Source: a virus (lineage: Duplodnaviria; Caudoviricetes). From it: 38,511 nt of DNA. Both the position numbers and the translations under genes were made by a program. The notes beneath the pieces were generated by a model. That model was not told the DNA's origin. It ran no database searches and saw only the letters and a list, made by a program, of their open reading frames with translations. Where the stretch lies: positions 1-38,511 of the IMG/VR virus record IMGVR_UViG_3300036773_000165, one strand, 5' to 3'. Of this stretch, positions 1-38,511 are shown one piece after another (the stretch's first letter is position 1; every line of letters begins with the position of its first letter).

Positions 1-158
1 CACAGCAGCTCGGCGACCTCGGGAGGCAGTGGCGCCTGGACAGCGGCTGGGTCGAGGTACACGTCGACGCCGGCTTGGAGGAACGCCAGCGCCAGCTGAA
101 TGCCGTCCTGGCCATAGCCGGAGTGTGGGTTCGTCGGACTCTTGAGCAGTAGCTTCAC
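1..158 (-). CDS. Probable glycosyltransferase (GT-B/GT4-like), N-terminal fragment running off the left edge
   Basis: Not in the ORF track. GTG at 158, 8 nt after the upstream stop, opens MKLLLKSPTNPHSGYGQDGIQLALAFLQAGVDVYLDP...; the beta-strand/SGYG/helix/GVDV pattern is typical of GT4-like N-termini. Only 52 codons are visible. Confidence 0.55.
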   Translation of the reverse strand, partial: MKLLLKSPTNPHSGYGQDGIQLALAFLQAGVDVYLDPAAVQAPLPPEVAELL

Positions 159-166
159 GGGAACGG

Positions 167-661
167 TTAACCCTCAGTGATCGCGTAGGTGGTCTGGCAG
201 CGCACGAGGCCGTCACCGTCGGGGACGACGATGATCGTGGGCTCGGTGAGCCGGACGCTGGAGATGATCCGTAGGGTTCCGAAGTAGACCTCGGCACCGG
301 CGGTGCGGTGCAGGTACTTGTCGAACACCTTGTAAACGGCGAAGGAACGACGCATAACTTCACCGGGGTCGGCGAGGTTGCGGCCGGCGTCGCGGATCGG
401 GTCGGCCCAGATGTTGCAGGTCAGCCGGGGGAAACGCAGGGTGTTGTACAGGTTCGCGCCGGCCCAGCCACCGTCACTGGTGAGCACGGCGCAGGTGGTG
501 CTGGTGCCTTCGATCGGGGTCCAGGTGCGGTACTGGAAGATGCCGGGGGTCTGTTTTCCGCCAATGATGTAGCTGTCGACGGCGGCGACGATCTCAGGCT
601 GGGCCAGCAGGTAGGTGACTGCGCCCGAGACGATGTCGTCGGCGGTCACGGGCGTCGTCAC
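167..661 (-). CDS. Tail terminator / tail-completion protein (putative)
   Basis: 164 aa; last of four coupled 140-170 aa genes in the head-tail position; PRLTCNIW-type strand; assigned mainly by synteny. Confidence 0.55.
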   Translation of the reverse strand: MTTPVTADDIVSGAVTYLLAQPEIVAAVDSYIIGGKQTPGIFQYRTWTPIEGTSTTCAVLTSDGGWAGANLYNTLRFPRLTCNIWADPIRDAGRNLADPGEVMRRSFAVYKVFDKYLHRTAGAEVYFGTLRIISSVRLTEPTIIVVPDGDGLVRCQTTYAITEG

Positions 662-1122
662 AGCCCACCGGCCTCAGGGTGTGGGGTGCGCCGGCCCCGG
701 GAGAAGAACGACGTGACGGGTCCAATCATGTCGTCTTCGACCGGTACGCCCTGCGAGTAGTTGCCGCCGAACTCAGTGGGTGTCCAGCCGATCCGCTTCA
801 TGTACGAGTGCGTTGGCGGGCCGCCGTACTTGGTGCTGTAACCGAAGAACTCGCTGGCCGCGTACCGGACCGGGTTCTTCACCCCGAAGGAGGCGCCACC
901 GACGGAGATCTGCGCCGACCACCGTTCGTGGGTGCTTTCCAGAAACTCAAGTTTGGTGGATTCCCGAAGGCTGCCGGTTTCGACGTGGATGTCGTTGACC
1001 ACGGTGTTGTGGGCGAGCGTCGCGATCCCGGCGAAGTGCAGCCAGTCCTCCTGGGTGAAGCCACCTTGCAGGCGGCGTAGTTCCAGGTCAGCGCACCGGA
1101 CGTCCCAGTCGTATTCGCTCAT
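658..1122 (-). CDS. Neck / tail-completion protein (HK97 gp10-like, putative)
   Basis: 154 aa; VETGSLRES and VRYAASEFFG resemble the vdTG.Lr.S / .YA..vefG motifs of HK97 gp10-like proteins; 4-nt start/stop overlaps. Confidence 0.55.
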   Translation of the reverse strand: MSEYDWDVRCADLELRRLQGGFTQEDWLHFAGIATLAHNTVVNDIHVETGSLRESTKLEFLESTHERWSAQISVGGASFGVKNPVRYAASEFFGYSTKYGGPPTHSYMKRIGWTPTEFGGNYSQGVPVEDDMIGPVTSFFSRGRRTPHPEAGGL

Positions 1123-1544
1123 GGCCCTAGATCCGCATCGAGAAGGTTGGGTTGGAAGTTCTGGGCGACCTCGATGACCTGGACTTCCATGTGGTGGGCG
1201 AGCATCCCGAAGGCTTGGGCGGGGTCCGGCATAACCCGGATCTCGAAGGTGCCCTGGACGGGTCCTTGTAGGACGTGGAAGCGGTCGCCGGAGCGGATCT
1301 CGTCGGTGGGGTCAAACATCAGTAGCCCGACTCGGTCGGGGGCGCGGCCGGCGACCAGGGGCATCGGCTGGTCTTTGCCGGGCCGCTGGAAGATGAGGTC
1401 GAGCCGGCACATCAGTTCGCCGGGTACGGCCAGGTAGTAGTCGATGATGACGTCGAGCTTCTGCCAGCTCTGTAGGGCGAGACCGTTCTGCATGTCGACG
1501 GTGAGTCGCAAGACCTCGCAGCGCGAGTTGTAGAGGTGCCGCAT
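1119..1544 (-). CDS. Head-to-tail stopper / head closure protein (putative)
   Basis: 141 aa, beta-rich, IRSGDRF...FEI...HHMEV pattern, follows the adaptor gene. Confidence 0.55.
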   Translation of the reverse strand: MRHLYNSRCEVLRLTVDMQNGLALQSWQKLDVIIDYYLAVPGELMCRLDLIFQRPGKDQPMPLVAGRAPDRVGLLMFDPTDEIRSGDRFHVLQGPVQGTFEIRVMPDPAQAFGMLAHHMEVQVIEVAQNFQPNLLDADLGP

Positions 1545-2059
1545 TAGCTGATCCGGATGTACGGCGGCCGGTCGAAGTGGCCTTGCTCGATGGGGTTCTC
1601 GATGCGCAGCCCGTTCGGCCCTTCGACCAGGCCGTCTTCCTGGGAGGAAATGGATCCGCTAGAGGTGAGCAGTACGTCTTTCTGCCGGAACAAGTCCATG
1701 GCGGCTTCCCACCAGAACAGACCCGCCCCGATGTTCTCCGCTGCTGCCGCGCCGACCGCCGTTGCCCGTGCCAGGCTCGCGCTACGCGAGTAGCTGTACG
1801 ACGCGATCGTCTCGCTCTGAAACGGTGACGCCTTAGCCAGTTGGAAAGGCTGTTCCAGGACGAGTTTGTCGGCCATCTCCAGGATGGCGTTCATCGCGAC
1901 CTGAGCCAGGTCCGGGTCGTCCGGCCAGACCTCCAGCTCGGTGGCCACCGAGAACATCAGGGTGGCCTGAGTGAGGGCCTGGCCGGCGTAGGTCCCGTAG
2001 GTCTGCACCGGCCGGCCGGAGAAGTCAGCAAGTTCTTGCGTGGTCGGGACGGGCAGCAT
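1544..2059 (-). CDS. Head-to-tail adaptor (putative)
   Basis: 171 aa, helical, with QSETIASYSYS (SETIGxYSY motif of adaptors); SD AAGGAGG upstream. Confidence 0.7.
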   Translation of the reverse strand: MLPVPTTQELADFSGRPVQTYGTYAGQALTQATLMFSVATELEVWPDDPDLAQVAMNAILEMADKLVLEQPFQLAKASPFQSETIASYSYSRSASLARATAVGAAAAENIGAGLFWWEAAMDLFRQKDVLLTSSGSISSQEDGLVEGPNGLRIENPIEQGHFDRPPYIRIS

Positions 2060-2077
2060 GTTCTTGCCCTCCTTGGC

Positions 2078-2749
2078 TCAGATGCCGGCAGGCAGGTGCG
2101 GGGCAGCGCGCTTCTTGCGGGCCTTTTCTGCGGCCTCGATTTCGGCCTGGCTCGGTGGTGGCACGTGTCCGGTCTCGGCGATGCTGCGCAGTACCTCGTA
2201 GGTGCCGTCGGCGTAGCTCTTGCCGGGCCAGGGACCGTTGCGGAACATGATCTTTCCCCAGCGTTCGGCCTGCCCGAACTCGTCGTTCCGGAGGTCGAGC
2301 CAGGTCTGGCCACGCTTGTTGAAGGTGTCCTTGTAGGCGCGTCCGCCGGGCTCGAATTCAAGTTCCTCGCCGCGGTACCAGACCTTTCCGAGGGCGGTGA
2401 AGCCATCTTCGAGGACATGGATCAGGATGTTCTTGTCGTCGCCGGGCCGGGTCAGCTCGCTCACCGGCACGTCAACGTCTTTGCGGCCGGTCTCTCGAGC
2501 GAGCAGATCGCGCAGCCGTTGGATTTCGGCCTGCTCCGGAGTCAACTCGACGTCGGAGGCACTGGCCGGCAGCTCTACGACGATGTCGGCGGGCTGCTCG
2601 GGCAGGGCCGGTTCCTGGTCAACGGCGGTCCAAGACTCTCGATCCGGTGCGTCCTCGGTGCTGACGGCGTCGGTCGTTTCGACGTCCCTGGCCGCGCCTG
2701 GGTTGAAACGGGACTGACGCCGGCCATTCGCTGGTACTCCTCGGGGCAT
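2078..2749 (-). CDS. Hypothetical phage protein (acidic N-terminus)
   Basis: 223 aa; SD-like GAAAGGTGG and a CCGATAA motif upstream. Confidence 0.75.
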   Translation of the reverse strand: MPRGVPANGRRQSRFNPGAARDVETTDAVSTEDAPDRESWTAVDQEPALPEQPADIVVELPASASDVELTPEQAEIQRLRDLLARETGRKDVDVPVSELTRPGDDKNILIHVLEDGFTALGKVWYRGEELEFEPGGRAYKDTFNKRGQTWLDLRNDEFGQAERWGKIMFRNGPWPGKSYADGTYEVLRSIAETGHVPPPSQAEIEAAEKARKKRAAPHLPAGI

Positions 2750-2774
2750 GGTTGGCCACCACCTTTCACCGTCC

Positions 2775-2781
2775 TTATCGG
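2775..2781 (-). promoter_or_regulatory. Putative late promoter -10 element CCGATAA
   Basis: Copy of the recurrent motif, intergenic, 25 nt upstream of ATG 2749. Confidence 0.6.
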
Positions 2782-2835
2782 TGGCAGGCTGACGAGGAGG
2801 GTCAGAGACGGTGGCTGAGCAGTCGAGTTGACATG

Positions 2836-3978
2836 TTACGAGATTTCAATTCCAGTCATGTGCACGGTTACCGCTGAGCCGCCAGCGGTTGAAATCTTAA
2901 CGGTCTTACCCGAGTCGAGAACCTGGCGCGGACTGAGAATCAGATTACTGCTGGCAGGGATCGCGCTTTGCCCCAACAGATCTACACCATCAAGCTGCAG
3001 CGTAACTGATGTTGCGCTAGCCGTAGCCGAGTTGACGATGACCACATCGGTGACAATCGTCGTGGTGGCGGCCGGAACGGTATATAGAAGGGCAGTCCCG
3101 CCTGAACTCGCTGCTGCTGCCGAGCCGAAGACGACTGCTGCGAACGCGCCATTGCCATATGCCACGGAGTACCAGCTTCCAGAAGCTGGCATAGACCGAA
3201 TCGTCCAGTTAATCCCGTCGGAGGAAATGGCTGCCGTCTGACTAGTAGCAACGGCTACGAACAGACCATTGCCGTACGTTACAGAATTCCAGGTCAGGGA
3301 GGCGGGCATCGACCGGGTCGTCCAGGTGATCCCGTCGGGCGAGGTGGCCGCCGAACTGGTGCCCTGCGCGACTGCCACGAATAGTCCGTTGCCATAGGTA
3401 ACAGAAGTCCACGACAAGGAGGAGGGCAGAGTCCGCGCGGTCCAGGTAATTCCGTCCGTCGAAGTCGCCGCCGACGTGCTGCCTCCGGCGATGGCGACGA
3501 ACAGGCCGTTGCCGTAAGTCACCGAGGACCAAGCCGCCGCGCTCGGCAGAGTACGGGTCGTCCAGGTGATCCCATCCGGTGAAGTAGCCGCAGACGCGGA
3601 GCTAGTCGCGATAGCTACGAACAGGCCGTTGCCGTAGGCAACCGACTGCCAGCTTTGACTGGAGGGCAGGGTGCGCGCGGTCCAGGTGATGCCGTCCGGC
3701 GAGGAAGCGGCTGCCGTGCTGCTCTGTGCCACGGTAACGAACAACCCGTTGCCGTAGGCAACACTGATCCAGCTTTGACTGGAAGGTAGGGTACGAGCGG
3801 TCCAGGTGATGCCGTCCGGCGAAGACGCTGCGGCGGTTCCACCATAGGTGACAGTGACAAACAGACCGTTGCCGTAGGCAACACTGATCCAGTTCGCGGA
3901 CGCCGGCAGAGTCCGTGAAGTCCAAGTACCGACTACGGGCAGTGACCCCCGGTACAGGCACTTCGATGTCGTCGCCAT
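2836..3978 (-). CDS. Virion-associated protein: 7-bladed beta-propeller (Asp-box-like SPDGITW repeats) inserted into a small beta-sandwich domain
   Basis: Seven ~40-aa repeats WTARTLPS..W.SV.YGNGLFV.V......A.SPDGIT (120-nt DNA period) between MATTSKCLYRG and LLYTVPAATT...GIEIS. Confidence 0.8.
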   Translation of the reverse strand: MATTSKCLYRGSLPVVGTWTSRTLPASANWISVAYGNGLFVTVTYGGTAAASSPDGITWTARTLPSSQSWISVAYGNGLFVTVAQSSTAAASSPDGITWTARTLPSSQSWQSVAYGNGLFVAIATSSASAATSPDGITWTTRTLPSAAAWSSVTYGNGLFVAIAGGSTSAATSTDGITWTARTLPSSLSWTSVTYGNGLFVAVAQGTSSAATSPDGITWTTRSMPASLTWNSVTYGNGLFVAVATSQTAAISSDGINWTIRSMPASGSWYSVAYGNGAFAAVVFGSAAAASSGGTALLYTVPAATTTIVTDVVIVNSATASATSVTLQLDGVDLLGQSAIPASSNLILSPRQVLDSGKTVKISTAGGSAVTVHMTGIEIS

Positions 3979-4030
3979 CGCTGTTAGTACACCCCCATCA
4001 AAGACTCAGATCGAATTCGAGCGGTCAGAT

Positions 4031-5170
4031 TTACGCGATTTCCACCCCGCTCAGGTGCGCGCTGACTGCCGCCCCGGCGGTGAAGCCCTTGATCGTCTTT
4101 CCTGGGTCGAGGGTCTGCCGAATGCTGTAGATCAATTTGTCATTGGCGGGCACTGTGACGCCGGGGAACAAGTCCACTCCATCAATCTGCAGGGTGACCG
4201 TGGCCGACGAAGCTGCCGAGTTCGTCAGGCAAATACTCGACAATACCGCGGACGTCGCAGCAGGCGCGGTGTACAACAACGAAGCACCAGAACTAGCTGC
4301 CGAGTTGCTGGCACTAGCAACAGCTGCAAACGTTCCCCCGGAGCCGGCGACGGAATACCAGGTTGCCGCGGAGGGCATGGTCCGTGAGGTCCAGGTAATC
4401 CCATCCGGAGAAGTCGACGCAATCGAACTGTTCTGGGCCACGGCAACAAACTGGCCACCACTATAGGTGACAGAGTTCCAGGTCACTGCGGCGGACATCG
4501 AACGGGTCGTCCAGGTAATGCCATCCGGCGAGGTCGCCGCAGTGCCACCACTCTGGGCGACAGCAACGAACAAGCCGTTGCCGTAGGTGACACAGGACCA
4601 GGACGTCGAAGACGGCATCGTCCGCGCGGTCCAGGTGATTCCGTCGAGCGACGTCGCCGCGGCCGAGCTGATATAGGAAATCGCCACGAATGTTCCGTTG
4701 CCGTAGGCAACCGACTGCCAGTTTGCCGAGGAGGGCAGAGTCCGGGCAGTCCAGGTGATTCCGTCCGGTGAGGAGGCCGCCGCTGTGCTTCCACTGGCGA
4801 CGGTGACGAACAGACCGTTGCCGTAAGTCACCGAGATCCAGCCGGAACCCGAAGGCAGCGTCCGGGCTGTCCAGGTAACAGCATCTGGGGAAGTCGCCGC
4901 CGCTGTAAAGCCTTGACTGACAGCAACATACTGCCCGTTACCGTAGGCAACCGCCCAAGTTTTCGACGAGGGGAAAGTCTGCGCGGTCCAGGTGATTCCG
5001 TCCGGCGAGGTCGCCAGTGTGCTGCTGCCCTGAGCTGAGGCGACAAACAGACCGCCACCATAGATGACCAGCTGCCAGTTCACCGAGGCCGGCAGCGTCC
5101 GAGCCGTCCAGACCGCCCCGCCAGCCGCTGGCAGGACTCCTCGATAAAGGCATTTCGGTGTCGTTGCCAT
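4031..5170 (-). CDS. Paralogous 7-bladed beta-propeller virion protein
   Basis: Same architecture as 2836-3978 (MATTPKCLYRG + 7 repeats + LLYTAPAAT...SGVEIA); tandem duplicate. Confidence 0.8.
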   Translation of the reverse strand: MATTPKCLYRGVLPAAGGAVWTARTLPASVNWQLVIYGGGLFVASAQGSSTLATSPDGITWTAQTFPSSKTWAVAYGNGQYVAVSQGFTAAATSPDAVTWTARTLPSGSGWISVTYGNGLFVTVASGSTAAASSPDGITWTARTLPSSANWQSVAYGNGTFVAISYISSAAATSLDGITWTARTMPSSTSWSCVTYGNGLFVAVAQSGGTAATSPDGITWTTRSMSAAVTWNSVTYSGGQFVAVAQNSSIASTSPDGITWTSRTMPSAATWYSVAGSGGTFAAVASASNSAASSGASLLYTAPAATSAVLSSICLTNSAASSATVTLQIDGVDLFPGVTVPANDKLIYSIRQTLDPGKTIKGFTAGAAVSAHLSGVEIA

Positions 5171-5174
5171 CGTC

Positions 5175-7748
5175 TCAGTACGCCCCCATCAGAACCATCA
5201 CGTCAGGTGTGGAGGAACCAGCGGATGGGGTCGTCCACGCTGTTGCGTAGTCAACCCCGCTGGTCTTCGCCAGCACTTGCCCGGTGGTACCGCCGGTAGG
5301 AACGCCGACACCTGCTGCCCCGGTGGCTCCCGCAGGGATGCCAAACTGAAAGACGGCAGCGGCGCTGGTTCCGCTATTGGTGACCGTCGGTGTTGCCCCA
5401 GCAGAAAGCGCCACAGCAGCCGGCGTGGCCAGAGCGACGGTGGCGGCGGCGCCGGCTGGCCCTGTTGGACCAGCGGAGCCGATCACCACCCAGGAGCCGT
5501 TACTTCCAGGTACGGCGGAGCTGGTGGTCGCCGTACCGGTCCACACGTAGGGGAGGGCGCTGGAGACGACAACGTCACCGGGCGCATAAGTCACTCCATT
5601 TGCCCAGGTCCCCCGGTAGTGCATTTCCCCGGTTCCGTCGGGACTGATCCAGCCTGCGGCGGTGCTGAGGTAGAAGAACCGGGCGATCTCGCCCTGCCGG
5701 GTCAGGATCCGCTGTGCGGATGTCTCCAGCCCTTTGGTGCCGGGGCTAACCGTGACGGTGTTGGCGCTGGCGTCGGTCTTCTTGACCCAGATTTGCACAC
5801 CGGGGGCCAACGAGGAGTTGTCTACCAGGTTGACGGTGATCGCATTATTGGTCGCGTCGCAGAGAAGGAACTCGCCGGCGTCGCCGCTGATGCTGGTTGC
5901 CGTGATCGGCCTCGGGTAGGAGACGCCGAAGCTCAGCTGTGTCCAACCAGTGCTGTTGTTCGGCGGAATGTTCCCGTTGATGTTTCCGCCGTAGAGGGCA
6001 CAGACGTAGAGGGAGTTCTCGTAGGACACGATGTCGGAGCATGCGTACTGCGCGGTGCTGGTGAACACGCCTCGATAGCGGGCCGCTCCGGCCTCACTGA
6101 TCTGGTACCAGGTGCTGGCAGCAGATCCACCCTTGATGCAGGTGATCGACTGGCCAGGTCGGTCCAGGAACCGTGGGGCGGGAAAGTCGGAGACCTGTCC
6201 GATGTGCGCGATCGCCACGGTGAACGCGAAGGTGGTGTCGACCTTCTTGACCGTCACGATCGAACCGACCGGGGCCGCGTCCGGCAGGGTGACAATGACA
6301 GCGGCGGCGGCGGCTGTCACCAGTACCAGCTCGCCGGCGTTGGCCGTGTAGGCGGTGACTGAGGCACTGTCGATATTGACGATCGTCGGGGTCGGCGTAG
6401 GAATGCCGAAGTTCAGGGTGGCGGCGCTGCTGGTCCCCGAGTTGGTCACGGTGGGCGTGGTGCCGGTAGCGAGCGCGGTGACGGTTCCAACGGCAACAGT
6501 GGCTGCCGTCCCGGCCGGCCCAGTGGCGCCAGTTGCACCGGCGGTGCCCTGAGGGCCGGTCGCGCCGGTGGCACCCGCTGGACCGGTGTCACCGGTGTCG
6601 CCTTTGGGTCCTTGGGCGCCAGTGAGACCCTGCGGACCTTGTGCCCCGGTCGCGCCGGCGGGACCTTGAACCCCCTGGGCTCCTTGGGCTCCCTGGGCGC
6701 CGGCCGGGCCAGTTGCCCCGGTGTCGCCTTTGGGTCCTTGGGGGCCGGTGGCGCCATCGGCGCCGGCGGGGCCGGTTGCCCCAGTCGTGCCGGTGGCTCC
6801 AGTCGGGCCGGTCGGGCCTTGCGAGCCGGTGTCGCCTTTGGGTCCTTGGGGGCCGGTGGCTCCCGTCGGGCCGGATGGTCCGGTCGGGCCAGGATCACCC
6901 TGGTCTCCCTTGGAACCCTGAATGCCCTGGGCGCCCGTCGCGCCAGTGGCTCCAGTCGGGCCGGTTGCCCCGGTCGCTCCGGTGGGGCCGGGGTCGCCCT
7001 GGACTCCTTTGTCTCCTCGGGGGATGGTGAAGTTGAAGGTCGGGCTGTCGGGTGTGCCGGTGAGGGTGATGGAGGCGTTGCTGCCGGCCGCGCCGGTGGT
7101 GACGGTGCCAACGGCGGCGGTGATGTCGTCACCATGCCGGACGAGCAGTCCCCAAGTGCTGTTGCTGGCGTCGACGGCGGGGGTAACCCCGGTGCTGCCG
7201 AGGATCGCGACGTAGGCGTTGCGGTTGTAGAAGACGACGTCGTTGATGCCGTAGGCGACAGTGTTGTCCCAGGTGCCGCGGTAGGTGAAGTTCTTGGCAC
7301 CGGGGTCGAAGATGACGGTCGATTCCACCCGCCAGTTGGCGCCGTCGAAGACGAAGACCGCGCCGGACTGGGCCTGCGTGAGCGTGCACGTCGAGTCACC
7401 GTCGATGGTGGCCCCTGCGGACCCGACGATGGTGATCAGGCTGAGGGTGTTGTCGACCTTTTTGACCGCGACGCTGGTGTTCGTGGCGGGACTGGCCGGC
7501 AAGGTAACGGTGAACGCGCCGCCGGCTCCGTCGGCGAGAACGAAGTCGCCTGCGGCGGCGGTGATGGCGCTGCTGGCCGACCGAACCGCGAGGGCCTGCC
7601 CACCGGATCCGGTGCCTCCCCCGGCTTCCAGGACGGCAACCCGGGCGGAGAGGGCCGAGTCGGCGGTGTCGACGTAGCCTCGCTGTACGGCCTGGACGGG
7701 TGTGGCTGCTGCCGGAATCGTCAGGGCGTTGCCGAGGAATTTAGGCAT
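5175..7748 (-). CDS. Collagen-like fibre protein
   Basis: 857 aa; ~57 uninterrupted Gly-X-Y triplets; three VxVKKxD modules; three YRGxW/F..Y...DxV modules resembling CBM5/12-like repeats; three xxFxIP collagen-flanking motifs. Confidence 0.85.
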
Positions 7749-7775
7749 GGACCGGTCACCGCCTTTCGCTCTGAC

Positions 7776-7782
7776 CTATCGG
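7776..7782 (-). promoter_or_regulatory. Putative late promoter -10 element CCGATAG
   Basis: Intergenic, upstream of SD GAAAGG and ATG 7748. Confidence 0.6.
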
Positions 7783-7795
7783 GTCGAGCGACTGC

Positions 7796-8011
7796 TCAGG
7801 GGGTGACCGGGAAGCGGGTGAACACGGGTACGGCAGGGACCGTGGTGGACGACCCGGAACTACTGCCGGCGCCGGTTGCCGCCGTCGCCGCTGGGCTGAG
7901 CGACAGAGCCAACCGCGGTGTCACCCTGCCGTAGACAGGTAGCAGCGCCGCGTACGTGACGAAGGCGGAGTCGGGGATGGGCCAGGGGCCAGCAGAGGTG
8001 AGGGCAGCCAT
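7796..8011 (-). CDS. Small hypothetical protein (71 aa, MAALTSAGPWP...)
   Basis: ATG at 8011 overlaps the upstream stop (TGATG); shorter than the ORF-track call. Confidence 0.6.
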   Translation of the reverse strand: MAALTSAGPWPIPDSAFVTYAALLPVYGRVTPRLALSLSPAATAATGAGSSSGSSTTVPAVPVFTRFPVTP

Positions 8012-9816
8012 CACAGTGCCTGATCGACGAAGAAGCCGTAGGTAGTTATTGGACCTGTGAACCGCACGTAAGTCTTTCCACCTGCGGTAATGGTGTCTCC
8101 GGCGATCGAGGTGATACCTGAGCAGAACACTCCAATCAGTAGACCGCGTACCGCGTCCGGAAAGTTGGACACAGGCCGGGTAGTACCGATCATGCACCGA
8201 GACAGCGCGCCGGCGTTCCCGCTATAAAGCGAAGACGTCGAAGGCAGCGGGGTGAAATTCACGGGAAGAAGCGTCCCGCTGGCACTGACTAGCGCGTAAC
8301 CGTTGTGGATAGCCGCCTCAAAGTTGCTCCCGCTCGTTGCTGTCTGCCCAGGCTCGCGGGTAAATCCTCCTGACGCCTGCGGAGCATTGCCGCCGATGGC
8401 GCCAGCACTGGCTTGAGCAGTCGGCATCCGCGCGCAGACCAGCGGGAATTGGGTCACTCCGGTAGGTAGCAGGTCGTCGTACAGGCCGGCGTAGAATCCG
8501 ATCTCATTCGACGTTTTGATGCCGACTACGACCCTATTGGCGTTAGCACTTACCCAGTACGTGAACGCTGTGGTTGTCAATGTCTGATTGGCTGCGGCCC
8601 CAAATGCCGATCCGGAATCAGGAGCAATCGCCGCCGCCGGATTAGCGTAACTAGTTGCTACCGGGATGACGTTTTGGCTGGTCCCACCGATGTTGCTCGC
8701 CTTATGCGTGGCCACGCTGTAAGTTTCAGCGACCTGAAAGAACAGCACCGTGTTCAAATCACTGGCCCGACGCAGAATCAGATACCAGTCCTGACCGAAC
8801 TGATTCGATGCTGCCGGACTCTTGTAAACGTCAGCTGTCGGACTCGTCGACACACCGGTTAGGGTCCGGGCGGTCCAGGTGACCCCGTCTGGGGAGGTCG
8901 CTGCCGTGGTCGAGCCACTTGCGACCGTCACGAACACACTGTTGCCGTAGGTCACTGAGGTCCAGGCGACTGAGGCCGGCAGGGTCTGCTGCGTCCAAGT
9001 GGTCCCGTTCACCGAGGTCGCTGCGACCGTTGACGAACTTGAAACCGCTACGAACAGACTGCCGCTGTAGGTCACTGACGCCCAGGTGGCAGAGAAAGGC
9101 AAAGTCCGTTGAGTCCAGGTAATCCCGTCGGGAGAACTCACTGCCACGGTGGACCCTGAAGAGACCCCCACAAAGAGGCTGTTGCCATATGTCACCGACG
9201 TCAAAGATGCAGTGACCGGCAAAGTCCGTTGAGTCCAGGTGATTCCGTCTGCAGAGGAAGCGGCAACCGTGGACGAGGTGGCTGTGACTGCGACGAACAC
9301 ATTATTTCCGTAGGTCACCGAACTCCAGTTGGTCGCAACCGGGAGTGTCCGCTGCGTCCACGTGATTCCGTCCGGGGAGGACGCCGCGATGGTCGACGCA
9401 CTGATGGAGACCGCCACATAAAGGTTGTTTCCGTAGGTCACCGACGACCAGTTCGCTGACACCGGTGCGGTCCGCTGAGTCCAGGTGATTCCGTCCGTGG
9501 ACGTGGCGAAAGCCGTACCGTTTCCGACGAGGACAAACAAGCCGTTGCCGTAGGTCACCGATGTCCAGGTAGCAACGACAGGCAGAACCCGGATGGACCA
9601 AGTGATCCCGTCTGGAGAGGTCGCTACCGTCGACGTGCTAGCGGCAACAGCCACGAACAGACTGTTGCCGTAAGCCACCGACGACCAGGAGGCATTGGTG
9701 GGGGTGGCGTAGGTCTCGACCAGCGTCATTCCGCCGGAGACGATGGACGTACCGAGGGCAGCCATCAGATCTTTCGCCGGAGAGCTGCTGGTAATCGTTC
9801 CAGTCGCGTATGTCAT
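8011..9816 (-). CDS. Virion protein with an inserted 7-bladed beta-propeller
   Basis: 601 aa; seven SPDGITW repeats after a ~40-aa N-terminus, then a ~280-aa non-repetitive C-terminal region. Confidence 0.8.
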   Translation of the reverse strand: MTYATGTITSSSPAKDLMAALGTSIVSGGMTLVETYATPTNASWSSVAYGNSLFVAVAASTSTVATSPDGITWSIRVLPVVATWTSVTYGNGLFVLVGNGTAFATSTDGITWTQRTAPVSANWSSVTYGNNLYVAVSISASTIAASSPDGITWTQRTLPVATNWSSVTYGNNVFVAVTATSSTVAASSADGITWTQRTLPVTASLTSVTYGNSLFVGVSSGSTVAVSSPDGITWTQRTLPFSATWASVTYSGSLFVAVSSSSTVAATSVNGTTWTQQTLPASVAWTSVTYGNSVFVTVASGSTTAATSPDGVTWTARTLTGVSTSPTADVYKSPAASNQFGQDWYLILRRASDLNTVLFFQVAETYSVATHKASNIGGTSQNVIPVATSYANPAAAIAPDSGSAFGAAANQTLTTTAFTYWVSANANRVVVGIKTSNEIGFYAGLYDDLLPTGVTQFPLVCARMPTAQASAGAIGGNAPQASGGFTREPGQTATSGSNFEAAIHNGYALVSASGTLLPVNFTPLPSTSSLYSGNAGALSRCMIGTTRPVSNFPDAVRGLLIGVFCSGITSIAGDTITAGGKTYVRFTGPITTYGFFVDQAL

Positions 9817-10508
9817 CAGGCGAACCTTTCCACTCGCAAATTTGACAAAGTGAACGTTCGCGAGCTGGTGCCCGTGTTCCGGATGCCGACGAACAGGTCT
9901 TGGGTGCCACCGTCATTTTCGAAGTACCAGACGGTGGGGTTGCTGTAAGACGTTGAGGTAATGGCAATAGCCTGCAGGAACAGCGTCCCGCTGGAACTGC
10001 CTGAGCCTCGTACCTCAATGTCGAAGGAGCCGGTGGTGTCAACGCCGACAGCGAAGAGACTGACAATCCCTCGGACTGCAATCGAGGGCACGGTGTAGAA
10101 GGTGAACGCCACCTGGTTGCCGGCCTGCGTGCCGAGTGCGACAGCGTTTGCCGTCACCTTGCTCGTGCTGGCGCTCGTTCCCGGAATGCCCTGTGGTCCT
10201 TGCGGTCCCGTAGCGCCGGCCGATCCAGCGGGTCCGGTCGGGCCCGTTGGACCGGTAGCGCCAGTGGCTCCCGTTGGACCGGCAACGCCCTGGTCGCCCT
10301 TGGGTCCTTGCGGACCAGTCGCGCCCGTTGCGCCGGCGGGACCGGTGGCTCCCGTCGCCCCTGGGTCACCTTGGTCTCCCTTAGGACCCTGTGGACCGGT
10401 TGGGGAAATGATCCACTGGTAGTCGTAGTCGACGGTGGATCGTTTCTGCAGGAAGGATCCTGCTGTACCGCCAGGCGGCACGCGAGAGCCTGATCCGACT
10501 GACGGCAC
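9816..10508 (-). CDS. Short collagen-like fibre protein
   Basis: ~25 Gly-X-Y triplets; N-terminal [23 protein letters not shown] matches the C-terminal [23 protein letters not shown] of 5175-7748. Confidence 0.8.
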
Positions 10509-10540
10509 AGCGGCTCCTTCCGAGGTTCAGCGTGTTCTTG

Positions 10541-12085
10541 TCAGCCGACGACCACGGCGCGGTACTGGCCGCTGGTGGGGGCCTGCCCGAACAGGAGAGT
10601 CACGGTGTTGGCGTCGGTGCGCTGCACCTCGGCGTAGACGGTGTCGTAGGGTGCCGCGGTGGCGTACAGCTCAACCTGCACGTCGCGGGTGTTGAGGCTG
10701 TGCACGATGGGGATGCTGGTGGCCACCCCGTCGCCGACGGTGGCGGCGAACCGCCGGGCGACGACCGTGGTGTCGATCTTGATGTCAGTGCCGACCAGGA
10801 TGCCGAGACCCTGTACGGCCTTGAGGCCAGCGGCGGCGGTCGCGAGACCACCGGCCGGATCGGTGGTGATCCCGACGCCGGTCGCGTCGACGTCGAGGCC
10901 GTCATTCGGGCGGGCGACCACGGCCAGCCCGGTGGCGCTGGTAGCCAGGCCGCCAGCCGGATCGGTGGTGATCCCGATCCCCGTGGAATCCACGTCGAGG
11001 CCGTCGTTGGGCCGCAGGACCACGCTGACCCCGGCCGCGGCGACCGCGATACCGGAGTTCGGCTTCGGCACCACGGCAAGACCGGCCACCCCGACGCTCA
11101 GGCCCCCGGTGGGAGCGGCGACCGTGGTCAGCCCGTTCGAGTCGGCGCTCAGGCCGGAGGGGGTGGCGAGTTTCGTGGCGACGCCGCTGGAGCCGACCTG
11201 GAGACCACCGTTGGGGTCGGCGACCGCCTTGACGCCGGTGGCGTCGGTGGTGATGCCGTTGCCGGAGACGACCTGCAGTCCGGTGGCGTCAACGGTGAGG
11301 CCCTTGTTGGCGGCGATGACCGTCTGGATGCCGGTGGCGTCTACCGCGAGTCCGGAGTTGGCCTTCAGTACGACGCCGGCACCGTTGGCGTCGGTGCTGA
11401 GGCCGGCCGCGGTGCGAGGCACGAACCGCAGCCCGGCCGCGTCGGCGAACAGGGCAGTGTTCGCGACCAGCTTGGTGGCCACCCCGCTGTTGCCGACCTG
11501 GAGGCCGCCGGCCGGGTCGGCGATGACCCCGATGCCGGTTCCGTTGACCGAGATGCCGCCGTTGGGAGCCGGGACGGCGGTCACCACGTGGTTGGTGATG
11601 TCGACACCGTTCTGCCCGGTGTAGACCGGGGCAGTGCCGGCGTTCAGCAGCGCCCAGTCCATCCCGGTGGTGCCGACGACGATCGGCCCGTCGGTGATCA
11701 GGACGAAGGTGTGGTTGCCGTTGCTGGTGCCCTCGGACACCGTGACCGCGGTGCCAGCGCGCAGTTCCGCATTCGTGTCGGCGTCTACCGAGCGCCCCAG
11801 CGACGTTCCGGAGTAGACGTAGATGCCGTTCTCAACGTTGTTGGTCTGCCCCATCAACAGAACACGATCGTTCGCGGCCAGCGTGACCCCGTCAATCGCG
11901 GCGCCGGGGGCAGAGACGCTCACGTTCGTAGAGGCAGCGACCCGAACAGCGTCCTTCCAGATCAGACCCGTCGCAATGTTGTCGACGTACTGCTTAGTGA
12001 CCGCATCGCTGGAAAGGGCCGGAGCGCCTACGTTCTGGATGCGATTGTTGTTGAGATCAACAACGTTAGTGAAATTGATGGGCAT
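10541..12085 (-). CDS. Long fibre protein (head-fibre type) with beta-spiral-like shaft
   Basis: DAVTKQYVD / KDAVRVA / DRVLL.GQ...ENGIY N-domain, ~17 repeats of ~17 aa (DPAGGLxVxxxGxxxxx), C-terminal HSLNTRDVQV domain; SD CAGGAG. Confidence 0.8.
   Translation of the reverse strand: MPINFTNVVDLNNNRIQNVGAPALSSDAVTKQYVDNIATGLIWKDAVRVAASTNVSVSAPGAAIDGVTLAANDRVLLMGQTNNVENGIYVYSGTSLGRSVDADTNAELRAGTAVTVSEGTSNGNHTFVLITDGPIVVGTTGMDWALLNAGTAPVYTGQNGVDITNHVVTAVPAPNGGISVNGTGIGVIADPAGGLQVGNSGVATKLVANTALFADAAGLRFVPRTAAGLSTDANGAGVVLKANSGLAVDATGIQTVIAANKGLTVDATGLQVVSGNGITTDATGVKAVADPNGGLQVGSSGVATKLATPSGLSADSNGLTTVAAPTGGLSVGVAGLAVVPKPNSGIAVAAAGVSVVLRPNDGLDVDSTGIGITTDPAGGLATSATGLAVVARPNDGLDVDATGVGITTDPAGGLATAAAGLKAVQGLGILVGTDIKIDTTVVARRFAATVGDGVATSIPIVHSLNTRDVQVELYATAAPYDTVYAEVQRTDANTVTLLFGQAPTSGQYRAVVVG
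10845..11020. repeat. Recent 102-nt tandem duplication in the fibre shaft
   Basis: RPNDGLDVD(S/A)TG(I/V)GITTDPAGGLAT occurs twice, 34 aa apart, with close DNA similarity. Confidence 0.75.
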
Positions 12086-12100
12086 CTCGGGCGTCTCCTG

Positions 12101-12562
12101 TCAGGGCCGCAAATAAGCCGTGCCGGTGTATGGCGCGCTGTGAACGATCACCGTCGTCTGGTCGCTGGGAAACTGGATCTCGGCGATCATCTGTTGCCCG
12201 CTGCCATCCAAAAGCACGACATTAGGAATCAAGCCCATGTGGTGATCGATAACCCAGGTGGCAGCCGGAACCGTCTGGTGGTGGGTGTAAGAAACCCCGC
12301 CACCAGCAGCGACCGTCTGAATCTCCTCATGCAGATCCTGCGCGGCTTCTTCCCACTGATATGTGAAGCCACGGCCGCCGCCAGCGTCAGGATCGGAAGT
12401 ATCCAAATCCGATCCGAACATGCTCAGACCGCGAATTTCCTGAGCCGCAGGAACGGTGATCAGCGGGAATCCCGCACGAGGCGACCTTTTCGGCACGAAC
12501 CGACGGGCGCGATTCGACTGCCGCTCAGCAGGCGGCGGCACAGTGCTGTCGGTCCCGGACAC
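12101..12562 (-). CDS. Small virion fibre-associated protein
   Basis: C-terminal YTHHQ...WVIDHHMG..PNV...GTAYL domain, paralogous to 25646-26053; GTG start 7 nt after CCGATGT. Confidence 0.75.
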   Translation of the reverse strand: MSGTDSTVPPPAERQSNRARRFVPKRSPRAGFPLITVPAAQEIRGLSMFGSDLDTSDPDAGGGRGFTYQWEEAAQDLHEEIQTVAAGGGVSYTHHQTVPAATWVIDHHMGLIPNVVLLDGSGQQMIAEIQFPSDQTTVIVHSAPYTGTAYLRP

Positions 12563-12569
12563 ACCTACT

Positions 12570-12576
12570 ACATCGG
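12570..12576 (-). promoter_or_regulatory. Putative late promoter CCGATGT (leaderless)
   Basis: Motif variant exactly 7 nt before GTG 12562. Confidence 0.5.
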
Positions 12577-12595
12577 AAGGAGCCTTTCCCCGCGG

Positions 12596-13144
12596 TCATT
12601 CACCCCTACGGTCGAGCTGAGGTGCACCCGGGTACAACTGGTTGACACAGGCGATGAATTTGTCGCCTTTGGGATCGACGTCTCGCGGATTCGTTCGAGC
12701 ACAATAGAGCACGGTCAGCTCGTACAGCTTCACCGTGTCAAGCACCTTCGCCTGGTTGGCGGCGTTGAGCTGACCGCAGCGGCCGGTCGAGTTCAGGCAA
12801 TCGAGCAAGGTGCGGTTAGTCTCGGCGGTGTTCCTGGCGATCAACGCGACCTGGTGCTGAGACTTACGAGTTGCGTTCAGATTGATGGCGTTGAACACGG
12901 CCAACGACAGCAGCACGGCGGTCAACACCAGGGCCAAACCGATCACCCAGCGCATCTGCTGATGCGAGCGCTCCAAAGCATCTACCTTCCGATCCCGCGC
13001 CGCTGTCTCCTCCCGCACCCGCTCCACCAAATTCAACATCGTCCGGTTTGACTCATTGTTCGAGGCAACCAGCTCTTCCACGATGAGCGTGCTTCGCAGT
13101 TCACTCTCGCGGCCCGTGTCGGGGAACGACCCTGGATCAGTCAC
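12596..13144 (-). CDS. Membrane protein (coiled coil + 1 TM + Cys-paired external domain), probable lysis accessory
   Basis: TM WVIGLALVLTAVLLSLAVFNAI; four Cys after the TM. Confidence 0.65.
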   Translation of the reverse strand: MTDPGSFPDTGRESELRSTLIVEELVASNNESNRTMLNLVERVREETAARDRKVDALERSHQQMRWVIGLALVLTAVLLSLAVFNAINLNATRKSQHQVALIARNTAETNRTLLDCLNSTGRCGQLNAANQAKVLDTVKLYELTVLYCARTNPRDVDPKGDKFIACVNQLYPGAPQLDRRGE

Positions 13145-13326
13145 TTCTTCACGTCCTTCAATTCTTCTCGCAGCAACTTAATCAACAGAGCCTGACGGGC
13201 GAGAATCCGCTCATGCTCCTCGACCGCATGCTGCAGCTGCTCCAGAACATCCTCCGACTCCTGCCGCTGCCGCTCGCTCATCTGTGGAATGTCCTTCAGT
13301 AGAGAATGAAGATCACGCTCATCCAT
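13141..13326 (-). CDS. Small coiled-coil protein (61 aa, MDERDLHSLL...)
   Basis: ATG 13326 overlaps the end of the upstream gene; coupled to the downstream gene. Confidence 0.6.
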   Translation of the reverse strand: MDERDLHSLLKDIPQMSERQRQESEDVLEQLQHAVEEHERILARQALLIKLLREELKDVKK

Positions 13327-13669
13327 GACGGCTCCCGTCAGGCGGCGGACCCTGATCTTGGCGGCGAATACTGTCACGAACCTTCATCTCCGTAATGACC
13401 TTGATCGCTTCTTCCAGGACTTCCGCCACTTGCTTGTGCAACAGCGTCGTCTCCACCTGCTTAGGAAGCATCTCGCCACGGATAAACTCGTTGAGCTCAC
13501 GAACAAGTTGCTCTGCCTTATCAGTTCGTTCCCGCTCCCGGGAAACTGAACCCCTGGTGTAAACGACCAGCAAGATAACGATGATGCCGAGTGCGCCGTA
13601 CTGCACGAGCGCGAACAACGGATCGCTAGCATCAGCGCCACTAGCAGCCCAGTTCAAGACGGTCTGCAT
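13319..13669 (-). CDS. Holin-like membrane protein (116 aa)
   Basis: Single N-terminal TM (LVQYGALGIIVILLVVY) followed by a charged coiled coil; ATG 13669 lies 7 nt after CCGATAG. Confidence 0.55.
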   Translation of the reverse strand: MQTVLNWAASGADASDPLFALVQYGALGIIVILLVVYTRGSVSRERERTDKAEQLVRELNEFIRGEMLPKQVETTLLHKQVAEVLEEAIKVITEMKVRDSIRRQDQGPPPDGSRHG

Positions 13670-13676
13670 GTCATCC

Positions 13677-13683
13677 CTATCGG
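13677..13683 (-). promoter_or_regulatory. Putative late promoter CCGATAG (leaderless)
   Basis: Exactly 7 nt before ATG 13669, just downstream of the capsid terminator. Confidence 0.65.
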
Positions 13684-13712
13684 ATAGGTGAGACCTTTCG
13701 ACCTCCATACAG

Positions 13713-13744
13713 CAAGCGACCCCCGACGATGCGGGGGTCGCTTG
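13713..13744 (-). terminator. Intrinsic terminator-like hairpin after the major capsid gene
   Basis: Perfect 13-bp stem CAAGCGACCCCCG / CGGGGGTCGCTTG with a 6-nt loop, 13 nt after the stop; weak U-tail, as is common in actinomycetes. Confidence 0.8.
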
Positions 13745-13757
13745 GCCGATGCATCCC

Positions 13758-14759
13758 TTACGGCTGGGAAACGTCCGCGATGTAGAGCATCTGCTCCGGC
13801 CGGGTGATGACCGGCATGATGTTCCACTCGACCAGGAACTGCCGGGCCGAAGGGTCCTTTTCTTTCCAGGTCTTGGTGAACTTGCCGGTGAAGTTGTCCG
13901 GCGCCTCATCGTCAGCGGTCGGTCCGACGTACAGCTCGATCGGCCGCTGGTCGGTGTAGTTCCCCATGAACAGCGCGTTGTCCGGGACGAACAGGGTGCT
14001 GTTGCCGGCGTCGTCGTCGTAGATGGTCTCGACGGTGTTCCAGTTCAGGCCCATGAAACCCGGGAGCGTGCCCGAGCTGTAGTACTGGTCCTTCATCCGG
14101 TCGCTCATCAGCAGCGGCGCGGACGCTCCGTTGGCGGCGAACGAGTCGAAGATGTAGGCCATCGTCAGCTCGGTGGCGAAAGCGTCCTTGATGTCGACCC
14201 GGCCGTCGCGGCGCACCAGCCGCTTCCAGGCGCGGATGTCGGCGACGATCTGCTGCGGGGTGGCGGTGTCCCAACCGACGGTTGGGGTGGGCTTGTGCGA
14301 GGCCGGGAACTGGTAGTCCACGTTGGCTTCGACGTCGGGGTAATCGAACCCGATCTGACCCTTGAGCGCCGACCAGAGCAGGAATTCGGCGAACATATCG
14401 AGCCGCTGGTTGAGGTCGGTGACCTCGCGGAGTACGGCCTGCTCAGCGTTGGTCTGGGCGATCTGACCCGGCGTACGCAACCAGTGAATGGTGGTCGGCT
14501 CAAAAACCTTTTTTTCTCGCAGATACACGAAGGAAGCGGCGGCCTGCGAACGGCCGAGCCGGGGCACGATGTGAGCCTCGGAGTTCGGGACGTTCGGCTT
14601 CGCGATCATTCGCGAGCCTTTGATGATGTCCCAGGTGACCGAAGGGAATGGCCACGGCGTCTGCGGCACCGTGCTGAGTAGAGTCAGATTCTCGCTGGCG
14701 GTGAACTTCTCAACCACGCCGCGAAGGACCATGGGCTCAAGAAGGCTGATTGCTGGCAT
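13758..14759 (-). CDS. Major capsid protein (lambda gpE-like, HK97 fold)
   Basis: 333 aa; follows scaffold and decoration genes; strong SD AAAGGAG; C-terminal W.EKDPSA....VE...MPV resembles phage capsid E family. Confidence 0.88.
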   Translation of the reverse strand: MPAISLLEPMVLRGVVEKFTASENLTLLSTVPQTPWPFPSVTWDIIKGSRMIAKPNVPNSEAHIVPRLGRSQAAASFVYLREKKVFEPTTIHWLRTPGQIAQTNAEQAVLREVTDLNQRLDMFAEFLLWSALKGQIGFDYPDVEANVDYQFPASHKPTPTVGWDTATPQQIVADIRAWKRLVRRDGRVDIKDAFATELTMAYIFDSFAANGASAPLLMSDRMKDQYYSSGTLPGFMGLNWNTVETIYDDDAGNSTLFVPDNALFMGNYTDQRPIELYVGPTADDEAPDNFTGKFTKTWKEKDPSARQFLVEWNIMPVITRPEQMLYIADVSQP

Positions 14760-14866
14760 TTGCCCATGTCTCCTTTAGGCGGCATCTGCGGTCACTCAGC
14801 GACTTCTTGCGAAGTCCGGCCTGCGCCGCCCGTGTCGGGCTCACTTAGCTGGCCTGGTGTTGTTCT

Positions 14867-14873
14867 TCATCGG
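14867..14873 (-). promoter_or_regulatory. Putative late promoter CCGATGA for the major capsid gene
   Basis: Motif variant in the 212-nt intergenic region, ~107 nt upstream of ATG 14759. Confidence 0.45.
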
Positions 14874-14921
14874 AACGAGTAGTTGTCTACCCGCAATTCA
14901 GCCATTTCTGGCCCGATAGCA

Positions 14922-14956
14922 AAGACCCCAGCCAGAGGAAAGCCGGCCAGGGTCTT
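14922..14956 (-). terminator. Terminator-like hairpin between head decoration and capsid genes
   Basis: Minus strand AAGACCCTGGCCGG-ctttcct-CTGGCTGGGGTCTT, 14-bp stem with G-U pairs that form only on the minus strand. Confidence 0.6.
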
Positions 14957-14971
14957 GAGCTATTGCACCGA

Positions 14972-15376
14972 TCAGAGTTTGAACGTGCCGCGAACGGTAT
15001 CGACCACGGCGCCGAGGTCGGTGAGCGCGGCGGCGTCAGCGCCGACGATCAGCGGGTACTTCAGGATGCCCTGGATGACGATGTTGCTGACCTGGTCGTT
15101 CGCAACCGACACAGTGGTTCCGGTATCGACAGCCCGGCGCAGCACACCGCGGGCGACCTGAGTGCCATCCGCGTTCGCGTTGTTGTAGGCGTAGTACTTC
15201 TTGTCGGCAGTCTTCTGTCCGAGGAGGGTACCGGCCGCAAGAACGCCCTGACCCGAACCGATGGTGACACCCTTCTGGGTGAAGCCGGCGGTCGAGTAGA
15301 GGATTTCCGGGTCGATGTAGTCGCCGGTCGGGGAGGTGAAACCCGGCACCGGAAGTTTCTGGTACTGAGTGGCCAT
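14972..15376 (-). CDS. Head decoration protein (lambda gpD-like)
   Basis: 134 aa, GVTI.SGQGVL.AGT.LG....KY..Y....DG...A.GVL; immediately upstream of the capsid gene. Confidence 0.8.
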   Translation of the reverse strand: MATQYQKLPVPGFTSPTGDYIDPEILYSTAGFTQKGVTIGSGQGVLAAGTLLGQKTADKKYYAYNNANADGTQVARGVLRRAVDTGTTVSVANDQVSNIVIQGILKYPLIVGADAAALTDLGAVVDTVRGTFKL

Positions 15377-15406
15377 GATGACCTCTTTCTTCTGGCCGGG
15401 CTTTTG

Positions 15407-15934
15407 TTACTTGATGAGCGCGGAGAGCCGGAGAACTTCGGCGTCGATGTCGAGTTCCTGCTTCTTGTCGTCCGGCTTGTTGACGCCAACCTCGTTGGAA
15501 AGCTTCACGATCGGCTGGGCCGGGAGGAGCTTGTCGAACATTTCGGGGTTCGACAGTTTCAGCTCGACGCGGGCTTCCCGCTCGGCCGGAAGAATGCGGC
15601 CCTCGCTGATGTATCCGTCAACCGTGTGCTCGGCTTCGCGCTTTTCCATCGACTGGACGCGGTTGGTCAGGGCGACGTTGTTGGTGGCCAGATCCTGGAC
15701 GGCGGCGATGACCGTGTCAGTGCTCGGCTTGTCGTCGTCCTTGGCGGTGAGCTGGACAACGCCGGCCTTGGTGAGCGCGTCGACAATGGTCTGGCTCAGG
15801 GCCATCTGCTTGGTGGCGTCGGCCTGCTGTGCCTGCAGCGCGCTCACGTCGATGTTGTGCTTGGCCTTCAGCGCGGCGAGCATTTCGTCAAGGGACGGCT
15901 CTGCCACGGTCTGGGTGGTCTCCTGCTCGGGCAC
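15407..15934 (-). CDS. Putative nested scaffold protein (175 aa) from an internal in-frame GTG
   Basis: AAGGAG-6nt-GTG at 15934, in frame in the interdomain linker; internal CCGATAG at 16008-16014. Confidence 0.55.
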   Translation of the reverse strand: MPEQETTQTVAEPSLDEMLAALKAKHNIDVSALQAQQADATKQMALSQTIVDALTKAGVVQLTAKDDDKPSTDTVIAAVQDLATNNVALTNRVQSMEKREAEHTVDGYISEGRILPAEREARVELKLSNPEMFDKLLPAQPIVKLSNEVGVNKPDDKKQELDIDAEVLRLSALIK

Positions 15935-16513
15935 TTCCGGCTCCTTGGCGGGCTTTTCAACGACTGCCGTGTTGTTGTCAGAAAGCAGCACGGCTGCTTC
16001 GTCTGACCTATCGGTAGTAGCTGCCAGGATCTCCTCGTAATCATCAAGTCCGGTGACATAAGGGCGGTTGGTTACACACGAATGCAGAAGGGTCGGCCCG
16101 ACCTTTTTCTGTGTTTTGGTGTCGGTGTAGTCAAGCGAAAGCATCGCCGAGGCACCGAGGTATGTCTTGCCCATCCGGGCTGCGTGCTGCGGGTCGCGAA
16201 CGTCGAGGACAGCGAAGACCTTGTCGCCCTCGACTCGAAGGTCGACGACCTCACCGATGTTACGGTCGGGTTCCTCGCTGTGTTCATTGTTCTTGTTCGC
16301 CAGCGGAACCTGAACGATGTCGCAGATCCGGTCGTCGAAGTTCTTTTTCAGCTTCGCGACGAATTCATCGTCGATGTTGACGACGCCGATTTTTGGATGG
16401 ACGAGCGGTCCCTTGGTGAGCAGGTGCTTCTTGAAGAGTCGCCCCTGGCGAGTACGTGCCAGCTCAACGTATCCGTCGCCGTCCGACGGGACGATGACGA
16501 AGTTCTCGCCCAT
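15407..16513 (-). CDS. Capsid maturation protease / scaffold fusion (Mu gpI-like)
   Basis: N-domain with H...NIGEV, YLGASA and LLHSCVTNRPY (Mu-I-type LTNRP); C-terminal helical scaffold with EGRILPAERE. Confidence 0.8.
   Translation of the reverse strand: MGENFVIVPSDGDGYVELARTRQGRLFKKHLLTKGPLVHPKIGVVNIDDEFVAKLKKNFDDRICDIVQVPLANKNNEHSEEPDRNIGEVVDLRVEGDKVFAVLDVRDPQHAARMGKTYLGASAMLSLDYTDTKTQKKVGPTLLHSCVTNRPYVTGLDDYEEILAATTDRSDEAAVLLSDNNTAVVEKPAKEPEVPEQETTQTVAEPSLDEMLAALKAKHNIDVSALQAQQADATKQMALSQTIVDALTKAGVVQLTAKDDDKPSTDTVIAAVQDLATNNVALTNRVQSMEKREAEHTVDGYISEGRILPAEREARVELKLSNPEMFDKLLPAQPIVKLSNEVGVNKPDDKKQELDIDAEVLRLSALIK
16008..16014 (-). promoter_or_regulatory. Putative internal late promoter CCGATAG
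   Basis: Inside the protease gene, encoded via the rare AGG Arg codon (ACC GAT AGG), 73 nt upstream of the internal GTG. Confidence 0.55.
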
Positions 16514-16537
16514 AGTGCCTCCCTGGATTCCCAGGGA

Positions 16538-16834
16538 TTAATCGGATGCAACCCAGGATCGGCGGACGTCGGCGAGGACGGCGGTCAGAGTGACGCTGTC
16601 GGGGATGTCGAGTGTCTGGAATTCGTCGAGCATGTTGGGGTCGCTATGGGCGAGGAAGTCCATCCATTCGCAGACGTTGACGTCGGGGGCGCGTTGTGCC
16701 ATGAGTAGGCGGGCGCGGCCTGAGATGGCAACGTCGAGCGATTGCGGATAGAAGTGGGTGAGTCGACCCTTCTTGTAGCTCCACGCGCCGATCGGACCGA
16801 GGTCGTGGTCGATGTGGACCAGTACATGTTGCAT
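16538..16834 (-). CDS. Hypothetical protein (98 aa, MQHVLVHIDH...)
   Basis: ATG 16834 with purine-rich AAGGGG upstream; the alternative TTG at 16879 is less likely. Confidence 0.6.
   Translation of the reverse strand: MQHVLVHIDHDLGPIGAWSYKKGRLTHFYPQSLDVAISGRARLLMAQRAPDVNVCEWMDFLAHSDPNMLDEFQTLDIPDSVTLTAVLADVRRSWVASD
16539..16545 (-). promoter_or_regulatory. Putative late promoter CCGATTA
   Basis: Motif variant overlapping the upstream stop, 25 nt before ATG 16513. Confidence 0.45.
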
Positions 16835-16875
16835 AGGTGCACCGTCCCCCTTTTTTGAGCGCGTGCGGTTCACCG

Positions 16876-17706
16876 TCAAGTGACTATTAGCTCCAACCGG
16901 CAGCGGCAGTTTGGGTGACGTGGTGGACCGAGAAGATTTCGCCAGACCCGCCGGTAGTCCTTCTCATTGGTTGACGCACTGTGATCGAACTCCCCGTTGA
17001 TGCCCACCAGGGCGCCGTCCAGCGCGTCGCACATTCCGCAGGGGTTGTTGCTGGTGACGACCCAGCGTTTCAGTAGTCCGGGTATTCCGGTGTTTTGTTG
17101 GTATTGGTTGAAGATGGCCTGTTCGGCGTCGGTGGCTCCCTGCTGGACGCTGTTGCCGGCGGCGGCTTGGGCGCGCTGGGTTGTGCGGGCTTGGCTGTTT
17201 TCGACGGCCTGTTTGATGGCGACGATCCGGGCAGCGGTGGGGTTGGGTCCTTGGACGCCGTCGAAGGCGCCGGCGATGCCGTTCTGCAGGTCGGTCTGGG
17301 CGTGCCCGAACATCGTGTCCACGTCAGCCACGAGCCGGTCGAGGTTGTCGCCAAGTTCGGGCAGGGCGGTGGGGGCGTCGTCGCCGAGTTCAGCGGCCAG
17401 CTTCGCGAAGGTGGTGTGGGCAGCGGAGGTGTAGCCGCTCTGGATAGCAGCACGGACCTTGTTGTTGGCCACGGCGAGGCTGCTGACGATCGTGTTGTGC
17501 AGCGTGGCCAAGGACAGCAGGGCGATTCCGGTGAGCACAGTGGCGGGGGCGGTTGACGCCGTCGTGACACCAACGGCCCCGATCGTGGTGAAGGCGGAGT
17601 CGACCGTGCCTTGGACCTGTTGCCGGGTCTGGGATTCGAGGGCAATCAGGGCAAGAGCGGTGGCGGCCCCGGCGAGCACGTTGCCGGTCCCGACGGGCTG
17701 GGTCAC
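16876..17706 (-). CDS. MuF-like (SPP1 gp7) minor head protein
   Basis: C-terminal KRW...CGMC..LDG...PPRHPNCRC; directly after the portal. Confidence 0.85.
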   Translation of the reverse strand: MTQPVGTGNVLAGAATALALIALESQTRQQVQGTVDSAFTTIGAVGVTTASTAPATVLTGIALLSLATLHNTIVSSLAVANNKVRAAIQSGYTSAAHTTFAKLAAELGDDAPTALPELGDNLDRLVADVDTMFGHAQTDLQNGIAGAFDGVQGPNPTAARIVAIKQAVENSQARTTQRAQAAAGNSVQQGATDAEQAIFNQYQQNTGIPGLLKRWVVTSNNPCGMCDALDGALVGINGEFDHSASTNEKDYRRVWRNLLGPPRHPNCRCRLELIVT

Positions 17707-19808
17707 GTCGTCTTCTTGCGAGCTACCACAGCAGGGTCTGCTTTCGAGCCAGTCTCTTCCTGCGGGGAAAGACTCTTGTCGACTTTCCAGCCGTACTTCT
17801 CGAATCGAGAGATGTCGAAGACCTGCCGTGGCGTCAGTTTCCCGTTGGCGTCCCGGATGGCGACGGTGCCGTCGCCGTAGTCGATGAGCTGCGCGCCGGG
17901 TTCATTCGGGTTGGTGAATACGCGCTGCGGCCTGGTCGGCTCCTGCGGCTGACCAGCGCCGTCCTTGCCCTGCACGGCGCTGGTGTCGCCTTTGCCGCCG
18001 CCGAGGGTTTGGGTCTTGACGTTCTGGGTGTCGCCCTGGCCGCCACCCTGGGCCTGGCTGCCCGTGCGGGCGACGTTGTGGCGCTGGGCCGGGTTCGGAT
18101 TGTGCGAGTGGTCGCGGCCGTACTTCTCGCCTTTTTGGCCGTGCTTGGCGAGTTTGCGGTCCATGTCGCGGGTGATGGGTGAGCCGACCGGGACGCCGTA
18201 GGTTTTCGCGCCTTCGAGGCTGCGCACGAACTTGGGGCCGCCGGAGTTGGGTCGGCCTCGGGTCAGCTGGGCAACCGCGTCGTCGAGCAGGTCGACGGCC
18301 ATCTGGTTGAGGGTGAGGTTCAGGTCGTCGAAGTTGGTGAGGGTGAACCCGTCGGGAACGTTCTGTGGGCTGATGTTCGCGCCGTGGGCAGGCAGAGTAG
18401 CCGGTGTCCCGCCGGCAACCGGGGCGTCGACGGCGGGCGCGGTGGCAGCGTTCCCCGTCTCAGCGATCTGCTGTTGCTGGGCAGCCAGTTCAGCTTGCCG
18501 CTGCTCTTCTGCCTCACGCTCGGCAACAGCTTCCCAGTCAACTTCAAGGCCGAACTCGTCGGCGACCTGCTTTTCGATCTCCCGATACATTTCGGGAGCC
18601 ACGTTGGAGGCGTCCGGGGCGACCACGGCGAGCGCTTTGAACAGATCGAGCAGAGCACCCTTCTGCTCCTCGGTCATCTGCCCGAAGCGGAACAACGGGT
18701 ATTTCCCGGAGCCGAAGTTCCAGTCGATGAATCGGGGAATGAGCTGAGTGTTGATGACCTCTTCGATCTCACCCATGATCGTCTGGAGCATGAGCAGGAA
18801 CAGCGCGTCCGACTGGCGGCCAAAGTCGATCAGACTGGCGTCGCCGCCGGTGCCTTGGGAGTCGTCGAAGAAGGCGGCCAGGACGCTCTTAGACATCTGG
18901 CTGTTGTGGTGGTTGATGTAGGCGAGGAAGTCGAACGCGCCGGCCTCTTTGAGGGACTCGACCTTGTATCCATCGGGCATCGTCATCCACTGGGCGATGC
19001 CAACGTCGGAGAGTGCTCGCTGGAAAGCTGCTTTCTCTTCCCGGCTGGGGTTCGCGGGAATGGTGCCGAGGCGGGTGCCGACCGCGGCGCGCTGGGCGGC
19101 GATGTGGGACACCACGTACAGCTTGAACTTCGCTTCCCAGTGCTTGTAGGCGGCGTTGAAGTAGCTGATGCCGTAGTACGGGCGTTCCTCGGCATTGACC
19201 GTGTAGTACAGGACGTTCTCGCCGGGGATGATGATGTCCTTGTACTCACCGTGATACATGGTCCGCTGGCGCAGACCCCTGAACTCGCTGTGGTCATCCA
19301 GAAGAAAGGTGAGCTGCTCGGACGGCCGGTGGGCCATCTTCTTCAGCGTCCACTTACCTTTCAGGGCTCCTGATTTGGGCTGCCAGTAGACCATCTCGAA
19401 CGCTTCGAACCCGTCGAAGATGGCCATCACCAGCTGAGCCATGAACCGGCCGAACGGAACCTGCATCCCGCCGCCCGTGACCGGCAGGGTGAACATGTCC
19501 TGGATGAACTGGGCCTCGTCCTCTCCCCCGTCGATACCCTCTTCGGGAACGAAGGTGGCGGTCTTGAGTGCAGCCCTGATGGGCAGCGTGATCAGCCGGT
19601 AGAGGGCGCGGGCCTGCCCGTCGGTGCGGCGCATCACGATCAGGTCGCGTACGCCGACGTCGGACTCGTCGCGTAGGACTTCCCAGGCGTCCTTGTAGGG
19701 GGTCTGCCAGGGCAGGAAGCTGGGGACGCCGACCTCGAATTCGGCCTGTGGTTTGGGCTGCACCCCCTGGGCGGTGGTGCGGCCACCGGAGCGGAAGGGC
19801 GCAGTCAT
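17703..19808 (-). CDS. Portal protein (Mu gp29/DUF935-like) with a long C-terminal extension
   Basis: Follows the terminase; PYYGIS, HHNSQMSKSVLA, INTQLIPRFIDWNFG..YP.F motifs. Confidence 0.88.
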   Translation of the reverse strand: MTAPFRSGGRTTAQGVQPKPQAEFEVGVPSFLPWQTPYKDAWEVLRDESDVGVRDLIVMRRTDGQARALYRLITLPIRAALKTATFVPEEGIDGGEDEAQFIQDMFTLPVTGGGMQVPFGRFMAQLVMAIFDGFEAFEMVYWQPKSGALKGKWTLKKMAHRPSEQLTFLLDDHSEFRGLRQRTMYHGEYKDIIIPGENVLYYTVNAEERPYYGISYFNAAYKHWEAKFKLYVVSHIAAQRAAVGTRLGTIPANPSREEKAAFQRALSDVGIAQWMTMPDGYKVESLKEAGAFDFLAYINHHNSQMSKSVLAAFFDDSQGTGGDASLIDFGRQSDALFLLMLQTIMGEIEEVINTQLIPRFIDWNFGSGKYPLFRFGQMTEEQKGALLDLFKALAVVAPDASNVAPEMYREIEKQVADEFGLEVDWEAVAEREAEEQRQAELAAQQQQIAETGNAATAPAVDAPVAGGTPATLPAHGANISPQNVPDGFTLTNFDDLNLTLNQMAVDLLDDAVAQLTRGRPNSGGPKFVRSLEGAKTYGVPVGSPITRDMDRKLAKHGQKGEKYGRDHSHNPNPAQRHNVARTGSQAQGGGQGDTQNVKTQTLGGGKGDTSAVQGKDGAGQPQEPTRPQRVFTNPNEPGAQLIDYGDGTVAIRDANGKLTPRQVFDISRFEKYGWKVDKSLSPQEETGSKADPAVVARKKTT

Positions 19809-19815
19809 GCCTGTC

Positions 19816-19822
19816 CTATCGG
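19816..19822 (-). promoter_or_regulatory. Putative late promoter CCGATAG (leaderless)
   Basis: Exactly 7 nt before portal ATG 19808. Confidence 0.65.
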
Positions 19823-19824
19823 TG

Positions 19825-21792
19825 TCACCCAGTAGGCAAGGACAGGTCGCTGGTCCAGATCGAGCGGAGGCTGAGCGCGCCGAAGGGCAGCTCAGCGCGT
19901 TCTCCGATGGCGAAGTCGTCGGGCTCGTAGTAGCGGCGCTCGTTCGGGCCTTCCTCCCGTCCGCCGGCCTGGACCGCCGTCATTGCTACGCAGGCAAGAG
20001 CGTCTGCCTCGTCCTTGGAGCCGTCGGCGGGGTGGTCGACGCGGCCGTTGGGCAGCCGGGAAAGCGCCAGCAGTTCCTCCCGGAGCAGGAACGGAAGCTT
20101 GGCTTTGTCGAATCCCTCGGTGAAAGGACGTGGGATTTCAATGCGGCCTTCGTAGATGAGGTCTCGCAGGTTCCGCCAGGGGTCTTCGGACAGGTCCGTG
20201 GAGATCTTCTCGGTTTCGATGCCTTTGGTTTCCAGGATCTGCATTGAGTCCGTGGATTGGAAGCTGTCGAAGGTGAACAGCCGGATGTTGAAGCCACGTC
20301 GGATCAGCTCGAAGCAGAGCTGTCGTGCCCAGCGGATCTGGATCTCGCGGGGCGGTTCGGCGGAGGAATCCGCGGAGTAGGAGATGCAAAAGTCGACTTT
20401 GACGCGGGGCCGGGTTTCCCGGATGACGTAGGGGGCGCCGTCTTCGTCTTCGGTGACAGTTTCGTACTCGTTGTAGTCGACGACGTGGGCCATGGCGATG
20501 CCGGCGCGGTCGCCTTGGACGGCGAGGTCAGCGTGCATGGTGTAGATGGCGCCGCGGACCGGGTAGAAGTCGTTGGAGAAGGTGTAGCTGGGGGTCCAGA
20601 CTCGTCGAGGCGAGTTGTCGGCTTTCTCCATGATGTACCCGACGGTGACGGGCATGACTTCGTAGGTTTTGAAGACGCTGTCGACGGCTTGGACGTTCCG
20701 GAAGTACGGGTTGATGGCGCGGCCCGGCCGGCATTCATATTTCGCGCGGGCCATGATGGGGTCTTCGCGGTAATCCTCGACGAACGCTTCTTTGCCTTTG
20801 ACCCGGGGGTTGACTTCCCAGGTGGCAAGAGGACCGGAAACGTAGTGCCGGGATTTCTGTCCGCGTTCCTCGAAGTCGGCGCGGGCTTCGTCGGTGAGCC
20901 GTTGAATGGTGGAGCCGAGGTATCGCGGGTAGGAGATGCGGACGTTCTTGAATACCTCAGGGAAGCGGGTCGCTGAGGAGGTCCGCATCATGTTGAGGAT
21001 GCCTTCAGCGGACTTGGTGGGTTCCCGGGCGGAGGCTCCCTTGCGGGTGATCATCTCTTTCTTGGACTTGAAGGCGTCGATTTCGTCGGCGATGGCGAGC
21101 AGAAGGTTGAGACCTTCCTGGGTCTCGGCGTCGCTGTGGCCGGAGACCGACTCGATGTTCTTCTTGTAGCTCACCGTGTTTTGCCGTGGTGTGCACTTGT
21201 CGGCGAACCAGCCGCTCTTCACGGCCCGGACAATGGGCATGAAGAATGCCTGCTGGGCCTGCGCGGAGCTGGAGGCGACATTGAGCAGGTGAATGGTGTC
21301 CTGCTCAGGCATGCCGTAGTACACCTGCGGGCTGTTCAAGCACAGCAGGAGATAGGCGATGCGCATGCTGATGATGCGGCAGACGTGGTCTTTGCCGCCG
21401 CCTTTTCCCCATTGGAGGGTGGCGAAGTTGGTCATGCGCAGGGGCGCGGACCAGTACTTCTCTTCACGCCACACGGCACTGGCGGAGGCGATGTGCAGGC
21501 GGCCTTCGCGCTTCCCGGTCTCGAATTCGTCGGCGATCTTGGCGTAGAGATCGGGGTAGTAGATTCGCTCGATGTGCCGGACAGCGTCGTATTGCACCGC
21601 GGACAGTGGTGGATTACCGAGGAACTTCTTGTCCTGCACGAACACAGTGAGTGGGACGGGTTCCTCTTCGAGGATGGTCGACAGGCCAAACTCGGCGACA
21701 GCAGCGTCGAAAATGGGGAGTTCGCCGGCGGCTTTGCGTAGCGCCGCCGCGAAGTCAAAGGGGTCATCATCCCTACGGGGGCGGGCGGGCAT
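19825..21792 (-). CDS. terL: Terminase large subunit
   Basis: Walker A GKGGGKD, Walker B AIADEID, ISYPR coupling motif, nuclease HADLA...D, TFDSFQS, DHPADGSKDEADA. Confidence 0.92.
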   Translation of the reverse strand: MPARPRRDDDPFDFAAALRKAAGELPIFDAAVAEFGLSTILEEEPVPLTVFVQDKKFLGNPPLSAVQYDAVRHIERIYYPDLYAKIADEFETGKREGRLHIASASAVWREEKYWSAPLRMTNFATLQWGKGGGKDHVCRIISMRIAYLLLCLNSPQVYYGMPEQDTIHLLNVASSSAQAQQAFFMPIVRAVKSGWFADKCTPRQNTVSYKKNIESVSGHSDAETQEGLNLLLAIADEIDAFKSKKEMITRKGASAREPTKSAEGILNMMRTSSATRFPEVFKNVRISYPRYLGSTIQRLTDEARADFEERGQKSRHYVSGPLATWEVNPRVKGKEAFVEDYREDPIMARAKYECRPGRAINPYFRNVQAVDSVFKTYEVMPVTVGYIMEKADNSPRRVWTPSYTFSNDFYPVRGAIYTMHADLAVQGDRAGIAMAHVVDYNEYETVTEDEDGAPYVIRETRPRVKVDFCISYSADSSAEPPREIQIRWARQLCFELIRRGFNIRLFTFDSFQSTDSMQILETKGIETEKISTDLSEDPWRNLRDLIYEGRIEIPRPFTEGFDKAKLPFLLREELLALSRLPNGRVDHPADGSKDEADALACVAMTAVQAGGREEGPNERRYYEPDDFAIGERAELPFGALSLRSIWTSDLSLPTG

Positions 21793-24287
21793 TAGAGGGC
21801 CTCAACGACTGCCTGTTGGGCGACGAAGCCGGAGGCAAGTGATCCTGTAACGCTCAGGGTGATGAACCAGGCGCCGGTGGTGGTCACGGCGACGGTGGCG
21901 GGGGCGGCTGTCGCGGACGGCAGTAGTCCGGTGTTGCCGAAACCGAGTCCCTCACATTGCACGCTGCTGGCGGAGCGAACCGTAAGGAGCCCCTCGAAAC
22001 CTGCGCGGTTATTGGCGGAAAGACTGGCGGAGGTGACCGAGGTCCAGGCGACGGTGTCGGATGTGGAGCCGGATGCGCCAGCGTGGACGTGGAAGGTGAA
22101 CGTGCCGGCGGCCGAGCAGTTGCCGAGCAGCTTGAACCGGAACACCTGGCCGACAACCGCGGCTTTGGCGGGGACGCGGGCGGTGAGCAGGCCGGTCAGT
22201 GTGGTGCCGCTGGCGGAGGCCGTGGCAACGAGGTTGGCGATGCTGCCGGTGATGATGTGCCCGAAGTTGTCGTTGATGATCTTCAGGTCGGTGGTGGCGA
22301 CGGAGCCGCTGTCGGAGATGTTGGCTGTGGAGTTGCTGCGGACATCGTTGTTTTTGAGGGCGTAGCCGCCGTAGGTGCCGGCGTTGATGAGCACGCCGAC
22401 GCCGTTGGCGCCGAAGCCTGCGGTGGGGCAGATGGAGTTGTTCGCCAGGTTGAATTTGGTGACGGATCCGGTGGAGGCATTGGTTTCGACTCCAGCGGTG
22501 GTATTGCCGGCGATGCGGCAGTTGGTGACGTTGAAGTCTTGTACGCCGTTGGCGTAAATACCTCGGCCGCTGTTGCCGAAGATGTCGCAGTTGACGAAGT
22601 CGATGGCAGTCGGCAGGGTTGCCGCGGTCGACGCGAATTCGCAGCCGATGACGGAGCCGGAGAACCAGCAGTTGGTGAATTTGACTCGTTGGACGTTGCC
22701 GGTGTTGGTGAATTTGACGCTGGAGGCGCTGCTGGTGTCGAAGAAGACGTTGACGAAGTAGGCGGAGAACACGCCGTTGGGGCTGACCGGGTTGAATCGG
22801 CAGTTGTTGACCGCGCGGATGAAGTCGCTGTTGGAGACCAGCACGCTGCCACATTGGACCAGATCGAGGCCGACCTGCTGGACGCCGAGGGTGCCGTCCA
22901 TGATGACTTTTTCGATGATCGTGTTGGCGTTGGTGCCGTCCAGAACGATGCCCCGGTTCAAGGTCCCGGTGAACTGGCAGTTCGAGACCAGCGCTAGGTT
23001 GCCGGCGTTGACGCCACCGGTGTAGACAATGCCGTCCCACATGCCCGCGAAGTCGCAGTTGGTTACGTTAACGGAAACGTTGTTTCCAGAGTTGATGGCT
23101 GCGCCGGCGGTGCGGGTCACCGAAGCTTGGAACTTCAGACCGTTGAATTCGTTGTACCAGTCGCCGACGGTGAACATGTCGTTGCTTGCGTGGCTGGTCT
23201 GGATGATCGATTTCTGGTTGCTGGAGCCCGTGATCCGTAGGTGCTTTCCCGTGGGAATGGCCAGCGTGTCGGAGAACGTGTACGGACTGGCCGAGGGTGG
23301 GAAGCTGACCGTGGAGTTGTCCGGGATGCTGGCCATCAGCGCGTTCCAGGCGGCTAGATTGGCCGCGCCGGTGTTGCTGGTGGTGATGCCGTACTGGATG
23401 ACGCTGTAGCTACCCGAGCCGGCGCCGAGGTTGTTCAGCTTCGTCTTGTCCGCGGCCGAAAGCAGGCCGTTAACGCTGGTGGTGGCCACATTGACCAGTG
23501 CAGTCAGCGCGGTAGCGTCAGCCAAAGTAAGCAAGCTGCGCCCGTAGCTGGTCGTGCTGAGTGCAGCGATCGCGGTCAGGTCGCTGTCCAACGGCTGGCT
23601 GGCTGCCTGCGCGGCAGTCGCAGCGCCGGCCGCGTCGAACGCGGTCGCGTTCATCGTGGCCGCAGTGCCCAGGCCCGATACGTCGGCAGCCTGAATCGCC
23701 AGGGCCGTCTTGGCCTGCGCGGCCGTCCCGTCGACGGGCTGCCCGGTGCCGGTGCCAGCCGCACGCATCTTGAACGTGGCCTGCGCCATCGCGGCCATCT
23801 TCGCGTTCGTGACCGACGTGTCGGCGATCTTGAGGGTGGTAACGGCGCCGTCGACGATCTTTACCGTCGAAACAGCCAGGTCGGTGAGTTTGGCGCTGGT
23901 AACGGCGAGGTCCGCCAGCTTCGCGGGGATGATTGCCGCGTCCGCGATGTCACCGCTCTGGATGCCGCCGTCAGTTAGATGGGTGGTGTTGATGGACCCG
24001 GCGATGACGTTGGCGGTAATGAATCGGCCGGACGTGTTGTACGTCAGCGCGACGGTGTCGGACGACTGTAGTGCACCACCGACGGCGTCTTGAGCCTTGG
24101 CGTTGGTGAAGTCGCCAGTGTGGTCCTGGACCGGGGTGACCGTGCCCGCCGAATCCTTCTTGTACAGCACCCCGAAGGTAGTGCCGGCGGAACCGTCAGA
24201 AATGAACACCGCGAGATAGCCGACAGCTGGGGTCGGCACGTTCGCCGGCGGAACGGCGCCGAACCACACATTCGACTGAAGCGGCAT
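21792..24287 (-). CDS. Fibre/spike with right-handed parallel beta-helix (putative polysaccharide depolymerase)
   Basis: 831 aa; 10-aa D.AVT..KIA repeats, QPLDSDLTAIAAL linker, Asn/Cys-laddered beta-helix (VTNCDF, VSNCQF, FTNCWF, FVNCDI, VTNCRI), C-terminal beta domain. Confidence 0.8.
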   Translation of the reverse strand: MPLQSNVWFGAVPPANVPTPAVGYLAVFISDGSAGTTFGVLYKKDSAGTVTPVQDHTGDFTNAKAQDAVGGALQSSDTVALTYNTSGRFITANVIAGSINTTHLTDGGIQSGDIADAAIIPAKLADLAVTSAKLTDLAVSTVKIVDGAVTTLKIADTSVTNAKMAAMAQATFKMRAAGTGTGQPVDGTAAQAKTALAIQAADVSGLGTAATMNATAFDAAGAATAAQAASQPLDSDLTAIAALSTTSYGRSLLTLADATALTALVNVATTSVNGLLSAADKTKLNNLGAGSGSYSVIQYGITTSNTGAANLAAWNALMASIPDNSTVSFPPSASPYTFSDTLAIPTGKHLRITGSSNQKSIIQTSHASNDMFTVGDWYNEFNGLKFQASVTRTAGAAINSGNNVSVNVTNCDFAGMWDGIVYTGGVNAGNLALVSNCQFTGTLNRGIVLDGTNANTIIEKVIMDGTLGVQQVGLDLVQCGSVLVSNSDFIRAVNNCRFNPVSPNGVFSAYFVNVFFDTSSASSVKFTNTGNVQRVKFTNCWFSGSVIGCEFASTAATLPTAIDFVNCDIFGNSGRGIYANGVQDFNVTNCRIAGNTTAGVETNASTGSVTKFNLANNSICPTAGFGANGVGVLINAGTYGGYALKNNDVRSNSTANISDSGSVATTDLKIINDNFGHIITGSIANLVATASASGTTLTGLLTARVPAKAAVVGQVFRFKLLGNCSAAGTFTFHVHAGASGSTSDTVAWTSVTSASLSANNRAGFEGLLTVRSASSVQCEGLGFGNTGLLPSATAAPATVAVTTTGAWFITLSVTGSLASGFVAQQAVVEAL

Positions 24288-24490
24288 TACAGCATCACCA
24301 AGGTCCCGTCGAGCACGAGGGTGCCATCCACCCGGATAGGGACAGCACCTACGGCCTGGAAGTCGCCGGAGACCCGCCAGGTCGTGTCCTGTCCGATAAC
24401 TGTCGGGACACGACCGGCGAGCCTTTCATCGTCCTCTAGTACGACTTTCTTGCCGTTGAAATTCGGCCAGGTCCCGAAGCGGAAACCCAT
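24287..24490 (-). CDS. Small virion-associated protein (67 aa)
   Basis: Coupled on both sides (TGATG/TAATG); ends with IRVDGTLVLDGTLVML. Confidence 0.65.
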   Translation of the reverse strand: MGFRFGTWPNFNGKKVVLEDDERLAGRVPTVIGQDTTWRVSGDFQAVGAVPIRVDGTLVLDGTLVML

Positions 24491-25635
24491 CAGCCCACGA
24501 CGAGTGCCCGCAGCGCCCCAGCCGACATCGAAACGTCCGGGTACACGGCGATGGTGTTGGCTCCGGTGGTCGCCCAGTCCAGGTCAAGGACCCGGGAGTC
24601 GTCCGTGGTCTTGAACCACACGCCGACGTCCGAGGTGTTGAGACCGTGGTTGATGGTGTAGGTGACCCCGGCGGTCAGGGCGCCTAGGTTCGCGGCGTAC
24701 TTGGTCAGGGCGCCCAGGTTCGCGCGAGCGGCGACCGGCGTCGCAGCCCCGGTGCCGCCGTTGGCGACCGAGACGGGGGCGTCGAGGCTGAACTCCGTAC
24801 CGCTGATGAGCAGGCCGTTGCCGGCGGTGTAGGTCTGGCCGCCGATCGCGAACACCAGCCACTGCTGGGTCCAGGAGCCGGGGGTGCCGCCGGAGCTGCC
24901 CTCCTGCATGTACTGGTAGTTCGCACTGGTGCCTTCGGCGACGGCGACGAGGGCACCGTCGGGGATGTCGCCGGCGCCGTCGGCGTCGGGCGGCATGGTC
25001 ATCGCGGTCGACGGGCCATTCCACAGCCAGATGCCGTTCTGGGTGCCGTTGTTCTGACCGACCAGCAGGACCCGGTCGCCGACGTTCATGGCGACACCGT
25101 CGATGTTCGCGCCGGGAGCGCTGATGTTGACGTTGCCCTGCGAGACGACCCGGACGGGGTCCTTCACGCTGATGCCGGCGCGGGCGTTGTCGACGTACGC
25201 CTTGTTCGCGGCGTCGCCGGGCGCGACCGGCGCGGCGAGGTTGGTGAACCGGACGCCGTTGACGTCGACGTTGCTGGTTGGCGCGGCGAGCTGGTCGAGC
25301 CGCGAGGTCCGAACCTGGGTGTCGAAGTCGCTGATCGTGTTCGACGGCTGGGTGCCGGTGTGGTTGGCGCGAGCGAGCGGGTCGACGGCCAGCTTGGACA
25401 GCTGAATGTTCGCCGACGGGTTGATCATCGAGTCGGTGATGTAGCCGACCGGGATGCTGGTTCCGTCCGCGGCGACCCACTTGTTGCCGTCCCACCACTT
25501 GACCTTCGCCGGGGTGGTGGACGTGTCGCTCCAGAACTGGGCGACTGCCGGGTCCGCCGGCGCCGTGGCACTGACCTCAACCCGGAACTGGCGAACCGGA
25601 ATGTTGAGGAAGTCCTGAACACTGCCGTAACGCAT
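24490..25635 (-). CDS. Short fibre protein (381 aa), paralog of 10541-12085
   Basis: SD AAGGAG before ATG 25635; RANHTGTQ...ISDF, DAANKAYVD, KDPVRV, GDRVLLVGQ...QNGIW, C-terminal HGLNTSDV domain. Confidence 0.8.
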   Translation of the reverse strand: MRYGSVQDFLNIPVRQFRVEVSATAPADPAVAQFWSDTSTTPAKVKWWDGNKWVAADGTSIPVGYITDSMINPSANIQLSKLAVDPLARANHTGTQPSNTISDFDTQVRTSRLDQLAAPTSNVDVNGVRFTNLAAPVAPGDAANKAYVDNARAGISVKDPVRVVSQGNVNISAPGANIDGVAMNVGDRVLLVGQNNGTQNGIWLWNGPSTAMTMPPDADGAGDIPDGALVAVAEGTSANYQYMQEGSSGGTPGSWTQQWLVFAIGGQTYTAGNGLLISGTEFSLDAPVSVANGGTGAATPVAARANLGALTKYAANLGALTAGVTYTINHGLNTSDVGVWFKTTDDSRVLDLDWATTGANTIAVYPDVSMSAGALRALVVG

Positions 25636-25645
25636 GTACGACTCC

Positions 25646-26053
25646 TTACGCCTTAAGACGGGCAGTGCCAGCGAACGGCACAGCAAAAGTCACGACTACG
25701 GTGTTTCTATCGGGCATAGTCACGTCGCCGCTGATAGGGAATCCGTAAAGGTCGTAGGTGTTCACGACGGGAAACGAATCGAGGTTGTGCACGATCGTCC
25801 ACACCGACTGGGCGGTCGAGAATGTCTGCTCGAATTGCGGAGCCGGCGGTCCTGGGATGCCTTGTGGTCCCTGAATCCCCTGCGGACCGGTTGGGCCACT
25901 TGGTCCAACTGGACCTGTTGGGCCGGTAAGCTCGTCAGTCCGGATTTCCAGGACATCGACGGACGGGGTGAGGGCAAACAGCAAGGAACCATCGTTGCCG
26001 CGGACCTCAAGGATGCCCAGCGACTCGGTGAGGGTGGTGACCTCGGTGGTCAC
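25646..26053 (-). CDS. Small fibre-associated protein with short collagen segment
   Basis: ~8 Gly-X-Y triplets followed by WTIVHNL..FP.V...GTARL domain. Confidence 0.75.
   Translation of the reverse strand: MTTEVTTLTESLGILEVRGNDGSLLFALTPSVDVLEIRTDELTGPTGPVGPSGPTGPQGIQGPQGIPGPPAPQFEQTFSTAQSVWTIVHNLDSFPVVNTYDLYGFPISGDVTMPDRNTVVVTFAVPFAGTARLKA
25707..25713 (-). promoter_or_regulatory. Putative late promoter CCGATAG inside the 3' end of 25646-26053
   Basis: Encoded via the rare AGA codon (CCC GAT AGA), 71 nt upstream of ATG 25635. Confidence 0.55.
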
Positions 26054-26415
26054 AGGTCGGCCCGCTGTTTCACGTCGACCACGACGGAAACTCGACCGCG
26101 GAGGAACCGGCGTACGAACCCACTCGGCTCGATCAGGTCAAGGTTGTAATAGGTGACCGGGGGCTGCAACGCGGCGGTCTGGAACGGTGTCATCGTGACG
26201 ATGATCTGTCCCTGGGACGTCAGCACGACCCCGCCGTTGTCAGTGGACAGCTCAATGTCGGCCGGGGAGAGCTGGGCTCCGACCAGCATCATCGCAGACC
26301 AGCCAGTGAAGTCGATGGGGTTGGTACCGTCAGGGAGCCAACGGAATTCTCGCCGGTAGCTAGTGCCGCTGTAGACGGTGAATTCGTAGTTCAGCGGCAG
26401 CGTATAGGTGGCCAT
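26050..26415 (-). CDS. Ig-like virion fibre-anchoring protein (putative)
   Basis: 121 aa; G.S....F....PIDFTGW.A.M...G.I......T..L....Y.L.......R.L.G.V pattern common to phage fibre adaptor domains. Confidence 0.65.
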   Translation of the reverse strand: MATYTLPLNYEFTVYSGTSYRREFRWLPDGTNPIDFTGWSAMMLVGAQLSPADIELSTDNGGVVLTSQGQIIVTMTPFQTAALQPPVTYYNLDLIEPSGFVRRFLRGRVSVVVDVKQRADL

Positions 26416-26903
26416 CAGCCCGGCACATCGTTGAAAGCGAGAACTTCCTGCAGCGCGTTCTTGTGGGCGAAGGCGAGGACTTGGTCGAGTGGAGACAATT
26501 CACACTTGGGTGTGAGCGCGACAATGCGCAGCAAGTCGACATCGTCGATGTGAGTCGGCCGGGATGCGGCGAGGGCGTGATCCGACTTCTTCGCCGCAGA
26601 CTTCGCGTGGGTCTTCGCGCGCTTCTCTTCCCACTCGGCGAGCGCGGCGACGGCCTTGGCCTGGGTGTCTTTGTCGACGCCCTTACCGGAAGCCCATACC
26701 TTGACCCGAGAGACAGCGATGGCGATGGCTTCGCTGGTGGTGTGGCCGGTCTTCTTCACGGCACGGGCGATGCGGCAGATGTAGTCCGGGAGGCCGCCGG
26801 CCTCTTGCACCCAGTTGGATCCCGGTGACTCGTCCAGCGAGCAACCGGCGAAGGCAACGATCAGATCGTAGTCTTCGCCTGTCAGTTCAAGCTCGACGGC
26901 CAC
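26415..26903 (-). CDS. Hypothetical protein, possibly internal head protein
   Basis: 162 aa; NWVQEAGGLPDYICRIARA...AIAIAVSRVK.WA helical domain; SD GGAG before GTG. Confidence 0.7.
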   Translation of the reverse strand: MAVELELTGEDYDLIVAFAGCSLDESPGSNWVQEAGGLPDYICRIARAVKKTGHTTSEAIAIAVSRVKVWASGKGVDKDTQAKAVAALAEWEEKRAKTHAKSAAKKSDHALAASRPTHIDDVDLLRIVALTPKCELSPLDQVLAFAHKNALQEVLAFNDVPG

Positions 26904-26955
26904 CGGCTCTCCAAATTGGTTCAGTCAGTTGTGCTCACTGCATGGGGGAACGCCG

Positions 26956-27237
26956 TCACTTGGCCTTGGCGTCACGATCCTTGGCGGCGGCCTTCTGAAC
27001 GGCTTCCTGCTTGGCGCCGGCCTTCTCTTCGTCGTCGACCCGCTTGAGCTTCTCGCCCGGGTAGAGGTTGTCGGAGAGGACTTCGATGGTCTCGGTTTCG
27101 CCGGTGTCAGGATTGGTCTGCTCAACGAGTTTGGTGATCGTGGTCTCGAAGAACTGAATCTCGTCGTCCTTCTTCTTGTCGGAGCCGGACTGGGCCTGGC
27201 TCGTCGCGGTGGGGCGCGTCTTGTCGGTGTCGGCCAT
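26956..27237 (-). CDS. Small charged hypothetical protein (93 aa)
   Basis: SD GAGGAG; strongly biased codon usage. Confidence 0.75.
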   Translation of the reverse strand: MADTDKTRPTATSQAQSGSDKKKDDEIQFFETTITKLVEQTNPDTGETETIEVLSDNLYPGEKLKRVDDEEKAGAKQEAVQKAAAKDRDAKAK

Positions 27238-27248
27238 GGTCGGGCTCC

Positions 27249-27713
27249 TCAGATTCTTACGTTGTCGAATGCGGAGGCCATCGAAGTGAGCAGGCTGCTG
27301 CGCATCCGAGGGTCGGTGACGGAGTGGTTGACGGTGTTGAGGATGAGCTGCTGGACTTCGCGCAGGAGGGCTTTGCGTTCCTGGCCGGTCATCACTTCAC
27401 TCTTGGTGAGCATGCGGTTGAATTCTTGGGTCATGCTCAACCAGAAGGCGTTGAAGTCGCGTTGACTGTTCGCGTTGGCGAAGCCGCCGAGTGATCCTCG
27501 TTCCTTTTCCCGCATGACGATGTAGTTGTAGGCGATGCGCTCGATGAGCAGTTGCTGCACGGTGCTCATCGGGAGGTCTTTGGCCTCTTCCCGCATGCGG
27601 ATCACGAGCACCTCGTAAAGCTCGCGCATTTTCGTGTCTTCGATGTGGTCTGGCAGGGTGAAGGCACCGTCGAGCGCGGCGAAGTCGTCGATGCGGCGCG
27701 GGAGACGAGGCAT
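27249..27713 (-). CDS. Helical protein, candidate terminase small subunit (154 aa)
   Basis: First gene of the late region; all-helical; ATG 27713 lies 7 nt after CCGATAG; function inferred from position and size only. Confidence 0.45.
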   Translation of the reverse strand: MPRLPRRIDDFAALDGAFTLPDHIEDTKMRELYEVLVIRMREEAKDLPMSTVQQLLIERIAYNYIVMREKERGSLGGFANANSQRDFNAFWLSMTQEFNRMLTKSEVMTGQERKALLREVQQLILNTVNHSVTDPRMRSSLLTSMASAFDNVRI

Positions 27714-27720
27714 GTCGTTT

Positions 27721-27727
27721 CTATCGG
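27721..27727 (-). promoter_or_regulatory. Putative late promoter CCGATAG (leaderless) at the early/late boundary
   Basis: Exactly 7 nt before ATG 27713; no SD present. Confidence 0.65.
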
Positions 27728-27741
27728 TTGAGGGAATCAAC

Positions 27742-28374
27742 CTACTGGCGGGCGCGGAGCCAACCGTGGGTAAAGAACATTGGGCTGCCGGGCCGGTAGT
27801 GCGGGTGTCGCACGGTTTCGATTTTGTAGTCGAACTGTTCGAGCAGGGTCTGGCAGCTGTCGTGTAGCGCGGGTGTGTGGAATTCGACGAGTAGGTCGGG
27901 TCGGTGTACGGCGAGTGTCTGTCGCGCGCCGAACAGGACTCGCAGTTCGTGGCCTTCGGTGTCGATCTTCATGAAGTTGGGTGGTTCGAGGGCGCCTTCG
28001 TTGACGAGGAAGTCAACGGTGTGTGCGGGGACGGTCCGGATGAGGGCTTCGGGGAGGTCCGGGTTCCATTCCATGCCGTGTGTGCCAGCGGTGACGAGCT
28101 GCCCGGTGTCGATTTTGTCGGGCAGGGCGATGAGCTGTAGATCGTCGTCGTGGTCGGAGAGTGCAATGGGGAACCAGGCGTAATTGCCGCCGAATTGGCG
28201 AAGGTGGTCCCAGCATTCCTCGGCGGGTTCGAAGGCGTAGACCTGTTCGAAGCGGGTCAGCATGGTGGGGACGGTTTGGCCACAGTTGGCGCCGATGTCC
28301 CAGCCGACGTTTCCCTGGAAGTCACCCCAGAGTTTGTTCCAGATCTCCGGGGGGTCAATGGGCGCGGGCTTCAC
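27742..28374 (-). CDS. FkbM-family SAM-dependent methyltransferase
   Basis: WDIGANCG, VYAFEP, FMKIDTEGHELRVL.GA, LLVEFH. Confidence 0.9.
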   Translation of the reverse strand: MKPAPIDPPEIWNKLWGDFQGNVGWDIGANCGQTVPTMLTRFEQVYAFEPAEECWDHLRQFGGNYAWFPIALSDHDDDLQLIALPDKIDTGQLVTAGTHGMEWNPDLPEALIRTVPAHTVDFLVNEGALEPPNFMKIDTEGHELRVLFGARQTLAVHRPDLLVEFHTPALHDSCQTLLEQFDYKIETVRHPHYRPGSPMFFTHGWLRARQ

Positions 28375-28577
28375 GCGGGCACCTGCACGAAGGTGCGCAG
28401 CCGGGAGATTTCATAGGCCATGGCCAGCATCACGCTGCGATAGTCGCCGGTAGGACAGGTGCACGTCTTGAGTAGACCGACGTCGCAGCTGGGACAGAGA
28501 TTTAGCCAAGGGTCAGCCTGTGCGAGAACGTCATCGACGTGGGCCTGGATCTCTTGAACTGTGTCAACGTCGATCAC
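28371..28577 (-). CDS. Small Cys-rich hypothetical protein
   Basis: 68 aa, CPSC...CTC; 4-nt overlaps on both sides. Confidence 0.65.
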   Translation of the reverse strand: MIDVDTVQEIQAHVDDVLAQADPWLNLCPSCDVGLLKTCTCPTGDYRSVMLAMAYEISRLRTFVQVPA

Positions 28578-29686
28578 GACAGCTTGCTCATTTCGGCGAG
28601 GCTGATCTTTGCGGGTGGTTTCGGTGGGGCGAAGGTTTGGAAGACTTCGCCGAGCATGACGATGGCGAGTTCAAGGGCGGCGCGGGCGTCGTCGAGGCGG
28701 ACCTGGATCTGCATCTGCCAGAGGATCTTCATGGCGGCGACGAGAGTGTTCTGATCCAAGGTGAGCGCGAGGTTTTGCCGGAGAGCGAGGGCCAGGCCGT
28801 TCTTGTGGACCTCTGCCCCGCATTGCAGCTTGATGACGTCGCTGAGGACGTGGATGGCTTCGGTGATGATGCTGGTGGCGTCAGATGCGTGGCGGAGGGC
28901 TTCGTCGAGTCGGGTGAACGCTGCGGGTAGATCGCCGGCAGCGAGCCGGTCGAGGATGCCGGCGGCATGGTCGGTGTGACCGATGAGTCGCTGGTATTGC
29001 TCGGCGGTGGTCAGGCCGATGCGGGCGACCTGGTCGAGGGCCATGATGGCGTCGCGCATGGCTCCGTCGGCGCGGTCGGCGATCAGGTCGAGGAGATCCT
29101 GGTCGACGAGGTGGTTTTCGGCTTGGGCGATGTAGGCGAGCCGGCTGGCGATGTCGGCGGGTGCGAGCCGTTTGAAATGGAACGGGATGCAACGGCTAGC
29201 GACGGTGCCGAGGATTTTGCGGAGTTCGGTGGTGCAGAGCACGAAGAGGGTGTGTGGTGGGGGCTCTTCGATGGTTTTGAGGAGGGCGTTGAAGCCGGCG
29301 GGGCTGATGGATTGGGCTTCGTCGAGGATGACGATGCGCCAGTCGCCGGTCTGTCGGTATTGGAGGTTTTGTCGTAGGGAACGGATGTCGTCTACGGTGC
29401 CGGTGCTGGCTGCGTCAATTTCGATGACGTCCATGCTGGTGCCGTCAAAGACGGATTTGCATGCCGGGCAGGTGCCGCAGGGTTTGTTGGGTTCCTGGCA
29501 GTTGAGGGCAGCGGCGAGGATGCGAGCGGTGGTGGTCTTGCCGGTGCCCTTGCAGCCGGCGAAGAGCATGGCCGAGGGGATCTGGTTAATGTCGACCATG
29601 CGGTGCAGGATGAATTGAACGGCGGGCTGACCAACGAGGTCGTTGAAGCTGTGGGGGCGGTATTTTGTGGCCCAGGTTTCAGACAT
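28574..29686 (-). CDS. dnaX: DNA polymerase III clamp-loader subunit gamma/tau-like
   Basis: KYRP..F.DLVGQ, Walker A GCKGTGKTT, Zn C...PCGTCPAC, EIDAAS, ILDEAQ, NALLKTIEEPP, SRC, GAMRDA. Confidence 0.95.
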   Translation of the reverse strand: MSETWATKYRPHSFNDLVGQPAVQFILHRMVDINQIPSAMLFAGCKGTGKTTTARILAAALNCQEPNKPCGTCPACKSVFDGTSMDVIEIDAASTGTVDDIRSLRQNLQYRQTGDWRIVILDEAQSISPAGFNALLKTIEEPPPHTLFVLCTTELRKILGTVASRCIPFHFKRLAPADIASRLAYIAQAENHLVDQDLLDLIADRADGAMRDAIMALDQVARIGLTTAEQYQRLIGHTDHAAGILDRLAAGDLPAAFTRLDEALRHASDATSIITEAIHVLSDVIKLQCGAEVHKNGLALALRQNLALTLDQNTLVAAMKILWQMQIQVRLDDARAALELAIVMLGEVFQTFAPPKPPAKISLAEMSKLS

Positions 29687-30422
29687 TGGTGTCGCTCAGG
29701 GGCATCAAGCGGGCGGTGATGATGCAGCATTCACCCTGGTCGCGGAGCAGTTTGGCCATGTCGGATCGTTTGATTTTGCAGTTTCCATCTTGGCCCCAGG
29801 TGGGCCCCCAGGAGTTATGCAGGATGTAACAGTCGGCGTTGATATCGATGCCGGTGGCAAGGATGCAGTGGCCGCCGGCGATGCTGCCAGTGGGGTGGAT
29901 GTAGTTGTCGGCGTCAGGCCGGAACATGTCCTCGGTCCAGTTGATGCCAATGATGGCCGGGCCGAGGTGGCTGACGCCTCGGGCCATGTCGTTCTCGGAC
30001 TTGGCCCAACGGTATTCAGCGTAGTAGCCGAGTTTGGCGGCGGCTTTGATGGCGTACAGGACGCCGGTGCCTTCGTACTGGGGGTTGGCGCCGGGGTAAC
30101 TGCCGCCTGGCCAGGGGTCGGTTTTCTGGGCTGCCCAGTAGATCTTTTCGCGGGCGAAGGTGGCGTCGAGGCCGGGGACCGGGACAGGGTTCCAGAGCAG
30201 TTCGTTGGTGGTGCCGAAGCCGGTGCAGGCGCCTTCTTGTCCTTGGTCCAGGACTGGTGTGCCGGGTGGGGCGTCCCATAGTTTCGTGACCAGCGTGTTC
30301 TTGTGTTCATCGCTAAGCAGGTCGCGGATCAGGAAGTCCAGCGATCGGGGGTCGAAGATCGGAACCCGGTCGAGGCGTACGTCAAGCGTGGTCATGCCGT
30401 TCTTGATCGTGTATTGCGGCAT
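29679..30422 (-). CDS. Papain-like (C1) cysteine peptidase (247 aa)
   Basis: DQGQEGACTGF (Gln/Cys), GGHCIL (His), HNSWGPTWGQDG (Asn). Confidence 0.88.
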   Translation of the reverse strand: MPQYTIKNGMTTLDVRLDRVPIFDPRSLDFLIRDLLSDEHKNTLVTKLWDAPPGTPVLDQGQEGACTGFGTTNELLWNPVPVPGLDATFAREKIYWAAQKTDPWPGGSYPGANPQYEGTGVLYAIKAAAKLGYYAEYRWAKSENDMARGVSHLGPAIIGINWTEDMFRPDADNYIHPTGSIAGGHCILATGIDINADCYILHNSWGPTWGQDGNCKIKRSDMAKLLRDQGECCIITARLMPLSDTNV

Positions 30423-30684
30423 CTGGGCGTCTCCCGATCGACAGCAGCGGTGGGGCGGATGCCCGCAGCGCATTCGTCATCGGTTGAGATGCGGCGCGTC
30501 GGACATCCTCTGGCACCCCTACCGCGCAGCCGTTGTCTCGTTTCGCGAGGACGTCCGTTCGGGTGAATCCGAAGGCGTAACCGCAGTCTTCGCATTCGAA
30601 GTAGGTGTGGTCGCCGTCTTGTTCGGGCTCGGCTCGTCCCCTGCACAACGGGTCGGCGCAGGGGACTGATTCGGCTTTGATCAC
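30382..30684 (-). CDS. Zinc-ribbon hypothetical protein
   Basis: CADPLC...FECEDCGY; coupled to the upstream gene. Confidence 0.65.
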   Translation of the reverse strand: MIKAESVPCADPLCRGRAEPEQDGDHTYFECEDCGYAFGFTRTDVLAKRDNGCAVGVPEDVRRAASQPMTNALRASAPPLLSIGRRPDAAIHDQERHDHA

Positions 30685-30851
30685 TGTTCGGCGTCGAGCT
30701 GGCGCTGTTCGTCGGCGATCAGCGCGTACACATCGTCATCGGGGTCGAGGGCGGAGGTCAGGTTCTCCGGGTCGGTGTTGCCCGGATCGGCGCCGGCCGT
30801 GGTTGCGAGTCGGTTTCCGTCCATGTCGACATCACGGCTCTGGTTGGTCAT
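30681..30851 (-). CDS. Small acidic protein (56 aa)
   Basis: ATGA overlap at 30848-30851; Asp-rich. Confidence 0.6.
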   Translation of the reverse strand: MTNQSRDVDMDGNRLATTAGADPGNTDPENLTSALDPDDDVYALIADEQRQLDAEQ

Positions 30852-31075
30852 TTCTGCTCCTTGGCCTCTTGTCGGGCGAGGGCGGCGTTGCCCCAAAACA
30901 TAACTTCTTCGAGTTGAGTGATTGCGAGGCTCTTTTCTCGGCCGTCCGGGACGCTGGCGTTGATGAAGTGAGCGAGTTGCCGGCAGCCTTGACGAATGCT
31001 CCTGTGCGCGTCCTTCTTTTCGTCGCTTGTGGCCGGGTGGAAAGCGAACCGGTGGTCAATGTCTTCGGGTGTCAC
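30848..31075 (-). CDS. Acb2/Tad1-like helical-hairpin protein (candidate immune-signal sponge), 75 aa
   Basis: GTGA overlap at 31075; RFAFHP...IR...LA..I...VPDGREKSLAITQLEEVMFWGNAALAR. Confidence 0.7.
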   Translation of the reverse strand: MTPEDIDHRFAFHPATSDEKKDAHRSIRQGCRQLAHFINASVPDGREKSLAITQLEEVMFWGNAALARQEAKEQK

Positions 31076-31377
31076 GGTGTCCTCAGGGTTCGGGTGCGGA
31101 AGAAGTCGCGGAGGTCTTCTTCCTGGGCCATGATCAGCCTGGCGTAGCGGCTGGTGAAGTGGTCGTTGAGTTTGTAGTTGTAGTCGTCGGGTGTGGTGGC
31201 GAGCATCCGGTTCCATCGGTAGGCGGCCCAGAGCAGTTCGATGCCGATCTTCCGGTAGCCGCGGGCTTGCATTTGGCGGGCCATGCGGACGAGTTCGGTG
31301 TACACACTGGGGTTGTTGAGGTGAAATTCGAGGAATCGTTGGTCGATGCTGCGTTGGGTGACCAGAGGTGCTGTCAC
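31072..31377 (-). CDS. Conserved phage hypothetical protein (101 aa)
   Basis: F.EFH..NP.VY...RW...YKLND....YARL.M...L..FF.TR pattern; coupled on both sides. Confidence 0.75.
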   Translation of the reverse strand: MTAPLVTQRSIDQRFLEFHLNNPSVYTELVRMARQMQARGYRKIGIELLWAAYRWNRMLATTPDDYNYKLNDHFTSRYARLIMAQEEDLRDFFRTRTLRTP

Positions 31378-31583
31378 AGTCCGTAACCCCAGCGGCTGAT
31401 CATTTCGTCGAAGTGCCAGAAGTTGGCTTCCAGGTTGGTGCGGTCCTCTTCACAGAAGTCGTCTCGTTCCATCTCCCCGGGGCCGGCGAACAGGGTGGGT
31501 TCCTGGTTCACGTTGACCTCACCGGTGGAGTCGTATTTGCTGAGGATGGCGAAGCCAACTCCGATGTAGTGCATGTCGTTCAT
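31374..31583 (-). CDS. Hypothetical protein (69 aa)
   Basis: 4-nt overlaps on both sides. Confidence 0.6.
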   Translation of the reverse strand: MNDMHYIGVGFAILSKYDSTGEVNVNQEPTLFAGPGEMERDDFCEEDRTNLEANFWHFDEMISRWGYGL

Positions 31584-31774
31584 AGTTGACCTCGTAGACT
31601 CTCGACCATTTCGTCGTACATTTCTTCGAAGTAGAACGTCGCGTATCCCTTGTACCGGCTGTCTTTAAGCCATTCCGGGGCGATGACTCGACGGTTCTGG
31701 TAGACCATCGCGTCCTTGTCCTCAGGTCCAGGCAGGAAGACACGGATGGATAGTTCGACACGTGGGAAGCTCAT
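31580..31774 (-). CDS. Hypothetical protein (64 aa, MSFPRVELSI...)
   Basis: ATGA overlap with the radical SAM stop at 31771-31774. Confidence 0.6.
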   Translation of the reverse strand: MSFPRVELSIRVFLPGPEDKDAMVYQNRRVIAPEWLKDSRYKGYATFYFEEMYDEMVESLRGQL

Positions 31775-34617
31775 GCGGTGACCTCGTCGAGGCAGCGCGG
31801 GCAGTAGTTCTGGTGGTATGGCTGGTCGAGCAGGGTGATGGGGATACCAAGGCCGCAGGTCTGGCAGATCGGGCGGAGGAAGTCCTGCTGGTACCGGTCG
31901 GTGGCGATGAACACCTCGACACGGCGGGCAGGGTGTTCGGCGTAGGGCAGCCAACTGGACTTGCCCATGAGAGCGGCGACGATGTTGTACGGGTTGGGTC
32001 GACCGTGAACGAGCATCCTGATGTGGAGTCGGTGGCCGTCCTGTTTGTGCCAGAGGTCGCTAACGAAGTCTTTGGCGTTGACGGTTTCGCTGCCGGGCGC
32101 GAAGTAGCCGCCTTCGATTTTGAGCCGCATGGGGATGTCCTGCTGCTGGTTCCACCAGGCCAGCCGTTGGGTGACTAGGTCGTAGTCGGCATCGAGTTCA
32201 ACGTCGAACATGGTGAGGTCGACGTCGGCGCGAAGGGTGACGGCGTCGACAGGGTGTCGGATCCACTCCCCTAGCTGCATGCGGTTTTCCAGTGCCGTGT
32301 CCACGTCGTGCAAGAACACGCTGATCTGGTTGTCGGTCATGGGTCGGGTGAAGGCGAACTCGACGTAGTCGGTGCCGGCGGTCCAGTCGCGGTATTTGAC
32401 TTCGTCGGAGGCGAACCGGATGGAGCGTTTCGCGATGCCGTGTTCGAGGCCGAGCTTGGTCTGGGCACGGAAACAGGCGCGGCGGAACAGAAAGCGCCAG
32501 TGATCGTTGCCGACGAAACGTAGAGCTTTGGGCTTGGTGAGTCGTGCTCGGACGCGGACGGCTTTGGAGTGTTGGTCGACGGTGGGCAACGTGGCGAGGT
32601 CAATGTCGACGTCGTTGGCGCGCAGGTAGTTTGCGCGATGCTGCAGGTCGCCGTGGTCGCAGGCTCCGCAGGATTTGCCGTAGCACCGTTCGTTGCAGCG
32701 CATGATCCATTCGGATCCGTGGTACGTGCTGTCGAAGTTGAGATCGTAGCTGTGGCTGTCGGTGTGTTCGACGAATTCGCGCATCTGGACGTATGCCTGC
32801 CACATGAGTTGTGGGTTGACACCGGTGTCGATGAATTCCCAGCCGAACATGTCGTGCAGGTTGCGCTCGTCGAAGCAGTCGGCGTAGCCGTTGTCGAATC
32901 CTCGGGCGATCAGCTTGGTCTCGATGAGGTCTTTGAAAGTGCGGGGTACGCCACCCCAGCAGGCTTGGTCGGCTTCCAACATGGCATCGACGAGGGCCTC
33001 ACCGACATCGCGGCTGGCGCGTTGGCAGAGCTGGAAGAAGGCGAGCTTGTCGGGTTGGCCTTTGGAGCCGAGCTTGAAGTCGATTTTGAGGTCGCGAAAT
33101 TCTTCCCAGACGTCGCCGAGGAGCCGGACGGCTGGCTGGGGCGCGAACCACTGAAAGGGGGTGTTCGCTTCGATCAGCAGAGGCGTCCAGGAGAACTGGA
33201 TCCGGATGGTGGACTGGCCCATGGATTCGCGGATGTCGGCGAGGTCTTTGGCGAGTTTCAGGATGCGGTAGACGTCGCCTTCGTCTTCTCCGGGCAGGTT
33301 GGTGATCATGTAGAGCTTGAATTTGCGGATGCCGGCGCGGATGCCTTTGGTGACGGCTTCTCGAACGTCGGCGTCGGAGGTGCCTTTGCCGAGTAGGTCC
33401 CGCATGCGTTGGCTGCCGCCTTCGACGCCGAGGCTGACGGAGTCCATGCCACCGTGGACTTGCAGGAGGATGAACGTGTTGTCGGCGTTGAAGTCGTCAA
33501 CTCGCATGCTGGGGGCGTCGACCTCGTCGGACACGTTTTCCAGGAGGCTGGAGATGAGCTGCCGGCGCTGGGTGTACATCGGGAGATCGGGGCTGAAAGG
33601 GGCCATGCGAGTGGACCCCATGTTGTCCTGAAGGTTTTTCGCATAGGTCGTGACGTACTCGACTGACCGCTGCCGGTAGGGTTTGCTCTTCCACGCGAGC
33701 GAGCAGAAGCTGCACCAGGCTGGGCAGCCACGTGCTACTTCCAAGTCCCCACTGCCCATTGAAGCATCTGCGTACAGCAGTGGGGGGTTGTCGAGGGGGG
33801 CGACGGCGTTGAGGTCTTTGACGTGGCGTTTGCGGAAGGGCAGGCGCATGCCATCAAGGAGGCTGACGTAACCGCTGACCTGCTTGGACAGGTGGGGGCC
33901 GACGCCGGCGTGATTGCGATCCTCGCTGGTGTAGCGGACTTCTACGAAGCGAGGGAAGTAGAGGAAGTTGAATTCTCTGGCGAGGTCGGCGTAGCAGCTG
34001 AGTCGCTCGGTGTGCCAGCGTCCTTGAGTTTTGAAAGTTGCGATGCGAGCTGTGACGCTGCCGATGCCAGGGTTGCCAGGCTCGTCTTCGCATTCGCCAA
34101 GGAACCAGCAATCGACAACGGGAGCGAGGACTTCGGGGGCTCCGTAGGAGAGTCCTCCGACCATGACCATGGGGGTGGTGTTGGCATCGCGGTCCTTCCA
34201 CCGTGGGGGGATGCCGGACATGGTGAGCATTTTGAGGAAGGACATGGACAGCACGGGGTAGCTGATACTGGTGGCGACGACATCGAAGTCGGTGATGGGG
34301 TGCTTGGATTCGATGCCGAAGATGGGGATGTGATTCTTTTCCAGCAGTTTCATGTCGCCGGGGGTGGCGGGTAGGTAGAAGCGGTCGCATAGGAAGGTGC
34401 TGTCGGCGTCGTGGATGGCTTTGTAGACGGCGGGGATGGATTGGTTGCCGGCGGCGGCTTCGTAGGGCCAGGAGGCCATGAGGCACCAGCGAGCGGTGGC
34501 GGTGTCCCAGTCCCGGCGCATGGAGTTGGGCTCGTCGCCGAGGTATTGGACGGAGAGGTCCATTTTGTGGGCGTTCGAGTTCAGCCAGGACTGGATTCGG
34601 TGCGGAGTGGTGATCAT
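31771..34617 (-). CDS. Radical SAM enzyme (TIGR03960-like) fused to a TIGR03936/DUF2344-like domain and a C-terminal Zn ribbon, 948 aa
   Basis: Start ATG 34617 (ATGA overlap); QYLGDEPNS, FGIESKHPITDFDVV..SISY, EVARGCPAWCSFC (CxxxCxxC), PSMRVD, EGGSQRMR, KLYMI.NLPGE, TPFQW, CNERCYGKSCGAC, RVRARLTK...RFV......FRRA, CQTC...CPRC. Confidence 0.88.
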   Translation of the reverse strand: MITTPHRIQSWLNSNAHKMDLSVQYLGDEPNSMRRDWDTATARWCLMASWPYEAAAGNQSIPAVYKAIHDADSTFLCDRFYLPATPGDMKLLEKNHIPIFGIESKHPITDFDVVATSISYPVLSMSFLKMLTMSGIPPRWKDRDANTTPMVMVGGLSYGAPEVLAPVVDCWFLGECEDEPGNPGIGSVTARIATFKTQGRWHTERLSCYADLAREFNFLYFPRFVEVRYTSEDRNHAGVGPHLSKQVSGYVSLLDGMRLPFRKRHVKDLNAVAPLDNPPLLYADASMGSGDLEVARGCPAWCSFCSLAWKSKPYRQRSVEYVTTYAKNLQDNMGSTRMAPFSPDLPMYTQRRQLISSLLENVSDEVDAPSMRVDDFNADNTFILLQVHGGMDSVSLGVEGGSQRMRDLLGKGTSDADVREAVTKGIRAGIRKFKLYMITNLPGEDEGDVYRILKLAKDLADIRESMGQSTIRIQFSWTPLLIEANTPFQWFAPQPAVRLLGDVWEEFRDLKIDFKLGSKGQPDKLAFFQLCQRASRDVGEALVDAMLEADQACWGGVPRTFKDLIETKLIARGFDNGYADCFDERNLHDMFGWEFIDTGVNPQLMWQAYVQMREFVEHTDSHSYDLNFDSTYHGSEWIMRCNERCYGKSCGACDHGDLQHRANYLRANDVDIDLATLPTVDQHSKAVRVRARLTKPKALRFVGNDHWRFLFRRACFRAQTKLGLEHGIAKRSIRFASDEVKYRDWTAGTDYVEFAFTRPMTDNQISVFLHDVDTALENRMQLGEWIRHPVDAVTLRADVDLTMFDVELDADYDLVTQRLAWWNQQQDIPMRLKIEGGYFAPGSETVNAKDFVSDLWHKQDGHRLHIRMLVHGRPNPYNIVAALMGKSSWLPYAEHPARRVEVFIATDRYQQDFLRPICQTCGLGIPITLLDQPYHQNYCPRCLDEVTA

Positions 34618-35201
34618 GTGTGGATGTCCACGGCGGCGATGTAGCAGTCGTGGAACTGGGTGAGGGTGGTGCGTAGGGTGTTCGGCCAGTCGGGGTCGAC
34701 GACGAAGTCGTTTCCGTCCCAGGTTTCCCGGGCGCGCCAGAGGTCTGGGGCGGCGGCGATGGCGTACGGGGGCTGGAGACGGCTTGGATGGTTGGGATCC
34801 CAGTTGTCTGGCATGTGGACCAGCAGCTTGGTGACGGGGATGACGTCGAGGTCGGGGCGCTTGACCCACTTGGTCGGCCATTTCACAGCGATGCCGGGGC
34901 GGGGGCCGTTGGCGCATCCGTTGCAGGTGTATTCGGGGTGCTCGGCTCGGTGCCTGCGCGCTGGTTCGTCGTCGCGTAGGCCGGTGCCGTGGCAGAGCCA
35001 GCAGGCTTCCTGGTTTGCCGGGTCTTGTTCTGGGTCGTACTCCGACCAGGTTCCGGTCCAGCGGCCACCCAGTTGCCACCAATCCCAATGACCGTTCTCG
35101 TTGTCGTTCTCGTCCCAGGGCTTGAGGACTTCGCCGACGGCTTCGTGTAGTTTGTCGCCGTCATACTTGAACGGCAGGATGACGCCGATGAGGTAGTGCA
35201 T
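34614..35201 (-). CDS. Conserved phage protein with WDWWQLGGRW motif and CxxCxGxG Zn finger (195 aa)
   Basis: MHYLIGVIL...WDWWQLGGRWTG...CWLCHGTG...CNGC...VDIH. Confidence 0.75.
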   Translation of the reverse strand: MHYLIGVILPFKYDGDKLHEAVGEVLKPWDENDNENGHWDWWQLGGRWTGTWSEYDPEQDPANQEACWLCHGTGLRDDEPARRHRAEHPEYTCNGCANGPRPGIAVKWPTKWVKRPDLDVIPVTKLLVHMPDNWDPNHPSRLQPPYAIAAAPDLWRARETWDGNDFVVDPDWPNTLRTTLTQFHDCYIAAVDIHT

Positions 35202-35203
35202 TG

Positions 35204-35485
35204 CTACTGCCAAGTCCAGCGGACGAGCTGGTCAGGAGCGTTTCCGGCTTTGCGAGCGACGAATTTGTTGAGGCGGCGGACATCCCAGCGGCCATCCAGG
35301 GGCCATTGACGTAGCTCACTAAGCGCTTCCTCGCAGGTGGCGAAGCTGGTGTAGGGGCCCCAGATGCCTTTGATGTCGCGTTCGGTGTCGTCGGCGTAGA
35401 GGACCAGGACGCACCAGTCGGGCTCTAGCTCGGGGGAGGCGGCGCTGCGGGTTGTCACTGAGTTTGCTGCGTTGGAGAGGTTCAC
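35204..35485 (-). CDS. Hypothetical protein (93 aa)
   Basis: SD AAGGAGG before GTG 35485. Confidence 0.65.
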   Translation of the reverse strand: MNLSNAANSVTTRSAASPELEPDWCVLVLYADDTERDIKGIWGPYTSFATCEEALSELRQWPLDGRWDVRRLNKFVARKAGNAPDQLVRWTWQ

Positions 35486-35553
35486 GGCCTCCTTACCGCC
35501 GTGGTCGGCCGGGATTCCGCTTGTCCCTCAATCAGGTGACTAGAGCTGGGTGT

Positions 35554-36186
35554 TCACAGTCGGGTGACTTGGGTGAGACCGTCGACCTGGTGGATGCGGT
35601 AGACGACGTCGGCGGCTTCCAGGAAGGACTCTTCGTGGGTGACCAGGATGATCTGTACGCCGGTCTTGGTGACGAGGTCTTTGAGGAATTCGATCAGGCG
35701 AGGTAGGTACTCGGCGGAGACGTGGGCGAAGGTCTCGTCGAGGAACAGCACGGTGTCCTGCCGGTTCTTGCTCAGCAGGAGGATGACCAGGCGGAGCAGG
35801 AAGCCGATGACGGCGGCGAGTCCTCCCCCGCGGGCGGCGAGGACGTCGGTGTCGACGGTGGTTCCGTCGTCGAGGGTGGAGCGGACGATGAGGTCCACCA
35901 CTGGCGTCTTAGCCCGCACTCCGGGCACCAGGTGGAAGGACAGTTCGTCTCCGAAGATTGTTTGCAAGCCTTGGGTGACCAGGGTTTCGATGGCTCGTTG
36001 CGCGGCATCTTGTCGCTCCTCGCCGATCGTGGTCAGGATGATGGCCGCCTTTTCATGCAGCTCGATGACCTGGTTGAGCTGCCGAATCTCCTCCAGCAAG
36101 GTCTTGCCTTGATCGGCGAGGGCGAAGGCTTCGCCGCGTTGCCGGTCGACGAGGCGGCGGGCCTGAGCGATGCGGCTCTCAATCAT
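35554..36186 (-). CDS. SbcC/Rad50-like ATPase, C-terminal half as a stand-alone gene (210 aa)
   Basis: ATG 36186 (ATGA overlap); coiled coil, signature RGGG, Walker B LFLDETFAHVS, H-loop QIILVTH; no Walker A. Confidence 0.88.
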   Translation of the reverse strand: MIESRIAQARRLVDRQRGEAFALADQGKTLLEEIRQLNQVIELHEKAAIILTTIGEERQDAAQRAIETLVTQGLQTIFGDELSFHLVPGVRAKTPVVDLIVRSTLDDGTTVDTDVLAARGGGLAAVIGFLLRLVILLLSKNRQDTVLFLDETFAHVSAEYLPRLIEFLKDLVTKTGVQIILVTHEESFLEAADVVYRIHQVDGLTQVTRL

Positions 36187-36392
36187 GTGCTGCTCAGCGC
36201 TTGTAGCGCGTTGCTCACGAGCCGGCGGTGCAGTGCGTTGAGGGCCGAGTCGTAATTCTCGCGCTGGGTGTCGTGTTCCCCGCAACTCTCCACCAGGCGG
36301 GTTGGCAAGTGTAGAAGCCGGACTGAGGGTTTGCCCATCCCGTCGCGGTAGATGTCGACGCGGAGGTCTTCCTCAGCGATCACGATCACCAT
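36183..36392 (-). CDS. Stand-alone class-I release factor domain-3-like mini-protein lacking GGQ (69 aa)
   Basis: EEDLRVDIYR...SVRLLHLPTRLVESC....TQREN...AL..L aligns with RF1/RF2 DLRIDT.R...SAVRITHLPTGIVV.CQ..RSQ..N...A...L. Confidence 0.75.
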   Translation of the reverse strand: MVIVIAEEDLRVDIYRDGMGKPSVRLLHLPTRLVESCGEHDTQRENYDSALNALHRRLVSNALQALSST

Positions 36393-36543
36393 TCTGCTCC
36401 ATCTTGGTCAGGTGCCAGCCGCGGCATCGTGGGCATTTGTAGTAGCGCCGTTCCTGAGGTTCGTTTCCCCGATCGATCCGGAGCAAGGCGATCTTGGCGT
36501 CGAGCAGGGTGCGGTAGCGGACCTTTCCTTCGCAGACTGGCAT
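36373..36543 (-). CDS. Small Zn-binding phage protein (56 aa)
   Basis: Below the ORF-track cutoff: MPVCEGKVRYRTLLDAKIAL...RYYKCPRCRGWHLTK...; TGATG overlap with dnaN; C..K..Y...Y.C..C..WHLT pattern common in actinophages. Confidence 0.75.
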   Translation of the reverse strand: MPVCEGKVRYRTLLDAKIALLRIDRGNEPQERRYYKCPRCRGWHLTKMEQNGDRDR

Positions 36544-37727
36544 CAATGCATCCAGTCACTGAGCATCTGCTGGCACACTCCGACTCCTTTGCTCGACTGG
36601 AGGAGCAACGGGGTGCGGCGGGTTTTGGTGTCGTCGCCGAGGCGGAATGTGAGCTTTTCCTCGCCGTAGGTGCTGATCATGTCGGTCAGGTAGCGGTGGT
36701 TGACCATGACGGTGCGCTGCCCGCGGCCGTTCCAGGTGGCATCGATGGTCTCGGTGGCGGTGTTGCCGTACTTGTCTTTGGCGTGGATCGTCATCTCGTC
36801 AACGTCGAAGTCGAGTGCGATGGCGGAGGACTCGGCGTCGGCGTTGATCCGGATGCGCCGGATGGCGTCAGTGAGTTCGGCACGGTCGCATTCGAGGGTG
36901 TGTCGGTTCTCCAAGGCTGGCCGCAGCATCTGGGCTTCCATGTCGGGGAACTGGGCCTCGAATTTGTTGACGATGAAGATGTCGCTGCCGAATCGGAAGA
37001 TCAGCTTGTCGCTGGACTGGCCTATGTCGATGGTTTCAAGTTCGCTGATCTTGAGGAGGCGGATCAGGTCGTCGACGGCGCTCATGGGGATTCGCAGCTT
37101 GCTGGTGAGGGTGGGGATGTTGACTTGCTGGATGCGTGAGCCGTCGCAGGCGGTGAGTTTGCCGTCGTGGACGTCGATGATGTTGAGGTTGCTACGGGAG
37201 GGGTCGCGGCTGGCCGCGTAGCGGACGGCTTGGATGGCGTCGAGTAGCGGCCGGCGGCCGACGATGGTGAATTCGGCTTCGGTGATGACCGGCATGGCCG
37301 GGTAGTCGTGGCCGCCGGGAAGTTGCAGGGTCCAGGCGGCGCGACCGATGCTGATGCGAGCGGTGGCGCCTTTGACTCGGATGTGGACGTCGGTGTCTTC
37401 GGCGGTTTTGACGACTTCCAGGAGCTTCTTGGCGGGGAAGACGACGATGCCCGGCGTGGTCACGCTGACCATCGGGGTGGAGGCGATGAGGCTCATCTCC
37501 AGGTCGCTGGCGATCACCCGGAGGCGTTGCCGGTCGACCTGAAACTGAAAACACTTCAGGACGGGCATGACATCGCGGACGGGGACGACGGTGATGGCTT
37601 TCTCGAGGAGTACTTGTAGGACGAACTTCTTGATGTCGAAGTTCAGGACTTCGGCGAGTTCGGGTTCAGGGAGGTCGGCCGGGTCGTCGGCCATGATGGA
37701 GGCGAGCAGGTCGCTGACGTTGGACAT
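36543..37727 (-). CDS. dnaN: DNA polymerase III beta sliding clamp
   Basis: 394 aa; PVL..F, ASDLEMS, PAKKLLE, DYP, YAAS.D.SR, ACDG.R, QFPD, VNHRYL.D. Confidence 0.92.
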   Translation of the reverse strand: MSNVSDLLASIMADDPADLPEPELAEVLNFDIKKFVLQVLLEKAITVVPVRDVMPVLKCFQFQVDRQRLRVIASDLEMSLIASTPMVSVTTPGIVVFPAKKLLEVVKTAEDTDVHIRVKGATARISIGRAAWTLQLPGGHDYPAMPVITEAEFTIVGRRPLLDAIQAVRYAASRDPSRSNLNIIDVHDGKLTACDGSRIQQVNIPTLTSKLRIPMSAVDDLIRLLKISELETIDIGQSSDKLIFRFGSDIFIVNKFEAQFPDMEAQMLRPALENRHTLECDRAELTDAIRRIRINADAESSAIALDFDVDEMTIHAKDKYGNTATETIDATWNGRGQRTVMVNHRYLTDMISTYGEEKLTFRLGDDTKTRRTPLLLQSSKGVGVCQQMLSDWMH

Positions 37728-37972
37728 CAGACGCCGATCTCGTCGAGTTTGGTCGAGATGTCGGCGACGATCCCGGCCAGTTCCTCGCGCAGCTGGGTGA
37801 GTAGGGTGGCTGCTTCCTCCACGGTCTCGACGCCGAACTCTCGCTTGAGTTCGTCGCGGGCGGTGTCGTAGGAGGCTTTCGCGGAGTCTCGGGCTCCTTC
37901 GGCGCGCACGCGGTCGCGTTCGGCGGCGCGGAGCTTTTCCTGGAGGGCGACGACGTCTTCAGCGAGGGTCAT
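37727..37972 (-). CDS. Small coiled-coil protein (81 aa), possibly the middle piece of the split SbcC
   Basis: ATG 37972 (ATGA overlap): MTLAEDVVALQEKL...LKREFGVETVEEA..LL..L..EL. Confidence 0.7.
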   Translation of the reverse strand: MTLAEDVVALQEKLRAAERDRVRAEGARDSAKASYDTARDELKREFGVETVEEAATLLTQLREELAGIVADISTKLDEIGV

Positions 37973-38511
37973 GAAAGTTCTCCTGCGGCTGCCTTGCGGA
38001 ATGCTTCGGCCAGGTCGCCGAAGGCTGCTTCGAGGTTGGGTTTCTGGAATCGAGAGCAGGCGTGTCGGACGTCGCACCAGTGGCAGGTGCCGGTGTCCTC
38101 GGTGCAGCTGCGCTCGTTGGCCCACACTCCGTGGGCGTAGCGCTGGATGCGCTGCATCAGGTCGGCGCGGTTGGCGTCGGTGACTTCCAGGACCAGGAGC
38201 CGTTCATCGCACATGGGTTGGATGAGTCCGACATGGCGGGTCTTGGTTCCCGACGAAATCCAGACGGCGAGGTCGTAGAACGTGAGTTGGGCGACGACTT
38301 TGCGCCAGTACTGGTTGTCGGCGGTGCCTTTGAGGTCCCAGATGACGGGGCCGTTGTTGTCGACGATCAGGTCCATCTCGCCAGTGAGGAGGATGTCCCG
38401 TGGTTGGCCGTCCTGGTCCGGGATGGACAAGGGCACCTTGAACCACTTGCCGTGCTCGTGCGGGTAAGGCAGCACGTGCTTGGTGAGAATGGGTTCGAGC
38501 CGGGCGCACAG
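37969..38511 (-). CDS. Cas4/RecB-like PD-(D/E)xK exonuclease, 5'-truncated by the window edge
   Basis: GEMDL...IWDLK...QLTFY and C-terminal CHWCDVRHAC (Fe-S-type Cys); frame is open to the window end. Confidence 0.85.
   Translation of the reverse strand: MCARLEPILTKHVLPYPHEHGKWFKVPLSIPDQDGQPRDILLTGEMDLIVDNNGPVIWDLKGTADNQYWRKVVAQLTFYDLAVWISSGTKTRHVGLIQPMCDERLLVLEVTDANRADLMQRIQRYAHGVWANERSCTEDTGTCHWCDVRHACSRFQKPNLEAAFGDLAEAFRKAAAGELS

Follow-up and report, generated by a model that had tools for sequence, protein, structure and literature searches.

A phage-encoded release-factor domain 3 without the GGQ loop: a putative member of a widespread, mis-annotated family, with a possible non-catalytic role at the ribosome or tRNA

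Bacterial release factors RF1 (PrfA) and RF2 (PrfB) carry the GGQ motif on a loop of domain 3 (PF00472), which is accompanied by domains 1, 2, and 4, and without the GGQ glutamine there is neither peptidyl-tRNA hydrolysis nor a substrate for PrmC. Domain 3 also occurs without a codon-reading domain, namely in ArfB/YaeJ, ICT1, and C12orf65 as well as in those phage RF-1 proteins that retain GGQ (phrog_3122-like, such as that of phage WXIN); all of these carry GGQ in a 14-residue loop and end in a C-terminal tail, which in ArfB/YaeJ, ICT1, and C12orf65 is basic and 30–40 residues long. PrfH combines a remnant of the codon domain with GGQ and an rtcB neighbor. An inactive form of the domain has been described in eukaryotes, where, according to passages of a release-factor survey, the bRF-PH domain of the mitochondrial ribosomal protein MRPS35 lacks the catalytic glutamine and serves a non-catalytic role (PMC6514570). 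The phage protein analyzed here, P0001, shares the fold and sequence core of RF1/RF2 but has neither their GGQ loop nor domains 1, 2, and 4. It resembles the ArfB-like proteins in being a domain 3 without a codon-reading domain and in the outer face of helix 7, which is degenerate in the same manner, but possesses neither their GGQ loop nor their tail. Unlike PrfH, it gives no TIGR03072 match and is neighbored by a sliding clamp, a CxxC protein, and half of an SbcC-like protein. Like the MRPS35 domain it has no catalytic glutamine, although MRPS35 is, in the same passages, ICT1-derived, equipped with helical flanking domains, and a fixed ribosomal protein (PMC6514570).

The window, that is, the whole 38,511-nt stretch of DNA analyzed, is a virus record that is 28% complete. 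Because the capsid protein shares 64% identity with that of Microbacterium phage Magritte, the host is likely an actinobacterium. P0001 is a 69-aa open reading frame on the minus strand (36183..36392) comprising the core of RF1/RF2 domain 3 without the GGQ loop, domains 1/2/4, or a basic tail. Codons 17–22 (36327..36344, minus strand) encode a 6-residue turn where RF1/RF2 have the 14-residue GGQ loop, forming the coil between model strands E10-16 and E22-28. The gene sits in a variable slot anchored upstream by a DNA sliding clamp gene (36543..37727, minus strand) and downstream by the C-terminal half of a split SbcC/SMC-like ATPase (phrog_15167; 35554..36186, minus strand), which meets the P0001 stop in an ATGA overlap. 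Between clamp and P0001 lies a gene for a 57-aa protein with a C-terminal CxxC (phrog_15216; 36373..36546, minus strand), overlapping the P0001 frame by 20 nt. A small coiled-coil gene is present upstream of the clamp (37727-37972), the SbcC/SMC-like C-terminal half (35554-36186) is a gene of its own, and this layout recurs in L011 and L012. On reading the sequence, a GGAG word resembling a ribosome-binding site (36397..36400, minus strand) was found 4 nt 5' of the ATG and 7 nt 5' of the GTG of codon 2; given this spacing, translation may start at the GTG instead of the ATG. Neither a promoter-like site nor a minus-strand terminator was found around P0001, and PADLOC returned zero matches among 8 proteins.

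The preliminary description had regarded the frame, which overlaps both neighbors, as intact and without signs of decay. This is upheld by the coupled frame, by codon-position GC that matches neighbor genes (GC1/2/3 = 0.68/0.39/0.80), and by the purifying selection detailed below; the residues of P0001 also agree with the translation quoted earlier. A pseudogene is ruled out by a dN/dS of ~0.34. An assembly deletion of the GGQ loop was likewise ruled out, as the loops of L133 and P0004 are near-identically short and one contig from sequencing run X1 (depth 21) spans the P0001 stretch gap-free with zero differences, although this run is probably the source sample and hence not an independent confirmation.

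Homology to RF1/RF2 domain 3, first proposed from the letters alone, was borne out by several approaches. P0001 matched Pfam RF-1 at an E value of 2.6e-5, a match that does not reach the curated cut-off, and RF1 in the PDB at 2e-4, while the family profile (A6) matched E. coli RF2 at 1.5e-24. The AlphaFold model (pLDDT 94) aligned with RF2/RF1 domain 3 at a TM score of 0.89 in Foldseek and with RF1 at Z 11.2 across 68 residues in VIA-align, followed in rank by double-stranded RNA-binding domains (dsRBDs; Z 7.9-6) and HPF/RaiA (Z 6.8-6). The loop between strands 1 and 2 comprises 6 residues (17-22) in P0001 versus 14 in RF1/RF2, so the clean replacement of the GGQ loop by a short turn stands, and so does the absence of an ArfB-like basic tail, with zero K/R among the 11 residues past L58 and a pI of 5.8. 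Domains 1/2/4 (PCRF) with PxT/SPF are absent from the 69 residues, which have a stop codon and a further gene on either side, and P0001 scored 28.8 bits against NCBIfam TIGR00019/TIGR00020, whose cut-offs are 423 and 370. The dsRBD and HPF/RaiA folds resemble that of P0001 in their three strands and long helix (Z 6-7.9), but identity is 6–17%, P0001 has no dsRBD/HPF Pfam match and is not basic, and the basic surface with which the last helix begins in dsRBD/HPF-type proteins is absent (D41, E45, and Y47 occupy RF basic positions; net charge 0).

GGQ was absent in 11/11 genuine nearest relatives, which were obtained by searching 1.84 billion representatives and dropping from 15 non-self matches P0002 (a repeat artefact), P0007 (DUF1508 repeats), P0006 (an RF1 with GGQ), and P0012 (an apparently damaged RF1). 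It was also absent in 7/9 aligned relatives from annotated phage records, including Myrna gp2, Phabba gp2, Acj133p133, and the copies of two further Acinetobacter T4-like phages, and kept in WXIN and one uncultured phage. Loss of GGQ is thus family-wide. Loop length was 5–17 residues in the 37 stand-alone or phage-fused domains that could be parsed, 3 of which had GGQ, and among 19 domains that were not selected by DNA pattern GGQ occurred in 1; because the query and patterns favor short loops, these counts indicate that loop-less forms are common and do not give their share among phage RF-like genes. Parse failures (4 phage rows and 7 RF rows) were left out of the loop alignment, and membership of the family excludes loci without a profile match (4/18 viral, 3/20 genome, and 11/60 metagenome loci), frameshifted RF genes, and RF genes with damaged loops. 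RF1/RF2 fragments and ArfB-like proteins predominated among the best 120 of 757 profile matches. A word-index homologue search with P0001 recovered only P0001 itself, related-locus searches returned nothing with either P0001 or the clamp as query, and one of three viral DNA pattern scans gave 0 matches.

Phage copies of this domain are annotated as 'RF-1 domain peptide chain release factor' or 'putative peptidyl-tRNA hydrolase', and PHROGs files the family as phrog_20323 and phrog_32571, which P0001 matched at E 2.4e-5 and 4.9e-4, respectively, and its relatives at values down to 1e-15. The former, bearing the release-factor name, holds Acj133p133 of Acinetobacter phage 133 and T4-like relatives; the latter holds gp2 of Mycobacterium phage Myrna and Phabba gp2. 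Like P0001, these are stand-alone domain 3 proteins of about 60–80 aa without GGQ and with the same core motifs (HxPxG turn, N-A-L helix), although they are only 27–32% identical to it and have loops of 8–13 residues versus 6, and P0001 is without the helix 7 basic residues; in a 45-column tree, P0001 stood apart from both Acj133p133 and Myrna gp2, with the forks open. With the motif missing, the activity suggested by the database name of phrog_20323 is ruled out. The Atlas clusters are predominantly viral, with 108, 345, and 191 members, no more than 22% of which carry Pfam RF-1. The P0001 family is, on sequence grounds, a real but mis-annotated variant of a known domain that is widespread in phages. 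Two expectations of the preliminary description accordingly find no support: that phage RF-like genes usually retain GGQ, given how common loop-less forms were in these searches, and that the protein is unusual among phages. We also observed phage domain 3 copies that retain GGQ although the loop around it is shorter or altered in sequence, possibly intermediates in loop decay (L019:2956-3486, L023:2901-3113, and P0123), and a sub-type beside RNA ligases in which a Cys/His-rich insert replaces the RSQ turn (L017:2968-3246, L119:488-817, and L119:1407-1637, the last two being two copies in one locus).

Two sister phages were reached via the SbcC-like gene. One (G001) encodes a GGQ-less copy with an 80-residue extension in the syntenic slot; in the other (G002, 100% complete) the clamp adjoins the SbcC-like half and P0001 has no match, nor does it have one in Magritte. 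The upstream CxxC gene is missing from this place in both sister phages. A radical SAM protein of ~950 aa (window 31771-34620; Radical_SAM_N2 plus a long C-terminal part) is shared with both of them. Between P0001 and the G001 copy, dN was 0.55 and dS 1.6, a ratio of ~0.34 over 51 codons near saturation, and three neighbor genes had ratios of 0.28, 0.31, and 0.43 with dS of 0.6–0.8. Judging from these few codons near saturation, P0001 is under purifying rather than relaxed selection, much as its neighbors are, and this accessory gene has a greater age than its flanks or undergoes more frequent exchange.

P0001 keeps R16, R25, Q43, and N46, corresponding to E. coli RF2 R245, R262, Q280, and N283, and has lost the RF2 basic residues R278, K282, K284, and K289 (now D41, E45, Y47, and N52). 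Among stand-alone/phage copies (n = 33), R245 was kept in 19, R/K262 in 32, R/K278 in 19, Q280 in 18, N283 in 28, and K/R284 in 26, and all six positions were kept in 57–59 of the RF1/RF2 fragments (n = 59; 21 mis-anchored RF rows with loop 21 excluded). In copies inserted into synthetases (n = 8), described below, R/K262, N283, and K/R284 were kept in all 8, R/K278 in 2, and R245 and Q280 in none. The fold residues R262, S279, and N283 are kept in stand-alone copies and inserts alike. The more frequent retention of R245, R278, and Q280 in stand-alone copies than in inserts points to loop-side residues kept beyond the needs of folding, though the control is weak: the 8 inserts may go back to some 3 events, and phage copies were gathered by likeness to P0001. 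Net core charge is about 0–1 in the family and 0 in P0001, and pI ranges from 4.4 to 9.8 (12 members); the best-kept alignment columns are core residues. A metal site at H28/C37/H40 was rejected, with H40 present in 10/33 and C37 in 19/33.

Flanks were examined for about 19 phage-like lineages, of which about 5 place the gene beside RNA-repair genes or tRNAs (a raw count): RlaP in Myrna/Phabba and L118, RNA ligases in L017/L119, a tRNA cluster in the Acinetobacter T4-likes, and a 3'-5' RNase in L147. The remaining lineages, the window included, have no translation or RNA-repair neighbor, and no neighborhood is conserved. Pfam was run on part of the flank proteins (56 and 23), and tRNAs were present in 3/23 and 0/16 loci scanned.

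The loop-less domain also forms fusions with unrelated phage proteins, either preceding or following them, and occurs as tandem or paired copies. A pattern scan of species genomes yielded 20 loci, with in-frame inserts in four GluRS (L034, L035, L047, and L048), five ArgRS (L038, L040, L043, L045, and L049), and one iPGM (L033) of Acidobacteria, five stand-alone copies (Acidimicrobiaceae), two full RF1 with damaged loops, and three without a match. The metagenome scan (60 loci) added nine inserts in GluRS, seven in ArgRS, and five identical ones in lipoamide dehydrogenase (L115, L127, L131, L159, and L162). Inserted domains, from Acidobacteria-type genomes, are about 55–65% identical to RF1/RF2 and occur as one copy per genome checked; no third match beyond RF1 and RF2 was found in 120 other genomes of the class of one such genome (G003), indicating that inserts are rare. 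The ArgRS insert replaces a 21–29-residue acidic loop of four relatives, at which a fifth relative has an unrelated 63-residue insert, and in GluRS a segment of 43–44 residues is expanded to 100. Short acidic repeat-like linkers precede some ArgRS inserts. Since iPGM and lipoamide dehydrogenase also bear the module, we rejected an explanation of the enzyme inserts specific to tRNA. Stand-alone GGQ-less genes of 60–70 aa occur in varied contexts on Acidimicrobiaceae-type chromosomes (L032, L039, L042, L046, L051, L120, L128, L149, L155, and L168), and in the tree such copies group with the synthetase inserts (94/83). Based on its fusion to varied phage proteins and insertion into GluRS, ArgRS, iPGM, and lipoamide dehydrogenase, the module is a mobile, probably repeatedly derived fold. 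In the tree of 83 loop-less cores, the stand-alone group needs 6 label changes, at least 3 of them forced, and a single origin appeared in 0/200 bootstrap trees; several origins are likely, if weakly shown by this sequence comparison, with 45 columns and unsettled bootstrap.

Because the GGQ glutamine is missing, peptide release by P0001 is excluded on the evidence of its sequence, in keeping with the catalytically dead domain first proposed. We tentatively favor a non-catalytic protein that would bind ribosome or tRNA weakly via the surface beside the lost loop. P0001, a domain 3 minus its catalytic loop, may serve as a small accessory phage protein in which R16, R25, Q43, and N46 would continue to contact RNA, at the 50S A site or the tRNA acceptor arm, and this contact would shield or tune translation during infection. 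We draw this reading from the kept residues, the role of RF2 R262 and Q280, the contacts of the loop and helix 7, and the MRPS35 precedent. Part of a preprint reports that RF2 R262C and Q280L alter sensitivity to termination-trapping peptides (bioRxiv 10.1101/2022.12.11.519952), and sections of PMC6742477 state that the catalytic loop begins at residue 245, that the tRNA acceptor arm points to helix 7, and that loop and helix 7 contact 23S rRNA and tRNA. Further support comes from the RF domain 3/dsRBD/HPF-like fold, the dN/dS, and the lineages beside RNA-repair genes or tRNAs. Against weak binding stand the lost basic residues, the core of zero net charge, the pI of 5.8, the mostly RNA-unrelated neighbors, and the presence of the module in iPGM and lipoamide dehydrogenase, enzymes without a tRNA role. 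For nucleic-acid binding, as first suggested, the fold is favorable and the charge unfavorable. Stable blocking of the ribosomal A site is doubtful, since, in portions of PMC3950681, the isolated GGQ domain of YaeJ, with its loop in place, remained 100% in the soluble fraction and did not sediment with ribosomes, YaeJ binding being due to its C-terminal tail.

Ranking close behind weak binding, and possible though somewhat less likely, is that the domain is a stable 55–60-residue scaffold that was acquired from prfA/prfB on several occasions and repurposed for unrelated protein contacts that may differ among phages, without any role in translation. This would account for the fusions to unrelated phage proteins, the tandem copies, the inserts in four unrelated enzymes, and the tree topology, as well as for the best-kept columns being those of the core, the widely varying charge, and the unconserved neighborhood. 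However, R245, R278, and Q280 are retained by a larger share of stand-alone copies than of inserts, and the tree rests on few columns for its many rows. A broader version of the weak-binding idea is rather doubtful: that phages repeatedly made dead RF-domain mimics occupying or shielding the 50S A site or the tRNA acceptor arm, which would constitute a widespread mis-annotated class of translation-control or counter-defense proteins, with the acceptor-side grafts in Acidobacteria GluRS/ArgRS being an RF-derived tRNA-contact domain.

It is unlikely that P0001 is a decoy that blunts defense by engaging a host toxin or sensor recognizing RF domain 3. Such a role would fit the small size of the gene, its accessory character, and its rapid turnover within a variable slot that has it in the window and in G001, with no match in G002 or Magritte, as well as the viral-dominated Atlas clusters, but the loop, the most exposed and conserved feature of the domain, is precisely the part that is lost and free in length, and we know of no defense system that reads RF domain 3. 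Less probable again is a near-neutral passenger, a stable and harmless fold of little effect on fitness. Its absence from two relatives is compatible with this, and the ArgRS inserts, by replacing a variable acidic loop that elsewhere holds an unrelated insert, show that the module can ride along; the dN/dS, the intact coupled frame, and a match in 54 Acinetobacter phage records (3 of these inspected) argue otherwise.

It is quite improbable that P0001 displaces domain 3 of host RF1/RF2 by docking on their domains 2/4, which would shift these factors toward the open form and alter termination or rescue. In closed RF2, according to part of PMC5378476, helix 7 packs against the domain 2 sheet, and such docking would account for the free loop. 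However, helix 7 positions 290/293, which we infer to be the docking face on domain 2, are hydrophobic in 56/57 and small in most RF1/RF2 but degenerate in the phage set (hydrophobic in 13/33, charged in 21/33; A53 and R56 in P0001), a degeneracy that resembles ArfB-like proteins, which have no domain 2, and the intramolecular domain would out-compete a free one. Complex prediction with the family alignment and actinobacterial RF1 domains 2 and 4 scored 0.00 and gave no answer. Least probable is the earlier proposal of a decoy lowering PrmC methylation of host release factors at GGQ, since, despite a fold match to the RF1 chain of the RF1-PrmC complex (TM 0.76), PrmC is described in parts of PMC3152332 as specific for closed full-length RF1 with the GGQ glutamine held in its active site, both of which P0001 is missing.

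We found no description of GGQ-less phage RF domains in the literature searched, most subscription journals lying outside its scope. The main text of the release-factor survey does not contain the word 'phage', and its supplement includes one phage protein, from neither Myrna nor Acinetobacter phages (PMC6514570); in the portions covered of a jumbo-phage review (PMC7824862), PMC9503650, and PMC3014915, release factors figure only in a reference or in another sense. The results correct the annotation of hundreds of phage genes named 'peptide chain release factor' or 'peptidyl-tRNA hydrolase' that lack the catalytic motif, and studies of recoding should not count loop-less copies among the termination or rescue factors of phages. 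The in-frame insertion of the module into housekeeping enzymes of soil bacteria shows RF domain 3 acting as a mobile domain. If the module does bind ribosome or tRNA, it would represent a new and very small phage handle on host translation, and cultured phages with loop-less copies (Myrna, Phabba, and Acj133) make this binding idea testable.
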